Of a stretch of DNA of 64,000 nt, positions 1 through 64,000 are shown piece after piece. A program made the position numbers and the translations under genes. Source of the DNA: an uncultured cyanobacterium (GTDB lineage: Bacteria; Cyanobacteriota; Cyanobacteriia; Cyanobacteriales; Cyanobacteriaceae); the NCBI GenBank assembly GCA_963710605.1, contig CAVQBA010000006.1, forward strand, positions 736,001-800,000, written 5' to 3'. The number at the start of each line of letters is the position of its first letter. The first letter of the stretch is position 1. The notes beneath the pieces were generated by a model. It saw only the letters and a list, made by a program, of their open reading frames with translations. It did not search any database and was not told the origin of the DNA.

Positions 1-28
1 GTTTTGTACTGCCAAACCATGATTTTCA

Positions 29-62
29 AGAATTGAGAATGGAGAATTGAGAATTGAGAATT
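29..62. repeat. Heptamer tandem repeat (GAGAATT/GGAGAAT), STRR-like
   Basis: About 5 imperfect copies; the same unit recurs at 17898-17958 and 58943-59020. Confidence 0.8.
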
Positions 63-215
63 ATCTCTGACATGAAAAGAAGAAGAAGATTGATTGCTAC
101 TTTTTTTTCTTGTTTCTTTTTTTCAAGTAGAGGCTTTAAACCTTAATAATACAGTAATTAATAATTAATCATGAATAATTAAGAAGATTTTGTCAAAGTT
201 TGCTCTTTTAAAAAA

Positions 216-554
216 CTAGAATTTTTTATTCTTACTTAAATTTTTACTCCAAACACTGGTAATTAAGGCAAAACAAGTAATTAGATAAGTAGTGGTTAGT
301 ATCCCATTCATGTATAGTAATTTGAGTGACCATAAATCCCCACTGAGATTCCCACCGAGGCTAAGACTACTATAAATAATTAACCAGATTAAAGTTACTC
401 TAACTGATAAACGACTAGTTTTAATTTCTTGAGAGTCTAAATTGTTAGATGATTTGTTCGCTAATCTAATTCCTGCCCAGATAGCACCGACAAAAGGCAT
501 GAGATACAGAGATAGTTGAAGTTTATCTAAATTGTCTTGACGATCGTCTTTCAT
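216..554 (-). CDS. Small membrane protein, hypothetical
   Basis: 112-aa ORF with about 3 hydrophobic segments, just downstream of smpB. Confidence 0.7.
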   Translation of the reverse strand: MKDDRQDNLDKLQLSLYLMPFVGAIWAGIRLANKSSNNLDSQEIKTSRLSVRVTLIWLIIYSSLSLGGNLSGDLWSLKLLYMNGILTTTYLITCFALITSVWSKNLSKNKKF

Positions 555-587
555 AGCTAAATTATGATTAATAATAACATCGATCGA

Positions 588-1052
588 TTAAAAACGTTTC
601 ATTGCCCGAGCCATTTCTCTTTGGTCATCTCTACGCTTGACTGTTTCTCGTTTATCATGAAGTTTTTTACCTTTACCAACTCCTAGAAGTACTTTAACCC
701 AATCTTTTTTAAAATACATTTTTAAAGGTACTAAAGTCAAACCTTTTTCTTGTAATGAACCGATTAACTTATTGATTTCTTTTTTGTGTAATAATAATTT
801 ACGATCGCGTGTAGGTTCGTGATTAAAATACTTACCGCTGATCTCATAAGGCGAAATATGCACATTAGCCAACCAAGCTTCACCATCACGAATAAAAGCA
901 TAACCATCACGTAAATTTACTCTACCCGCACGGATTGATTTTACTTCCGTACCGACTAATTCAATACCAGCTTCGTAAGTATCGCTAATATGATACAAAT
1001 ATCTTGCTTGACGATTGTCACTGATAGCTTTTGTACGGGATTTATCACTCAT
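588..1052 (-). CDS. smpB: SsrA-binding protein SmpB
   Basis: NRQARYLY, EAGIELVGTEVKSIR, RKLLLHKKEI and GKGKKLHDKR motifs. Confidence 0.98.
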   Translation of the reverse strand: MSDKSRTKAISDNRQARYLYHISDTYEAGIELVGTEVKSIRAGRVNLRDGYAFIRDGEAWLANVHISPYEISGKYFNHEPTRDRKLLLHKKEINKLIGSLQEKGLTLVPLKMYFKKDWVKVLLGVGKGKKLHDKRETVKRRDDQREMARAMKRF

Positions 1053-1198
1053 TCAACCAGACCAATTAAAACGTAAATATTTTTGTAATTTCAAACAGTT
1101 TTTCTATTATAACGACAAATCAAAGAGATTAGGAAACAAAATATTTTTAGTCAAGGGATTTACTTACTTTTTGCTTTGATTTACTTGAAAAATAAAAC

Positions 1199-1307
1199 TA
1201 TAGCAATTATTAGTATTATGAAGTGCTTGCTCGATCCCCCTAAATCCCCCTTGACAAGGGGGACTTACAAATATAAACCGGACCTTATAAATGTGGGAAA
1301 CGCTATA
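1199..1307. repeat. MITE-like element with TATAGC...GCTATA ends around a GATCCCCCTAAATCCCCCTTGACAAGGGGGACTT hairpin
   Basis: Related copies at about 34947-35020, 37872-37905 (inverted), 40138-40172 and 41263-41340 (inverted). Confidence 0.65.
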
Positions 1308-1385
1308 TCATATTAAATAAATGTTAGATAATCGAACACCTTTAAAAATAACTGACCGTTTATTGGTCAAACTACTTTTCAATTC

Positions 1386-3102
1386 TTATCTACTTCTTTG
1401 CCACCATGTTGTGATAGCGGCGACTAAACTCAAAGCAGGAATAATTAAAAGTGCTAACCAACTAATTAAAATCGATTTGTTTCTACTCATATTCAAACGG
1501 CGATTAGTGGCTTGTTTAGGACTTATTGAAAGGGTTTGCTCGTTTTCGTTAGCTAACCAAGCGATCGAATTTAAGAAAAAATCACTATTGAGTTGTTGCC
1601 CAAACCAACCATCGGTGGCAAAATTACTATTACCAATTACAATCATTTTTTGAGTTGGTTGATTGTTGGTAATATTTTGCTCTGGAATTGCTGGTTTTTA
1701 TTGGCTGATTCGGGGTTTTTAGATCAGGTGGTTCTGGCAAATCATTTCCTCCTAAAGCTAAATCAGGAGGTGTTTGTGTTGATGTGGGCGGAGTATCTAT
1801 ATTTGGTTCTACTTCTTGTTGTGATTGATTTTCAGGTGTTGATGTTGATTCTTCTGTCTTAGTTTTGACAGAGGCAACAGCTAAAACTAATGGTGGTGGG
1901 ATGTCTTCTGTGGGATTAAATTCGACATTTTGTTCTTCTAAATCTGTTTCGCCCCATGATTGGTTGGTGGTGATGAGTAGTGGCGTAGTTTCAATATTAG
2001 CCATAGCAGTGGTTATAATCGGTTTTGCCCAAGGAAGAATTACCAAGCCTTCATCAAAACCTGTGGTGATAGGATGATCATTATAATTAAGGATAATGCT
2101 AATTGAAGGACCAAAACCAAAGACATCACCTGTACCCGAAGAATCGATCGCTAAACTATCATTAAGATTAATTCCCCATTGATTTAAGATATCGCCTAAA
2201 CTATTAGTACTTTGAGCATTAGACATGAGCAATAAGTTACCGCCTCGATCGATATATTGCTCTATTTTTTCTTTTTGCACTTGAGATAATTGTCCTTCTC
2301 CATCACTAACTAACAAAATATTAGTTGTAGGAGGTACAAGAGGTGATGTGGTTAAATTAAGTGGTTCGACGATATAACCTCGTTGGCTTAAACTTTCTAC
2401 AAGTTGAGCAAAACTTGTTTCTCCTCCTTGTTGTAATAGAGGTTCGCCATTTCCTTGTAAAATAGAAATCGTTGCTTGATTTTCTTTTTGAATAAATGCG
2501 ATCGCTTCTGTTAATTTAACTTCAGAAAGTCGATTTTCAGCCGAGACAATTTGGACTAGTTTACTTCTATTTTCGTATTCGAGATACACATCACCATTAC
2601 GAGTAACATTAAATTTTTGAGCTAAACTAATATCAACTTGAGGATCAACAAATTGATATTCAAATAAATTATTTATAGCTTGATAATCTTCGAGTATTTG
2701 TTTGTCTATTTCATTAATTGGTCGATCGAAAACATATACCTGTAAAGGGGCAGGAAGATTTTTGACTAACTGTTGGGTTTGAGGAGAAAGTGTAAAAAGT
2801 TGGTTTTCGGTTAAATCAATCTTGAGAGGATATTTAATTGCTAAAAAATTAATTAAGATAATAATTAAGACAATTGAAGTAGCAGAAACTATACCGTTAG
2901 TTGCTACTTCAGTATAACGCATTTGCCAAAAGCCTTTACTAGTAGAAACAAATAAAACTAAACTTGCTATAATGCAACCTATACCGATAACGATCGTTGT
3001 GACAATAACAGCAGAAGAACTATTGATAATTTGAATCGTGACAATTCCGATAAAAAGTAAAAAGATTCCTAATAAAAAAAGAAGATTGATATATATTTTC
3101 AT
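1386..3102 (-). CDS. GldG-family ABC transporter auxiliary protein, split by a 1-nt frameshift at about 1695-1699
   Basis: IDLTENQLFTLSPQT, GNGEP and VIGNSNFA motifs plus a C-terminal TM helix; removing one A from the A5 run joins ORFs 1630-3102 and 1386-1646. Confidence 0.85.
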
Positions 3103-3458
3103 ATTTACTCTAAACAGTCAACTTTACCCCTAATAAGATACGATCGTTTTTTGGCAAAATTATTAACTATTAAACAAAAACAAATTAATAATATAGTCAT
3201 TTTATCTGAGTTATGAAAAGTATTGACATAGATATTAATAATTTAGCCTGTAAATTACTCTAATAGTTGATATTTAATCACTGAAGTATTTATGAATTAA
3301 TAGTATATATTTGTTAACATCATAGTGCAAATTAGGCTTTTAATTATTAAGCTAAGAAGAGAATAAATTTGATGAGTGAGAAGTAATAACTAATAAATAG
3401 AATTAATTAATCTGAATTTTTTTCCAATAGTCAACTACTCCACTATTTTTAATTGACA

Positions 3459-4613
3459 ATGGCAACTATTTTAATCATAGACGATGATCCTACAGTGCAA
3501 ATGCTTTTGAGTAGAGCATTAGCTAAAAGTGGTTATGAGATACAAATTGCTAAAAATGGATTAGAAGGATTAAATCTCGCCAATCATTTAAAACCCGCTT
3601 TAGTTATTTGTGATTGGTTAATGCCTGAGTTATCAGGTTTAGAAGTCTGTCAAGAGATTAAAAAAAATGCTGATTTAGCTACTACTTTTTTTATTTTAAT
3701 CACCTCTCGTGTTTCTATTCAAGATCGAATACAAGGTTTAGATGCCGGTGCGGATGATTTTATTTGTAAACCGATCGATTTACAAGAATTAAAAGCCAGA
3801 GTTAGGGCAGGCTTAAGGTTACACCAATTAAGTGAAGATTTACACAAACAAAAACTACTTCTAGAAACAGAATTAAACGAAGCCGCAGAATATGTCAGTA
3901 ATCTTTTACCTGAGCCTTTTGAGGATGAAAAACTTAAAGTTGATTTTCGTTTTATTCCTTCTCGACAATTAGGTGGTGATATTTTTGATTATTTTTACTT
4001 AGACCAAGAAAATTTTGTCTTTTATTTATTAGATGTTTCTGGACATGGTTTAAAAGCCGCTTTACCTTCGATTTCGATCGTTAATTTATTAAGAAGTCGT
4101 AGTTTGGGTAACACCAATTATGCCCAACCACGTGATGTTTTAGCACATCTGAATGATTACTTTCAAATGACTATTAAAAATGACAAATATTTTACTATCT
4201 GGTATGGAGTCTATAACACGATAACCCAGAAACTTACATTTAGTAGTGCAGGACATCCACCTTGTATTGCAATTCATCTATCAAACAATAATCAGCCAAA
4301 TACTTATCAACGTTTAAAAACAAAAGGTATTCCTATAGGTATGTTTCCTAACCTTACCTATCAACAATCAAGTATCTATATTTCAAATACTACCGATTTA
4401 TACTTATTTAGTGATGGAGTTTATGAAATTCATAATCAAGCTGAAGAACTATTAGGTCTCAATAACTTTATCGGAATTTTGCAACAAAGTCATCATAACT
4501 TGCCAGAAATTTTGACAACTCTTAATATTTATAGCAGTAATTCTTATTTTCATGACGATTTATCAATTTTAAAATTAAGCCTTAACAATTTACCAGTAAT
4601 GAGTAATGAGTAA
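3459..4613 (+). CDS. Response regulator receiver fused to a PP2C/SpoIIE phosphatase (RsbU-like)
   Basis: REC domain (IIDDD, CDWLMP, KP) followed by GGDIFD, DVSGHG, FSDG and DD motifs. Confidence 0.93.
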   Translation: MATILIIDDDPTVQMLLSRALAKSGYEIQIAKNGLEGLNLANHLKPALVICDWLMPELSGLEVCQEIKKNADLATTFFILITSRVSIQDRIQGLDAGADDFICKPIDLQELKARVRAGLRLHQLSEDLHKQKLLLETELNEAAEYVSNLLPEPFEDEKLKVDFRFIPSRQLGGDIFDYFYLDQENFVFYLLDVSGHGLKAALPSISIVNLLRSRSLGNTNYAQPRDVLAHLNDYFQMTIKNDKYFTIWYGVYNTITQKLTFSSAGHPPCIAIHLSNNNQPNTYQRLKTKGIPIGMFPNLTYQQSSIYISNTTDLYLFSDGVYEIHNQAEELLGLNNFIGILQQSHHNLPEILTTLNIYSSNSYFHDDLSILKLSLNNLPVMSNE

Positions 4614-4745
4614 CGTCTTAAGAAGAGGATTCGAGAATCTTAGACAGAAATATGTGAGTGTTTCTTTTCGCCTTCAAAAATGGTTACTGAGCGGATTTGA
4701 GAAGTTCACTGTATTACGTTGTCGAAACTCAGCATAAATTCTCAA

Positions 4746-5645
4746 TTATTCCCCTAGACTAATTACATCATGAAAATTATTATCTTCGATGTAACGAGTA
4801 CCACTACTAGTCATTTTGACAATATCAACAAAACGATAATCCCACAAAATATCTTCAGCTAGATAAATATGACGACTGTGAATTGTTTGTGATACTGTAG
4901 CATCAATACCAACTAAAGTGATAAATATTTGGTAATCTCCTTCAAGGAATGAATCTTTACTGATAGCAAACAAAGGGCTGTGTTCATCAATTGGGTGCAT
5001 AATAACCCATGTTAAAGCCAGAAAAGGACTTTCATTTCTAACTAAAGGTAAATCATAAAGACGACGCATTTTATGCCCTTCTTTAGTAATTTCATCGGGT
5101 AATAGCAAACTAACTCGAATTTGAGCTTCTACAATCCAGTTATTACGCATATTAGCAACCCTAAACATCAAAGTTGAAATACCATTGTAAGGGCAAACAA
5201 CAGCCACATTACTAAACATCATCCTTGCTGTCGGGCGAGAAAAACGAGCAAACATCAAACTTGTCGCCATTGCAATTAATAATAAACCAAATAAGACCTC
5301 GATCGAGACTAAAAGGTGTGCATAACGAGTTTGAGGATACATTGCACCATAACCGATAGTAGCCATTGTCTGGACACTAAAAGCAAAAGCATCAAAAAAA
5401 GAAACTGCACTTTCGTGAGAAATAGAATCAGGTTGCAGTAAATAAGCACAGGCAAAAATACTGTTGAGTGAAAAGTAAACTACAGTAATTAAACAGAGAA
5501 ATTGCCACAACGGGATAGTTAATAAAAAGTGATATATATCATCCCAATCAAAAAAAGTTTCTCCTAATTTAACAAACTTATCGCCTTTTTTTCTTACAAC
5601 AATTGTTTTTGGTTTATTTTGTTGTAAGCGTTTTTTTCGCCCCAT
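4746..5645 (-). CDS. Inward-rectifier potassium channel (KirBac-like)
   Basis: TMATIGYG selectivity filter, FARFSRP, HPIDEHSPL. Confidence 0.93.
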   Translation of the reverse strand: MGRKKRLQQNKPKTIVVRKKGDKFVKLGETFFDWDDIYHFLLTIPLWQFLCLITVVYFSLNSIFACAYLLQPDSISHESAVSFFDAFAFSVQTMATIGYGAMYPQTRYAHLLVSIEVLFGLLLIAMATSLMFARFSRPTARMMFSNVAVVCPYNGISTLMFRVANMRNNWIVEAQIRVSLLLPDEITKEGHKMRRLYDLPLVRNESPFLALTWVIMHPIDEHSPLFAISKDSFLEGDYQIFITLVGIDATVSQTIHSRHIYLAEDILWDYRFVDIVKMTSSGTRYIEDNNFHDVISLGE

Positions 5646-5666
5646 TTTGTTTTAAAAAATTGTAGA

Positions 5667-7892
5667 TTATTGTGGTAGTAAATTATGTTGAATCAGACAA
5701 ATTTGAGATGCCATTTGTTTTGCTTCTTTTTTATTTTTACCGTATCCTATTGATTTTAATGTTTTTTGATGGTGGATGAAGGTAAGTGTACAAACAAAAA
5801 GGTTGTCAATCTCTTCAAATTGATAACTTAGTTTATCTTCAGGATTTAGTTGCGATAATTCGTTTAATTGAGATACCCAATTGTTGACATTAGGTTGAGC
5901 AAACTTAGGAGTAAAATTAATTGACAACTGTGTATTATCTAAAACTGCTGAATCAATTTCTGCGACAGGTTGAGGTTGCTTGATTAATTGCTGATTAATA
6001 TATGCTTGAATATAAGCTAACGCCGCTTTTTGTTTAGCTTGGCTTTTTTTAGTATCTAACCTTGGTATTGGATGAGTTAAGCCATCAATATAACAATAAG
6101 CAGAGTATTGTTTGGTTTGGGCTAGATAATCAATTTGATAGTCAATTTGGGTATTAGTTAGTTGTGAATGAATAAAGACAACTGAAATACCATCTATATT
6201 TGGATAATCAAAAAACTGATTAATTTTGGCGGTAAACCAAATTTTGTATAAATCTTTTGGCGGTAGTTTTTCTATTCGTTGCTCGATCGCTTTTAATACG
6301 TTATCATCATTAAGATCTGATTTAAGATAACGATCGATTATTTTTGAGAACTCTTTATCATCAATATTAGCCTTATTTTTAATCTGATCAAGATTAGTTT
6401 TTGTTTTTGTTTTTGGTTCAATAGTTAAAGGTTTAGTGATTAAATTATCTTCAATGTATCCTTTAATTGTTGCTAAAGCCGCTTTTTGTTTTGCTTTACT
6501 TTTTTTACTGTCTGCGACGGCTTCAATCGTCGTCAACCCATCAAGATAACAATGACACAAATGTATTTGTTGCGATTCAATATGTTTGTAAGTATAACTT
6601 ACCACTGTATCGTCTAATTGAGATCTGACTAACAAGACTGAAACTGTATCTATCTCTTCTTGCCAAAAATCATTTATTTTACCGACAAACCAAAGATAAT
6701 AAAAATCTTTAGGTTGTAATTCTTTAACTCTTAATTTTAATTGAGGAATAATAGTTTTTATTGTTGATTGATTAACACAATATTTTATTAAGTCTGACAA
6801 CTCTTCGCTGGATACATTAGCTACTTTTAATCGTTCTAAATTACTATACTTATATTCTAATTCTTGTTTTCTTCTTCCTTTTAAATAATTAGCTTTATCT
6901 AATTTTAATTGATTAGTATAATCATTAATATAAGTACAAATATCGCTTAATTCTAATAATGAATAGGGGGAAGATTTTTTTTGAAGAATTTGTTTTAAAA
7001 TACGATGATTTACTAAATCGACAAAACGGCGTAAAGGACTAGTAAAGTGAGTATAATTAATTAAACCTAAACTAACGTGAGACTTTGATATCGGTTCGTA
7101 TTGAGCAGGCACTAAACAATGCCCCATGTTTTTAATCGCTAATTTAAAATTGAGTGTACCAACATCTTGGGTTCGATAGATGGCTTGAATATCTTTTTGG
7201 GCTAAAAAATCAGCGATCGTTTTATTAGTTAAAATCATCAATTCAGCAATTAATTGATGGGCGTTAATATTGTCTTTAATTAAATTACCATCTTCATCTA
7301 TATAACCTTCTTCAGTTAAAATTCCTGACTTTCCGCCTCTATTTTTACTTATCAATTGCGATATTTTTTGCAGATTACAAAGTATTTTATGCTCAGGAAT
7401 CTTTTGTGGATTTTGCAGAATATTTTCTACTTCTTGATAACTAAAAGCTTTTTTGTTTGTAAAAATTGTCTCTTTTATTTCATAAGAATTAATCTTACCG
7501 TGACGATCGATAATAAAAAAAACTGTCATCGCTAAAGTCGGTTTATCTTCATCTAGCGAGCCTAAATTCGTACTAATTTTATGAGGTAACATCGGTGTGG
7601 GTGGCTGAGTATGATATAAAGTTACCACTCTTTGATTTGCTTCTAAATCGATCGGTGAATCTTTATTTACTAATTCAGAGACATCAGTGATACTAACTTG
7701 TAATTCATATTTATCGTCATCAAGAGGGATTAACCAAATACCGTCATCTCTATCTACTGTCGTCATATCATCAATTGTTATTCCCCATACAGGTAAACGA
7801 TGATGATAGTCATTCAAATTCAAGTTTATTTTTTGAGCTTGTACAATATGTTGTTGATCAAATTTTCTAGGTAGAATATTCACTTTCATCAA
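5667..7892 (-). CDS. RNB (RNase II/R family) nuclease with three C-terminal dsRBD-like modules
   Basis: TIDDMTTVDRDDG catalytic motif and HFTSPLRRFVDL; C-terminal motifs SKKSKAKQKAA, TKKSQAKQKAA and GYGKNKKEAKQMAS. Confidence 0.85.
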   Translation of the reverse strand: MMKVNILPRKFDQQHIVQAQKINLNLNDYHHRLPVWGITIDDMTTVDRDDGIWLIPLDDDKYELQVSITDVSELVNKDSPIDLEANQRVVTLYHTQPPTPMLPHKISTNLGSLDEDKPTLAMTVFFIIDRHGKINSYEIKETIFTNKKAFSYQEVENILQNPQKIPEHKILCNLQKISQLISKNRGGKSGILTEEGYIDEDGNLIKDNINAHQLIAELMILTNKTIADFLAQKDIQAIYRTQDVGTLNFKLAIKNMGHCLVPAQYEPISKSHVSLGLINYTHFTSPLRRFVDLVNHRILKQILQKKSSPYSLLELSDICTYINDYTNQLKLDKANYLKGRRKQELEYKYSNLERLKVANVSSEELSDLIKYCVNQSTIKTIIPQLKLRVKELQPKDFYYLWFVGKINDFWQEEIDTVSVLLVRSQLDDTVVSYTYKHIESQQIHLCHCYLDGLTTIEAVADSKKSKAKQKAALATIKGYIEDNLITKPLTIEPKTKTKTNLDQIKNKANIDDKEFSKIIDRYLKSDLNDDNVLKAIEQRIEKLPPKDLYKIWFTAKINQFFDYPNIDGISVVFIHSQLTNTQIDYQIDYLAQTKQYSAYCYIDGLTHPIPRLDTKKSQAKQKAALAYIQAYINQQLIKQPQPVAEIDSAVLDNTQLSINFTPKFAQPNVNNWVSQLNELSQLNPEDKLSYQFEEIDNLFVCTLTFIHHQKTLKSIGYGKNKKEAKQMASQICLIQHNLLPQ

Positions 7893-7904
7893 AATTTAAA
7901 ATAT

Positions 7905-8867
7905 ATGAACAAATATCGTCTTTTAAATCTATCTATTTTTTATTTCTTTACTATAAATACGATCGTTTTGATTTTACTTTCTTTATTAGGATATTTAGGA
8001 AAGTACAATATGTATTTAGAATTACTAACAAATTTCAAATTGCAATTATTTTTATTATCTTTAATTATCTTAGTCTTTTTTCTTTTGAAAAGGCATTTGT
8101 TAGGAATATTTTTAGCTTCTTTTTGTCTTTTAATAAACTCATTAGTAGTTATACCTTGGTATATTGGTTCATCTAATTTGAACTACAACTATAACAGTGA
8201 TCTTAAAGTTCTTGTGTTCAATGTTTTACATAACAACAAAAAATATGCCAACACTATTTCATTAGTAGAAACAGAAGTACCTGATATTGCTGTGTTTTTA
8301 GAAGCCAAATCTAGTTGGGTTGAATCCTTAGAATTATTATCTCCTAATTATCAATACCATTTGAGTTACCCAAAGTTACAAATAGAAATTTATAGTCAAA
8401 TACCTTTAAATAATACTCAAGTTGATGTGTATGGAGATTACCGAGGTGTAGTGACATCAAACTTTAATATTGCCGGAAAAGAATTAGTATTTATTGCAAC
8501 TCACGCTTATCCTCAGCTTTATTATGGCGTAGAGGGTTTTCAAATCAGAAACGATCAATTACTACAAGGTATAGGTAATTATGTTAATCAAATCTCAAAA
8601 CCTGTCATTTTAGTAGGTGATTTGAATGCGACAATGTGGTCACCTTTTTATCAAGAAATGATTAAAAATTCAAAGTTAAAAAATGCTCGTCAAGGGTTTG
8701 GTATATTACCAACTCAATCAAGTATTTCTCCTGATATAAGTTGGTTATCCATACCTTTAGATCATTGTTTAATTAGCGAGAAGATTCAAGTAAAAAATAT
8801 CAAAACAATCAGTAATATGGGTTCAGATCATTTACCTTTAATTATCGAATTAGGAATCAGTAGTTGA
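7905..8867 (+). CDS. Membrane-anchored endonuclease/exonuclease/phosphatase (EEP) family protein
   Basis: N-terminal TM helices, VFNV, ILVGDLNAT, LDHCL, GSDHLP. Confidence 0.9.
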   Translation: MNKYRLLNLSIFYFFTINTIVLILLSLLGYLGKYNMYLELLTNFKLQLFLLSLIILVFFLLKRHLLGIFLASFCLLINSLVVIPWYIGSSNLNYNYNSDLKVLVFNVLHNNKKYANTISLVETEVPDIAVFLEAKSSWVESLELLSPNYQYHLSYPKLQIEIYSQIPLNNTQVDVYGDYRGVVTSNFNIAGKELVFIATHAYPQLYYGVEGFQIRNDQLLQGIGNYVNQISKPVILVGDLNATMWSPFYQEMIKNSKLKNARQGFGILPTQSSISPDISWLSIPLDHCLISEKIQVKNIKTISNMGSDHLPLIIELGISS

Positions 8868-9037
8868 TAATTAGTAATTGGTAAAAGGCTAGGCATGACG
8901 GCGTACTTCCTTCACCGCAAATGACTTCAGGTAAGCATGCAAAGGTAAATTTTGCTCGAGAACGTAGTACCACAAAATTAATTGGATGTAGTGATACTTC
9001 AAAGTTTTATTGTGAGCAGAAGCATTTTCTCTCGTCG

Positions 9038-9114
9038 AGGGTGTAAGCCGTCCTGGTGGACATCCCTTGCGGGCGTGTAGCATCTGAGCGGAATTCCACC
9101 GCTTACACCCCTGC
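9038..9114 (-). mobile_element. REP-like hairpin carrying a 53-nt structured insert (9050-9102)
   Basis: Minus strand reads GCAGGGGTGTAA|GCGGTGGA...TCCACCAGGAC|GGCTTACACCCT. Confidence 0.7.
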
Positions 9115-9313
9115 CTTTGAAGGGGAGGATTCGGGATTATACAAATAATTTTGCATAGGTACTTATAGCCAATTAAATAAATTTAAGATTTAATTCTCCT
9201 AATTATAGCTCATCATCAATAAAAAAATCTTGCTAATCCTAACATCCCCAAAATCCTGATTAAGACAATGAGGAATTAAGTTATTACATCTGTGGCATAT
9301 CTCAACTAATTAA

Positions 9314-11863
9314 TTAGAATTTTTCACCAATACCAAAGTGAATACGGCTATCACCTTCATCATTAATCGCATAATCAATCCGAATTGGTCCTACAGGGGA
9401 TTGCACTCTCACACCTAAACCGTAACCAAAACCATCACCATTTAAACCTCTAACTTTAGCAGGTTTACCGATAACCGAATCGGCTGTACCCAAATCAGTA
9501 CCATAATCAAAGAAAATAGCACCGCCTAGAAAAGAGATGATCGGAAAACGATATTCAGCAGTAGCTTGAAAATAAGCACGACCATTACCCAAATCTCCTT
9601 CACCATAACCTCTAACTGAGTTACTACCACCTAAAACAAAAGCTTCATAAGGAGGTAAATCACCGATTACAGTTCCAGCTTGAAAATTCAAAGCTAATGC
9701 TTGAGGTCCTTCAGTAAAATCAAAATTGATTAGTTGTAAAGGAAGATAATAACTATAACTAGCACGCAGACGGTTATATAAAATACCTGTAAGAGGAATT
9801 GTTTGTTCTGAACCTAAAAGTAATAAACTACCACTAGTAGGACGTAAGGAACTATTACGAGTATCTTGAGAAGCATTTAATCTTAAAGAGATGATATCAT
9901 CAACCCCACCATTGTTAAAAGCTAGTTTTTCTGAACCAAATCTATCGGCAGAACGACTAGAAGTATCTCCGTCTGAGTTTTGAATTTCGATGTGTTGATA
10001 TTGCAAACCAGCACTAACATTCCATTCGGCTTTTGTAAATGGATCGTCTGATAAAGGACGAGAGAAAGTTATACCTGCACCTGTACGAACGACTCTAGGG
10101 GTATCATCACCATTCTCGGTACGGATTGTATCTGTGTCGATACCATCATAAACTAAAGATATCGATCGACGACGGAAACCGTTGACAAAATAAGAAGTAC
10201 GGTATGGATCTCCTGCTATCCAAGGATCTCGGAAACTAAGGTCAAATAATAACTCTCTTTCTCCTAACTGAAATTCAGCACCGATCGTTTGATTGTTTCC
10301 ACCAAGGTTTTTTTCTTGATAACTGATTGTACCAAATAAGCCACTACTAGAACTAATCCCTGCACCTGCACCTAATGAACCAGTATTACCTTCAACTACA
10401 TCAACATTCATCACTACCTCAGCAGGATCTTCCCCTGGGCTAAAAGATAGTCTGACATCCTCAAAAATACCTAAACCAAAAATTCTCTGTAAATCTTGCT
10501 GAGCGGTGGTTCGATTAAAAGTATCACCTGGATCGAGTCGCATTTCTCTGGTGACAATAAAATCTCGTGTACGCCCGTCAACTTCTTCATCTTCTTCATT
10601 AAAAAATCGAACTTGAATATCTTCTATTTTCCCTTCAGCAATAACTAAAGTAACAACTCCATCATCACTAATTTGAGGTGCACCTACTACTTGAGCTAAA
10701 TCATAACCGTTGTCGGTGTACCATTTATTAAGTTCGGTGATACCTTCTCTTAAATCCCGTAAATTCAATATCTCGTTATATTGATCAGCAAATGCTTCTT
10801 GAATTACTTCTTGGGGTATTAGATAATTGTTTTCCGTATTTTCAGGGATTGTTTGAATAGTAACTCGATTTAAAATTGGGTTGGGTTCAACCTGATAAGT
10901 AATTCTGACCCCAAATTGTGTATCTTCTGGAGTTACATTAACATTACTAAAAAAACCTGTAGCGTAAATTGCTTGTACGTCTTGTTGTAGTCGAGAACGA
11001 GTGGTGGTGCGACCGGGGTTGGTTCTGATAGCATTATAAACTATATCTTCTAATTCCCCTTCTACTCCTGAAACGAATACTTCGGAGACTAATACTCTAG
11101 GTTCGCTTTCTTGTGTTTCTTCTGTATTTGTATTTTCTTGGGTGGGAGTGGGAGTTGTATTTTCTTGAGTTGTATCTTCTTGAGTTGGTATTGTATTTTC
11201 TTGAGTTGGTATTGTATCTTCTTGAGTTGGTATTGTATCTTCTTGAGTTGGTATTGTAGTTGGGTTTGTATTCTCTTGGATTTGAGTAATAATTAAGTTA
11301 ACTGCTGAGGATGAAGTATTTTCGTTTAACTGTTGATCTGTTTGTGTAACAACTACAGGATCATTTTCAGCTAATTGTGACTCTAACTCAGTCGTATTAG
11401 TCTGATCACTAACTATTTCTACTTCAGCAGTATTAGTCGTCGTAACCTCGATCGTTTCTGTAACAACTACAGGGTCATTTTCAGCTAATTGTGATTCTAA
11501 CTCAGTCGTATTAGTCTGATCACTTACTATTTCTACTTTAGCAGTATTAGTTATCACCTCTACTTCTACTGATTCGATCGAGTTTGATGTTGTTTGTGTA
11601 GATGAAGAGACAGGAATCTCGATACTTTGAGCGGAGGTTTGCTCTTCGGGGTTTACGAATGGTGTCGCAAAGACGATCGTATTATGAGCTAAAGTTAAAG
11701 TTAAACTTCCAAGTATTGTCGCAACCGCTTTTTGTTGCCATTGAGAATTTAAGTTAACTAAACTAGATCTATTTTTTTTATTCAGTTTAGATGGCGACGA
11801 AATATTCATCGGCAAATCATTTTTAGCCTTCTTGCTTTTCTGTTTGTTGTTGTTCACTACCAC
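9314..11863 (-). CDS. bamA: Omp85/BamA outer-membrane assembly factor with a long repetitive N-terminus
   Basis: POTRA segments, LGGSNSVRGY, SPVGPIRIDYA, C-terminal HFGIGEKF. Confidence 0.93.
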   Translation of the reverse strand: MVVNNNKQKSKKAKNDLPMNISSPSKLNKKNRSSLVNLNSQWQQKAVATILGSLTLTLAHNTIVFATPFVNPEEQTSAQSIEIPVSSSTQTTSNSIESVEVEVITNTAKVEIVSDQTNTTELESQLAENDPVVVTETIEVTTTNTAEVEIVSDQTNTTELESQLAENDPVVVTQTDQQLNENTSSSAVNLIITQIQENTNPTTIPTQEDTIPTQEDTIPTQENTIPTQEDTTQENTTPTPTQENTNTEETQESEPRVLVSEVFVSGVEGELEDIVYNAIRTNPGRTTTRSRLQQDVQAIYATGFFSNVNVTPEDTQFGVRITYQVEPNPILNRVTIQTIPENTENNYLIPQEVIQEAFADQYNEILNLRDLREGITELNKWYTDNGYDLAQVVGAPQISDDGVVTLVIAEGKIEDIQVRFFNEEDEEVDGRTRDFIVTREMRLDPGDTFNRTTAQQDLQRIFGLGIFEDVRLSFSPGEDPAEVVMNVDVVEGNTGSLGAGAGISSSSGLFGTISYQEKNLGGNNQTIGAEFQLGERELLFDLSFRDPWIAGDPYRTSYFVNGFRRRSISLVYDGIDTDTIRTENGDDTPRVVRTGAGITFSRPLSDDPFTKAEWNVSAGLQYQHIEIQNSDGDTSSRSADRFGSEKLAFNNGGVDDIISLRLNASQDTRNSSLRPTSGSLLLLGSEQTIPLTGILYNRLRASYSYYLPLQLINFDFTEGPQALALNFQAGTVIGDLPPYEAFVLGGSNSVRGYGEGDLGNGRAYFQATAEYRFPIISFLGGAIFFDYGTDLGTADSVIGKPAKVRGLNGDGFGYGLGVRVQSPVGPIRIDYAINDEGDSRIHFGIGEKF

Positions 11864-11906
11864 ACACCAATTATTAATTTTTAGGTAATATAAAGATTTA
11901 AAGATA

Positions 11907-12683
11907 CTAGCTATTTTTTAGCTTTTGAATTTGAGTTAATACTCTTTGTTGAACTTGTTCATAAGCAGATTCAATTTCACCTAAATCACGACGAAAGCGA
12001 TCTTTGTCTAAGACTCTTTTAGTTGTATCTTGTTCCGTGGCATCCCACAAGCGACAAGTATCAGGGCTAATTTCATCTGCTAAAATAATTTTATTTTGGT
12101 TATTAAAACCAAATTCTAGCTTAAAATCAACTAATATTATTCCGCACAAAGCAAAAAACTCTTCTAAATGCTGATTTATTACTAAAGCGTAATCTTTTAA
12201 TTGTTTTATTTGATCATTAGATACTATATTTAATAAATCAAGACGATCGTAAGTTAATAACGGATCATTTAATTCATCATTTTTGAGATAAAATTCAACT
12301 AAAGGAGAAGACAGTTTTGTCCCTTCGATAATACCTGTTTGTCGGCACAAACTACCTGCGGCGATATTTCTAATTACAACTTCGAGGGGAATAATATCAA
12401 CTGCTTGAACAAGCATTTCTCTTGGTGATGTTTGTTCAATAAAATGAGTTGGAATATTTTTGGTGTCTAGTAATTGTAATAAAGCAGAAGAGATAGTACA
12501 ATTGATTTCTCCCTTACCAACGATCGTACCTTTTTTTTGAGCATTAAAAGCGGTAGCATCGTCTTTAAAATAGGTAAGATAGACTTGCTCGGTATCTGTA
12601 GCATAGACAATTTTTGCCTTGCCTTCATATAATTTAGCAGAAGTTGTCATATTCCCCAATTGTTTCTGATAACAAAGATTCAC
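11907..12683 (-). CDS. purC: SAICAR synthetase (likely start 12650)
   Basis: LYEGKAK, DDATAFNAQKK, DFKLEFG, ADEISPDTCRLWD, DKDRFR. Confidence 0.97.
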   Translation of the reverse strand: MNLCYQKQLGNMTTSAKLYEGKAKIVYATDTEQVYLTYFKDDATAFNAQKKGTIVGKGEINCTISSALLQLLDTKNIPTHFIEQTSPREMLVQAVDIIPLEVVIRNIAAGSLCRQTGIIEGTKLSSPLVEFYLKNDELNDPLLTYDRLDLLNIVSNDQIKQLKDYALVINQHLEEFFALCGIILVDFKLEFGFNNQNKIILADEISPDTCRLWDATEQDTTKRVLDKDRFRRDLGEIESAYEQVQQRVLTQIQKLKNS

Positions 12684-12725
12684 ATATCACAATATCACAA
12701 TTTAGAATTCGGAATTCGGAAACAA

Positions 12726-12762
12726 TTAACTCTTAACTCTTAACTCTTAACTCTTAACTCTT
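12726..12762. repeat. Heptamer tandem repeat (TTAACTC)x5
   Basis: Directly visible; related arrays at about 17964-18000, 50880-50913 and 58218-58250. Confidence 0.85.
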
Positions 12763-12765
12763 ATC

Positions 12766-13706
12766 ATGCGTCCATTAAAAGAATTAACAGGGCAACGATT
12801 AGCCGTCGAACTATTAGAAAGAAGCAAAAATAATCAAAAAATTGCTCCTGCTTATTTATTTGTGGGCCAGAAGGTGTCGGTAAAGCCCTTGGTGCTAGAA
12901 TGTTTGCACGAATGTTATTAATTAATGCCAATGAAGATTATCAGACTGCATCTGTCAAACTCGATCGAGGTAATCATCCTGACTTTTTATGGGTTGAACC
13001 AACTTATAGCGAAAAAGGGGAGTTATTAACCGTTACTCAAGCTCAAGACAAAGGAGTAAAACGTAAAACCGCCCCCCGTATCAGAATTGAGCAAATCCGA
13101 GAAATTAGCCAGTTTTTAAGTCGTCCTCCTTTAAAATCAGAACGGTGCTTGGTGGTAATAGAATCGGCTCAACTAATGGCAGAATCGGCAGGAAATGCTT
13201 TATTAAAAACCTTAGAAAATCCCGGAAAAGCCACGATAATTTTAATCGCCGAAAGTAGTGATTCTATCTTGTCAACTTTAGTTTCTCGTTGTCAAAAAAT
13301 ACCCTTTTATCGTTTGAGCGAACAAAACCTCGAAATGGTTTTATCTCGTGCTAATTTTGCTGAAGTGATGGATTATCCTCAATTAATTAAACTAGCTCAG
13401 GGTTGCCCCGGTAAAGCGATTCGTTATTGGCAAAACTTAAAACAAGTACCGAGTGAATTATTGAATCAATTAAAAACATATCCTGATGATGTGATGACTG
13501 GATTTGATTTAGCCAAGCAAATTAGTAGTAGTTTAGAATTAGAATTGCAAATTTGGCTAGCTGATTACTTACAGTGGTTGTATTGGGAAAAAAAATATTC
13601 TGTTGATTTAATCGAAAGATTAGAAAATAGTAAGAAACTTCTACAACGTTATGTACAACCGAGGCTGGTTTGGGATTGCTTTTTTTTGGCTCAGAATAAA
13701 TATTAA
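12766..13706 (+). CDS. holB: DNA polymerase III delta' subunit, with a 1-nt deletion at about 12864-12868
   Basis: ATG at 12766 gives MRPLKELTGQRLAV...APAYLFVG; adding one base restores GPEGVGK in frame with HPDFLWVEP, NALLKTLE and SRCQ. Confidence 0.9.
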
Positions 13707-13730
13707 GTAGGGGTGCAAGGTTTGCACCCT
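13707..13730 (+). repeat. GTAG-type REP hairpin GTAGGGGTGCAAGGTTTGCACCCT
   Basis: Copies at 16403-16425 (-), 37659-37682 (-) and 39076-39200 (+, interrupted); variants at 26828, 32956 and 59949-59975. Confidence 0.8.
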
Positions 13731-13988
13731 TTTGAATCGAGGCTCGGTATCAATCATCCTAAATGCCTGACCCCTCTGCCTTCTGCAGTTCTCCTTCAAA
13801 GGGGAGACTAAAAGACTTATTGATAATAACTGTGATAGCAGTAAAAGAATTGCTTAGGACATTTATCACAGTAAACGAGTTGTTTTGAACAGTTCAATAG
13901 TGTTCCCCTCCTTTGAAGGAGGAGGGGCTGTCATCTGAATTGACTTCAGATGCTTGTAAGCCCCGTGGGTTAGGGGTGGTTGATATGT

Positions 13989-16298
13989 TCACGCCTTACT
14001 TTCACTGAAATAACTGGTGGGTAAATACAAACTATCCTCTATCTCCTGCCTCACTTCACGACTGACATAACATTCACTAGCCAAACAGTCTTCTAATAAC
14101 TTATTTGCTTTTAAATACTTCAAGATTAACTCTTTTTGTTGTTCATTGAAATTCCATTGATGACCGATATTACGATACTTAATGATTAAACTTCGCCATT
14201 TTTCTTGCCAAGCTGAAAAATTAGAACATTCTCGCCATTGCTTAAATTTTGTTCTATTTTCATTTCGATTAGGTATTTGTGCTAGTAAGTTTTCTACTTC
14301 TGCGATAAATTCTGGATTGAGATTAAGTTTCTTAAATTGGTCGGGCTCAAAGTTTCTTAAAATGTTGAAATTTGGGTCAAGGTTGAGGTAGAAGTAGAAG
14401 ATTACATCGAGATACAAGTTTGGATTATTTGTGTATAAGTTTCGGTAGAAGAAGTTTTGGTTGAGGTACAGAAAAAAGTAGTAGAAGAAATCGAGGTCGA
14501 GATTGAGGTATAAATATCGTATCTGAAATAATTTTAATGTAGTATCAATGGAATTGGTTTTAACTTCTACCCACTGAAGCCACTTCTGGATTAGCTCGTC
14601 TTTGGCTACCAACTCATCGATTGTTTGTTTCATCGCTTTTAACAAGCTATCGGCATTAGTTTGCATTTCTACAGCTAACAAAAATACTTCTCGCCAACGC
14701 TCTTCGGTAATATGTTTAGTAAAATTAATTAATGCTTGTCTATCTAAAGACACAATTTGAGAGAGAATCTGTTTGGCTGTAAAATATTCATGAAAAGTTA
14801 AATGAGAAAAAGAAAATATACTCTTTGCTCTTTCTACTAACAAACCATGTTGGCTTTGAATCGATTTTAATACTACTTCGCTATCCACTAATAAGGCATC
14901 AGGATCAGTTTTAGCATCGGGTAGGTTACGAATATAATCAGCGATATATTGTTCTGCATCCCTTTGTTTAAAAAAATAATCCCCTCGCTCAAAAGTTATC
15001 TGAGCGATATGAGCGAGTAAATCTTCTTTACGTTTAACCGATAGCCTTTTGTAAACTATGTCTCGTTCGATGTTACGTTTACCATCCCATTTTTTTAACA
15101 AGACATCGATTCCTTCTTTGTAAAGTTCGGCTCGACTAGCAGGGAAATCAGCATTTTCACCAAAAACCGAACAAAGTAAAGTTAGTAATAAGGGATTACT
15201 AGCTAATTCTTTAATCGGTTCATTATTATCTAATTTTTCGAGCAGTTTTTCTGCTTTGACAGGATTTTTGAGAATAGCAAACCATTTGCTGACAAAATTT
15301 TTGATTTGCTTATCATTAAAATCAGCTACTTCTACTTCTTTAAAATCATTAAAAGTATATTCTCGGGCGGCGATACGACAAGTGATAATTATATAATTAG
15401 TGCGATATTGATAAGCACACTGTTTAATCTGTTCGACTACCTTATAGCAATATTCTTCTCTGACTTCATCCAAACCATCCAGTAAGATTAAAGCTTTACC
15501 AGAGTTGAGTAATTCTTCAGTTTCCGTCTGTGTCACCGATCGAATTGCTAACTGTTGTTGAATAAAGTTTTCTAAATTAATTTGTTCGGCTTCATCGGCA
15601 AAGGTTTTCAGCGTTACAAAAATAGGCACATAATTTTTCAATAATTTTTCATTAATACATTGAATCGCCAAATATTTTAAAAAAGTAGTCTTTCCTGCTC
15701 CGGGTTTACCCCAAATCATTAATTTACGGTGTTTATCGACGGCGGTTAATCCTGATATTCGATCGCCTGTTTTTCTACCCAAGCCAAAACGATCGAAGTT
15801 TTCCCAGTTACAAGCCTCTTTTAATTGAGCGATACTATATCTCGATCGATTAGTAATGTCTTCTAGAATATTGACATCGGTATAAATATCATCCAAACCG
15901 ATCGATCGTGTCATATCCAAGACCTGCATCTTACCACAGCGATCTTCAATATCTGCTTTTGTTTTTTTGCGGATTGTTTGAACTAATTGACCAAGATCGA
16001 TTTCATCATTAATCGTCCGATCAAGAATTTTATTTTGGTTGTATTTTTGATATTCTTCAACTAGAAAGTTATAAAGTTCATGAGCTTTTCCAGGATGATT
16101 TCCACTAAGACCAAACTTTTGATAAATTCCTGTTTTACGGGTGCGTAAAGTACTTTCTTCTATGCCAAGAGATTCAGCAATTTTCCACGTTTCTTTCTTT
16201 TCACTGGTATAGATAGTAATAAAAGTTTTTTCTTGTGTTAAAGACAACTTCTTGATCTTAGCTATTTGATTTAAAAACGGCTCAGGGAAAGATTGCAT
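13989..16298 (-). CDS. NACHT (STAND) NTPase with an N-terminal HTH and a C-terminal helical domain (NCH2-like)
   Basis: IAESLGIEESTLRTRKTGIYQKF HTH, GKPGAGKT, LLDGLDE, NPLLL, FSHLTFHEYF, NIGHQWNF...YLKANKLL. Confidence 0.9.
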   Translation of the reverse strand: MQSFPEPFLNQIAKIKKLSLTQEKTFITIYTSEKKETWKIAESLGIEESTLRTRKTGIYQKFGLSGNHPGKAHELYNFLVEEYQKYNQNKILDRTINDEIDLGQLVQTIRKKTKADIEDRCGKMQVLDMTRSIGLDDIYTDVNILEDITNRSRYSIAQLKEACNWENFDRFGLGRKTGDRISGLTAVDKHRKLMIWGKPGAGKTTFLKYLAIQCINEKLLKNYVPIFVTLKTFADEAEQINLENFIQQQLAIRSVTQTETEELLNSGKALILLDGLDEVREEYCYKVVEQIKQCAYQYRTNYIIITCRIAAREYTFNDFKEVEVADFNDKQIKNFVSKWFAILKNPVKAEKLLEKLDNNEPIKELASNPLLLTLLCSVFGENADFPASRAELYKEGIDVLLKKWDGKRNIERDIVYKRLSVKRKEDLLAHIAQITFERGDYFFKQRDAEQYIADYIRNLPDAKTDPDALLVDSEVVLKSIQSQHGLLVERAKSIFSFSHLTFHEYFTAKQILSQIVSLDRQALINFTKHITEERWREVFLLAVEMQTNADSLLKAMKQTIDELVAKDELIQKWLQWVEVKTNSIDTTLKLFQIRYLYLNLDLDFFYYFFLYLNQNFFYRNLYTNNPNLYLDVIFYFYLNLDPNFNILRNFEPDQFKKLNLNPEFIAEVENLLAQIPNRNENRTKFKQWRECSNFSAWQEKWRSLIIKYRNIGHQWNFNEQQKELILKYLKANKLLEDCLASECYVSREVRQEIEDSLYLPTSYFSESKA

Positions 16299-16402
16299 CA
16301 GAGGAAAAAAGATAGATATTTTGCATAAGTATAGTTTTATTATCGCTAATTAAGATGTTTATTTCATTGCAATTAACGCTATAGCGTTAAAAAAAAATAA
16401 GA

Positions 16403-16425
16403 AGGTGCAAACCTTGCACCCCTAC
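16403..16425 (-). repeat. GTAG-type REP hairpin, inverted relative to 13707
   Basis: AGGTGCAAACCTTGCACCCCTAC. Confidence 0.8.
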
Positions 16426-16528
16426 ACAAATCGAAATTGTCATCATTAAAAACATAAAGCACGATCGTTTTATCTACCTAAATCCTGTTAATCCAATAAT
16501 CCTGTCAAATCCTGATGAAGAGAAGAGG

Positions 16529-16583
16529 ATGTCAGGCTATGTCTGTTATGTCCGTTATGTTTGAGAGCTATGTCCGATAAGTC
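16529..16583 (+). promoter_or_regulatory. Phased direct-repeat array (ATGTC core), candidate operator
   Basis: Cores at 16529, 16539, 16548, 16557 (ATGTT), 16570 and 16579 (AAGTC); -10-like TATAAC at 16600. Confidence 0.55.
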
Positions 16584-16634
16584 TTTGAGAAGATAAAGAT
16601 ATAACTCAATAGTCAATGGAGACGATCGAGAATC

Positions 16635-16799
16635 ATGAAAAATAATTTACCCCAATTCAAAGGTATTCAAATAATTACGATGCTAACCATTTTGTGTACT
16701 ACAATAATAATCTTAAATAAAACAACAGTAACTAACAAAGGTGAACTACATTTATGTATTTGGCAAGAGCATACTTGTTTAAAGATTAAGGGCAAATAG
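16635..16799 (+). CDS. 54-aa small protein with one hydrophobic segment and a Cys pair
   Basis: MKNNLPQFKGIQIITMLTILCTTIIILNKTTVTNKGELHLCIWQEHTCLKIKGK; below the ORF-track size cutoff. Confidence 0.5.
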   Translation: MKNNLPQFKGIQIITMLTILCTTIIILNKTTVTNKGELHLCIWQEHTCLKIKGK

Positions 16800-16855
16800 A
16801 CTTATATCAAGGTATTGACGATCGTATTTTCTTTCCCTTAAAATTAAGATAAAAA

Positions 16856-17749
16856 ATGAATTCAGATCGCAAACAGAATTGGTTTGAAATAGCTTTGAGC
16901 TTAGAAGGTTCGGTTGTTAAAACTATTTTACCGACAATTTTAATTTTTACTTTCTTTACAACTTTTGTTTGTCTAGTTCGATTTTTTGTTCCTAGATCAG
17001 ATTTTATTGTCCATATTGGCGATTTAGTCGGTAATGTTGTTTATAGTCTAGTTTTAGGTTTACTCTTAGTTTTTCGGACTAATACTTCTTACGATCGTTT
17101 TTGGGATGGGAGAAAGTCTTTAGGTATTATCGTTGTCAATATTCGTAATTTAGCTCGTTACATCAAATTAACCATTCCCGAAAAACTCACCGAAGAAAAA
17201 GAAGCGAAATTAGCCGTTTTTAATCTTTTAATTGCCTTTGCGATCGCTACCAAACTTCAACTAAGAGGAGAAAAACCGAATGCCGAACTTAAAAAACGAC
17301 TCAACGCAAAACAAGCACAAGAAATAGATTCAGCCAAACGGATGTCATTACAAATAACCTTATGGATTGGTGAATATCTGCAATCTCAACTCGATCGAGG
17401 TGTAATTGATACGGTACAAAAAATGGAAATGAATAATTCACTTAATAACATGATTGAAGGGTTAACCAGTTGTGAAAGAATTGTTTCTACACCATTACCG
17501 ATTGCTTATCGTATTTATCTTAAACGTTTAATTTTAATTTATTGTTTTGCTCTACCATTTAATATTATCGAGAAAATGCAGTGGTGGACAATACCTGTAG
17601 TCGCAATTATTAGTTTTATCTTACTTGGTTTAGAACAAGTCGGCAAAGAGCTAGAAAATCCTTTTTTATACGGCAAAAATGATATACCGATCGATAAACT
17701 TTGTGCTAATGTTGCCACAGATGTAGAAACGATCGCACAATCTAATTAA
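16856..17749 (+). CDS. Bestrophin-family (YneE-like) channel
   Basis: LLVFRTNTSYDRFWDGRK, CERIVSTPLP, ELENPF. Confidence 0.93.
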   Translation: MNSDRKQNWFEIALSLEGSVVKTILPTILIFTFFTTFVCLVRFFVPRSDFIVHIGDLVGNVVYSLVLGLLLVFRTNTSYDRFWDGRKSLGIIVVNIRNLARYIKLTIPEKLTEEKEAKLAVFNLLIAFAIATKLQLRGEKPNAELKKRLNAKQAQEIDSAKRMSLQITLWIGEYLQSQLDRGVIDTVQKMEMNNSLNNMIEGLTSCERIVSTPLPIAYRIYLKRLILIYCFALPFNIIEKMQWWTIPVVAIISFILLGLEQVGKELENPFLYGKNDIPIDKLCANVATDVETIAQSN

Positions 17750-17926
17750 TAATTTGAGAATAGAGATATTTTGTCTTTGACTAACCCAACAACAGATTTA
17801 ACAGATAACAATAATGTACTTAAGTTGACATAATTTACAGCAGTAATAATGTGATTTTTCAACCCGCCTTGGGTATAAATTGACAAAGCTAGTATAAAGA
17901 ATGGAGAATGGAGAGAGTGCGAGAAT

Positions 17927-17951
17927 ACTTCGACTGACGCTCAGTACAAGT
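17927..17951 (+). mobile_element. 25-nt hairpin insert within a GGAGAAT tandem repeat (small dispersed repeat-like)
   Basis: ACTT-CG-ACTGA-CGC-TCAGT-AC-AAGT between GAGAAT and GGAGAAT. Confidence 0.65.
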
Positions 17952-18001
17952 GGAGAATGACTTTTAACTTTTAACTCTTAACTCTTAACTTTTAACTTTT
18001 A

Positions 18002-18871
18002 TCACCATTTCATAACTTGCTTAATCATATTTTGAGATTGATATTCATATCCACCGCCAAAAATATTAAAGTGATTAAGAATATGATAAAGATTATAAAG
18101 AGTTTTTCTTTGCTGATAATCATCATCTAAAGCATATTGTTGATTATAGCCTTGATAAAAAGAGGCAGGAAAACCACCAAATAATTCCGTCATTGCTAAA
18201 TCTACTTCACGATCGCCATAATAGCAAGCCGGATCGAATATAATCGGGTTTCCATCGGCGGTAAAAGAAGCATTTCCTGACCACAAATCTCCATGTACAA
18301 GTGCAGGTTTAGGGTTATGTGTAGCTAAATAATCCCTAACTTTTTCTATTACTGTCTGACTATCATTGAAATTACCACCGTTACGTTTAGCTAATTTTAA
18401 CTGATAACCAATTCTTTTTTCGGCGAAAAAATCTGCCCAATTATCATACCAATCATTAGGTTGTGGTGTCGAACCGATCGTATTACTCGTTTGCCAACCG
18501 AAGCGATCGCATATACCTTTTTGATGTAATAAAGCCAATTGCTTACCCATTTGTGTCCACGATCGACTATTATTACTTCTACCTAGTTCAATATATTCTA
18601 AAACTAAATAACTCTTATCCTCAGCTATACCATAACAAATAGGTTGAGGAATAGTAATAGTCTTGGTATTATACATTTGTTCTAAACCCAAAGCCTCAGC
18701 GGTGAACATATCCGCTTTTACCGCACTATTTAACTTAACAAAATATTCTGTTTGATTCCCAATTAACTGATATGCTTGATTGATACAACCTCCACCAATA
18801 CTACGAGTATTGACTAATTGAAAATCAGTTTGCGTCTTTTCCTTAATTGCTTCAATAATTGGTTGCCACAT
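18002..18871 (-). CDS. Fructosamine kinase family protein
   Basis: GGGCIN, FVKLN, HGDLWSGN, DPACYYGDREVDLAMTELFGGF. Confidence 0.95.
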   Translation of the reverse strand: MWQPIIEAIKEKTQTDFQLVNTRSIGGGCINQAYQLIGNQTEYFVKLNSAVKADMFTAEALGLEQMYNTKTITIPQPICYGIAEDKSYLVLEYIELGRSNNSRSWTQMGKQLALLHQKGICDRFGWQTSNTIGSTPQPNDWYDNWADFFAEKRIGYQLKLAKRNGGNFNDSQTVIEKVRDYLATHNPKPALVHGDLWSGNASFTADGNPIIFDPACYYGDREVDLAMTELFGGFPASFYQGYNQQYALDDDYQQRKTLYNLYHILNHFNIFGGGYEYQSQNMIKQVMKW

Positions 18872-19024
18872 AATAAGAGTTATCGAGAATAGATAATAGT
18901 AATTCTAATGTTGCTAGTATCGAGCAAGGGTCAAAAGTATATTTATAGTAATCTAAACACACCTAATAATATAGTTAAGTATATTCAATTATTAATTATC
19001 AATTATTAATTATCAATTATCAAC

Positions 19025-19642
19025 TTACGGTGCAGGAGGCTCACTTGGGGGTTGCTCAGGAATCGGCACACCTGGCAGGGTAGAAGGCTGTTGTTGTTGG
19101 TTTTGAGGTGGAGTGTAATAAGGATTAAAAGGGGTAGCTGTTTGTGTTGGAGCGGAAGATTGCCCTGGTGTTGTCGCTAAAGCAACTTTTTCTCCACCTA
19201 CTTCTTTGAGCATATCTAATACTTGAATTACCTCACTGTATCTTACTTCTTGAGAAGCGTGAAGTACCATCAAACCCTCAGGATTGAGGCTATTATAATT
19301 TTTAGCCGCACTATAAAGTTGTACTTGACTAACTGGTCGTTGCTCTAGATATAATTGTCCTTGGTTATCTAAACTGACTACCAACATTTCTCTCATTTGA
19401 GGTGTGCCAGTTACCGCTTTTGGTAAATTTAAACTAATTGCCTGCTGACGAGAATAACCTACTGCCGCTAAGATAAAAAAGGTCAAAATACAGAAAATAA
19501 CATCAATCATTGGTACAATCTCAATTCGTACTTCCTGTTGACTTTGAACATCCTGCCAGAGCTTAAATGGTTTAATGGGTGATGGTTTTGGTAGATTTTG
19601 TGGCTCAGGGTTTTCGTCTGGTTTAGTAAATAGCTTTGTCAT
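19025..19642 (-). CDS. exbD: ExbD/TolR family protein
   Basis: IEIVPMIDVIFCILTFF; downstream of exbB. Confidence 0.9.
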   Translation of the reverse strand: MTKLFTKPDENPEPQNLPKPSPIKPFKLWQDVQSQQEVRIEIVPMIDVIFCILTFFILAAVGYSRQQAISLNLPKAVTGTPQMREMLVVSLDNQGQLYLEQRPVSQVQLYSAAKNYNSLNPEGLMVLHASQEVRYSEVIQVLDMLKEVGGEKVALATTPGQSSAPTQTATPFNPYYTPPQNQQQQPSTLPGVPIPEQPPSEPPAP

Positions 19643-19766
19643 TATATAAAAAATTAAAATATGATTAATTAAAGAAGATTACCTCTAAATCTAATCAAGA
19701 GGTGAAGATAATTAACGAGAATTGAACACAAATTATTAATTATTAATTGTTAATTATTAATTAATT

Positions 19767-20408
19767 TTAAACCATTAACTTTTGTCTTTGATTCCATCGT
19801 TGGCGATAAATCACCTCTAAATCACTAGCGGCTTTACGAAAAATACGTACTTGATTAAACCAAAAAGCTTGAAAAAGTCGATAAAAAACAACACTAATAA
19901 TTGCCACAATCAAACCAACAGCAGTTGAAATTAAAGATTCGCCAATCCCTAGAGTAACTCCGCTAGTTGAAGCTGTACCTAAATCTTCGATCGAAATTGA
20001 GCCTAATGAACGGATTAAACCTAAAACTGTACCTAGTAATCCTAATAAAGGTGATAATGCGATAATACCTTCTAAAACCTTGTCTCCTTTACGCATCAGT
20101 GCTAGCTCATCATCTGCCCCTGTTTCTAAAGATAAGTGAAAAACATCAGGATCTGGATTTTCTAATTGTAAAGGTTTGTTGAGTAGTTTACCTACGGGAT
20201 GATGACGGTAACGAGAGGCAATTTCTCCTGCTTTAACCCAGTTTGTGGTGGCGGCATCCATAACACTATTTAGTATTTGTTCTTCTTTTATCAAGACTCT
20301 TGACCAAAACCATAAACGTTCTAAAATAGTACCTATCGCAATAATAGATAAAAATAGTAACGGCCAAATAGAAACACCGCCTTTTTCAATTAACTCAGCT
20401 AAAGTCAC
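19767..20408 (-). CDS. exbB: MotA/TolQ/ExbB proton channel
   Basis: [27 protein letters not shown]. Confidence 0.92.
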
Positions 20409-20562
20409 CTTGTCTAAATCTCCTGTATCAACAACTAATTTTTATTCTAAACACGAATAATTTTTGATCATAACAATTATTCATTTCTGGTTAAAATTGT
20501 AACCGAATTTTTACTTAAAGGTGTTAGTTAATTATTCATCCCTAATCCCTAACCCCTAATCT

Positions 20563-21729
20563 CTAATTCCTAATTTCTTCACTGCTAAATATTTGGCGGA
20601 AAAACTGTTGTCTTTGCTCAACTGACTCATCACCAAAATTCCATAAGCTCTCGTAGAAAAAGAAGGATACCCCTGCAAAGCCTTCTTCGTGCGAACGATC
20701 GATTTGCTGTTTTAATAGTTTTAGATTAGTAGGACGACCTTTTAACCCTGAGAGAATACCGATCGCTGTCGGGATATGAGCTTTGGCTAATTGCAAATCT
20801 TTTTGAGCTAATTCCCGATTAAAAGCTTCCATATTATTACGATATAACTGGACAATCAATTCTTCTACTAAACCTTTTCTTTCCCATTTTGCCCAATCTA
20901 ATAAAAATTCTTCTTTGGAGAATACCTGCGGATTAGGAGAAACCGAAATAACAACATTATTTTTAACTGCTTTGATTTGTCTAAATAACGTTTCCATATA
21001 AGCGGTGATTTTATCTGCTCGCCATTGTATCCACTCAGAATTTTTCTCGTCTGTTGGCGGTAATTTGCCATCATGTTCTTGTTGATAAAGATTGACGGTA
21101 TAAGCATCGTAACCTAAAACCGAAGGATAACCAAAATGATCATCAACTTGAATACCATCTATATCATAATTACGAACTAACTCTAAAAGTAAATCACTAA
21201 TAAAATTTTGGACTTCAGGATGGAGCGGATTTAACCAGACTCTTTCGTGTACTTTTCCTTCTAACCAGATAGTACTACCATCAACTCTTGTGGTTAACCA
21301 TTCAGGATGAAGTTTAGCTAATTGCGAATCTGCTGGTGCCATAAAGCCAAATTCAAACCAAGGTATCACCTTCATCTTTTTTTGATGCCCTTGTTCGATA
21401 ATTTCGGCTAAGACATCACGATTTTGTAATCCTTCGGTTGGGTCGATTTCGTACCCTGTAACTGATGAAGCTACTTGACTAGGATATAGTGTATGTCCCC
21501 AATTCCAAACCGTTGGATAAAGTCGATTGAACTGGTGTTTAGCAAGAGTCGCGATCGCTTCTGTGGTGTTTTCTGGGCTAAATAATATTTCACTATCAAT
21601 ATTTGTTAACCAAACACCTCTTATTTGTTTTTCGTATTTTGAAGTTTGAGCTATAGTATATCGTTGGGAGGTGGTGTAAATTACAACTACAGTCAGACAA
21701 AACAGAATAATTAATTTAAGCAATTTCAT
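20563..21729 (-). CDS. Glycosyl hydrolase-like 10 (DUF187) family protein
   Basis: IRGVWLTN, PWFEFG, WLNPLHPEVQ, DGIQVDDHF. Confidence 0.9.
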   Translation of the reverse strand: MKLLKLIILFCLTVVVIYTTSQRYTIAQTSKYEKQIRGVWLTNIDSEILFSPENTTEAIATLAKHQFNRLYPTVWNWGHTLYPSQVASSVTGYEIDPTEGLQNRDVLAEIIEQGHQKKMKVIPWFEFGFMAPADSQLAKLHPEWLTTRVDGSTIWLEGKVHERVWLNPLHPEVQNFISDLLLELVRNYDIDGIQVDDHFGYPSVLGYDAYTVNLYQQEHDGKLPPTDEKNSEWIQWRADKITAYMETLFRQIKAVKNNVVISVSPNPQVFSKEEFLLDWAKWERKGLVEELIVQLYRNNMEAFNRELAQKDLQLAKAHIPTAIGILSGLKGRPTNLKLLKQQIDRSHEEGFAGVSFFFYESLWNFGDESVEQRQQFFRQIFSSEEIRN

Positions 21730-21913
21730 GATGAATAAATAACGATCGCACTACAATGATATTTGTTGTTCTAGTAGATGTTGAATTAATTGTAAAAGTT
21801 TCGTGATAATGAATAATGAATCATTGTTTTAACTATTATGGCTTCAATTGAGAACAAAGAAGGCGATGCACTACCTACTGTAATCTTAAACATCATCACA
21901 ATATACTATTGTT

Positions 21914-22861
21914 CTAGATTTTGATTTGGGAATTTTGATTTAGGTGTTCTGAGTTTTGGGCTTCAGATTCTAGGTTTTGAGTTTGATTAGAATCGATCGA
22001 TAAAAATGGTTGATGTAAACTAATTAGATAAGCCAGAGTTTTTTTCAATTGAGTCCGAGAAACGATCGCATCGACAAAACCATGCTTGAGTAGATATTCC
22101 GCAGTTTGAAAATCATCAGGTAATTTTTCTCTTAAAGTTTGCTCAATCACTCTTCTACCAGCAAAAGCAATCATCGCACCGGGTTCGGCTAAAATCAAAT
22201 CTCCTAACATAGCAAAACTTGCTGTGACACCACCTGTAGTCGGATGGGTTAAAACAGGAATATATAATAATTTTTGTTCTTGATGGCGTTGCAAAGCACC
22301 TGAAATTTTTGCCATTTGCATCAAACTCAACATTCCTTCTTGCATTCTCGCCCCACCAGAGGCACAAACAATGACGACAGGAAAAGAATTAGCCGTAGCG
22401 TGTTCAATCAAACGAGTGAGTCTTTCACCCACAACCGAACCCATACTACCACCCATAAACCGAAAATCCATTACGCCTAAAGCGATCGGTAAACCATCAA
22501 TTGAGCCTATCCCCGTTTGTACCGCATCAGTTAAAGTTGTTTTGCTGTGTAAATCTTTAATTCGATCGCTATAACTTTTACGATCGTGAAAATTAAGTGG
22601 GTCAGTTGGTAACAAATGGCTATTAAGCGGTTGCCATGTCTGAGAATCAACTAATTGAGTAATTCGTTCATCGCTGGTTACTATCATATGATGCTCACAC
22701 TTAAGGCAGACCATATTATTAGTTTGTAAATCTTTGGTATAAGCTACCTCATTACATTTCGGACATTTTGTCCATAAACCATCAGCTATTTCCCTCTCTC
22801 GTTGTGGTTGTATCTCGGGTTCTGGTTTTCTCAAATTGTCGAACCATTCAAGTAAAGACAT
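21914..22861 (-). CDS. accD: Acetyl-CoA carboxylase carboxyltransferase beta subunit
   Basis: C4 zinc finger, [32 protein letters not shown]. Confidence 0.98.
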
Positions 22862-23376
22862 GATTTAGGATTTTTTTGTCAAATTAAATTAAAAGAAACA
22901 CTTTGATACTTACAATTAAGTGATCCTCGAGTTGATGTTATTATCATTCAACTAATTCATTTTAATACAAATTGGTCATGCAACAATTGATAAGACTACT
23001 ACAAGTATTATTGCTAAGCTCTTCAATATTAATCTAATCAAGCATGAATTGGTCTTTATTTAGGGAAATTTTTTAAAGTATAGTTGGTTAAGCCCGATCG
23101 TTATCGACAACAATAGATAAACAAATATTTTCAACAATCATTGTAAGGCTTGCACCATCACCGTCTTTGTCATAACCAAAAATATTTAAAACGTAATTAC
23201 AATTTTATTTTTAACCTCTTTTCTCTTTTGATGATTCTTAATAATCCAAAATAGGTAATTGCGGTTAAACTAACAGCAATAAGTGATAAAAACTTCATCG
23301 TCTTCATTAAAAAAATCAGGTTAATATTAATACCTTGCCAAGCAAATAATCAAATTAACTACTTGGCAAGTAGTAC

Positions 23377-24544
23377 TTAAACCAGTTGTAAGTTATTAAT
23401 AAAGTTAGCCGAATTATTTACAGAAATAGGATCGATATTATTAATCGTCACTAACAAATTATCCAATTGATCAAAAATATCGGCATTACTTCCACTAGCC
23501 ATAATACTCAGATTCGTAAAAGTCAAACTATCTGTCAAACCTAAGCTATCAATACCTAACTCAAAATCAAAGATAAAATCTGAGCCTGTAACTGATTCGA
23601 GTGCGAATATATCCGCACCACCATTACCCGTGAGGGTGTCATCACCTTCTCCACCAAAGATAACATCGTTACCCGCACTGCCTATGATTTGGTCGTTTCC
23701 TGCTCCTCCTAAAAGAATATCGTTCCCATCGTTACCGCTAATGTAATCGATACCGCCGTCACCATCAATGTAATCGTCACCGACACCTCCAAAGAGATAA
23801 TCGGCATCTTCTCCGCCTTCGATGTTGTCATCTCCACCGTTGGCTAAGACGTAATTAACTCCATTGTTGGTGATAATACTTTCGTTTGCATTTCCTCCCG
23901 AAGCAAATTGATTATCTCCCACCACAGCTAATGGTTGAGTCACAATTATTTGAGTTTCAAGGGTTGTACTATCTTCCCCATCACTGGCTTGGATAGTTAG
24001 AGGTTCGGTAGAAGGGTTTGATTGTGCCGTACCTGTTAACTGTCTTGTTTGACTGTTATAACTTAACCAGTTGGGTTTTTGAGTTACATCGATCGTTAAT
24101 TCGTCTCCATCGGCATCGGTAAACAGATTAGAGGGTAAAGTGTAACTGTAGGATTGATTAATATCTGCTTGTAGATATATCAGAAGTTAATGGATCTGTA
24201 CCATACTGAGAAATTTTTATGAGAAAATCGTTTTCTTCTAATTCTATAATTGTGTTATTAGAATTAGAAATATCGGTTAATGTAATATTACCATCTGTTA
24301 CAATTTCATATATACCATCAGGAATATTTGTGCGAAAAAATTTATCGACAACCCCAAAAACAGATGGATAAGCATATCGACCACCACCATTAGTGAGATA
24401 ACTAGACATATTTAAAACAATAGGCTCAGGTCTAGAACCTGGTGCTCTAATATGTTGATTATAATCAGTCGTTGAAGGGTTACTTGTTCCAAAAACAAAA
24501 CGTCTTGTGAAATCTATTTCATCATAATCAATAAAGTTAGACAT
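23377..24544 (-). pseudogene. Broken RTX calcium-binding secreted protein (N-terminal ORF, Ig/cadherin-like domain, RTX repeats)
   Basis: The 23377-23943 frame (GGxGxD repeats) stays open upstream to about 24187 (YTLPSNLFTDADGDELT...PNWLSYN...LTGT) with no start codon and overlaps the end of ORF 24158-24544 out of frame. Confidence 0.75.
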
Positions 24545-24679
24545 ACTTATTAATATCTTAGTCTTGTAAAATTCATTAATTTTGATTTTATCATCTTAAT
24601 CATCTAATCATAAATTAGATCAACAAAGAATATTTGTACTTGTAATCATAATCATCTTTAACTACCGATATAAGTAAAA

Positions 24680-25711
24680 ATGAATACAATATTAATTTTA
24701 GTAAATACAATTTTTATATTTTTTATAGCATCATCTGTACGGGCAAAATCTTTTAATTCTTATTGTCTTTCAGAAATTACTAACAACATTGGAGCGATCG
24801 AAAATGAAAGAAAAAAAAGTAAACAAAAAAGCTCTATTTTTAATCAGTATATCAAAAATGTAGATGATAAGCTTTTGCAAATCAGACAAAAATATGAGTT
24901 GCCTGAATTATATGATAGTAGATGTTCTTATTTTATGAGGTGGTTAGGAGAGTGTAAATTTTCTACCTCAATTATATACAGCCCTAGTTTAGATCGAGTA
25001 TTTATTACTGGTTATTCGGCAATGATGTTTGGGCTTTCTCACAAAGTGACTTATGAAGTAACAAAAACTAATACCAAACTTTTACCTGAAAACATAAGTA
25101 AAAGTAAATTTTTAATTAATGATTTTCCTTCTTTAAATGGAGTTCTTTTTATCAGTTTTAAATTAAATCAAATTTTATTTTATGATGGCAAACAATTTTC
25201 CACTGTAATAGATAACTCTTTCTTTTTATATAATTCTCTTAAAAAAGAACAAGAAAATAAAACAAATAAAAATACACAACGAAATTTTAGTTTATACAAT
25301 GCCCAAAATAGAAGGGTTTTTCTTGTCAATAAAAATAACATTGCTTTTTTATGGGAAATAAAACCTAATCTCGATCTTAAGAAAATTTCGATTATAGAAA
25401 ATGAATCGAAACACTATCTGAATGAATTTTTTCTCTTCCCTAATAATTCAGAAGTTTGGGCAATACCACAATCGAGAAATAAAATATTTGTAGAAAGCGA
25501 AATAGGTTTACAGAATATTATTTCTATCTCAAAACCTTACATCATCGATCGTAATCATGGCATTTGGCAATCTAATGAAGATATTATTTATTTTGTTCTT
25601 ACAAACGATTCTTCTAAATCAAAGCGATATTATGCTATTGCTCCAAAATCTTTGGTTGAAAGTGAATGTATAGATGTTTTAGATACAGATAATCCTATTT
25701 CTATACCATAA
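24680..25711 (+). CDS. Hypothetical exported protein
   Basis: Signal-peptide-like N-terminus; very AT-rich. Confidence 0.7.
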   Translation: MNTILILVNTIFIFFIASSVRAKSFNSYCLSEITNNIGAIENERKKSKQKSSIFNQYIKNVDDKLLQIRQKYELPELYDSRCSYFMRWLGECKFSTSIIYSPSLDRVFITGYSAMMFGLSHKVTYEVTKTNTKLLPENISKSKFLINDFPSLNGVLFISFKLNQILFYDGKQFSTVIDNSFFLYNSLKKEQENKTNKNTQRNFSLYNAQNRRVFLVNKNNIAFLWEIKPNLDLKKISIIENESKHYLNEFFLFPNNSEVWAIPQSRNKIFVESEIGLQNIISISKPYIIDRNHGIWQSNEDIIYFVLTNDSSKSKRYYAIAPKSLVESECIDVLDTDNPISIP

Positions 25712-25761
25712 CTTAAAAATTTTAATTCAAACATAAACCGATCGATAAGTAAATAGCTTTT

Positions 25762-26169
25762 ATGCCTTTGTTTCCCAGAATATTAATATTAACCACATTT
25801 GCTCCAGCTATACTGATTATTGGAGTATTCCTTATAATTTTATTAACACCCTTTTTTCTTAGTTCACCTTTGTTTTTACTGGCACAAAAAATAGATAGTA
25901 TCAAAAATTTGTATATTTATTCTTCGCTAATCGGTGTAATTCTTTTTTCTTTGAGTTTTATACTATTTAGAATCCCCTTGAATCAAAATCATGCTCTATG
26001 GGCAATTTATCTATATCATTTAGATTTATCATTTTTATTTGGAATAGGTAGTAAGTATTTAATCCTTAAAAAAGTTAATGTGAAAAATGTTGAACGAAGT
26101 AAAAAAATTGCTAATGATCATTTTAAATTATTAGCAATTGTATCGGTAATATCATTAATATTTATCTAA
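25762..26169 (+). CDS. Hypothetical membrane protein
   Basis: 135 aa, about 4 hydrophobic segments. Confidence 0.55.
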   Translation: MPLFPRILILTTFAPAILIIGVFLIILLTPFFLSSPLFLLAQKIDSIKNLYIYSSLIGVILFSLSFILFRIPLNQNHALWAIYLYHLDLSFLFGIGSKYLILKKVNVKNVERSKKIANDHFKLLAIVSVISLIFI

Positions 26170-26273
26170 TTTTAATTGTTATAAATATATTATAATTTTT
26201 TTTGTATTTTTCCTTTTTATAATTGCTCGTTTAAATACATATAACCCTCTTTCTATACCATAATTGTAAATAA

Positions 26274-26740
26274 TTGAATGGTGCAATTTTTATTAATAAT
26301 GAATTAGAAGTTTTGCTTTATAATGGCGAAACAGCAACCAAGTTAATAGATAATTCTTTTGTTTCAAAAATAACCGATCGATCGAGAGAAGAATTTAAAA
26401 AAAAAATTCAACTTATTCTTGGTCTATACAAATTATCAATCAACGAGTTTTCATGTATAACCGTTATCTCAAAAGATATTTATTTGAGATTAAAGAAAAT
26501 CAAGAAGTTATTAAGACCAAATTGCTTAATTACAGTAAAAAATATGGTTTTCCTTTCATGACAACTTTTGCTAAAGACGATCGAATATGGTTATTTTCAA
26601 GTAATGATATATCAGTTGAAACAGACAATGGTTTACAGAATATAATTAGTATTGACGATCCTTTTTTAATTGATAATTGGAGTTATGGTGATATTTGGTA
26701 ATCGAATGAGAATATAGTTTATTTTCGTCTTAAAAATAAA
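26274..26740 (+). pseudogene. Fragmented paralog of the 24680-25711 gene
   Basis: NGAIFI..LLYNGE..LIDNSF and VETDNGLQNIISI..DIW*SNENIVYF match NGVLFI..LFYDGK..VIDNSF and VESEIGLQNIISI..GIWQSNEDIIYF. Confidence 0.75.
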
Positions 26741-27030
26741 AACTCTTCTTTGAAAGAAAAAAGACATGGCAAATTGATTCAAAACAACTGTTACTTTACT
26801 TTTCCTAAATTGAATTGATTTAATTGTGTAGGGGTTTATGCCATAAACCCTAATCTAATTTGTAAATTTCAAACAAACTTTTAAATTTTTCTTCCTTTAA
26901 CTTCTTTATTATTCAGTATTACGATCGATCGTCAATAAGATTAGCCCCGAAACGAATTTCGGGGTAAGTAATAAACCTCATTAAGTATGGTAGAAACTTC
27001 CCCTAGATATTGGTTAAGAGAAAGAACTTT

Positions 27031-27864
27031 TTACAATTGAGGCTCTAGACGAGCGTAAAATACACCACGAATTTTGACTTCTTCAGGCTCTTCTGCACCT
27101 AAGTCAGTAGAAGAAGGTTGCTCACTTTGAAACACACCTGAAATTTCACCTGTATCTGAATCTACTTTAGTAATTTGTAAAGAAATTTCACCTTTACTTG
27201 TATCAACTTGTTTGATGTTACTACGAGTGTAATCACCTTTATCTGAACCTGCGGGTAAAGCAACAGCGTTATCATAACCAGAGCTTAAACCACGACCTTT
27301 AGGATCTAAGAAAGTTGCACCACGATAAGAAGGAACTTTAAATTTACCTTCAAAATCAGCCGAAGTATTAATAGAAGTAAAACCGGGTTCACTAGTGGCA
27401 ACTAATTTTTTAATGGTAAAAAAGAACGGTACTTCTTCACCACCTGGTAGTAAGACAGTTGCAATTTGGAAATCAATACCATCAAATTCAGTGAAGGTTA
27501 AAACACCACTTTCATCGATGGTTAAACTTCCTCTCATTTGTTCTAAGCTACTGGTATCTCTAGTTAATAATTTACCTTCAACAAACTTAGCGTCTTGTCT
27601 TTTGTTAGTTGGTTCTTCTTTAACAAAATACTGTTGTGGTTCTAAACATAAATCAATAATGTCTAAAGGTTCATCGATGGAAATAGAAATACTACCACGA
27701 GTAAACTCAGAAATTTGAGGACATTTGTTAGCTAGTCCTGTATTGACAATTTCATCATAAGTATTAATTTTAGGATCATATGCTTGTGCTGGACCGTCAC
27801 CACAAGCGGTTAGAAATCCTGCGCATACCATCACCAAAGCAATTAATAGGCTGCGAAACCTCAT
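27031..27864 (-). CDS. psbO: Photosystem II manganese-stabilising protein
   Basis: TYDEIVNTGLANKCP, DGIDFQ, PGGEEVPF, FLDPKGRG, GYDNAVALP. Confidence 0.98.
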   Translation of the reverse strand: MRFRSLLIALVMVCAGFLTACGDGPAQAYDPKINTYDEIVNTGLANKCPQISEFTRGSISISIDEPLDIIDLCLEPQQYFVKEEPTNKRQDAKFVEGKLLTRDTSSLEQMRGSLTIDESGVLTFTEFDGIDFQIATVLLPGGEEVPFFFTIKKLVATSEPGFTSINTSADFEGKFKVPSYRGATFLDPKGRGLSSGYDNAVALPAGSDKGDYTRSNIKQVDTSKGEISLQITKVDSDTGEISGVFQSEQPSSTDLGAEEPEEVKIRGVFYARLEPQL

Positions 27865-28290
27865 TGTTCAACCTCTCTTTGTTAATTTTCGATTTTATTT
27901 TAATCTTAAGTGGTACTTATCCTGTATTATTATGTCCCCTTGAATTAATCAAAGGTTGAAATGAACAAGTATAGTTAGATTTATCGAGATCTACTTTACC
28001 AAATTAAGAGTCCTTATTAACAAAATTTATGGTATTTATTAATCATTTTTTACTTTCATCAGTTTTTTTGCTCAATAATTACAATTTTTAGCTGATTCTT
28101 GGTTTGGGAGCAACTAAAATCTTTTTTACTTTTATTTTAAATCTTTCAGATACACTGCCCTACTATTTTTTAGCCTAATAAATAACAAATTATCTTAATC
28201 TCTTAAATTAAAAACACGATCGATTTGATCTCAACTAACACTCAGCGGTTTTACCTCTATCTAGTGTTGATATCCTGTTTTATTACTTTG

Positions 28291-28308
28291 GTTACAAAAC
28301 TTTACTAA
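28291..28308. promoter_or_regulatory. HLR1-like (RpaB) motif
   Basis: GTTACAAA-AC-TTTACTAA versus (G/T)TTACA(T/A)(T/A)-N2-repeat, one mismatch. Confidence 0.5.
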
Positions 28309-28340
28309 AATAATCAAAGTGAATTAAGTAAAAATACTAT

Positions 28341-29357
28341 TTATTCAGGTGTAGGTTGTTCTTCTAGATGTTGTAAAAATTGAATTAATTGTTGATCAGA
28401 TAAAAGGTTACGAGATTTTTTACCATAAACTGAGACTAAATGTTTTTTACCATCATCGATCGTCCAACCTAAACGTTTCATTTCCAAAGTCGTTTGAGCC
28501 ATAATTTGATTAAAATCGACGTTAACAACTGCTTGTGTTGGTTCGTCGCTGGTAGTATTGTTTTGTTCTACAACAGGTTGCTTTTCTTCTTCGACATGAT
28601 TAATTTTATCTGTTGTACCATTGCCATTACTAGAGACATTATCAACTACAGTCAAATCTTCATTTGTGGTGGTTGAATCATCATTAGTAACCGAAAAATC
28701 TAATTGCGGTTGTACATCGTCGGTGTTGTCTTCCTCTTGATTAGTAATTTCAGTGGTGGGAGAAAATAAATTATCATCAACTAGATTGACAGGAGTTGTT
28801 AAAGAATTATCGATCGGAGTCGGTTTTGGTAATGTGTTACTCTTCAAATCAAGATTTGAAGGTTTGCTATCTTCTGTCTTTGTTGGCTCTACTACCTCTA
28901 ATTGAGCCGTAGAAAGTCGATCGTCTTTATTAACGACGGGGGAATTGTTTGGGGTGGAATCTACCTGCTCAGGCTCTTTTGTCTTTTGCTGAGCGACCGC
29001 TGGTGGTGGTGTAACTTCTGTTTGAGTTGTTGGTAATTTTACTTTGTCGTCGTCGGCTTGACTTCCTTGAGAATAAGTCGTTTGAGTTTTAGTTGTCGGT
29101 ACATTATTGGTTTGAGAAGGAGGAGTAATGGTTACTGCCTCTTGGGTGCTAATACTGGTCAAATTTAAATCAGTAGCCGATCGAATTAAAGACATAACTC
29201 TTCGACGGGCGTTATCTTCAGCTTTTTCTACCGTCAAATCACCTGCTAAAGCTGTACCTAAAATTACTTGATTAAGTTGAGCTGTTACCTTGACAATATA
29301 CTTGCCATGATCGATTATTACTAACTCACTAGTTAAAACTAATTGTGAAATACTCAT
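28341..29357 (-). CDS. Cyanobacterial hypothetical protein with two small domains and a long disordered linker
   Basis: N-terminal domain (HGKYIVKV...TVEKAEDNARRR) and C-terminal domain (EMKRLGWT...YGKKSRNLLSD). Confidence 0.8.
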   Translation of the reverse strand: MSISQLVLTSELVIIDHGKYIVKVTAQLNQVILGTALAGDLTVEKAEDNARRRVMSLIRSATDLNLTSISTQEAVTITPPSQTNNVPTTKTQTTYSQGSQADDDKVKLPTTQTEVTPPPAVAQQKTKEPEQVDSTPNNSPVVNKDDRLSTAQLEVVEPTKTEDSKPSNLDLKSNTLPKPTPIDNSLTTPVNLVDDNLFSPTTEITNQEEDNTDDVQPQLDFSVTNDDSTTTNEDLTVVDNVSSNGNGTTDKINHVEEEKQPVVEQNNTTSDEPTQAVVNVDFNQIMAQTTLEMKRLGWTIDDGKKHLVSVYGKKSRNLLSDQQLIQFLQHLEEQPTPE

Positions 29358-29790
29358 CTTTTTTTCTTTTTATTATTTCGGTAAATTAATTATGGCAATA
29401 CAATTATACTATCAAAACTAGGGTTAAGATTTAGAATGAAGCCAAAATAGGATATATTTATAGCAATGGGTAGTTAGTGACCATCAATTTAGAAATACGG
29501 AAGTTAGATTCAGTTACTTTTTATTATTATGAATTGAAAGTACACCAAAATGTCTGATAATAAGTGAGTAGTTTTTCATGAGGCAAGTCCTTAGCAAACA
29601 AATAAGCCAAAATCTTAGTTGACAATCGATAATTTGCGATCGTTTCCGTTTCGATAGAAACTATCAACTTAAATGTGTCTATTCACGAGCAAAGACTTAG
29701 TTATCAATAATCAATTATTGTCAGATTGCTCACTAATTAACATAACCATAATTTCAGAAATAATATTAAAGACAAGGATATTTATAGTAA

Positions 29791-32046
29791 ATGGAGTTTT
29801 CAATCGCTACAATACTGTCTCTTCTAAACCCTGAGAAACTAGTACCGGGAAAAGCACTAGAAAAAAAATTAGGCTGTGAAGATGAGCAAGAAATAGAAAA
29901 ACTGCAAATAGCCCTCGATGTATTAGAAAAAATTGGCGTTGTCACCAAGGAATTCGGTAAATATCGTCGTTTAGTCGAAGATGATGTCGTTGAAGCTAAG
30001 TTGCGTTGTTCGAGTAAAGGTTTTTGTTTCGCTATTCAAGATGAGGAGGATGCAGATGATATTTATATCCGTGAAACTCATTTAAGTAATGCTTGGAATA
30101 GCGATCGAGTTTTGGTGAGAATTATTAAAGAAGGCACTCGTCGTCGCTCCCCTGAAGGAGAGGTTAAATTAATTTTAGAAAGAGCAAATCCTTCTGTTTT
30201 AGCCAGAGTAGTCGAAGACGAAACCAAACAACATTTAGCCGTACCTCTAGACGATCGTTTGTTGTTTGAATTAAAATTGAAACAAAATGGACTACAAATA
30301 GATGATGCAGTTAATCATTTAGTTCATGTTAATATTTTGCGTTATCCCATCGGGCAAAATCCTCCCTTAGGTAAAGTTGTCAAAATCTTAGGTAGTGATG
30401 CAGAAACTGCCGCCGATACTGATATTGTCTCTTCTAAACACGATTTACCTCAAGAATTTCCCGATCGAGTTTTACAACAAGCGGCTAAAATTGATCCCAG
30501 TATTAGTGAAGAAGAAATCGCAAAAAGAGTAGATTTAAGAGATATTTTAACGATTAGTATCGAACACGATGTTTCTCAAGAGTTAGATTTGTTTGTGGAA
30601 AATGCTCTTACCTTACAACAAACCGAAGACAATAATTCTTGCTTAGGAATTCATATAGCTGATGTCGCTCATTTTATAGAAGCCGACACCCATTTAGAAA
30701 GAGAAGCCCGTAAAAGATGCACAACCGTTCATCTAGGGGACAAAATAATTGAGTTGTTACCTCAAGATGTTAAAAAATGTTGTTCTTTAGTACCAAATGA
30801 AGATCGTTTAGCCGTATCTGTTTTCTTTACTTTTGATGATAAAGGGCAAATTTTAGAATATCAAATCAAACCGACAATCATTAGATTAGATCATCAATTA
30901 ACATATAAAGATGTGCAGGCGATGATTGGTGAAGAAGAAAAAAACATCAAGCCTGAATTAAAAACAGCTTGGGAAATGCTTAATCATATAATCTTAAAAA
31001 TTAGTCCTTTAGTGAAAGCTCAAAGACTACAAAGAGGTGGTTTTGATATTAGCTTAGACCAAATTACCTCTTATTTTAAAGATGAAGGTAGGATAGGAGC
31101 GATCGCATCTTATTCTCGTTTACCAGTATTATCATTAATGACCGAATTAATGGTTTTAGTGGGAAAAGTTGTTGCTGAGCATTTAAATGCTTTACAAGTG
31201 CCGGGTATTTATTGCTCGCAAAGTAAACCAGATTGGGACGAGTTAGAAGACTTACTCAAATTAGTATCTAACCTGCAACTAGACTTTGAATTAGACTCAG
31301 AAGCCGAAATCCAATCTTTTGATTATTACCACTTAATCCAAGAATTTAGTAAATCTGAATACGATAAGGTATTACATTACCTATTGCTTAATTCTCTTAA
31401 ACCAAACAAATATATTCAACATCCCGCCCCTCATTTTGGTTTAGCTTACCCTATCTATACTCACTGTATTTCTCCTGGGCAACGTTTTATTGATTTACAA
31501 ATCCAAAGAGTCTTAAAAACCGTCTTTGAAGAAGGAAGAGATAGACGTAGCACAAGGGTAAAAAAAGGAGTTGACTTGTATAGTAATACCTGTCATGGGC
31601 AAATAGATTGGAATGTATTGCCTCCTGCAACCCAAAGTAACCTAGAAGCAGATTTACATTCACTAATTACTCATCTTAACGAAAGAGAAAAAATTGCCGC
31701 TGATGCCGAATCAGATTTAGCCGGGCTGAAAAAAGCCGAAGAAATGAAAGATAGAACAGGTAAAATCTTTAATGGTTTAATTACTGGTGTACAATCTTAT
31801 GGTTTCTTTGTGCAAATTGATGATTGTTTAGTCGAAGGATTAGTTCATGTTAGTTCACTCAAAGACGATTGGTATGAATATAACCTTAAACATACCTGCT
31901 TAGTTGGGCGTAAAAACAGAACAGCTTATCGTTTAGGTGATAAAGTAGATGTGGAAGTCAAAAGCGTTGATTATTATCGTCAACAAATTGATCTGGTTAC
32001 TGTTTGTGGTGGTAGCACAGCAGTTGATGAAGATTTTGAACACTGA
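29791..32046 (+). CDS. RNase R-like protein, Zam-type, with a degenerate catalytic motif
   Basis: HTH-CSD-RNB-S1 layout; ISIEHDVSQELDLFVENAL replaces TIDxxxxxDxDDA. Confidence 0.85.
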   Translation: MEFSIATILSLLNPEKLVPGKALEKKLGCEDEQEIEKLQIALDVLEKIGVVTKEFGKYRRLVEDDVVEAKLRCSSKGFCFAIQDEEDADDIYIRETHLSNAWNSDRVLVRIIKEGTRRRSPEGEVKLILERANPSVLARVVEDETKQHLAVPLDDRLLFELKLKQNGLQIDDAVNHLVHVNILRYPIGQNPPLGKVVKILGSDAETAADTDIVSSKHDLPQEFPDRVLQQAAKIDPSISEEEIAKRVDLRDILTISIEHDVSQELDLFVENALTLQQTEDNNSCLGIHIADVAHFIEADTHLEREARKRCTTVHLGDKIIELLPQDVKKCCSLVPNEDRLAVSVFFTFDDKGQILEYQIKPTIIRLDHQLTYKDVQAMIGEEEKNIKPELKTAWEMLNHIILKISPLVKAQRLQRGGFDISLDQITSYFKDEGRIGAIASYSRLPVLSLMTELMVLVGKVVAEHLNALQVPGIYCSQSKPDWDELEDLLKLVSNLQLDFELDSEAEIQSFDYYHLIQEFSKSEYDKVLHYLLLNSLKPNKYIQHPAPHFGLAYPIYTHCISPGQRFIDLQIQRVLKTVFEEGRDRRSTRVKKGVDLYSNTCHGQIDWNVLPPATQSNLEADLHSLITHLNEREKIAADAESDLAGLKKAEEMKDRTGKIFNGLITGVQSYGFFVQIDDCLVEGLVHVSSLKDDWYEYNLKHTCLVGRKNRTAYRLGDKVDVEVKSVDYYRQQIDLVTVCGGSTAVDEDFEH

Positions 32047-32203
32047 TAATTAATTGACAATTGACAATTATTTTTAATTCAACTACCGATTTAGTGATAA
32101 TAGAGAGTTGAAGGTTGTGAAGTGTACAATCACTTTCAATTCTTCATTCTTCTCCACTATAATTATCAATCAGAATTGATCTTTTTTTAAATTCTCAAAA
32201 ATA

Positions 32204-32941
32204 ATGAAAAAGTTACTCCTATTACTTAGTTTAATTGTTTGCCTAACAGGTTGTGTTAACTACGATGTTGGGATTAAATTTCCCCAAGCAAACCACGGTA
32301 CAATTACCCAAAAAGTTAGGCTTAGCGAACAATTAACTAACGTCAGCGAACAAGAAGGTAAAAACTGGCTTAGAAGTCTTGATAGAAAAGCGTCTAGGTT
32401 ACAAGGTAAAACTAAATATATATCCGAACGTGAAATTTTAGTGACAATTCCTTTTGCTAATGGGCAAGATTTAGCTCGTAAATTTAATCAATTTTTCTTA
32501 CCTTCTGTTGATCAACAAAAGATCAACAGTTTTACTGATGATAGCCAAATCGATTTACTTGATTTATCAGCTAATTTATCGATCGTGCAAAATAATGCTA
32601 TTTTTGTAGAGCGTAATACTCTTAAACTAATTGCCGATTTAACATCATTAGGAGTAACAACTGATGAAGGAAATATTATTTTTTCCTCTGGAGATTTAAT
32701 TGATTTACAAGTGCAATTAAACTTTCCTTGGGGTGCGAGAATCATTACTAATGAATTTGCGGTAGAGAATAAATTACCTAATAATGGCTACAATATTCGG
32801 TTACAAGCAGGACAAATTAACGAAATCACTGCTATATTCTGGCTTCCTAATTATGTCGGTTGGGGTAGTTTAGCAATTATTCTCTTTATTATTATTGTCT
32901 TCTTCTTGAAATACAAAAAATTACCGTTAGTTAATAATTAA
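32204..32941 (+). CDS. Lipoprotein, DUF3153-like
   Basis: Lipobox LTGC, VNYDVGI, C-terminal TM helix. Confidence 0.75.
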   Translation: MKKLLLLLSLIVCLTGCVNYDVGIKFPQANHGTITQKVRLSEQLTNVSEQEGKNWLRSLDRKASRLQGKTKYISEREILVTIPFANGQDLARKFNQFFLPSVDQQKINSFTDDSQIDLLDLSANLSIVQNNAIFVERNTLKLIADLTSLGVTTDEGNIIFSSGDLIDLQVQLNFPWGARIITNEFAVENKLPNNGYNIRLQAGQINEITAIFWLPNYVGWGSLAIILFIIIVFFLKYKKLPLVNN

Positions 32942-33087
32942 ACAGTAAAAATTTTGTAGGGGTTGAATATATTCAACCCTTGCTTGGTTTTATTACGTGA
33001 CTCTAAACCCCTCTTAATCCCTAACCACTCTTGCATCTGTGCGAACAAGGGTAGAATTTGAAATATAAATACCCGTACCAAAAAAAC

Positions 33088-33485
33088 ATTAATATTTTTC
33101 TTGATTACAGTCTTGAATAAACTTTTTAAACATATAATCGTTTTTGCTGATTATTTGTAGTTGTTTGTAAAGGTTGGTCATAAATAATACATCCTTCATT
33201 AACTTGCACACAATAACCGAAATTATCTCTTTGAGAAACTTTCTGTTTCTTTTCTAACTTAGAACGAATATTCTGTTTATTTATTTTTTCTTCTAATATT
33301 TCACCTAGTTTTTTCCATAATTGAGAAGATTCTTTTTTGATATGAGATTCACTACAATTATTAAAATCTTGAGCTATTTGCCAATTCTTTTTCCCCTCCC
33401 AAGTACCTTTTAAAATAGTTTCTTGTATCGGTGTAAGTTCAATTAAATCATCGATGTAGTCCAAAATCTCCTCAATATGATTCAT
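33088..33485 (-). pseudogene. Internally deleted copy of the HTH/NB-ARC regulator at 35180-36529
   Basis: Near-identical N-terminus; 33115-33138 matches the last codons of the intact gene (35194-35217). Confidence 0.9.
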
Positions 33486-33636
33486 TTATAGCTCTGGGTT
33501 AAAAATTTAATCTACCAAATTATACTAAATCAAAACACGATCCTACCAAAATTAAATACAATATCCTACTCTGCTCAACGATTTAAGAACATAAGATGAT
33601 TTATAAAGTTAGGAAAATTAATAACTTATTAACTAA

Positions 33637-33702
33637 GCCCTTTTACTAGCTCGTTCTTTTTCTAAACCTAGAGGATATGCGGGAGATGCTGAATTAATCG
33701 AT
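33637..33702 (+). pseudogene. 66-bp remnant of the methyltransferase gene
   Basis: Matches 36907-36971 (PF..RSFSKPRGYAGDAELID). Confidence 0.85.
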
Positions 33703-33757
33703 ATATGCAACCTTTCAAGGAAAGAATTACTAAAAATTCGTCATATTAACCAAATTA

Positions 33758-34930
33758 ATGTCTTTATTCAAGTTCTTTAAACGTAAACTACCTTTGGCTT
33801 GGTTACAAATCAGCCACGAAAGGAAACGTTTACTGGTTGCTGTTTTAGGGATTGCCTTTGCAGATTTCCTTATGTTTATGCAGTTAGGGTTTCAAGCAGG
33901 TTTATACGAAAGCAACACTCTCTTGCATCGCAAATTAAAAGCCGATCTCGTTCTCGTCAGCCCCCAAGCCCTCTACATTGCTTTTTTAAACGACCTTTCC
34001 CGTCGTCGTATTTATCAAGCCAAGAATTATGAAAATGTTGTATCTGTTGCCGCCTTGTATGTCGATTATGCAGTGTGGAAGCATCCTAAAACCAAGCGGG
34101 AAACCACTGTTTTGTTTTTAGGGTTTAACCCAAAAAAGACAGCGATCGATATTCCCGAAGTTGCTGACAATCTCGATCGAATTAAATTTCCTGATGCTGT
34201 TTTACTCGATCGAGTCTCTAAAGGTGACTACCAAACTGTGATTGACGCTCTTAAAGCTGGAGAAATTGTCTCTACAGAAGTAGGAATACGGCGGGTTAAT
34301 GTTGTGGGTTTCTATGATTTAGGAGCAAATTTTTCGACTAATGTCAATATTATTACCAGCGACTTGAATTTCTTTCGCCTCTTTCCTCATCGGGATTTAA
34401 GTCGCATTAGTATTGGCTTATTGACGCTCACTCCTGGAACCGATCCTAAAAGTATGGCGAGAGTTTTACAAGCTGACTTGCCTAATGACGTGCAAGTTCT
34501 AACCTTAGAAGAATTTGCCGAACTAGAAAAAAAATATTGGGCAAGAGTGACTCCCATCGGTTTTATTTTTGGTTTGGGGGTAGCAATTGGTTTTATGGTA
34601 GGAACGATGACGGTGTATCAAATTCTTTATTCTAACGTTGCCGATCATCTCCCAGAGTACGCAACCCTCAAAGCAATGGGTTACCACGATCGCTATTTAC
34701 TGGGTGTGGTGTTGCAACAAGCGTTAGTCTTAGCTATCTTGGGTTTTATCCCTGGAGCTATCGTTTCATGGGGTTTATATCACTTAGCAAGTAGTATAAC
34801 CCTCTTACCTATTGTCATGACGGGGGAACGGGCTTTATCGGTTTTAGTAGCGACAATAGCCATGTCAACCCTATCGGGGGGAATCGCCATCCAAAAGCTA
34901 CGGGAAGCAGATCCAGCTGATATTTATTAG
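33758..34930 (+). CDS. devC: DevC-family ABC exporter permease (FtsX-like), without partners
   Basis: LPLAWLQ, GIAFADFLMFMQLGF, YQILYSNVADHLPEYATLKAMGY, KLREADPADIY. Confidence 0.9.
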   Translation: MSLFKFFKRKLPLAWLQISHERKRLLVAVLGIAFADFLMFMQLGFQAGLYESNTLLHRKLKADLVLVSPQALYIAFLNDLSRRRIYQAKNYENVVSVAALYVDYAVWKHPKTKRETTVLFLGFNPKKTAIDIPEVADNLDRIKFPDAVLLDRVSKGDYQTVIDALKAGEIVSTEVGIRRVNVVGFYDLGANFSTNVNIITSDLNFFRLFPHRDLSRISIGLLTLTPGTDPKSMARVLQADLPNDVQVLTLEEFAELEKKYWARVTPIGFIFGLGVAIGFMVGTMTVYQILYSNVADHLPEYATLKAMGYHDRYLLGVVLQQALVLAILGFIPGAIVSWGLYHLASSITLLPIVMTGERALSVLVATIAMSTLSGGIAIQKLREADPADIY

Positions 34931-35179
34931 TCAATCTTTCAGTGTATATATCAATTATCAGTGATATGAAGTACAGACCGATCCCCCTAAATCCCCCTTT
35001 CTAAGGGGGACTTGCAAATATTAACTCTACTTATCTAGTAATTTTTATCTATTAAGTATCCCCAATTAATTAAAGGTCAAAAAGCTTAAGTTCGTAGCCG
35101 CCATCGCTTAAGCCCTTATCTTAATTGCTTTTTATACCCCTTTAGGGGTAACTATAAACTTTCTTTTATTTAGGTAGCA

Positions 35180-36529
35180 CTACTTACATTCTCGAATAAA
35201 CTTTTTAAACATATAATTTAGCTTAAAAGTCGTACTTTCTTCTGATTTAATTTTTTCAACTAAACAACGTCTGATTAAAGATTTTATCACGGCTAAAAAC
35301 TGATAGTTAGAAATTTCTAGATTCATTGGTTGCAGTGAAAGATTTATTAATTCATCTTCTCTATCGGCAAACCACTTAATAACTTGATTTTCTAACTCTG
35401 ATAAACGTTCTAAATGAGATTCTAAAAAGGGTTTTAAATCATCAAAAAATATTTCATTCTCTTCTACTAAAAAATCACTAACCTTACCTTGATAAAATTC
35501 GTTAATAGTATCGGCGATTGTATTTAGCCAAGCTGGATTACTTTGATAAAGTTCTATTAATTTATGCCATTTTTCTTCATCTTGTAAGTTTTTTTCTTTT
35601 AATAATTCTTGAGCATCTTCTCTCAATCCTTTTAGTTGTAATGTCTTTACTTGCTTATTTTGTCTTGCTAAAATTTCTATATCTTTCGGTATTTCTTGAC
35701 TGATTAAGATGAAACTACTTTGATGATTTAATGTGATAATTTGCTGAAAAAACTTACTATAATCTTGATATTCTTTTCGATATTGCCCTGCTAATTCGCC
35801 ACTTCTAAATATGTGATGAAAATCATCAAAAACTATTAAACAACGAAATTGTTGAAAATAACTAATTAGGTTAGATAATGAACTTGATCGATCTGGATTT
35901 AAAAAATTTTCAACTTCTTGTTTTACGTTAATCAGTTTAGGAATATCATCAAAACTTTTGTAAAATATATAGTCAAATTCGGTTTTTATTTCAGAAATTA
36001 ATTTGAGTATTAAAGCTGTTTTTCCTACCCCAGTTAAGCCACAAACTGTTATTAGTTTAGTTTCATTTTCTAGCCAATTTTTTAAACTAGCAATTTCTAC
36101 ATCACGTCCATAATCACAACTTAATTCTGGTGCTTGGGTTAAATCAATTATTGTTTCTTTTTCTTTTAATGAAGACGATCGTTTTTGCTGATTATTTGTA
36201 GTTTGAATAAATTGACTATTAATATTTATGTTATTTTGATTATTTTGTAAAACACAGTTACGAGAATGATTAAAACTAAGAAAATCTTTATTCTTTTCTA
36301 ACTTAGAACGGATATTATGTTTATTTATTTTTTCTTCTAATTTTTCACTTAGTTTTTCCCATAATTGAGAAGATTCTTTTTTGATATGAGATTCACTACA
36401 ATGATTAAAATCTTGAGCTATTTGCCAATTCTTTTTTCCTGCCCAAGTACCTTTTAAAATCACTTCTTGTACTGGTGTAAGTTCAATTAAATCATCTATG
36501 TAGTCTAAAATCTCCTCAATATCATTCAT
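35180..36529 (-). CDS. HTH plus NB-ARC-type STAND ATPase, with no C-terminal repeat domain
   Basis: ILKGTWAGKKNWQIAQ...SQLWEKLS HTH, GRDVEI, GLTGVGKT, LIVFDD, RLSELE, SLIRRCLVEK. Confidence 0.88.
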   Translation of the reverse strand: MNDIEEILDYIDDLIELTPVQEVILKGTWAGKKNWQIAQDFNHCSESHIKKESSQLWEKLSEKLEEKINKHNIRSKLEKNKDFLSFNHSRNCVLQNNQNNININSQFIQTTNNQQKRSSSLKEKETIIDLTQAPELSCDYGRDVEIASLKNWLENETKLITVCGLTGVGKTALILKLISEIKTEFDYIFYKSFDDIPKLINVKQEVENFLNPDRSSSLSNLISYFQQFRCLIVFDDFHHIFRSGELAGQYRKEYQDYSKFFQQIITLNHQSSFILISQEIPKDIEILARQNKQVKTLQLKGLREDAQELLKEKNLQDEEKWHKLIELYQSNPAWLNTIADTINEFYQGKVSDFLVEENEIFFDDLKPFLESHLERLSELENQVIKWFADREDELINLSLQPMNLEISNYQFLAVIKSLIRRCLVEKIKSEESTTFKLNYMFKKFIRECK

Positions 36530-36551
36530 TTGTAATTCTTACTTGGAAATT

Positions 36552-36623
36552 TAATCTACTTTAATATACCAAATTCTACTAAATAAAAACTCAATCCTAC
36601 CAAAATTAAATACGATATCCTAC
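36552..36623 (+). promoter_or_regulatory. Phased TAC-core direct-repeat array, candidate operator; duplicate at 33509-33569
   Basis: TAC at 36557, 36567, 36577, (AAC 36588), 36598, 36611 and 36621; -10-like TAACAT at 36646. Confidence 0.55.
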
Positions 36624-36695
36624 CCTGACAAATAATTGAAAAACATAACATGATTGTTAGTTAGAAAAAATTAAATAATCAAACGTTCTTGAATT

Positions 36696-37637
36696 ATGCG
36701 ATCGCAGTCCAACTTAATTAAAGAATCAGGATACAGTTTGATGGATGAAGCACAAAACCTGCTCTTGTCCGATCGTATTACAGAAGGTATGGATTGTTTA
36801 TCGGTAGGGATGAAAAATCTTAAAAATCATCATACAGCTAATGAGTGGCAAGAATTTGCTCAAACAACATTTTTAGAGCATCCTGTAACTCAAATAATTC
36901 ATCAATGCCCTTTTACTTATCGTTCTTTTTCCAAACCTAGAGGATACGCAGGAGATGCGGAATTAATCGATCTGATTTATGGTTTTAACTTAGACAGTCT
37001 TGATTTATCAAATCGTGCTAATCAAATTTTTGAACATTGTCGGTATTCGCCAACTTCTACTAGTGTAAGGGCAAGACTAGATGTTTTAGCACAAACGATC
37101 GATCGAGTAGCAGAACAAACCAATCATCCAGTTAGAATGATGTCTATTGCTTGTGGGCATTTGCGAGAAGCTCAAAAATCAGTAGCAATTCAAGAAAATA
37201 ATATTAGTAAATTTATCGCTTTCGATCGAGATACACTTTCTCTTCAACTAATCGATTCGCAGTTAAACAATAACTGTATCGAGACAATTCAAGGCTCAGT
37301 GACAACCTTGATTCGAGAAAAACAAACTTTTGAAAACTTAGATTTAGTTTATGCGGCAGGTTTGTACGATTATCTTGACCAGCCTTTTGCGACAAGATTA
37401 ACCAAAATAATGTTTGAAATGTTACGCTCAGGAGGAAAATTATTACTTGCTAATTTCGTTCCTAATCATCCCGATATAGGTTATATGGAAACATTTATGC
37501 AATGGTATTTAATTTATCGTACTGAAAGTCAATTAGAAGACGTTGCTAAAGAGATACCTACTAATGAAATTGCCGAGAAACGAACTTTTTTTGAAGAAAA
37601 CGGCAATATTGTATTTTTGGAATTAACCAAAGTGTGA
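36696..37637 (+). CDS. Class I SAM-dependent methyltransferase (KPRGYAGD family)
   Basis: KPRGYAGD, SIACGHLRE, YAAGLYDYL, GGKLLLANF. Confidence 0.85.
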   Translation: MRSQSNLIKESGYSLMDEAQNLLLSDRITEGMDCLSVGMKNLKNHHTANEWQEFAQTTFLEHPVTQIIHQCPFTYRSFSKPRGYAGDAELIDLIYGFNLDSLDLSNRANQIFEHCRYSPTSTSVRARLDVLAQTIDRVAEQTNHPVRMMSIACGHLREAQKSVAIQENNISKFIAFDRDTLSLQLIDSQLNNNCIETIQGSVTTLIREKQTFENLDLVYAAGLYDYLDQPFATRLTKIMFEMLRSGGKLLLANFVPNHPDIGYMETFMQWYLIYRTESQLEDVAKEIPTNEIAEKRTFFEENGNIVFLELTKV

Positions 37638-37950
37638 GGAATTTTAACGTAAAAATAGAGGGTGCAAACCTTGCACCCCTACAGCAGAAAATAAAAAGAC
37701 CGATCGCTCGCCTTCAATCCCTGACCCCTCTGCCTATCGGCATCTCCCAGATCCCCCCTTGATCCCCCCTTACTAAAGGGGGGGTAGGAGACTGGATGAA
37801 GTTTAAAGATGCTTCGCTTTTATTTTTAGGACTTGCTGATAACAACTATTGCAAATTTTATTTGAATTGGGAAGTCCCCCTTGACAAGGGGGATTTAGGG
37901 GGATCGATACGTACTAAATAATACTAATAATTAAGATAAAAATTTTTGAC

Positions 37951-39024
37951 ATGACTCGATCGTATTCTCTCAACAGTTGGCTAGACAAAGAAACCAGAAA
38001 AAGGATTTATCAAAAATCTGACTGGAAAGCAATTGGTATTTTTCTCGGACAAATTTTTCTTTATTTGATTTGTTTAGTTGGTGCGATCGCTGATTACTCA
38101 ATTATTTTTAATTTGATTTTCAGTATTTATCTTGGTTTTACGATCGGTCAAATTTTTATAACTGGTCATGATGCTTGTCATCAGGCTTTGACAAAATCTT
38201 CTTTTCTCAATCAAATTATTGGTAGAGTTGCTTTTTTATTTTCTCTTCATTCTTATTCTCTGTGGACAGTTACACATAATAACTATCATCATAACTATAC
38301 CAATATTAAGGGATTAGATCCTGTCTGGTGTCCAATGACAAAGGAAGAATTTGAATCTCAAAATTTAGTTCGCCGTTACCTAGAAAAACTATATAGAAGT
38401 TCGATCGGCGGCGGCTTTTATTATCTTCTCGAAATGTGGTTACAGAAATTTATTGTGCCTATTAATACTCAAGTTCGCTCTGAATGGAAAAAATATCTGC
38501 CTGACAGTATTTTAGTTCTTAGTTTTGCTATTTTGCAAACTTTTGTAATTGTTTATTTAGGTAGTTTTCTTGCCCCAAACAAGTCACCTATAGAAGTTTT
38601 AGTTTTAGGTTGGCTGATTCCTTTTGTGTTATGGAATTGGTTTATGGGAATCGTTATATATTGTCATCATACACATCCTGATATTCCTTGGTTTCAAAAA
38701 CATGAAAAAATTCCCTTTAATCAAATTCAAACTCATGTTACCAGTCACGTTATTTTTCCCAAACTGGTTAGCAGATTGTTGAATAGTATAATGGAACACA
38801 CTGCTCATCATCTTCAACCAACAATTCCAATGTACAATCTAAAGTTGGCACAAGACAAACTAGAAGAAGTTCATCGTCAAAACATAGTTGTCTATAATTG
38901 GAGTTTGGCAGAATATTGGAAAATTACTAAAATTTGTAAACTTTACGATTTTGAACAAAGATGCTGGACTGATTTCAATGGTAATCCGACATCTAAACCT
39001 GTTTGCACCGACTTTGAAAGCTGA
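37951..39024 (+). CDS. Membrane fatty acid desaturase
   Basis: His boxes GHDACH, HNNYHH, HHTH and HTAHH. Confidence 0.92.
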   Translation: MTRSYSLNSWLDKETRKRIYQKSDWKAIGIFLGQIFLYLICLVGAIADYSIIFNLIFSIYLGFTIGQIFITGHDACHQALTKSSFLNQIIGRVAFLFSLHSYSLWTVTHNNYHHNYTNIKGLDPVWCPMTKEEFESQNLVRRYLEKLYRSSIGGGFYYLLEMWLQKFIVPINTQVRSEWKKYLPDSILVLSFAILQTFVIVYLGSFLAPNKSPIEVLVLGWLIPFVLWNWFMGIVIYCHHTHPDIPWFQKHEKIPFNQIQTHVTSHVIFPKLVSRLLNSIMEHTAHHLQPTIPMYNLKLAQDKLEEVHRQNIVVYNWSLAEYWKITKICKLYDFEQRCWTDFNGNPTSKPVCTDFES

Positions 39025-39075
39025 GTTAAGCTACAAAAGGAGAAAAAACAGCAGTAGTAATTTTTATATTTTTCT

Positions 39076-39200
39076 GTAGGGGTGCAAGCGGTGGAAGCCC
39101 GCGTCGGCGTAAGACGCAAACGGTCAGAACCCGCGACGACGGCAAGTCGCAAGGGAAGGCTGACCAAGACGGGAACGTCCACCAAGACGGTTTGCACCCT
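39076..39200 (+). mobile_element. REP containing a 50-nt element (39088-39188) that itself contains a 51-nt relative (39120-39170)
   Basis: Removing both inserts leaves GTAGGGGTGCAAGGTTTGCACCCT, identical to 13707-13730. Confidence 0.85.
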
Positions 39201-39275
39201 CATTGATGACATTTATTACTTTTGATTAATGAAAAAGTAGGTAAGATTAATAATAAATAATACAATCAAATTGTT

Positions 39276-39551
39276 ATGGAAGGAATTCAATATATTGTCG
39301 ATGACAAAGGAGAAAAAACAGCAGTAGTAATCGACTTAAAACAATGGGGTAATATTTGGTCAGAATTTTCTACTGTGTTAGCCGATCGTTTTAGAGAAAA
39401 AGAGGAATGGTTATATCAAGATGGTGGAGAAGAAAAACTCGATCGTGTTGAAGACACGGCGCTGCGCGATCGAGCATTAGAATGGTCTGCTAATAACCCA
39501 CCTCAAGAGTCTGATTTAGAAGAGCTAGAAAGAAAAATTAGACAATCATGA
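39276..39551 (+). CDS. Small antitoxin-like hypothetical protein with a 27-nt in-frame insertion
   Basis: IQYIVDDKGEKTAVVIDL; CGATCG-21 nt-CGATCG at 39440-39472. Confidence 0.65.
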   Translation: MEGIQYIVDDKGEKTAVVIDLKQWGNIWSEFSTVLADRFREKEEWLYQDGGEEKLDRVEDTALRDRALEWSANNPPQESDLEELERKIRQS

Positions 39552-39649
39552 CAAAAACAATTGTCGATTTTTGTACTCTTTCCTCCTGTTAAAAGAGATT
39601 TAGGGGGATTGATCTTTGTTTTTGTAACAAGATTTTTTTCAGATTAACA

Positions 39650-40093
39650 TTAATTGATTTCTAACTGAAGTTTTTCGATCGTTTCTAAAGGTAACTCAGT
39701 AATAGTAACAATTAAATCTAAAGGCATTTTTTGCTCTAACATTTTCAAAGCCGTTTCTATTTTACCCTGCTCAATACCTTGCTCAATACCTTGTCGAACG
39801 CCCTTTTCGATACCTTGTTGAATAATATCCTGATAAATAACTGATTCTTTCATAGTTTCCTCCCTTAAAATATTAGTAATAACTTGTTTTTCTAAAACTA
39901 AACCTGCTAATATCTCTGTACAAGCAGAAATATTACTTTCGATCGATTTTTGGTCAATTTTCTCGATTTCTTGAGCTACTTGAGTTAATGTTGCTCTTTT
40001 ATCTTCAGTCTTACTTAAAACCGCAAATGGTAACAATGCCTTTGACTTAAAGAAAGTTTCTGTGGGTTGTTCCCATAATCGTATAATATCAAA
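39650..40093 (-). pseudogene. 5'-truncated Rpn-like (PD-(D/E)XK putative transposase) gene
   Basis: FDIIRLWEQP..LLPFAVL, MKESVIYQDIIQQG, GIEQG repeats; N-terminal nuclease half missing. Confidence 0.8.
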
Positions 40094-40200
40094 AAGAAAA
40101 TAGTTGGTACCAAATTCTAAAAATAACGCTACAAATAGATCCCCCCAACCCCCCTTACTTAAGGGGGGCTTTAAACCCTTGATTTTTTGGTAAAAATATA

Positions 40201-40284
40201 ATGTAATTAAATCGATCGATCGTTTTGTCTGTATGTAGTAATAGCTTCTAGCTATTTTGTGTCTTTGAGAATGAAACAGCCCTG
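40201..40284 (-). mobile_element. IS end remnant (ISAs1-like terminus CAGGGCTGTTTCATTC)
   Basis: Shares AGGGCTGTTTCATTCTCAAA and AAATAGCTAGAAGCTATTACTACATA with 55246-55365; family assignment from recall. Confidence 0.55.
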
Positions 40285-40317
40285 AGGGGGTTAGGGCGAT
40301 CGACCAATAATCAAGAA

Positions 40318-40372
40318 CCTTTGCCCTTTGCCCTTTGCCCCTTGCCCTTTGCCCTTTGCCCCTTGCCCTTTG
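40318..40372. repeat. Heptamer tandem repeat (TGCCCTT/TGCCCCT)
   Basis: About 7 copies. Confidence 0.85.
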
Positions 40373-40409
40373 TTATAGATATTGTAAAAAATGGATCGGT
40401 TAGGACATT

Positions 40410-41258
40410 ATGAAAGATATTCAGTCTAATTTAATTAATCATCTTCGACAAATTGTTAGATTAAGAGATCCTTTTTTTTCTGCTGAAGGACATTTTTTTG
40501 TTAAAGAATATATTAAACAAGAACTAGGACGTTTTGGTCAAGTACAAATACAAAATTTTCTTTTTAACGGCACTAGCTATCAAAATATCATCTTAGATTT
40601 ACCTACAACACCTAAGCTAAAAGATAAACCACCAATTTTGATCGCCGCTCATTATGATACAGTTTTTGGTAGTGTAGGGGCGGATGATAATGGCACTGGG
40701 GTAGCAGTTTTGTTAGAGTTAGCTGAGTATTTTAGCACTCACCAAGCAAACTATCCTTTGCGTTTTGTCGCTTTTGATTTGGAAGAATATGGATTACTGG
40801 GTAGTCGCGCTTATGTGGATGAACTAAAAAAGTATAAACAACCTTTGCGTTTGATGGTTAGTTTAGAAATGTTGGGTTATTGTAATCCTCGTCCTAATTC
40901 TCAAAGATATCCTTCTGTTTTAAAATCAATTTATCCTTCTACGGGTGATTTTATCGCTTTAGTCGGTAATTTGGTGACTATCCCCGAAATGATTCATTTT
41001 CATGGGCAAATACGTTTAGCTAAAACTAAGTGTCAGTGGTTACCCGCAGGTATAAGAGGTGCGATCGTACCTGATGCTCGTAGAAGTGATCACGCTCCCT
41101 TTTGGGAACAAGGTTATAAGGCTATTATGGTAACCGATACTGCTAATTTGAGAAATCCTCATTACCATAAACCGACAGATACGATCGATACTTTAGATTT
41201 AACTTTTTTAACGGGTGTTTGTCAAGGATTAATGTTGGCGATCGAAAATTTATCGTAA
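40410..41258 (+). CDS. M28 family peptidase
   Basis: AHYDT, GADDNGTG, FDLEE, SLEMLG, SDHAPF, YHKPTD. Confidence 0.92.
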   Translation: MKDIQSNLINHLRQIVRLRDPFFSAEGHFFVKEYIKQELGRFGQVQIQNFLFNGTSYQNIILDLPTTPKLKDKPPILIAAHYDTVFGSVGADDNGTGVAVLLELAEYFSTHQANYPLRFVAFDLEEYGLLGSRAYVDELKKYKQPLRLMVSLEMLGYCNPRPNSQRYPSVLKSIYPSTGDFIALVGNLVTIPEMIHFHGQIRLAKTKCQWLPAGIRGAIVPDARRSDHAPFWEQGYKAIMVTDTANLRNPHYHKPTDTIDTLDLTFLTGVCQGLMLAIENLS

Positions 41259-41482
41259 GTAATATAGCTTTTCCCATACTTACGAGGTACAACAAAAAAT
41301 GGTAAGTCCCCCTTTCAAAGGGGGGTTTGGGGGATTGATTTGTATTTGTATTTTTTAAATTTGGTATAAGTAATAATCACTACCATTTATTGATTAAGTG
41401 TCACAACTAGCTAAAATACCTTAAACTGTGACAGTAAGTGTAATGGTTACACATCAATAAATATAGCCTGTTTTACTCATAA

Positions 41483-42442
41483 ATGTCGAATAACTATTGT
41501 GACAGTATCACTCAAAGAAAAAACTTATTAGATAGTTTGGGAAAACTCCCCGAAGCCATTGTAGAAAACCAAGAATGGCTTTATATGTTAGAAGAAGATA
41601 CTAGACACTCTTTATCTATTGAAGGATATTTTGCGACAGAAGAAGAATTAAAAGCCGTCTTACAGGGTAAGAAAACTCAACCTGAAATTCTTAATTATTA
41701 TCGTACTTCCCAATTTATCTATGATTTAGGTTTACAATATTATCGAGAAAAATCACTTCTTTTAGATTTAGTTCTAATTCGTACTATTCACAGTCAATTA
41801 TTAAGAGGAATTGAAAAATACAGTTATTATTGTGGTCAATTTAGAATCGGTAACATTACTATTCAGGGTGCAAAAGTAAAACCTCCTCAATTAGAGCTTG
41901 AAAACTACGTTAAAACTTTCTGCGAGTATAGTCAAAATTGTTTAAGCATTTACCCTATTTTAGAAGCCTTAGCTCGTATTCATACACTTTTTGAAAGTAT
42001 CCATCCTTTTCAAGATGGTAATGGTAGAGTAGGTAGAATATTACTCAATTATTTAGCCATTTCTCAGGGTTATCCTCCTATTGTGATTAAAGGGATTGAA
42101 CTATCCCAACGCCATAAATATTATCAAGCATTAGAATCAGCCGATAAAGGATTTCACCAAGGATTTTATGATGCTAATATTTCTAGTATTCAACAAGGTT
42201 TAAATCAGGGAGATTATAGTTTATTAGTAGAATTATTGTATTTAGGATTAAAACCTAGATTAGAAACGATGATAATTACGGCTTTACAACAAAAAGAAAA
42301 CCTTTTTCTCTTAAAAGATTTAACTGATTATTTTCAAGTTAAAGAAACTACTTTACGTCAATGGATTAAAAGAGATAAATTAATAGCAATCAAAAAAAAT
42401 AACAAGCTTTATAGTCATCCAAAACTTTACTTGAACTCATAA
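41483..42442 (+). CDS. Fic family protein with a C-terminal HTH
   Basis: [18 protein letters not shown] inhibitory-type motif, [15 protein letters not shown]. Confidence 0.9.
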
Positions 42443-42585
42443 ATGAATCGATTAATCGTTATTTTATAATAGTTAGCTACGCTATTATTAAGTGGATTTA
42501 GCGATTGAAAATTTATAATCAATTAATTCCTTTAATAATTTGCCATCAATTAATTGATTCCTTAGAGACAAGGTATGCCTTGTCT

Positions 42586-44331
42586 CTACCATTGTATTTC
42601 TAAAAGGTTTTTTAACCGTAAACGATCGATTTTACGATCGGTTTTAATTTCCCATAAATGGACATTTTTAGTTGGTAAACTAGTTAACATCTCTTGTAAT
42701 TGTTGCCAACTATTAATTAATTGATAATCGACATTGTAGGTTTTAACTAAATTACAAAAATCGATCGATTGAGGAGTCGCAAAATAATCTTCATATAAAG
42801 ACTCGTATTCAGCAATTGGTAACATTTCAAAAATTCCCCCACCATTATTATTAACTAAAATAATAATTAAACTTCCTTGTAAATATGGTCGAATCAAAAA
42901 GCCATTAGTATCATGTAATAAAGCTAAATCTCCTGTTAATAAAATAGTTGGTTGTGGATTTTGATGGGCTATTCCTAAAGCAGTTGATAAAGTGCCATCA
43001 ATACCATTTGCACCACGACTAAAATAAATTTGAAATTGTCGATCGTTTTTTTGCCAAAAATATTCAGCGTATCTTACCGACATACTATTAGCAATTACTA
43101 CAGGTGTTTTAACAGGTAAATATTGAGATAACATCCAGACTATTTTACCCTCAAACATTTCTTGATGATTACTCAGCTTATGTTGTAAGCGATGATTGAT
43201 TTGCTGATCGATTTGTTTCCATTTGTGGGTATTGTTTATATTAGTTGAAGGAGCTATCTGAGGAAATTCTGCTTTAATACTAGTTAGATTAGTTCTTAAA
43301 TGAACTGAGTTAGTATGCAAAGCATCAACATTATCCTCATGATCAACAATAATATAAGTCTTGATTTTGTGAGTGTTTAACCAACTTCTCAAAATCTTGC
43401 TTGTAGGATATTTACCAATTAAAATCACCACTTCAGGTAATAATTCTTGAGCATATTTCGCTATGCGTAAAATGATGTCATAATTGACGATCAAGTTTTG
43501 TTGATATAAATCACTGTAGTTTCTCACAGGAGAAAGTGCTTCAGCTAAAATAGGAAAGTTTAATTGTTGAGATAACAAAGCGATCGTTTGACAGTATTGT
43601 TGATTATTTTGTGGCGAATCAACCCCCGCAATAATTATTCCTTTTTCCGATTTTGACCACTCAATTAAATACTGCTTAATATTTGTTGATTTTTCTAAGT
43701 TATTAACCTGAAAAATAGGTAAATTAGCTAACAATTGTTCTGTAATAAAACTTTGTTTTTCTTGACTAATATGCAATTGTTTGCAAGGAGATAAAGGTTC
43801 TTGAAAAGGAATATTAAGATGAACAACTCCAGCATGAGGAAAACAACTTTTTTCCCAAGCATGAATAATAGTTTGTCGTAGATAAAATAATTGATTTAGT
43901 TCAATAGATGGTAAAGATAATTCTGTTTGCCATTGAGGATAATTAGCATACAAATTAATTTGCTCAATTGCTTGTCCTGCATGGCAATTTCGTAATTCAA
44001 AAGGACGATCGGCGGTTAGAATAATTAATGGTACATGACTATATCTAGCTTCAATAATGGCAGGATAAAAATTAGCTCCTGCTGTTCCCGATGTGCAGAT
44101 TAAAATAGTTGGTTGATAAGTTCTTTTCGCTATTCCTAAAGCAAAAAAAGCCGCTGATCTTTCATCTAAAATAGGAATAGTCTTAATCTGTTTATGTTCA
44201 GCAAAAGCGATCGTTAGAGGAGTAGATCTAGAACCGGGGCTTATTACTGCATTTTTGACTCCTAAAGTAGCGAAAGTTTCAGCGATTAGTGAACTCCAAA
44301 GAGTATTTATATTATTAAAACTAAGGGGCAT
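42586..44331 (-). CDS. menD: SEPHCHC synthase
   Basis: SPGSRSTPL, DERSAAFFALG, TSGTA, SRGANGIDG, GDLALLHD, NNNGGGIF. Confidence 0.97.
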   Translation of the reverse strand: MPLSFNNINTLWSSLIAETFATLGVKNAVISPGSRSTPLTIAFAEHKQIKTIPILDERSAAFFALGIAKRTYQPTILICTSGTAGANFYPAIIEARYSHVPLIILTADRPFELRNCHAGQAIEQINLYANYPQWQTELSLPSIELNQLFYLRQTIIHAWEKSCFPHAGVVHLNIPFQEPLSPCKQLHISQEKQSFITEQLLANLPIFQVNNLEKSTNIKQYLIEWSKSEKGIIIAGVDSPQNNQQYCQTIALLSQQLNFPILAEALSPVRNYSDLYQQNLIVNYDIILRIAKYAQELLPEVVILIGKYPTSKILRSWLNTHKIKTYIIVDHEDNVDALHTNSVHLRTNLTSIKAEFPQIAPSTNINNTHKWKQIDQQINHRLQHKLSNHQEMFEGKIVWMLSQYLPVKTPVVIANSMSVRYAEYFWQKNDRQFQIYFSRGANGIDGTLSTALGIAHQNPQPTILLTGDLALLHDTNGFLIRPYLQGSLIIILVNNNGGGIFEMLPIAEYESLYEDYFATPQSIDFCNLVKTYNVDYQLINSWQQLQEMLTSLPTKNVHLWEIKTDRKIDRLRLKNLLEIQW

Positions 44332-44654
44332 TAATGATGATTAAAATTAAAATTTATAAAAACTATGATAGAACAATAAAAAATAAAACATAACTAATTA
44401 AAAGTTGTCACAAAAAGAAATTAATTCTAATTTAATCTAGCTACGATAAAATGATAAGAATGATAGTGTATGAGTTGAGTGAATTTAGATGTGATGACTA
44501 AATTTTAAAAAATAACGAATCGCACACTATCCACTTTATTGTCAATGGTCTGTGAGCAATTGTCAATTTTATCGAATTATCGTCAGCATTTTAAGAGTGC
44601 GAGGCAAACTCGTACCTTATCTGACAGCAATTATCAATTATCAATTATTAATTA

Positions 44655-46163
44655 ATGTTAGAAGCTAAAGTCCACTCTCAACTGAGAACTTTTTTACGTA
44701 ACCAGCAAGATTCGGCGTGGAATCATCACTTAACCATGGCGAGAATGGTTGCACGTGGACTAAGATTAAAACGATCGACAATTATCCAAACAGGTGTCAG
44801 TCACGAAGAATATCTACCTAGCTATATCACTCCTGCTTTATTGTGCGATTCTCCAGTGATGATAGTCACAGATAAACAAAGACAAAAGAAACTAATTGAA
44901 AATGACCTTTATTTTTTTCAAAAGTCTTTAAATATAGGTTTGTCGATTGAAAATAAAAATGAAATAAATATAGTTAATAAACCTAATTTGCTAGTTGTTG
45001 ATTATCAGACTTGGTTAGATAAAACTTATAGTCATTCACTTAATTCATCTAGCTCTATAATAGTCACTAATGCCGAGAAACTACCTAATATTATTAGTGA
45101 CTATTTAACCCAAGAAATTATTAGTCAGCAATGGTATCAGCTAGTAATTGATTTTCCTCAACACCAAGATATATTAAGAGACAAGTTAGCTAAATTAACT
45201 CAACTAATCTACGCTCATCCTCGTAACCGTGATGATAGTTATTTATTAGATGAAGAAGAAATTATAGTTATTAATCAAATCTGTGAACTAGTTAAAACAG
45301 TTGGTGACAATAATTCTGCTGGGCAGAAATTTCTCGATTTCCAAAGCAAACTTTTATCTTATCCTAATTATGTCGGTTACTTTAAAATCGATCGTAATCA
45401 ACCTTCATTTAGCTTAAATGTATCTCCTTTAGAATTAAAATCATCAATTAATAAAATATGGCAAAACAATAATTTTGTCTTGATTGCAAATTATTTAGAA
45501 CCAGAAAAATATCCTGTAGATTACGGTGATAAATTAGGAATTGATTTAGAAGAATTTACTTGTTTAAAATTTTTTCCTTCTGCTCAAAAATATTCCTTAA
45601 AAATGTATTTTACCAAAGGGCTTCCTTTTCCTAATAATCCTAACTTTTTAGCTAAAGTAAACCAAGAAATATTAGCCTTAGTCGCAGCGATCAAAATTGA
45701 TCATCATCCGATCGTAATTATCATTGATGACTTACCATTACAAGGTCAAATCACTACCAATTTAGCCGCTAACTTTGGTACGAGAGTACAATTAAAAAGT
45801 CAGAAAATCAAAAATAATACAATTTTAGTTTGTGACTTAAAATTCTGGTTAACTCACCAAACGACAATCAAATCACCCCAACTATTAATTATACCGACTT
45901 TACCAATTCCTTCATTAGAAAATCCCTTAGTTTCGGCTCAAGTGACTTATTACAAACAAAGAAAGAAAGATTGGTTTCGTCTTTTTTTATTACCTCAAAC
46001 AATTAAAATCTTACAAAGAGCGACTATTTCTGTAAGAGAAAATAACGGCGTTTTAGCATTACTAGATAATCGAGTTAATCATCGTAGTTACGGAATAAAA
46101 ATTTTACAATCTTTAGAACCTTATGAAAAAATAAATTATCTTGATCTAGATTGGTTAAATTAA
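44655..46163 (+). CDS. DinG-like helicase C-terminal domain protein, lacking a clear Walker A
   Basis: HLTMARMVARGLR, TLPIPSLENPLV, ALLDNRV. Confidence 0.75.
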   Translation: MLEAKVHSQLRTFLRNQQDSAWNHHLTMARMVARGLRLKRSTIIQTGVSHEEYLPSYITPALLCDSPVMIVTDKQRQKKLIENDLYFFQKSLNIGLSIENKNEINIVNKPNLLVVDYQTWLDKTYSHSLNSSSSIIVTNAEKLPNIISDYLTQEIISQQWYQLVIDFPQHQDILRDKLAKLTQLIYAHPRNRDDSYLLDEEEIIVINQICELVKTVGDNNSAGQKFLDFQSKLLSYPNYVGYFKIDRNQPSFSLNVSPLELKSSINKIWQNNNFVLIANYLEPEKYPVDYGDKLGIDLEEFTCLKFFPSAQKYSLKMYFTKGLPFPNNPNFLAKVNQEILALVAAIKIDHHPIVIIIDDLPLQGQITTNLAANFGTRVQLKSQKIKNNTILVCDLKFWLTHQTTIKSPQLLIIPTLPIPSLENPLVSAQVTYYKQRKKDWFRLFLLPQTIKILQRATISVRENNGVLALLDNRVNHRSYGIKILQSLEPYEKINYLDLDWLN

Positions 46164-46438
46164 TTTTGCTCACAAGAAGTATCGAGAATGAATAAAAAAC
46201 TTTGTCTAATCATCAATTAATTAATTATTGTTCGATCGTCTGAGTCTTAAAGTTTATCTATATGTTATCAATAGTTTGCTCATCGTTTAAAACTAAGATT
46301 TGTATAAGTTAAAATAGTTAAATTATGCTCACAGCGATCGATTTAATTTAATTGAATCTAATCATTTTAGTGCTAATTAGTCACTAATTTTCTGGCAAAT
46401 GAGATCTTTAATTATCTATTATCAATCACTTATTATTT

Positions 46439-47620
46439 ATGTTATATCGTCGATTTGGTAGAACAAATTTACAAATGCCTGTTTTTTCTTGTGGTGGAAT
46501 GCGTTATCAACACAAATGGCAAGATTTATCTTTAAATGATATTCCCGTAGATAATCAAACTAATTTGGAAGCAACAATTAGAAAAAGCGTTGATATAGGT
46601 ATCAATCATATCGAAACAGCACGAGGTTATGGCACATCAGAAATACAATTAGGGCAAATTTTACCTAAACTACCACGAGAAAAACTGATTGTCCAAACAA
46701 AAGTCTCACCAAATGCTGACTCTAAAAAATTTAGAGCTAATTTTGAGACATCAATGAAAAACCTAAAACTTGATTATGTCGATTTATTAGGCATACATGG
46801 CATTAATACCATCAAAGATTTAGAAAACACTATTCGCCCTGGCGGTTGCTTAGATGAAGCTAGAAAGCTACAACAACAAGGAAGAGTTCGCTATATCGGT
46901 TTTTCAACTCATGGGGCGACACAGATAATTGTGAAAGCGATTGAGACTAATCAATTTGATTATGTTAATTTACATTGGTACTGGATTTTTCAAAACAATT
47001 GGCAGGCTATCACCCAAGCAAGTCAGCGTGATATGGGAGTATTCATTATTAGCCCATCAAATAAAGGCGGAATGCTATATCAACCTTCGGCTAAATTAGC
47101 CCAATTATGTCAGCCTCTTAGCCCGATGGTTTTCAATAACTTATTTTGTTTATCTCATCCTCAAGTACATACTTTAAGTATTGGGGCGGCTAAACCAAGT
47201 GATTTTGATGAGCATTTAAAAACCTTACCTTTACTCTCACAACTAGATGATGTATTACCTCCTATCATCGATCGATTAGAAACAGAAGCCAGAAAAGTTT
47301 TAGGCTCAAATTGGGTTGACAATTGGCACAAAGGTTTACCTAGTTATCAAGATACTCCGGGTAATATCAATATTTATACCATCCTTTGGTTAAGAAACTT
47401 GACGATCGCTTATGATTTAGTTGAATACGGCAAAATGCGTTATAACTTACTCGGTAACGGAGGAGATTGGTTTCCTGGGCAAAAAGCCGACAAATTAGCT
47501 CAGTTTGATTTAAAACCATGTCTTAAAAATAGCCCTTTTCAAGCTCAAATACCTCAATTGTTAGCTGAAGCTGAATCTATATTAGGAGGAAAAGAAGTCA
47601 AGCGTCTTTCTCAAAGTTAA
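46439..47620 (+). CDS. Aldo/keto reductase family protein
   Basis: YRRFGRT, HIETARGYG, QTKV, IGFSTHG. Confidence 0.92.
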   Translation: MLYRRFGRTNLQMPVFSCGGMRYQHKWQDLSLNDIPVDNQTNLEATIRKSVDIGINHIETARGYGTSEIQLGQILPKLPREKLIVQTKVSPNADSKKFRANFETSMKNLKLDYVDLLGIHGINTIKDLENTIRPGGCLDEARKLQQQGRVRYIGFSTHGATQIIVKAIETNQFDYVNLHWYWIFQNNWQAITQASQRDMGVFIISPSNKGGMLYQPSAKLAQLCQPLSPMVFNNLFCLSHPQVHTLSIGAAKPSDFDEHLKTLPLLSQLDDVLPPIIDRLETEARKVLGSNWVDNWHKGLPSYQDTPGNINIYTILWLRNLTIAYDLVEYGKMRYNLLGNGGDWFPGQKADKLAQFDLKPCLKNSPFQAQIPQLLAEAESILGGKEVKRLSQS

Positions 47621-47820
47621 AGCATTCGTAATAACTAAATTGAAAAAAGGTTAATTTATTGAATCAATAAACGTTATTTATCTTAATCTGATTAAAGAAA
47701 TAAAATATCATAAATTATTGACTAAATTAAAAAAAATTAGCTAATCTTAATCTAATTTGAACCTTAAAGTACTAAGATGATATAACAATGTTTTGGAGTA
47801 TTTATCAATAGCTAAATATA

Positions 47821-48126
47821 ATGACCAATAGTTATAAAATTAAATTTGTTAATCCCGACAAAAATAGCGAACAAGTTTTAGAAGTTTTGGCTGATGAATA
47901 CATTTTAGATGGAGCGGAAAGACAAAATTTGAATTTACCATACTCTTGTCGTGCAGGTGTTTGTATTAGTTGTACTGCTAAATTGTTAAAAGGCTCGGTT
48001 AATCATGACTATGATTTTTTACAACAAAAAGAAATAGAAGAAGGTTTTTTCCTTGCTTGTAAAGCTTATGCTACTTCTGACTGTGTAGTTCAAACACATC
48101 AGGAAGATGCTTTACTTGACTTGTAG
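47821..48126 (+). CDS. Plant-type [2Fe-2S] ferredoxin paralog
   Basis: LPYSCRAGVCISC...LAC. Confidence 0.93.
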   Translation: MTNSYKIKFVNPDKNSEQVLEVLADEYILDGAERQNLNLPYSCRAGVCISCTAKLLKGSVNHDYDFLQQKEIEEGFFLACKAYATSDCVVQTHQEDALLDL

Positions 48127-48398
48127 ATTAATTAAAAAATTAATCAGATTACTTATTCTTGAGTTTTGAGGTAAAAGGCTAGTAATTAAAATAATATTTA
48201 GTTACTTATAAATCGCTAAGTATCTCGATAATTTTATTTTGATTTAACAAGTTAAGCCTTGAGTTTAACTACCCTATTTTTAGGGTAATATTTACTCTTA
48301 TCTGCTTTCAAACTTTATTTTTAACGGCTAATTAGTTTACTTAATATAGTTATTTAAAATAATTATTATATATTGGATTTGAAACTAACTACCATAAT

Positions 48399-48674
48399 TT
48401 ATTTTTCGATTTTATCTAACTGCCAAAGAATTTGATTCCCTTCTCTTTTAACTCGAGAGACAATCCAATTACGCCAATACCATTCATTCCCTCTACTTGT
48501 TACCGCACTAGCGTTTACATCTATTAAATAAGCTAATTCAGCACTAGTAATTAAATAACCATTATTAGAAATTTTCTCAGCTATCTGAAGCGTTTTGATG
48601 GTATTTTTTAATTGTTGTACTTTTTCATCACGAGTTAAACATGATTCATCAGAACTATTATATGATTGACTCAT
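48399..48674 (-). CDS. Small cyanobacterial hypothetical protein
   Basis: GYLITSAELAYLIDVNASAVTSRG...WRNW. Confidence 0.75.
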   Translation of the reverse strand: MSQSYNSSDESCLTRDEKVQQLKNTIKTLQIAEKISNNGYLITSAELAYLIDVNASAVTSRGNEWYWRNWIVSRVKREGNQILWQLDKIEK

Positions 48675-49095
48675 GGGTTTATAGTCTAAGGTTAATTTAT
48701 CTTATTAACTACAAATCATACTTAAATAATCAAAACTTTGGTTTAAATTAAAGTGAATTTCATCAACTCTTTTTTTTTCCACTTAAGTAAATATATAAAA
48801 TTAATATTTATTAGCTAAGTTATTAGTATTAATTATTAAGTAAAATTACTGTTGTTTTTGGAATACATAATTATTACATTAATCAAATATTAACTTAAAT
48901 AACTAATAATTAGAAACAATATTGTCATCAAAACTGGTTAATAATAGCACTTTGAATCAATCACCAAGGGCTATTAATTAAAGTAAACGCCGCCCAATAA
49001 TCCCTTACTCATTACTCATTACTCGTTACTCATTCTGTTATTATTGATTACTTATTAAATAAATTTTTGATTGTGAGGATTGAAAAAATACAATT

Positions 49096-50883
49096 ATGCA
49101 AATAATCGATTGGATTGTTGTCTTGCTGTACCTGATTTTAACGATGGCGATCGGTATTTATTTATCAAAAAAAGCCTCTAAAAGTATGGAAGACTTTTTC
49201 GTATCAGGAAGATCATTATCATGGTGGTTAGCAGGTACAAGTATGGCGGCGACAACCTTTTCGATCGATACACCATTATATATTTGCGGAGTTGTAGCCT
49301 CTAGAGGAATTGCCGGTAACTGGGAATGGTGGAGTTTTGGGCTTGCTCATGTCGTCTTAATTTATGTCTTTGCGAGATTGTGGCGACGCGCAGAAGTAGT
49401 GACGGATGCAGAATTAACCGAGATTCGTTATGGCGGTAAGATGGCGGCAGTTTTACGGGCAACCAAGGCTTTTATCTTTGCTGTACCAATTAATTGTATT
49501 GGTATCGGTTATGCCATGTTGGCAATGGTTAAAGTAGTCACCGCATTAGAGTTATGGGAAAGTTTGGGTTTAAATGTAGGTGAGCAAGGTAAATTATTTA
49601 GTGTGATTGCAGTTAGTATTTTTGTTTTAATTTACTCTAGCTTTTCAGGATTATGGGGTGTAGTTATCACCGATTTTTTCCAATTTTTTCTGGCTTTAGT
49701 CGGGGCGATGGTAGTGGCGATTATCGCTGTTAATCATGTTGGTGGTATTCATGAATTGATTCCTCAAGTACAACAAGCAACAGATATTGATGTTTTATCT
49801 TTAATACCTTTAACTAAAGGGGAAGGTTTTTTTAATTGGCAATGGAGTGATGTAGCAGGAATTAGCTTGAGTACTTTTTCAACTTATCTGTTGGTACAGT
49901 GGTGGAGTTTTCGTCGTAGTGATGGTGGTGGTGAATTTATTCAACGTTTGATTTCAGCTAAAGATGAAGCAGAAGCAGAAAAAGCGGCATGGTTTTTTAA
50001 TATCCTTAATTATATCATTCGTACTTGGCCATGGATTTTGGTGGCTTTAGCGGCAATCGTTATTTATCCTGATTTAGAAGATCCTGAATTGGGTTATCCT
50101 AAATTAATGTTAGACTTTCTACCTCCTGTTGTTTTAGGATTGGTAGTTGCTTCTTTGATTGCCGCTTTTATGAGTACGGTTTCGACTTCTATTAATTGGG
50201 GTGCATCTTACATTACTAATGATTTGTATCGTCGTTTTTTTGCCCCTGAAGCAACTCAAGAGCAATTAGTTTTTGCTGGTAGAATAGCCTCTGTGGGGGT
50301 TACTGTTTTGGGTGCTATGGCGGCGTTTTTTGCGACTGATATTAGTACTGTTTTTCGTTTAGTGATAGCGATCGGTACAGGACCTGGTTTAGTGCTAATC
50401 TTAAGATGGTATTGGTGGCGAATTAATGCCACAGCGGAGTTAGCGGCGATGGTAGCGGGTTTTATTATTGGTTGTTTGAGTTTGATTCCTGATTTTTTCC
50501 CTGCTGATTTTGGGCAAAAACTAGTCATGATTTCTTTCTATACAGGTATTATCTGGATTACAGCGATGTTTGCCACTCCACCTGAGTCTGAGGAAACTTT
50601 AACTCAATTTTATTTACGTGTTCGCCCTGCGGGTATTGGTTGGCGTAAACAACAACAACAAACGGGTGTTAAACCTTTACAGAATTTACGATTAGATGTT
50701 TTAAAATCGATCGCTTCTGTTCTATTATTATTTGGTTTAATGTTATCTATCGGTGGATTTTTATTATTACAATCTCGTATTGCTTGGTTTTCTCTTATTA
50801 CCGCCGTCATTGGTGGTTTTTGGTTACGACACCTCAATAAGCAAAAAATCTTTCCTTTACCTCGCCCTGGCACAGATAGTTAA
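49096..50883 (+). CDS. Sodium:solute symporter
   Basis: DFFVSGRSLSWW, SMAATTFS, GLWGVVITD, AAFMST; many TM helices. Confidence 0.93.
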   Translation: MQIIDWIVVLLYLILTMAIGIYLSKKASKSMEDFFVSGRSLSWWLAGTSMAATTFSIDTPLYICGVVASRGIAGNWEWWSFGLAHVVLIYVFARLWRRAEVVTDAELTEIRYGGKMAAVLRATKAFIFAVPINCIGIGYAMLAMVKVVTALELWESLGLNVGEQGKLFSVIAVSIFVLIYSSFSGLWGVVITDFFQFFLALVGAMVVAIIAVNHVGGIHELIPQVQQATDIDVLSLIPLTKGEGFFNWQWSDVAGISLSTFSTYLLVQWWSFRRSDGGGEFIQRLISAKDEAEAEKAAWFFNILNYIIRTWPWILVALAAIVIYPDLEDPELGYPKLMLDFLPPVVLGLVVASLIAAFMSTVSTSINWGASYITNDLYRRFFAPEATQEQLVFAGRIASVGVTVLGAMAAFFATDISTVFRLVIAIGTGPGLVLILRWYWWRINATAELAAMVAGFIIGCLSLIPDFFPADFGQKLVMISFYTGIIWITAMFATPPESEETLTQFYLRVRPAGIGWRKQQQQTGVKPLQNLRLDVLKSIASVLLLFGLMLSIGGFLLLQSRIAWFSLITAVIGGFWLRHLNKQKIFPLPRPGTDS

Positions 50884-51090
50884 GAGTTAAAAGTTAAGAG
50901 TTAAGAGTTAAGAGAGATGGATTGTTAATTGTTAATTGATTTGTGGTGTTTTGAGGTAAAATAATATCTAGAGTATGGATGGTTATTTAGTTTGTACCGT
51001 CGTTTAGTATGATGAATTTTCTCATTGATTAATAAAATCAATTTTACTACTAATCATAATTAATTAAATAATAATAAAGGAGATATTAAC

Positions 51091-51219
51091 ATGACCGCAG
51101 AAAGTATGTTGTTAAATGGAGCGATCGCTTGTTTTAGTTTGGTTTTAGTGGGTTTAGCTTGGGGTTTTCTCTTACTAAGGATAGCTGATGAACCTGAAGA
51201 AAAAGCTAAATTAAAATAA
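51091..51219 (+). CDS. petM: Cytochrome b6f subunit VII PetM
   Basis: [51 protein letters not shown]; absent from the ORF track. Confidence 0.88.
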
Positions 51220-51349
51220 TCGTCGTCAAAATTCGTAATAAGGACTTGTAGTAAGTTTTGTCGTAAGGACTTTAGTCCTTATTCAACTAATAACTAATAA
51301 GATAAAAGATTTGACTTTAGTCCTTATTCATGAGCAGAATTAAGCTAAA

Positions 51350-52108
51350 TCAAAGCTGACTCGAATCTAGACTTTGAGCTTCTTCTGCACTAGTAGGTAG
51401 GTGCAAACCGCATTCTTGCTTAACTCCATGAAAACGAGTATCTCTTTCATTATCATCTTCAAGAGAAAGAGGGCGACTAGAATGCCAATCCCCTACTGAA
51501 ACATAACCTTGATCAAAATAAGGATGATAAGGTAAATCGTGTTTAGTTAGATACTGATATATATCACGAGAATTCCATTTCAGGATTGGTAAAATTTTGT
51601 ACATTTCTTGTTGCTGATTAACAAATTCTAACTGTTTACGAAATTGAGTTTGATTTTGTCTTAATCCTGCTAACCAAGCTTTTGCATCCAATTCTTGTAA
51701 TGCTTGTTGCATCGGTTCTACCTTTCTGATACGATCGTAAAGATTTAAAGATTCAATATCCTTATTTTGCCATAATTTACCGTGAAGAGCTTCCATTCTG
51801 GCAGGAGTTATGTCTGATTGATAAACTTTTAAATTAAGGTTGAGTCTTTGGCTTAATTGTTCGGCAAACAAATAGGTTTCTTTGGGTAAATACCCTGTAT
51901 CAATCCAAATTACTGGTATCTGAGGAATAATTTTCGTTACCAAATGCAACATCACCGCTGATTGTATGCCAAAACTGGTACTCATTACTAAATGGTTAGC
52001 AAATTCAGTCTGTGCCCATCTGACGATGTCTTGGGCTTGAGTATTACTCAGATTTTCGTTGACTAAATTCAAATCAAGTTGTTGATGTGAGTTAGATAAT
52101 TGATACAC
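51350..52108 (-). CDS. cysH: PAPS reductase
   Basis: STSFG, IDTGYL, RKVEP, GYVSVGD, ECGLH. Confidence 0.96.
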
Positions 52109-52236
52109 TGGTTTTAATAATTAGTGATGTGATAAGCTATATTTTAGGTTAATCTGCTTTAAACGTGTAGCAAAGTACGATCGTTTGATTAATTTAACAG
52201 ATAATGTGAGGTACTACTTGTTTGGTTAATTATAAG

Positions 52237-53680
52237 GTGACATCTCCCACACTAATACTTTTCAAGCATATATGTGTAGGCTTCCAATCCTCACGAACTA
52301 GATTTTCTGCTTTTTCGGACGGTTCTAGACTTAGATTTCTTCTTGTCCCCGATACCGTTATCCTCCACAGACTGCAACACCGTTTGCCCCACGGCTAGTA
52401 AACCTCTTTGTTGAACAACTAAAGCACTTGCGTAATCTCTGTCACAAGTAAAACCACATTCTGAACAATGATGGAGTCTTTCTTTCAATTGTTTTTTACC
52501 CGTTAACGTTCCACAATTAGGACACGTTTGAGAGGTTAAGTTTTTATCCACCTTAAGAAAATAAACATCTCTTTTTCTGGCTACATGAGTAAGTATTTCT
52601 ATAAATGCACCAAAAGCAAAATCTAGTGAATGTTTGCGTAACATCCCTCTCGACCATGCTTTCGGCGATATATCTTCAAGAAATATCATTTTCGCTTGGT
52701 TGCAAAGATTATGGCTCAATTCATAATGAAATTGTTTTCTTTTGCTACCTATTTTTTCGTGCAGTAAAGCAATACGCATACAAGATTTATGCCAATTTAC
52801 TGACCCTTTTACTTTATGCTTTAACTTACGTTGCAGTGATGTCAACTTGCTTTGTAAGTCTAACAAGAATCTTGGTCTATCAATTGATTCATTTTTTGAT
52901 GTGTGTAGTATTTTGGTAAAGCCCAAATCTAGACCCAAACTTGAGTCAGATAAATCTGGTATTGGATTTGGTATATTCTCTACTGACTGAATTGTGCAAA
53001 CAGCATACCAACCAGAAGCCTTATTGACTATTTGAACTTGTTTGATGACAAATCCTTCTGGAATTGTTCTATGCAATATAATCTTCAATCTACCTATTTT
53101 GGGTAATTTAATTTGATTACCTTCAATCGGGCAAGTTTTAAATTGCGGAAATACGATTGAACGTATCTTTTTACGAAAACGTGGAAACCCAAATCCTCGT
53201 TGCTGAAATGCACGAAATGCCTTATCGACCTTACCTACTACCTCTTGGAGTACCTGCGACTGAACTTTTTTTAGCTCAGATACAGTTTTCTTCGCTTGAG
53301 TTAGTTCTCTTTTTTGTCTAAAATAATCTGGATAAGGAGTTTCATTTGGAATAATATATTCTTGAAAAAGACTACATCTATCCGCAGGAGACTTTTTTGA
53401 TTTTATCCAATCTTTTCTTTGACCTAGACAATAATTATAAACTTTTCGACATACACAAAGCCAGATAAAGAGTTTTTTCTCTTGAAGTGGTTCTGGATAA
53501 ATGCGGTACTCATAGTTTAAATTAATCATTTTCTAGGCGATTGAAGAAAATTGAATAGATTTAATATATCACTGATTGAAGATTATCGCAATGACAATCG
53601 GCTCGTATTCATCCCACACCGAAACTTAGTTATTTTTTATTGTGTTTACGGTGTGGGGCAACTCGAATCGATTAGCTAAA
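52237..53680 (-). mobile_element. IS200/IS605-family element with TnpB only (IS1341-like); left boundary approximate
   Basis: Subterminal hairpins at 53613-53657 and about 52246-52281; right end ...GATGTCAC. Confidence 0.8.
52291..53529 (-). CDS. tnpB: RNA-guided endonuclease TnpB
   Basis: YEYRIYP, RuvC motifs LGLDLG, FLEDI and DRDYASA; CPNC/CSEC zinc finger. Confidence 0.93.
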   Translation of the reverse strand: MINLNYEYRIYPEPLQEKKLFIWLCVCRKVYNYCLGQRKDWIKSKKSPADRCSLFQEYIIPNETPYPDYFRQKRELTQAKKTVSELKKVQSQVLQEVVGKVDKAFRAFQQRGFGFPRFRKKIRSIVFPQFKTCPIEGNQIKLPKIGRLKIILHRTIPEGFVIKQVQIVNKASGWYAVCTIQSVENIPNPIPDLSDSSLGLDLGFTKILHTSKNESIDRPRFLLDLQSKLTSLQRKLKHKVKGSVNWHKSCMRIALLHEKIGSKRKQFHYELSHNLCNQAKMIFLEDISPKAWSRGMLRKHSLDFAFGAFIEILTHVARKRDVYFLKVDKNLTSQTCPNCGTLTGKKQLKERLHHCSECGFTCDRDYASALVVQQRGLLAVGQTVLQSVEDNGIGDKKKSKSRTVRKSRKSSS

Positions 53681-53903
53681 AACTGATTGATAATTATTGA
53701 TTAATTTTTCTACCTCGCTAAAAAATAAAATTGGTAATTTGATTAAGATTAAATTTGTCTTAATAGCAATTCAATTATTCTAGACTATGCTTAAGGTTTG
53801 GAAAGATAAAATATCTTTGTTGAGAATTCCAAACTTGAATAAATACACATTATCTTACATTAGTATTTTTTACTGTTTAGTTTCAATGTTCGCTCTTTTT
53901 TAA

Positions 53904-54605
53904 TTATGAATTCTTCGCTTTTAATTTCAATGGCTGATTAGATAAACATAACCAATGACAACTATACAAATTAGGTTGATGTGGATTGTTAATTGAAGCG
54001 ATGGCTGGAGTTGCAGGGAAAGGCCATAATCTATCAAAAATTATCTCATTTTTAACTAACTTAAACTGTAACAAATAAACCGAAGGGATTGCCTGAATAG
54101 AATCTAATAACTCAGAAGCTAATTTTTTGAGCTGAGGGCGAATTTCTAAAGGTAAATCAAAAGGTTGGTGATACTGATTAGGCATCATTCCTTCGCAAAT
54201 AACCGAACCAAAAGTAGATTCCCCATTCGCATAAATGATTGGTAACCACAAATCTCCTAACCAAATATTATCGTAGCTAGTTTTATAACCAAAATTTTGT
54301 TTTACCCATTTCCTTCTTCTCTCTAAATTGCGACAAGCATCATAAACTTTGCGCCCCGAAAAATTAAACCAATCGGGTAATTTAATCGTCAATGGACAAT
54401 AAATGGTTGAATCTTGAGAAAATTCAGGCGATTGCGGCGATTTTGACCATAAATCTGCTCCACTCAAAATTTCTATTTCATAAGAGTCACGAGAATTAAT
54501 GACGCTTTTACTTAACGCCAAAGCCATTCTTTCGGCGACAGGTGCTGTGGTGCTAATTTTACCTCCTTGTACTTGAGCATTAACGATGATAGTAACTTTT
54601 GGCAT
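53904..54605 (-). CDS. Cyanobacterial hypothetical protein (degenerate ATP-grasp-like C-terminus)
   Basis: PSVYLLQF, FDRLWPFPATPAIAS. Confidence 0.7.
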   Translation of the reverse strand: MPKVTIIVNAQVQGGKISTTAPVAERMALALSKSVINSRDSYEIEILSGADLWSKSPQSPEFSQDSTIYCPLTIKLPDWFNFSGRKVYDACRNLERRRKWVKQNFGYKTSYDNIWLGDLWLPIIYANGESTFGSVICEGMMPNQYHQPFDLPLEIRPQLKKLASELLDSIQAIPSVYLLQFKLVKNEIIFDRLWPFPATPAIASINNPHQPNLYSCHWLCLSNQPLKLKAKNS

Positions 54606-55245
54606 TATATAAGATATTGAAGTTTAGTTGTATTATCCCAGTCTTCGGCGATTTGTCTCTTTTAATTAATTGATTAATTGATTAATGAAGTTATGATTTA
54701 ACTTAAAAACCTATTTATATTTTACTTTAATTACGTCTGAAAAAGTAGTAAGTATATTTGCTTATTCCTTTTTAAATATAGGTTAAAAAATCATAATAAA
54801 AAGAGAATTAAGTACCTAGGGGCATAAACTATAGCTATTTATTAATTAATTATAAAGAAACTTATTTTCTATCTTAAGCTAAGATTTATAACTATGAAGT
54901 AAGTACAAAGAAAAATAGATCTAATTTTGTTAAATCGGTAACAAAGATTTATAATCATATTAATAATCATATTAATAATATTAATGTCAGTAAAATTTAT
55001 CTGATTAGATGAATAATCAGCTAATGAGTTTCACTCATGACTAAACTTAGTCTAACTTAAAGATTCTCTGTTTTATTGGTATAGTGAAACAGCAGGATAG
55101 ATAGAATTAGATCAACGAAAAAAATTACTTTAATAATAAGACATTGAGGATTGATCAATTGAATAAATAACGATCGTTATTTATCTTTATTATTTACCAA
55201 AAAGTCAAGGGTTTAAAACCCCGAATCTCGCTCCTTACAAAGGGG

Positions 55246-55365
55246 AGGGCTGTTTCATTCTCAAAAAGAAGAAAATAGCTATCTGCTCAAAACAAATAGC
55301 TAGAAGCAAAAAATAAATAGCTAGAAGCTATTACTACATAATCGATCGAGCGATTTGGTTACATT
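55246..55365 (+). mobile_element. Second IS end remnant, with an internally amplified AAATAGCTA unit
   Basis: Homologous to 40201-40284. Confidence 0.55.
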
Positions 55366-55433
55366 GTTCAAGCATTTTTAAGTTAATTGCCTTACAAGTA
55401 GAAAATTAAACATTATCAACAAGTAATAAAGAT

Positions 55434-56669
55434 TTAACTTTGATTTTCAACCATTGGTAAAACGGGTAAATCATTTTGTTTTGCGATTGTTTCATCAATC
55501 TCTACTTCTTCTAATAACTCTTGGGTAGGATTATCTTCGGTAATAACTTCAGGAGTAATCATTTGTTCGATAATTGCTTCTTCTTCTGGTGCAACTTCAG
55601 TTTCTATTTCTTCAGGGATAATCGGTTGTGTCTGCTTAGGTGCAACTTCAGTTTTTATTTCTTCGGGAATAGTTGATTGTGTAGTATCAGTATTACCCGA
55701 CGAAGTTTTTGTTTCAATTGGTTGAGTGACAACTTCAGTTAAAGTCTCATTTTCAGGATTAATAATTGCTTGTGCTTTTTCTAGACTGATGTTACCTGTG
55801 ACTAATTTAGCTAAAGTATCTTCTGATTGTGAATTAAAAGTAATCGCTCTGACAGTACTATTAAAGACATTTTTAACTAAATCACCATTTTCATCAATAT
55901 ACTCTAACTTAATCCAATTTTGACCTTCATTAAAACCTTCAAGATAGATAGGTTGCCATCTGTCTAGTAAAAAAGACTCTCCATTAACGGTTACTCTAAT
56001 CCGCCAATCAGTAATCTCATCATCAGGATTATCTTGAGCTACAACGTGTAAAGGTGCATCGGTTAAATAAAAATCTAACATAATTGGCTCAGCATTATAA
56101 ACACCTTGAGGGCGACTATAAGTTAGTAATGGTTGTGTTGATGAAGGATTGTTTTCTTCAGTCTTAGTAAATACATGAAAAGTAGTTGTAGCGTATGCAC
56201 CTCTATTTTTAAAACTTTCGTGCCAAGGGCGAGACGCAAAAACTCTAATAGTATGAGTGCCGGGGGTTAAATCTGATAAAGTGACAAGTTGATTGGTATT
56301 GTACACAGCTTGATAGGGTTTGTCATCCACAAAAAAATGTAAATGTGGCCCCATTTTTAATTCTGGATTTTTAAATGTGTCTAATCCTTCTACTTCTAAT
56401 TTAACTTCAACATTTTGACTTTCAACAACTTGATCATTTGTTGGGCTGATAATATTTACTTGTGGTTTGGTTTGAGCAAATTTTTGATTAAGTTGGCTAA
56501 TTAGTTTTGGTGGTGAAACTTCAGCTATTTTTTCGACACGAGGAAGGGGGGGTTTTGATTCGTCTTCAAATGCTTGAACGCTTTGTATAGTATCGTTACT
56601 ACTACAACTCATAAGTACTAAACTCATGATTGTAATAGTAAGCCATGATAATATTTTTTTGCCGATCAT
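55434..56669 (-). CDS. Lipoprotein, hypothetical
   Basis: Lipobox LMSC, GPHLHFFVD, RPWHESFKN, acidic tail with repeated IPEEIxTEVAP. Confidence 0.8.
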   Translation of the reverse strand: MIGKKILSWLTITIMSLVLMSCSSNDTIQSVQAFEDESKPPLPRVEKIAEVSPPKLISQLNQKFAQTKPQVNIISPTNDQVVESQNVEVKLEVEGLDTFKNPELKMGPHLHFFVDDKPYQAVYNTNQLVTLSDLTPGTHTIRVFASRPWHESFKNRGAYATTTFHVFTKTEENNPSSTQPLLTYSRPQGVYNAEPIMLDFYLTDAPLHVVAQDNPDDEITDWRIRVTVNGESFLLDRWQPIYLEGFNEGQNWIKLEYIDENGDLVKNVFNSTVRAITFNSQSEDTLAKLVTGNISLEKAQAIINPENETLTEVVTQPIETKTSSGNTDTTQSTIPEEIKTEVAPKQTQPIIPEEIETEVAPEEEAIIEQMITPEVITEDNPTQELLEEVEIDETIAKQNDLPVLPMVENQS

Positions 56670-56806
56670 AATCAGTAATCTAGTGACTTTTTTGTTTAAT
56701 AATCATACCCGAAAAGATGAGTAATAAGTAATAAGTAAGAAGTAAGGAGTAATAAATATTAATTGTCAATTGTCCATTGTCAATTGTCAATTATTCTAGG
56801 TGCTTG

Positions 56807-58210
56807 TTAGCTTTTAATCTGAGCTAGTAAATCATTAAAAGGTTGCCAGTTATCTTCAGTGGCGATCGATTCCCAGACAGCTTCAATAACAGGGCGTACG
56901 GGAACTATTTTTGGATTATGTTTCTCTAGAGTATTCGGTACTTGTGCCAATTCTTGATCTGATAGTGTTGCTAAACAGCGAGAATATAATCTTTGCCATG
57001 TTTTTAAGTAAGAAGAATTAATCTCACTATTTTCCATAATTAAACTTTCATCTGATTGCCAACCCTGATTATATTGAGTAGTTAAATCGATAAAAAATTG
57101 AGGATAACTATATTGACTGTCTTTAAGTAAATCGATCGTTGTTTTAACTAAATCGATCGCAATATCAGAATCTAGTTTAGTAAGTCCTAATTTACCTAAC
57201 ATTAAATGACGATAATACTCTTCATAATAATCATTAAATATTGCTAACTCAACTTGTAAATCAGCCGAAGGGATGACTAAATTTAGTGGTTTTTGTAATA
57301 ATTCTAAATTCCAACGACAAATAGCTGGTTGATTTCCATAACTGTATCTGCCACCATAATCAAAATAAGCCGCGGTAAATTTTGGATCATATGTATTAAT
57401 AAAAGCATAAGGACCATAATCAAAACTTTCTCCTGTAATCGACATATTATCAGTATTTAGAACACCATGACAAAAACCTGCCGCCATCCATTGAGCCGCA
57501 AGTAAAGCCACTCTTTCGACTAATTCTCGGTAAAATTTTGTATAAGGTTGGTCAACTGTTGTTAAATGAGGATAATAATTATAAATAACATGATCTAATA
57601 AGTTTTTAATCAAATCAGGGCGTTCGTGGTAATAAAGCCTCTCAAAAGTACCAAAACGAAGGTGAGAATGACTAAAACGTACCATCACACTACTACGAGT
57701 CGGTGAAGGCTCATCTCCCCGCCAGAGGGCTTCTCCTGTCTCAATTAAGCAAAAACAACGAGATGTATTGACACCCATCCTTGATAAAGTCTCAGCGGCG
57801 ATAACTTCTCTTACTCCTCCTTTAAGGGTTAGTCTGCCATCGGCTTGACGAGAATATGGCGTTCTACCTGTGCCTTTAGTACCAAAGTCATAGAGTTTTT
57901 CATCTTTACCCCTAACTTGTCCGTAAACAAAGCCTCTACCATCTCCTAATTGAGGATTGTAACTACCGAATTGATAACCATGATATTTTAAAGCCAAAAA
58001 AGGACGTATTCCTTTAAATTTACCGAAAGCTTCTAACCAATCGTTTTCACTAACAGTATCTGGAGCGATATTGATAAAGGGTAACAAATCTTTGTTAGCG
58101 TATCTTAAAATTAATTCAGGAAATTCAGCGGCGACTACTTCACTATAGTAATCTTCCCCTAAGTTTTCGATCGCTAAGTCGTATTCTAGATTAAGAAATG
58201 GATTGGTCAT
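56807..58210 (-). CDS. selO: Protein adenylyltransferase SelO (YdiU)
   Basis: YHGYQFG, LGDGRG, KGTGRTPYSR, DGR, HGVLNTDN. Confidence 0.95.
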   Translation of the reverse strand: MTNPFLNLEYDLAIENLGEDYYSEVVAAEFPELILRYANKDLLPFINIAPDTVSENDWLEAFGKFKGIRPFLALKYHGYQFGSYNPQLGDGRGFVYGQVRGKDEKLYDFGTKGTGRTPYSRQADGRLTLKGGVREVIAAETLSRMGVNTSRCFCLIETGEALWRGDEPSPTRSSVMVRFSHSHLRFGTFERLYYHERPDLIKNLLDHVIYNYYPHLTTVDQPYTKFYRELVERVALLAAQWMAAGFCHGVLNTDNMSITGESFDYGPYAFINTYDPKFTAAYFDYGGRYSYGNQPAICRWNLELLQKPLNLVIPSADLQVELAIFNDYYEEYYRHLMLGKLGLTKLDSDIAIDLVKTTIDLLKDSQYSYPQFFIDLTTQYNQGWQSDESLIMENSEINSSYLKTWQRLYSRCLATLSDQELAQVPNTLEKHNPKIVPVRPVIEAVWESIATEDNWQPFNDLLAQIKS

Positions 58211-58562
58211 ATTTGATAGTTAAAAGTTAAGAGTCAAGAGTTAAGAGTTAAAACAGGCACTCGTGCAAAAGTTAAAAGTCTTTCATAACTATAAGCTATA
58301 AGCTAATTGTTCATTATTAATTGTTCACTGTTCATTGATAATGTGTTTGTTTGTTTACATTTATTGTAAAACGTTGTTGAAGTTATCCGTTAACATTAAT
58401 TGGAGTTAGAAAGTTGTTCAAGTAACAATATTGTTAGTGTTATTTAATTAAAACTGAAAACGATCGATTATTTTAGCGGTAAATTTTCAGTCTCATGACA
58501 ATATTAGTGTAAAAAATTGGATCGAAACACTCATTTCAATCTAAAATTTGGATAATCTATAA

Positions 58563-58934
<372 letters not shown>

Positions 58935-58949
58935 TCATAATTGAGAATT

Positions 58950-58999
58950 GCGGTGAGAACCCGCGGAAGTTCCTTCCGCTAGGGAACGCTCACCAAGAC
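58950..58999 (+). mobile_element. 50-nt structured element inserted in a GAGAATT tandem repeat
   Basis: GCGGTGAGAACCCGCGGAAGTTCCTTCCGCTAGGGAACGCTCACCAAGAC. Confidence 0.85.
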
Positions 59000-59222
59000 G
59001 AGAATTGAGAATTGAGAATTAATAATTAGTTATTGATCCAAATTACGATAATTTATAATTAATGCTTTCTCATTCTCTCAATTTAATTCTCAAAATATCG
59101 ATCGATCAATGGCTACATAGTAATTTTTTTATTTCAAAGTTATTGTTTAATTAAAATTGGTTATATTTAAGACCAGAGTTTATTTTATAATTATCGATCA
59201 ATTTTTAAAAACCCAGATTTCT

Positions 59223-59864
59223 ATGAGAATAAGTAAGAAGAAAAAAGCTACAGAAATTTTAACTATTCTCAAACAATTATATCCTTCTGCTACTTGTAGT
59301 TTGGACTATCAAACGCCCTTACAATTGTTAGTTGCAACTATCTTATCCGCTCAATGTACCGACGAGCGAGTGAATAAGGTTACACCTGCTTTGTTTGCTA
59401 GATTTCCTGACGCTCAGAGTTTTGCTAATGCCGATCGAGAAGAGATTGAAACATTAGTACGATCGACTGGTTTTTTTCGTAATAAAGCTAAAAATATTCA
59501 AAATGCGTCGATTAAAATAGTCGAAGATTTTGATGGGAATGTACCCCAAACAATGGAGGAATTGTTAACTTTAGCTGGTGTTGCCCGTAAAACAGCTAAT
59601 GTAGTTTTAGCTCATGCTTTTGGTGTCATAGAAGGGGTAACAGTAGATACTCATGTCAAACGTTTGAGTAATCGTTTGGGTTTAACTAAAAAGTCTAATC
59701 CTGTTCAAATAGAGCAAGATTTAATGAAATTGTTACCGCAACCTGAATGGGAAATTTTTTCGATTAGTATTATTTATCATGGCAGAGCGGTATGTAATGC
59801 CAGAAAGCCGAAGTGCGAAAACTGTGATTTAGCTCATTTGTGTGTTTTTGTACGATCGTTGTAG
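59223..59864 (+). CDS. nth: Endonuclease III
   Basis: LSAQCTD, HhH motif LAGVARKTANV, VDTHV, C-x6-C-x2-C-x5-C. Confidence 0.96.
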   Translation: MRISKKKKATEILTILKQLYPSATCSLDYQTPLQLLVATILSAQCTDERVNKVTPALFARFPDAQSFANADREEIETLVRSTGFFRNKAKNIQNASIKIVEDFDGNVPQTMEELLTLAGVARKTANVVLAHAFGVIEGVTVDTHVKRLSNRLGLTKKSNPVQIEQDLMKLLPQPEWEIFSISIIYHGRAVCNARKPKCENCDLAHLCVFVRSL

Positions 59865-60055
59865 TCTTTATTTATTTACAGAAAGACTAAAGTCCTGACT
59901 ACTGATGAACAGGTGTATTAATTTATTACTTTTATTATTCGTTGATTTAGGGTTGAATGATATTCAACCCCCTACGATCGTTTACAATCAAATACAAAAT
60001 ATAAGGAGTCAACAACTATCAATTTTAATTCTAGATTCTAACTTCTAAATTCTCT

Positions 60056-62440
60056 TCAGATATCATAAAGTTGCTTTTCTAATTGTTGTACTGTTTGTCG
60101 ATAACCTTTTCTCCCGCCAAATAACTGAGCTATTTCCATCGGTGTACCTATTTGATTAAAAGGATCGATTTTTAAAATCTGTGGTTCTGTGACGGCTTCT
60201 AACCCCTCATCAGCATACTTATCAAGAAGTGTGGATAATACTTTTTTTGCTTTATCGCCATACTTACTAAAATAATTACGTTTTTGCACTTGTGTTGCTC
60301 TTTCTTGTCGGGTTAAAGGAGGCACATCCCAAACTAGATGGCAGATTAAATCAAAGGGATTGTAATTTTTACCGACTTGTTGAGCTAATTCAGGAAAAAA
60401 TACACCTTCTTGGGCTAACTCTTCAATGATTACTTGTTTTTTCTCGGCTTTACTCCATTTACGCAAGAAATCGTCTAAAGAGCTATATTGATGATTAACT
60501 CGATTGCGGGTATAGTCTTTTAAAGATTCGGTAATCAGTTTGCCATCTGCATCATAATATTGCACCCGCTCGGATGCAACAGTTACTTTTACATCACGAA
60601 CAATATATTTATTTACTCGATCGTTATCATTTGTCCATTCACCCCAATTTCCTTGAGATTCATAAGCATTATAGACACCGTCTTTATGATTTGTTTCTGG
60701 GTACTTGTAAGACTCATCTTGCTGGTCAAAATCATCTGGAGGTACAGGGGAATCTTCTAATGATTTAGGCTCATAAATTTGGACTGGATCGCCGTCAAAG
60801 TTAGGGTCAGCAAATAGTTCAGTTGCTTTTTTAAAATCGATGATAGTAAAGTAAAATTTATCGTAATCTTCGTTGATGCGTGTGCCTCTACCAATAATTT
60901 GTTTAAATTCGCTCATCGATCGTATCCGTTGGTCGAGTACAATTAGTTTACAAGTAACAGCATCAACACCAGTGGTCATTAATTTAGAAGTAGTGACGAT
61001 GACAGGGTAAACACTTTCAGCAAAGATAAAGTTGTCAAGTTCGTTTTTGCCTTCTAGATTATCTCCTGTTATACGCATCACATATTTGGAGTTTTCGGCG
61101 ACTAAATCACTATTGGCATTAGCTAAACAGGTACGCATTCTTTCGGCATGATCAATATTTTCACAAAAAACGATCGTTTTATCGTAGCGATTAGTATTTT
61201 TCAGAAATTCGGTAATTTTTTGAGCAACTAATTCAGTCCGTTTTTCTAAAACTAGATTTTTATCAAAGTCTTTTTGGTTATAAATTTTGTCTTCGATAGT
61301 ATAACCATATTTATCTTTTTGTCCTTTTTGTGGGCGCCATCCTGATAAATCTTTGTCGATGTCAATTCGCACTACTTTATAAGGGGCAAGAAAACCATCA
61401 TCAATACCTTGACGTAAAGAGTAAGTATAAATGGGTTCACCAAAATAATCAATATTAGAGACATCTTTAGTTTCTTTCGGAGTCGCCGTTAAACCGATTT
61501 GGGTAGCAGTAGAAAAATAGTCTAATATCTCTCGCCATGCAGAATCTTCCGAGGCACTACCCCGATGACATTCGTCAATCACAATCAAGTCAAAAAAATC
61601 AGGGCTAAATTGTCGGTAAATATTTTTATCTTCTTCTTTTCCTGTAACGGCTTGATATAAAGCTAAATAAATTTCGTAGGCTTTATTGGCTTGTCGTTTT
61701 TGAATTTTGGTCATTGCCGAACCAAAGGGTTTAAAATCGTTTACCATGGTTTGGTCAGCTAAGATATTTCGATCGACTAAGAACAAAATTCTTTTTTTAT
61801 AACGAGATTTCCATAACCGCCAAATTATCTGAAAAGCGGTAAACGTTTTACCTGTGCCTGTCGCCATCACTAGTAAGATGCGTTGTTGCCCTAAACTGAT
61901 AGCTTCAATGGTTTTGTTAACTGCTAAAAGTTGATAGTAACGAGGAGTTTTACCACTGCCGTCATTGTAATAGTCTTGGGTAATTAGTTTTTCTTGTTGC
62001 TCGTTAAAACCTTGAAAATCTGACCACCAACGCCATAAAGTTTGCGGTGAAGGTATCTGCTCAAATTCTAATTCTTTTTCGATGATTCCATCTTGATTTA
62101 TTTTATTATGAAACAAGACTCGATCGCCATTACTACTAAAAACAAAAGGCACTTGTAACAACTCGGCATAACCTAAAGCTTGTTGCATACCATCACCAAC
62201 GCTATGATTATTATCTTTAGCTTCAATTACTGCGATAGGAAGATTGGGTTTATAAAACAAGACATAATCAGCCCATTTATTTTTACCACGAATATGTAAT
62301 TTACCTCGCACCATCACTCGCCCATTGGTTAAAGTAAATTCTTCTCTAATTTGGGTTTGAATATTCCAACCTGCTTTTTCTAAGGCGGGGGTGATAAATT
62401 TGGTACAAATATCTCTTTCTGATAAGTCTTTTTTATTCAT
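60056..62440 (-). CDS. hsdR: Type I restriction subunit R (EcoAI/EcoEI-like)
   Basis: [37 protein letters not shown]. Confidence 0.95.
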
Positions 62441-62575
62441 CAGTTGATGGTTTGAGGAGTAAAGGAAATTTATTTTTATTATGACATTAACAGAAATTAG
62501 ATGAATGTTTCAATCGTCTAAATTATATTTTTAAATTATGGTTGAAAGATATATCAAATATGACATAATATCTTG

Positions 62576-62623
62576 ATGAGTAATCAAACAACCAAACCTT
62601 TAGTCTGGCTCAAAAGAGATTAA
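62576..62623 (+). pseudogene. 15-codon stub of a RelE/HigB-like toxin
   Basis: MSNQTTKPLVWLKRD*, directly upstream of an XRE gene. Confidence 0.55.
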
Positions 62624-62625
62624 TT

Positions 62626-62940
62626 ATTGATATAGATAAAAAGCAAAAATTAGAAGCCAAAGGTTGGCAAGTAGGAGATACAGCTGATTTTTTAGATTTA
62701 CAACCCGACGAAGTTGCTTTTATTGAGTTTAAATTAGCTTTAAGTAAACAACTAAGAAAAATGAGAACATCTCAAAATATTTCTCAACAAAATTTGGCTC
62801 AACAAATTAATTCTTCTCAATCTCGAATCGCTAAAATGGAGGCTTGTGATAGTTCTGTTTCTGTTGATTTAATGGTCAAAACGATATTTTCTCTTGGTGC
62901 AACTAATCAAGATATCGCTCAGGCTATCGTTGATAATTAA
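62626..62940 (+). CDS. XRE-family HTH antitoxin-like protein with ATT at the expected start
   Basis: KQKLEAKGWQVGDTADFLDL...ISQQNLAQQINSSQSRIAKMEA; absent from the ORF track. Confidence 0.75.
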   Translation: MDIDKKQKLEAKGWQVGDTADFLDLQPDEVAFIEFKLALSKQLRKMRTSQNISQQNLAQQINSSQSRIAKMEACDSSVSVDLMVKTIFSLGATNQDIAQAIVDN

Positions 62941-63017
62941 GACTTGATGAAGGGTTGTCTGAATCTAATAGTAGCAATGGTAAATTTAGATTGAGAAAAA
63001 AAATTTCTGAGGTTTAT

Positions 63018-63147
63018 AACCCACCCCGAAATCAATTTCAGGGCTAATAGATTACGTTCAATAAATCGAACTGGGAAATCTCAAACATTAGTTGATTTTA
63101 ATCAACGATTGCTATTAGCCTTGTCAATTCATACCCAAGGTGAGTTT
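63018..63147. repeat. Composite hairpin repeat (MITE/REPIN-like)
   Basis: Left part resembles 26941-26964 and right part resembles 17861-17894, both inverted. Confidence 0.55.
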
Positions 63148-63160
63148 ACTGTTTTAACAC

Positions 63161-64000
63161 TTATACATTGAAGGCGATAACTGCGTTTAATAAGTTGCTT
63201 TGTTTCTCGGTTTGTAAGTCTATTTTCTCATCTAATTGATCGCACAGTTTCATCATTTTATCTACTTTTTCTACTATTCTTTTTTGTTCTTCAAGTGGTG
63301 GTAGAGGAATTAAAGTATTACCAATGATATCTATATTTAAGTTTGGTTGTCCTTGTCCTCTGGATGCTATTTTCAAAAACCATACAGTTTTGTATTTTAA
63401 TAAATAATAAAAAAAAGGTTTATATAAATTTTGATTCATAAAAATAAATGCAGCAATTCCATCATTAAATGTTGTTTGAAAATTACATATTTTAGGAATT
63501 CCTAGGGTTGCACCACTATTTGTTAACATTAAAGTGTTTGCAGGTACCATTCTTGTTTTATTCAAACCAGCTTTTTTGATTGTGTAAGTGTGATTTTCTA
63601 AATAAACATCGTTATTAGATGTTAAATCTGCAACTTTTAAAAAGGGAATATCACCATTATAATAAAGTGGATCTTTCGCCGGTCTTGGTGAACCACCACG
63701 AACAATATTTGTAATAGTTCCTAATCTCACCCACTCCCAACTATGGGGAATATCGTAAGGTATCTCTTCTGGTGTAATCTCTGGTAAAGGCTTAGTTTTT
63801 TTGATCTTCTTCTCTTTAATTAATCTTTGTTTTTCTGCTTCAATTTCTTTTAATAACTCTCTGGCTGGTATGTCGTCATTGCTATCTTGTGGTACTAGTT
63901 TACCCATCACCGCTAGTTGTAAAATTATCTTGCGTAACTCCTTTACATTTTCCTTGACGCTGTAGATTGTGCCAAAATGTTGGTGCATGAATTGCCAAGC
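63161..64000 (-). CDS. hsdS: Type I R-M specificity subunit (5' part outside the window)
   Basis: ILQLAVMGKLVPQD, PHSWEWVRLG, QPNLN, PLPPLEEQKRIV. Confidence 0.93.
   Translation of the reverse strand, partial: AWQFMHQHFGTIYSVKENVKELRKIILQLAVMGKLVPQDSNDDIPARELLKEIEAEKQRLIKEKKIKKTKPLPEITPEEIPYDIPHSWEWVRLGTITNIVRGGSPRPAKDPLYYNGDIPFLKVADLTSNNDVYLENHTYTIKKAGLNKTRMVPANTLMLTNSGATLGIPKICNFQTTFNDGIAAFIFMNQNLYKPFFYYLLKYKTVWFLKIASRGQGQPNLNIDIIGNTLIPLPPLEEQKRIVEKVDKMMKLCDQLDEKIDLQTEKQSNLLNAVIAFNV

Follow-up and report, generated by a model that had tools for sequence, protein, structure and literature searches.

Which RNAs would be handled by a bacterial exoribonuclease that carries double-stranded RNA-binding domains (dsRBDs) in place of its usual RNA-feeding domains? 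In all of the characterized RNase II/R enzymes compared here, single-stranded RNA is fed into the RNB channel by cold-shock and S1 OB folds, and bacterial dsRBDs are, in the structures and literature compared, essentially those of RNase III. The question is raised by an ORF in a 64,000-nucleotide stretch of DNA from an uncultured cyanobacterium (the whole of this stretch is referred to below as the window), the product of which joins an RNB domain to three dsRBD-fold domains and lacks the unwinding wedge of RNase R. Such a protein is a natural test of catalytic versus accessory roles in substrate choice and duplex handling. An original prediction, made from the sequence alone, had read it as an exonuclease targeted to dsRNA (antisense duplexes, structured RNA or defence) and knew of no characterized example, with which literature searches agree.

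Domain anatomy and intact catalytic residues

The features of the ORF are collected in Table 1. Translation probably begins at the ATG at 7889 rather than at the TTG, giving 740 amino acids, because homologs open with MK... and a database protein of identical sequence is 740 amino acids long. From the N to the C terminus, the protein comprises the RNB domain, two copies of an extended module and a canonical dsRBD. The full-length AF2 model (pLDDT 85.1, pTM 0.59) contains three alpha-beta-beta-beta-alpha domains, with low-confidence linkers at residues 493–501 and 647–669; the relative placement of the domains in this model is uncertain, as the pTM indicates. Taken together, the RNB match, the module duplication and the dsrm match of the last domain lie far beyond chance. 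Scanning of positions 4500–8300 gave 12 promoter-like sites where 21.5 were expected, with zero terminator-like sites, and Rfam and tRNA scans over window positions 1–13000 gave zero matches. A look-up of sequencing runs listed none for the gene.

Table 1. Coordinates of the ORF and of the features assigned within it (positions in the window)
Feature	Residues	Positions	Strand	Basis or remark
Whole ORF	741 aa	5667..7892	(-)	Counted from TTG 7892; stop codon 5667-5669
RNB catalytic domain plus long C-terminal helix	~29-311 (helix 312-349)	6846..7808	(-)	Pfam RNB; Foldseek; AF2 secondary structure
Catalytic acidic motif (TIDDMTTVDRDDG)	D41-x5-D47-R-D49-D50	7743..7772	(-)	Family alignment; RNase R alignment
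Tri-helix wedge remnant	~244-263	7104..7163	(-)	20 residues, one short helix (AF2 H249-256)
Module 1	352-492	6417..6839	(-)	Self-alignment; AF2 pLDDT 94.2; VIA-align Z 9.1-6.4 to dsRBDs; hhalign
Module 1, three-helix subdomain	about 352-412	6657-6839	(-)	AF2
Module 1, dsRBD-fold domain	about 413-483	6444-6656	(-)	KKSKAKQKAA at start of helix alpha2
Module 2	503-645	5958..6386	(-)	Paralogous to module 1; same predicted topology; KKSQAKQKAA
Canonical C-terminal dsRBD	668-741	5670..5891	(-)	Pfam dsrm; AF2

For the catalytic domain, the original reading of an RNB domain with an intact acidic motif was borne out. Pfam RNB (PF00773) matches residues 38–244 and a second stretch with E = 2.4e-60 and 204.9 bits, far above the gathering cut-off of 29.3, and profile positions ~230–275 are missing from the match. 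The Asp cluster (DxxxxxDxDD), the Tyr clamp and the SPxRR arginine are all present, and D41, D47, D49, D50, Y93, R288/R289 and H296/R297 are invariant across 40 family sequences. The acidic motif aligns with D272/D278/D280/D281 of E. coli RNase R, in which D280 is reported as the catalytic residue (PMC5714204), and Foldseek with the full model matched RNase R (8cdv_C) at E = 7e-18. Since it is homologous to RNB enzymes and shares these catalytic motifs with them, the protein is expected to hydrolyze RNA processively as a 3'-5' exonuclease. That catalysis has instead been lost, leaving an RNA-binding protein like yeast Ssd1, would be consistent with the trimmed RNB domain (the missing profile positions) and with the presence of Ssd1 among the Foldseek matches (7am1_A, E = 1e-13), but is barely credible, given that the four catalytic Asp, the clamp Tyr and the arginines of SPxRR do not vary within the family.

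The domains that normally accompany an RNB core are absent, as had been noted. In Pfam and NCBIfam profile searches of the 741-amino acid protein, no CSD, OB or S1 family was matched at E ≤ 1, and the same Pfam library, used as a positive control, detected CSD2, OB_RNB and S1 in the 751-amino acid paralog of this genome. No beta-barrel domain is seen in the full-length AF2 model. The protein is thus homologous in its RNB domain to E. coli RNase R (5xgu), B. subtilis RNase R (8cdu) and E. coli RNase II (2ix0), with the same catalytic motifs, but differs from them in having neither the N-terminal CSD1 and CSD2 nor the C-terminal S1, with C-terminal dsRBD-fold domains instead. Its scores likewise fall far below the NCBIfam equivalog cut-offs for RNase R (TIGR02063, 184.9 versus 597.85), for TIGR02062 (92.6 versus 641.9) and for RNase II (NF003455, 109.9 versus 542).

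Predicted dsRBD folds in the C-terminal region

The last domain is a canonical dsRBD, in keeping with the original prediction. Pfam dsrm (PF00035) matches residues 672–733 (nucleotides 5694–5879) with E = 6.1e-11 and 43.2 bits against a gathering cut-off of 23, AF2 places the dsRBD elements in order (H672-680 E687-695 E698-707 E710-718 H721-735), and KKxAKxxA is invariant in all 11 of 11 orthologs. The beta1-beta2 loop is very short even in this canonical domain, and the domains are not notably basic (pI 5.2–8.1). Bacterial RNase III, which pairs its RNase III domain with one dsRBD, is a fellow bacterial nuclease whose dsRBD belongs to the same Pfam family: residues 666–733 are weakly matched by the NCBIfam model for RNase III (E = 9.5e-4), and the dsRBDs of Aquifex, Thermotoga and E. 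coli RNase III are present among the structural matches returned by VIA-align. The present protein differs from RNase III in having an exonuclease (RNB) rather than a dsRNA endonuclease domain, and three dsRBD-fold domains rather than one.

Between the RNB domain and this dsRBD lies the duplicated module of ~140 amino acids, with limits close to those first proposed: residues 345–500 and 501–651 share 38% identity across 133 residues (E = 4e-31). The AF2 module model (pLDDT 94.2, pTM 0.86) comprises a three-helix subdomain followed by an alpha-beta-beta-beta-alpha domain, and the corresponding elements of module 2 are H568-579 E583-590 E595-602 E611-613 H616-632. This fold had been set beforehand as the test of the dsRBD assignment, and it was found with high model confidence. 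When the module model was compared by VIA-align with 48,161 chains, 12 gave Z ≥ 8 (best Z 9.1), and the top matches were dsRBDs of TRBP, ADAR1, Loqs, R2D2, Staufen and RNase III; across dsRBD structures, Z ranged from 9.1 to 6.4 with 59–84 residues aligned at 10–26% identity. At the profile level, hhalign of the module against the C-terminal dsRBD of the same protein gave 94.8% probability (E = 5e-8), and in a PDB sequence search with the module RDE-4 was the sole match below 0.001. Both modules are therefore predicted to be dsRBD-fold homologs of the terminal domain.

Other comparisons reached the modules weakly. Pfam dsrm scores 20.5 bits on module 1, under the gathering cut-off of 23, and matches 6 of 18 module copies at E ≤ 0.1. 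A Foldseek search of the PDB with the module model returned no match at E ≤ 0.001 (the best, at 0.045, and the other weak matches were dsRBDs), the ESM Atlas gave no usable look-alike, and the extended module has no Pfam family of its own.

The modules were also predicted to be dsRBDs, a description that holds for the fold but leaves out much of each module, since each is, in the models, more than a dsRBD: its N-terminal part is a conserved subdomain of three helices. The positions that do not vary in any module (S366, R388, L392 and D396) all lie in this helical subdomain, off the dsRBD. The VIA-align matches barely reach model residues 1–48, and none among them provides a full counterpart, although the alignments with TRBP dsRBD3 and ADAR1 dsRBD3 span the last helix of the subdomain (model range 51–139). 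Canonical dsRBDs contact RNA through three regions, the helix-alpha1 Glu, a GPxH-like His in the beta1-beta2 loop and KKxAK, the last being the phosphate-contacting motif in RNA-binding dsRBDs. The modules retain one of the three, KKxAK: in the 18 module copies compared, drawn from 11 genomes, its second Lys and its Ala are invariant or nearly so. At the helix-alpha1 Glu position the modules have a hydrophobic residue, and their short beta1-beta2 loop lacks a GPxH-like His.

This pattern bears on what the modules bind. On their predicted folds, all three dsRBD-fold domains may bind dsRNA. Alternatively, the modules could be protein-protein or dimerization domains ("type B" dsRBDs) that recruit the nuclease to a partner such as RNase E, RNase III or the ribosome, with the last dsRBD alone, if any, binding RNA. 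The best VIA-align matches include the TRBP dsRBD3–RPAP3 complex, the ADAR1 dsRBD3 dimer, Staufen dsRBD5–Miranda and the STAU1 SSM-RBD5 dimer, and TRBP dsRBD3, Staufen dsRBD5 and STAU1 SSM-RBD5 are known for binding protein, not RNA. The loss of two of three contact regions and the placement of the invariant residues in the helical subdomain point the same way. Against this, all 18 module copies keep the KKxAK lysine and alanine, which is unusual in purely protein-binding dsRBDs, and the dsRBDs that bind RNA score within 1 Z unit of those that bind protein. Among other cyanobacterial RNB proteins, Alr1240 is reported to bind RNase E (PMC10989914), but no partner gene is conserved in the neighborhood of the present one. 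On balance, we consider a purely protein-binding role of the modules unlikely.

Several dsRBDs on flexible linkers are also found in the eukaryotic proteins TRBP, Loquacious, ADAR1 (dsRBD3), Staufen and DGCR8, and Foldseek aligned the full model to TARBP2, Loqs-PB and MLE dsRBD1-2 (E = 1.6e-5 to 5.6e-4). The eukaryotic proteins differ in being non-catalytic cofactors or deaminases, and among their extended dsRBDs VIA-align identified no counterpart of the full three-helix subdomain with its invariant Ser, Arg and Asp.

Loss of the unwinding wedge and the proposed function

A feature absent from the original prediction is the reduction of the tri-helix wedge. When E. coli RNase R is aligned by phmmer, its residues 490–543 (chain 410–463) are unmatched except for a short segment. 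By MAFFT, the wedge region counts 20 residues here, 35 in other branches of the family and 61–90 in RNase R; it is also short (30 residues) in a 674-amino acid RNB paralog from the same genome. Compared with RNase R, the wedge has been cut down to about 15–20 residues, and the part to which duplex unwinding is assigned (E. coli residues 487–545) is not retained. Deletion of 487–545 from RNase R is reported to abolish unwinding while binding and degradation of single-stranded RNA are retained (PMC5714204). By analogy with a single enzyme, E. coli RNase R, wedge loss argues for trimming beside duplexes rather than for duplex degradation.

The eukaryotic RNB enzyme Dis3L2, which acts on structured, uridylated RNAs and engages hairpin substrates, offers a further comparison, and its hairpin RNA structures (8e2a, 8e28 and 8e29) are among the Foldseek matches. 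Dis3L2 differs in having CSD and S1 domains, in keeping its tri-helix region, which is described as contacting RNA (PMC5714204), and in having no dsRBDs.

We propose, with a probability of roughly 0.55, that the protein is an active 3'-5' exoribonuclease whose dsRBD array tethers it to RNAs with duplex parts, and that it trims the 3' tails of these RNAs without unwinding them. This proposal draws on sequence homology, on the predicted folds and on the RNase R analogy. In place of the OB-fold domains CSD1, CSD2 and S1 it has a flexible C-terminal array made up of two extended modules and a canonical dsRBD. The array would dock on A-form duplex (stem-loops, antisense:mRNA duplexes or processing stems), and the RNB channel would thread and digest the adjoining single-stranded 3' tail. 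Because the unwinding wedge of RNase R is missing, digestion is expected to halt at or near the duplex, giving trimming or end maturation, unless a helicase or another nuclease assists. The original reading is thus kept in its architecture and amended in its duplex targeting, in favor of trimming beside duplexes; "dsRNA-targeted exonuclease" remains a reasonable inference from the sequence and the models.

The enzyme could, however, be RNase R-like by other means, the array holding the duplex while an uncapped, open RNB domain degrades through dsRNA despite the loss of the wedge. The presence of three domains of predicted dsRBD fold suggests long duplexes as the target, and degradation of duplex RNA is mentioned for RNase R stripped of its RNA-binding domains (PMC5714204). 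The cyanobacterial RNB proteins tested, Sll1290 and Alr1240, are described as degrading unstructured RNA only, and the existence of RNase R-like enzymes in cyanobacteria is called unclear in the same review (PMC10989914). If it degrades through duplexes in this way, the protein would be the structured-RNA exoribonuclease of these cyanobacteria. We regard this reading as distinctly unlikely: hardly anything is left of the tri-helix region on which unwinding by E. coli RNase R depends, and neither a helicase motif nor a partner gene was found near the locus.

More tentatively, the family might represent a third class of bacterial RNB enzyme, mechanistically distinct in that a dsRBD array would pick the substrates by their duplex geometry, with neither an OB-fold grip nor an unwinding wedge. 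As a possible cyanobacterial partner of RNase III and antisense RNA, such an enzyme could measure off 3' tails and either trim or clear them, be it on RNase III products, on antisense:mRNA duplexes or on rRNA processing stems, and the three-helix subdomain could be a new element, grafted onto a dsRBD, that recognizes RNA ends or partners. Cyanobacteria are described as having two or three RNB proteins, with the handling of structured RNA by any of them called unclear (PMC10989914). The family described here is a concrete candidate for the "third" enzyme, and its architecture may explain how structured RNA is handled in these bacteria.

Distribution of the family and genomic context

Membership of a sizeable, uncharacterized cyanobacterial family likewise goes beyond what had been predicted. 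The general layout is an RNB domain followed by one or two modules and zero to three dsRBDs, with recurrent domain duplication. A single-sequence phmmer search with the module region had suggested a tiny clade (7 proteins among 1.84 billion representatives), but this interpretation was dropped when a profile search gave a much larger, divergent family. More than 170 database proteins share the architecture, which is neither rare nor private to the source genome. Within the phylum, 12 of the 401 genomes sampled and 9 of 156 genera carry the module; within Cyanobacteriaceae, the family of the source genome, the gene is present in all six genomes sampled.

Distribution and context were also weighed for the suggestion that the protein acts against phages or mobile elements by destroying foreign dsRNA. 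The patchy spread through the phylum and the recurrent domain duplication are traits often seen in defense genes. That all of the genomes sampled from Cyanobacteriaceae have the gene, by contrast, fits vertical inheritance, and the gene is solitary, with no sensor or partner gene. No family in PADLOC-DB 2.0.0 was matched by the protein or its five neighbors. In 10 relatives, the neighbors are mostly metabolic or housekeeping genes that differ between genera, and none is conserved. This context points to housekeeping RNA metabolism, not defense, and the defense part of the original prediction is now very improbable. One distant homolog adjoins two Uma2-family endonuclease genes, which could be read in favor of defense, as could the DUF3854 and HTH genes beside another.

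Both the window and one relative have a response-regulator/SpoIIE gene close to the RNB gene, a proximity judged residual or due to chance. A search for short or split forms, which covered proteins of up to 1414 amino acids, matched two short proteins that are probably fragments. By the source labels of the protein search, carriers of the family include Crocosphaera subtropica ATCC 51142, Gloeothece citriformis PCC 7424, Geminocystis and Cyanobacterium, all of which are culturable.

Domain content and fold of the RNB–dsRBD protein

The RNB–dsRBD ORF has 741 residues when counted from a TTG codon. Homologs begin (MK...) at the next ATG and a database entry of identical sequence is 740 amino acids long, so the true start of the gene is probably 7889. 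Pfam returned RNB (residues 38–244 and a second stretch; E = 2.4e-60, 204.9 bits against a cut-off of 29.3) and, at the C terminus, dsrm (residues 672–733; E = 6.1e-11, 43.2 bits against a cut-off of 23), together with weak sub-threshold matches of module 1 to dsRBD-like families (Dicer_dimer, 7.5e-4; DSRM_2, 0.063). No cold-shock, OB or S1 family was detected in the protein in this domain-library scan; as a positive control, the identical library detected CSD2, OB_RNB and S1 in the 751-amino acid RNB paralog of the same genome; in the 674-amino acid paralog it detected domains of the CSD-like, wH and HTH types. Modules 1 and 2 share 38% identity over 133 residues (E = 4e-31) and, judged from this alignment, the two ~140-residue units are genuine paralogous repeats. 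The original prediction had described an RNB domain without cold-shock or S1 domains, two copies of one module and a canonical C-terminal dsRBD, all of which these scans bear out.

Genes and predicted structural elements; residue numbers refer to the AlphaFold2 model of the RNB–dsRBD protein
Feature	Location	Strand	Remarks
RNB–dsRBD ORF	window 5667–7892	−	741 residues counted from TTG
KirBac-type inward-rectifier K+ channel gene	window 4746–5645	−	IRK_C + Ion_trans_2; 21 nt downstream of the RNB gene, same strand
Endonuclease/exonuclease/phosphatase-family gene	window 7905–8867	+	hydrophobic N terminus; divergent, 12–15 nt from the RNB gene start
Response-regulator/SpoIIE (PP2C) phosphatase gene	window 3453–4613	+	
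Response-regulator/SpoIIE (PP2C) phosphatase gene	L019 4776–6791	+	other genus
RNase R-like paralog, 751 amino acids	window 29791–32046	+	OB_RNB, CSD2, RNB and S1 domains
Tandem Uma2-family genes	L024 9021–10209	+	genome G068
IS605 OrfB/TnpB-type gene	L018 4699–5919	+	genome G198; OrfB_IS605 + Cas12f1-like TNB
Terminal helix of RNB domain	312–349		38 residues
Module 1, three-helix part	362–374, 382–387, 394–403		helices
Module 1, α-β-β-β-α part	416–427, 431–438, 443–450, 459–461, 464–480		H, E, E, E, H
Linker module 1/module 2	493–501		low confidence
Module 2			layout as in module 1
Linker module 2/dsRBD	647–669		23 residues; low confidence
Canonical dsRBD			last domain, after linker 647–669

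The whole protein was modelled with AlphaFold2 from a 40-sequence alignment (pLDDT 85.1, pTM 0.59), and module 1 was also modelled alone (pLDDT 94.2, pTM 0.86). The modules had been proposed to be dsRBD-like, and the α-β-β-β-α fold is present in the predicted structure. VIA-align comparison of the module 1 model with 48,161 representative chains gave Z ≥ 8 for 12 chains; nearly all matches listed were dsRBDs, among them TRBP dsRBD3 (Z 9.1, rmsd 2.9 Å, 84 residues aligned), ADAR1 dsRBD3 (Z 8.8), Loqs-PB (Z 8.7), R2D2, Staufen dsRBD5, Aquifex RNase III and HYL1. These dsRBD matches spanned model residues ~49–139, i.e. residues 393–483 of the protein. Foldseek returned nothing at E ≤ 0.001 for the same model (best 0.045), with the same dsRBDs ranked weakly on top. 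By hhalign, the module profile (18 copies) matched the family's canonical dsRBD profile (11 sequences) with 94.8% probability (E = 5.3e-8, 62 columns); against PDB sequences it found only RDE-4, a dsRBD protein, below E 0.001 (6.2e-4); and Pfam dsrm matched 6 of the 18 copies at E ≤ 0.1, every one under the cut-off. At the level of sequence profiles, these three independent tests agree with the dsRBD fold.

In an alignment of 18 module copies drawn from 11 genomes, four residues of the helical subdomain (S366, R388, L392 and D396) were invariant, as was K464, which is the second Lys of KKxAK; this motif's Ala was nearly so. At the start of helix α2 lies the KKxAK motif, through which dsRBDs that bind RNA hold the phosphates. 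Neither of the two remaining canonical contacts, the helix α1 Glu and the His-containing β1–β2 loop, was recognizable in the 18 copies, and the β1–β2 loop of the C-terminal dsRBD is very short too. Because KKxAK is kept but the other two regions are unrecognizable, the modules may plausibly bind RNA, though this is far from certain. A further, putative interaction surface is suggested by the polar residues conserved in the three-helix subdomain. The alternative that the modules are protein-interaction domains appears rather unlikely.

Catalytic domain, missing wedge and proposed mechanism

D41, D47, D49, D50, Y93, R288/R289 and H296/R297 were invariant in the 40-sequence family alignment and line up with the motifs that form the RNase R active site. 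Since the catalytic machinery is intact, Mg2+-dependent 3′–5′ hydrolysis is expected; that a protein with these residues is a pseudo-nuclease seems extremely improbable. When aligned to E. coli RNase R (5xgu), D49 and D50 fell at chain positions 200 and 201, giving a chain offset of 80 when D280 is taken as the catalytic residue, as named in PMC5714204. At this offset the RNase R stretch without a counterpart (chain 410–463) is residues 490–543, which by alignment corresponds almost exactly to the tri-helix wedge (487–545); deletion of the wedge abolished duplex unwinding, while binding and degradation of ssRNA were not abolished (PMC5714204). Residue counts for the wedge region, taken from a MAFFT alignment, were 20 in the RNB–dsRBD protein and its near relatives, 35 in the family's other branches, 30 in the 674-amino acid paralog, 61 in the RNase R-like paralog and 90 in two RNase R sequences, and the AlphaFold2 model has a single short helix here (249–256). 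As regards this region, alignment and model indicate that nature has produced a wedge-deletion form of the enzyme. The protein belongs to the RNB superfamily; as an ortholog of RNase R or RNase II it fails on domains, equivalog scores and wedge.

Because the OB-fold cap is absent, the flexibly linked dsRBD array would have to capture the substrate. The array would dock onto an A-form duplex, a neighbouring single-stranded 3′ end would enter the RNB channel, and, since there is no wedge, digestion would halt close to the duplex. Degradation through duplexes by a route other than the wedge is an unlikely alternative to this halt. The function is wholly one that we infer, and on the most economical reading the enzyme would trim or clear duplex-containing RNAs. 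It offers a clean, testable instance of accessory-domain replacement within a well-studied nuclease family, and is a candidate for settling an open question about RNA decay in cyanobacteria. The protein is uncharacterized: as the original prediction had supposed in knowing of no characterized example, no published description of an RNB–dsRBD enzyme was found in the literature open without subscription.

Family and distribution

The architecture is already in public databases, as "RNB domain-containing ribonuclease" and "ribonuclease II-like protein." A first search gave 55 close homologs (44–100% identity, E ≤ 1e-153), those bearing names being Geminocystis and Cyanobacterium, followed by an abrupt drop in score to ordinary RNase R (E ~1e-32). 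When the module region was searched with phmmer in 1.84 billion representatives, 7 proteins only were recovered; with a profile built from diverse members, the family proved to be much larger. The best 120 rows of the profile search (E ≤ 4.5e-175) all carried RNB, with or without dsrm, and came from sources including Crocosphaera (among them C. subtropica ATCC 51142), Gloeothece citriformis PCC 7424, Scytonema/Nostocales, Xenococcus, Phormidesmis, Leptolyngbya, Acaryochloridaceae and one MAG labelled Crocinitomicaceae. Two two-module homologs, P0050 (808 amino acids) and P0052 (739 amino acids), have a different, longer tail (...LLSTRLTKIREVATDPIVHH...) in place of the canonical dsRBD.

Architectures were counted in 172 family proteins with HMMs built from our module and dsRBD alignments. 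One module was combined with one dsRBD in 61 proteins, two in 46, three in 4 and none in 6; two modules were combined with one dsRBD in 51, two in 1 and none in 3. Several of the proteins lacking a dsRBD are short or labelled partial. Neither HMM matched any of 65 ordinary RNase R controls. By these counts, the constant core is RNB with one extended module immediately after it, and the dsRBD tail varies. In a pairwise matrix, identity between a protein's own two modules and its best identity to another lineage's module were 54 and 31% for a Scytonema protein, 37 and 36% for protein P0179, and 36 and 43% (to the single module of P0051) for the window's protein; these values suggest that the module was duplicated independently in different lineages.

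Among 401 genomes (156 genera) drawn evenly from the phylum, the module profile matched in 12 genomes and 9 genera, including all 6 other sampled genomes of the window's own family, and a single-sequence search matched in 11; the gene had no match in the remaining sampled genomes. The window's genome has three RNB genes, which fits the two or three reported for cyanobacteria in a review (PMC10989914). Its RNase R-like paralog has a degenerate catalytic region, with SIEHDVSQELDLFVENA in place of the family motif TIDxxTxxDxDD, His for the clamp Tyr and SPGQRF for SPIRRY, and on these substitutions may be catalytically impaired, i.e. a pseudo-nuclease. For P0041 (489 amino acids) and P0122 (141 amino acids), N- and C-terminal pieces of a close homolog, the longest contig listed is 17,787 bases in each case, which suggests that in a metagenome relative a frameshift or stop has broken one gene in two.

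Gene neighbourhood

No terminator-like site was seen between the RNB gene and the KirBac-type gene. The divergent starts on the other side are so close that coding sequence must contain the promoters, or else at least one of the two starts as annotated. Neither flanking gene was present near the homolog in 10 relatives. Among the flanking ORFs of these relatives, 38/76 were scanned (the nearest two per side), and mostly had ordinary functions (dicarboxylate symporter, HisA/F, PdxA, CoaE, PBP2, Lgt, RecG and similar); two distant relatives had Uma2 or DUF3854/HTH genes as neighbours. PADLOC gave no match for the RNB–dsRBD protein or 5 neighbours. The empty PADLOC result and the ordinary neighbours argue for a stand-alone housekeeping gene and against part of a defence island, making the defence function raised in the original prediction very improbable.

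The Uma2-family pair (putative restriction endonucleases) in G068 lies directly 3′ of a one-module homolog. A response-regulator/SpoIIE gene occurs near the RNB–dsRBD gene both in the window and at locus L019 of a relative (46% identity over 261 amino acids), and does not adjoin it in the other 9 relatives. In G198, the IS605 OrfB/TnpB-type gene lies two genes upstream of the homolog.

Follow-up and report, generated by a model that had tools for sequence, protein, structure and literature searches.

Small dispersed repeats (SDRs) were reportedly described by Elhai et al. in 2008 (Genome Res 18:1484) from Nostoc punctiforme and its relatives, as structured elements of 21-27 nt that are embedded in heptamer repeats and nest within themselves. 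In PMC5861425, SDRs are said to be absent outside the Nostocaceae. According to a paper citing Elhai et al. 2008, SDR5 inserts between bases 3 and 4 of HIP1. A different class of short repeats, the REPs, is defined in PMC3733652 as palindromes that carry GTAG or CGTC as a tag at one end.

We analyzed a stretch of 64 kb from an uncultured cyanobacterium (referred to as the window), for which a hairpin element of about 50 nt had been predicted. The original prediction had compared this element to the SDRs. The comparison was apt for its behavior, namely the heptamer hosts, the self-nesting and the compensatory changes, while size and lineage differ. We found a real, abundant, structure-selected and precisely inserting element family, which is a larger, new relative of the SDR kind. 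The family most probably consists of non-autonomous mobile elements of 50-51 nt that are selected for their structure and inserted precisely by a trans-acting enzyme. A description of the family was not found in the openly readable literature, although Elhai et al. 2008 may hold an earlier account, and searches of literature text with 11-13-mers of the element returned unrelated primers only.

Copies in the window and their relatives

All four copies of the original prediction were present at their positions and in the hosts named for them, which are a REP loop in two cases, a heptamer array and another copy (Table 1). A covariance model made from other copies re-found all three contiguous copies of the window. 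The scores in Table 1 refer to model R1, which was built from 37 distinct contiguous copies and which outer split copies cannot match.

Table 1. Element copies and their host repeats in the window, with scores for model R1 and the corresponding contig positions in brackets.
Feature	Position	Strand	Remarks
REP host, GTAG tag and 5' arm GGGTGCAA	39076-39079 (tag), 39080-39087 (arm)	+	
Outer copy, 5' part, 32 nt, end ...GACGCAA	39088-39119	+	
Inner copy, 51 nt	39120-39170	+	between GCAA and GGG of the outer copy, the standard self-nesting position of the family; 68.1 bits (C6:775120-775170)
Outer copy, 3' part, 18 nt, GGGAA...ACCAAGAC	39171-39188	+	
REP host, loop GGT and 3' arm TTGCACCC	39189-39199	+	
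Single copy, 50 nt	58950-58999	+	exactly between two GAGAATT tandem units; 62.0 bits (794950-794999)
Heptamer host array, GAGAATT x3	59000-59020	+	in phase after the insert
Diverged copy, 53 nt	9050-9102	-	loop position of a REP variant; bracket parse with 3 errors; 30.2 bits, E 3.1e-4 (745050-745102)
REP-variant arms GGGTGTAA / TTACACCC around the diverged copy	9103-9111 and 9039-9049		

Bracket parsing recovered the outer copy (C6:775088-775188, span 101) as an element of 50 nt with 0 errors. The TCCACC in its 3' part pairs with the GGTGGA in its 5' part, and the 3' parts of the outer and the inner copy together form an 18-nt tandem. Tag and 5' arm of the host recur in about 28 REPs of the window's genome that have an empty GGT loop. 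The composite of REP, outer copy and inner copy was predicted to fold into one long hairpin (-30.7 kcal/mol, z -3.4). Folded as single-stranded DNA, the inner copy reached -10.4 kcal/mol (z -2.7), and the single copy in the heptamer array had a folding energy of -12.9 kcal/mol (z -3.3). This single copy lies 16 nt downstream of the stop codon of a glnB-like gene, and one and a half units of its host array (58940-58949) precede it. Rfam gave 0 matches at the gathering score for the 64-kb window, and at E<=10 the region 58900-59050 produced chance-level noise only (11-12 bits).

A perfect direct repeat of 26 nt (39036-39061 and 39306-39331) brackets the REP with its nest and the start of the next gene. 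Since the second copy of this repeat is located inside the first codons of that gene (MEGIQYIVDDKGEKTAVVI...), the first copy looks like the remnant of a 270-bp duplication. A 17-mer resembling a REP arm was seen at 39001-39017, in the last part of the ORF upstream.

The window's genome (G000) comprises 7 contigs with a total of 3.93 Mb; its G+C content is 33%, and the assembly is about 85% complete. A strict pattern had 42 matches in it, and model R1 had 47 contiguous matches. By seed scans and bracket parsing we obtained 59 elements at 42 loci on six of the seven contigs, five of these elements (C1:33395, C6:119837, C6:199838, C6:367922, C7:410061) being judged as rearranged or mis-joined. 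Three additional, more diverged copies were located within TnpB genes of this genome, beyond the 42 loci. The same pattern read backwards gave 0 matches in the 41 genomes searched. The length of the element was 50-51 nt, with variants of 49-54 nt, and 40 of the 42 loci were intergenic.

Tandem heptamer arrays were the host at 22 of the 42 loci, GTAG-REP loops at 10, a second palindrome at 6 and other sequences at 4; the script had assigned 21, 9, 2 and 10, respectively, and six of the loci classed as "other" were reassigned by eye. One copy was present at 27 loci, two nested copies at 13 and three nested copies at 2. Self-nesting (15 of 42 loci) always used a single position, with the inner copy following GCAA and preceding GGG. 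In all nests the outermost halves, 5' and 3', pair with each other, and such bracket-correct nesting is predicted if one copy inserts into another. An identical composite of outer and inner copy was found at 8 loci. Among incomplete copies and nests, 3' halves outnumber 5' halves (LRR and LRRR patterns), and the orphan 3' halves all begin at one and the same base.

Two loci, C4:1143600-1143950 (locus C4:1143770) and C4:1306204-1306454, have common flanks (...CTGTCTCAA / AACTTAATT...). One of them holds a single copy, and at C4:1143770, a further locus beyond those counted above, two 5' halves and six 3' halves are piled up. Several of the 3' halves in this pile start with ACCGAA instead of GGGAA, a variant that breaks the CCC/GGG helix.

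The element was detected by model R1 in five of the 20 genomes of the taxonomic family, with 47 matches in the window's genome, 24 in G019, 12 in G002, 5 in G001 and 1 in G009. In a sample of the phylum, 6 of 151 genomes carry it, all within one order. A scan of one genome per species yielded at least 117 stretches, and all 80 records listed were cyanobacteria. According to the record titles, the matches listed include Okeania, Xenococcus, Waterburya, Pleurocapsa, Prochloraceae, Baaleninema, Dapis and Limnoraphis, as well as Cyanothece sp. BG0011 and bins of Rivularia and Leptolyngbyaceae. Among these matches, the hosts in other genera were again heptamer arrays, hairpin loops, the element itself and genes. 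The element is patchy among close relatives and widespread in cyanobacteria. One viral contig only carried it in IMG/VR; this contig (L194, 1403-1501, minus strand) has two copies that are 3 nt apart.

Fold and selected strand

The element starts with a 5' lead of 2 nt (GC) and a 6-bp outer helix, of which the middle three pairs are variable. Inside the outer helix, a fixed CCC/GGG helix is followed by an inner hairpin of 5-7 bp with free sequence. The inner hairpin is followed by the conserved unpaired GGGAAYG and by a 3' tail that is conserved and single-stranded, with the sequence ACCAAGA, then C or G and sometimes a further A. The ends read 5' GCGGT and 3' ACCAAGAS in 85 of 85 aligned copies. 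RNAalifold returned, unaided, the same three-helix hairpin that we had drawn by hand, a single composite hairpin over positions 3-46 of 50.

Covariation in both variable helices, as claimed in the original prediction, was confirmed and extended. Changes on both sides were found for 6 of the 14 pairs in alignment A1 (37 sequences) and also for 6 of the 14 pairs in alignment A2 (84 distinct sequences from many genera). The fraction of paired cells was 98.1% in A1 compared to 85.3% after shuffling (0 of 500 shuffles were as high), and 98.7% compared to 86.7% in A2, values from a shuffle test that is inflated by related sequences. Independent of this test are the number of pair types and a control in which the partners were slid by 1-3 columns; this control gave 23-38% for A1 and 21-43% for A2. 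Since the covarying positions were free in the search patterns, the covariation was not built in by the selection of sequences. The view of the element as structure-selected is supported by this covariation.

The non-Watson-Crick cells comprised 21 G.T on the top strand (GCGG...AAGAC) and 0 A.C, an A.C cell being equivalent to G.T on the opposite strand. Sixteen of the 21 G.T cells fell on one pair, in twelve inner-hairpin contexts from several genera, and at this pair they occurred in 19% of the distinct sequences. Wobble on the top strand only shows that the fold is selected on one strand, as a single-stranded molecule. What selection acts on is the single-stranded form of the top strand. 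The unpaired GGGAAYG and the ACCAAGA tail were invariant or nearly so across genera, which points to a possible recognition of these bases by a protein.

A second family of about 50 nt has similar ends (GYGGTCA... and ...CAAGAN) and a different interior (G000:C4:47233, minus strand; G000:C6:529344, plus strand; locus L053). It has the REP-loop slot and the self-nesting slot in common with the family studied here. The similar ends together with the same slots suggest a superfamily that is defined by its ends. A third, palindromic element of about 49-51 nt with A/T-rich arms around a GGGGG...CCCCC core has inserted into the region of the inner hairpin in four copies of the window's genome (C7:410161, C1:220711 and C4:1172131 on the minus strand, C6:199796 on the plus strand). 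One instance of it is itself interrupted by another insert.

Insertion sites and host genes

Both junctions were base-exact at more than 100 sites, and the comparison of empty and filled paralogous sites defined the insertion as an exact unit of 50-51 nt. About 28 REPs with a plain GGT loop were empty (56 rows, each palindrome being read on both strands), versus 9 REPs filled at the same bond between 5' arm and GGT and 2 filled variants. For the second palindrome, 7 empty copies compared with 6 filled ones, in which 51 nt were added within the 3' arm. The heptamer arrays kept their phase across the insert. The absence of a target duplication, part of the original prediction, held against empty REP, palindrome, TnpB and IS1-like sites, all of which were paralogous. 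In a genome of the same genus (G001), the spacer downstream of glnB is without the element and is too diverged to align, the flanking genes being about 81-85% identical. Where an A flanks the insert on either side, it is ambiguous to which side one A belongs, and the element can be read as 50 or 51 nt.

The second palindrome has about 40 nt, with 10-bp arms (CCCCTCTCCT / AGGAGAGGGG) and a 3-nt loop, followed by TTGGGGGTGAGGT; examples in the window's genome are located at C1:337007, C4:40021 and C4:1203398. It translates to SPL..LGKGG-like motifs, which occur as in-frame inserts in TnpB homologues.

At 89 distinct non-nested sites from several genomes, position -1 was A in 78% and T in 18%, and element position 50 was C or G in 95%. 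The base after the element was A in 84% and G in 16%, and hence a purine in all cases. The left flank of these sites was purine-rich, positions -2 to -4 being merely A/G-rich. The statement that every copy sits just 5' of a G was correct for the four copies of the window, but for the family as a whole it has to be replaced by a purine; in ACTCCTT arrays, for example, the element is followed by A. Eight of eight copies hosted by ACTCCTT arrays had the same phase and orientation, and the arrays themselves occur on both strands (22 and 20). The window's genome has 469 perfect heptamer arrays with at least three units, most commonly AACTCTT, AATAATT, AATTGAC and AAGGAGT, and 20 of the arrays adjoin a copy. 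The preferred sites are purine-rich or A-rich, namely heptamer junctions, hairpin loops, the element's own nesting position and runs of lysine codons in genes. Insertion is that of a discrete unit with base-exact ends, in one orientation relative to asymmetric targets.

A pairing code between a guide and its target was rejected by eye, the identical element sequence being found in ACTCCTT, GAGAATT, GACAATT and REP hosts. Recombination at a core dinucleotide or core sequence (IS110, IS607, IS91-like) was also rejected, with no core visible that is common to the element ends and the targets.

Relative to the neighboring genes, 15 copies were co-directional, 9 opposite and 16 mixed, as based on crude ORF calls, and no clear bias was visible. 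The top strand was located on the C-rich strand at 30 of 44 loci, which is a weak lead given a weak GC skew and loci that share hosts. Many copies follow closely on a gene, several of them being only 6-40 nt away from an ORF end. Together with the copy 16 nt after glnB, this location just downstream of genes would suit a functional RNA or DNA motif (terminator, processing site or protein-binding site) that is not mobile itself and was spread as a passenger of its hosts and by gene conversion. Such a motif would also be consistent with the recurrence of the composite at 8 loci, with the strong conservation of unpaired bases across genera and with the finding that in G002 and G123 every copy is within insertion sequences. 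We nevertheless consider this explanation improbable. Identical sequences occur in unrelated hosts with unrelated outer flanks (six kinds of heptamers, REP, palindrome and the element itself), empty and filled versions coexist for each host, and the orientation to neighboring genes is mixed. Moreover, the element breaks reading frames with stops, which is not expected of a beneficial motif.

Of 109 distinct sites, 21 were gene-embedded, with at least 70 open codons on both sides. Of these, 18 were in sense and 3 in antisense orientation, corresponding to roughly 12 versus 3 independent host slots. Among the host genes are those for IS5-like and IS630-like transposases, for a histidine kinase and for a methionine-synthase-like protein; the copies in antisense were located in an NRPS, a P450 and a TnpB gene. 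In a TnpB protein of the window's genome, 17 residues between ...KGKK and GYPQF... come from the element. The closest homologues, which have 403 residues and are 76-81% identical, are without the insert, as are about 90 of the best 120 homologues. The remaining homologues have the element in each of the three reading frames, or other small inserts nearby. In G123 and G051 the element occupies the same slot in two TnpB lineages. The linker before GYPxF (...NCKK...PGKK / GYPKY...; homologues P0001-P0120) was seen to be a hotspot for unrelated small in-frame inserts, with TGDINAWGFPRRRAL in 7 proteins and SPLTPLGKGGK-like sequences in 6.

In G002 the element was present in frame, and ends in a TAA stop, in every one of the 12 copies of two insertion-sequence subfamilies. 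The insertion sequence (G002:C1, e.g., L004 and L009) has 890 bp, and its subfamilies are 78-81% identical to each other. The TAA is made by a T at element position 50, which occurs in G002 only. An IS1-like element of G019 was present in four copies with 51 nt inside an A7 run and in one copy that lacks exactly these 51 nt. The A7 run (G019:C8:290450-291750; L199, G019:C31:15400-16400) is of the A AAA AAC form, and the downstream frame is -1 relative to the upstream frame. Presumably, the split run is a programmed frameshift site of the IS1 type. Between host lineages the element was 96-98% identical, compared to 57-72% for the 240 nt on either side. This higher conservation implies that the element is younger than its hosts and was inserted repeatedly into the same slot, or that it was kept by selection or conversion.

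We also considered that the insert is tolerated or used at the level of RNA or translation, being removed from the mRNA, bypassed, or employed as a recoding or attenuation module of the transposase. This would explain why the insertion sequences that carry it still multiply, and it would agree with the 12 of 12 in-frame copies in two diverged subfamilies of G002, with the four interrupted A7 slippery runs and one empty run in G019, with the conservation of the element above its flanks and with the sense bias in genes. However, recent repeated insertion into a preferred A-rich slot, with defective copies subsequently spread in trans, fits these findings too. Most copies of the window's genome are intergenic, and no known ribozyme or recoding family matched in the Rfam search of the window. 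We therefore regard such a use as most unlikely. A mobile structured RNA module that homes into A-rich gene slots (mostly of transposase genes, including the IS1-type frameshift site), and that is removed, bypassed or used by insertion sequences as a brake on transposase, would correspond in bacteria to the mitochondrial "byp" inserts or to mini-introns. It would account for an element conserved far above its host genes and for multiplied insertion sequences with stops; from the sequences we judge it to be highly improbable.

Route of movement and comparison with known systems

An element of 50 nt has no coding capacity, so the term non-autonomous used in the original prediction is supported by size. 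Most likely, the element is moved in trans by an enzyme encoded elsewhere. According to this proposal, a single-stranded copy of the top strand would be recognized by its hairpin and tail, and the recognized copy would then be cut and joined by that enzyme. HUH enzymes (IS200/IS605, RAYT) usually act on substrates in which a hairpin precedes a short 3' tail. An HUH/Y1 enzyme would agree with the exact junctions at more than 100 sites and with the anatomy of a hairpin plus short tail, and we therefore tentatively favor a single-strand DNA route, which may depend on a RAYT- or TnpA-like enzyme of the HUH/Y1 type.

The window's genome contains 12 Y1_Tnp matches, including intact RAYT-like genes of 180 aa (C2:30776-31318, C4:589590-590132, C1:347610-348152), and 18 RVT_1 matches, the highest numbers of both among the 20 genomes of its family. 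The co-occurrence with such genes that had been suggested as a check did not emerge: Y1_Tnp was present in 17 and RVT_1 in 17 of the 20 genomes versus 5 of 20 for the element, which does not track either of them. Near the RAYT-like genes, only one filled REP was located within 3 kb (at a distance of 2.6 kb). Among the close pairs of copies inspected in the window's genome, none bracketed a gene for a mover; the pairs C4:1250031/1252497 and C1:110797/114958 have ordinary genes and not transposases between them. Further features count against the DNA route. G.T pairs are tolerated freely, which suits RNA more than DNA. The bias toward sense copies in genes is as an RNA route predicts, although purine-rich targets could also cause it. 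Finally, a fixed target of 4-5 nt is missing, and there is one hairpin instead of two.

RNA-mediated movement is said to have been proposed for the SDR elements of Nostoc. For the element studied here, a transcript of the top strand would fold and would be copied back by a reverse transcriptase, by target priming or by an attack similar to reverse splicing. Wobble restricted to the top strand (21 versus 0), which 16 distinct sequences of several genera retain, is what RNA helices typically show, and the sense orientation at 18 of 21 gene-embedded sites points in the same direction. Also consistent with it are the predominance of 3' halves among incomplete copies and nests, the A-rich targets with an ambiguous A at the 3' junction, and the 18 RVT_1 matches, the top value of the family. 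Such routes rarely yield exact 5' junctions, however, and more than 100 sites were base-exact at both junctions, target duplications, tails and ragged 5' ends being absent. The same-base start of the orphan 3' halves is equally well explained by slippage between tandem 5' halves. RVT_1 is far more common among the relatives (17 of 20) than the element (5 of 20), and intergenic copies co-oriented with both neighboring genes were only 15 versus 9. In view of these points the RNA route seems somewhat less likely than the DNA route. Some route other than HUH-type DNA transfer or reverse transcription is conceivable and about as likely as the RNA route. The single-strand DNA route remains our preferred reading.

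The element is probably taken from genome to genome by those of its copies that reside in insertion-sequence genes, which would account for its patchy distribution, and this kind of riding suggests how tiny elements can cross between genomes. How the smallest mobile repeats of bacteria move has been a question since the description of the SDRs in 2008. The family provides better material for this question: the element is longer, has clear ends, a defined fold, one selected strand and a simple target rule, and base-exact empty and filled sites of four kinds are available. Its presence in many cultured cyanobacteria, for instance Xenococcus sp. PCC 7305, Baaleninema simplex PCC 7105 and Okeania hirsuta, makes binding, cleavage and insertion assays and population sequencing practical. 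For annotation it is of importance that the element adds 17 residues to transposase and housekeeping genes or breaks them, and that it splits other repeats.

MITEs differ from the element in their ends, since GCGG and AGAC are not inverted repeats, and no target-site duplication was present at any site compared. With the REP/REPIN-RAYT system the element shares the short hairpin, the mostly intergenic location, the presumed recognition of one strand, the lack of target duplication and the presence of RAYT-like genes in the window's genome. In contrast to REPs and REPINs, it has no GTAG or CGTC tag and a 5' end of GCGG. Copies are single or nested in direct orientation, with no inverted doublets among the 42 loci. 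In our case, the GTAG-REP serves as host rather than as guest.

IS200/IS605 elements and PATEs would be comparable in lacking a target duplication, in having one orientation and single-strand hairpins and in being cleaved a few bases 3' of the hairpin; TnpA and TnpB genes are abundant in the window's genome. Unlike IS200/IS605 with its separate left-end and right-end hairpins, the element has one hairpin. Instead of a fixed tetra- or pentanucleotide target, it shows A or T at -1 and a purine-rich context, and 50 nt is far below the size of known derivatives. Rickettsia palindromic elements (RPEs) and REPs in genes are described as similarly palindromic in-frame inserts that lengthen loops and leave the gene intact. 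By the same descriptions, RPEs have about 100-150 bp and belong to a different phylum, whereas the element prefers repeats and transposase genes and sometimes breaks the frame. The GC clusters and "byp" inserts of yeast mitochondria are likewise mobile hairpins that are rich in G+C, measure tens of nucleotides and reside in a genome rich in A+T, sometimes in coding sequence, and the bypassed gap of phage T4 gene 60 has 50 nt. Those cases concern a eukaryotic organelle or a phage and bypass was demonstrated there, whereas our element is known from sequence.

The SDRs are the closest counterpart. Like them, the element is tiny, non-coding and dispersed in many copies (59 at 42 loci), and it has a secondary structure with compensatory changes. 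It resides within tandem heptamers (22 of 42 loci) and within itself (15 of 42 loci, two or three deep). Precise insertion at a fixed bond of the host repeat, as described for SDR5 in HIP1, is a further likeness. Unlike the SDRs of 21-27 nt, the element has about twice this length (50-51 nt), folds into a three-helix hairpin with a conserved 3' tail, and is frequent inside genes, above all those for transposases. It occurs in unicellular and filamentous non-heterocystous lineages, whereas PMC5861425 reports SDRs from Nostocaceae only. Judged by the descriptions of the SDRs, the family appears as a larger SDR-like element from outside the SDR lineage.
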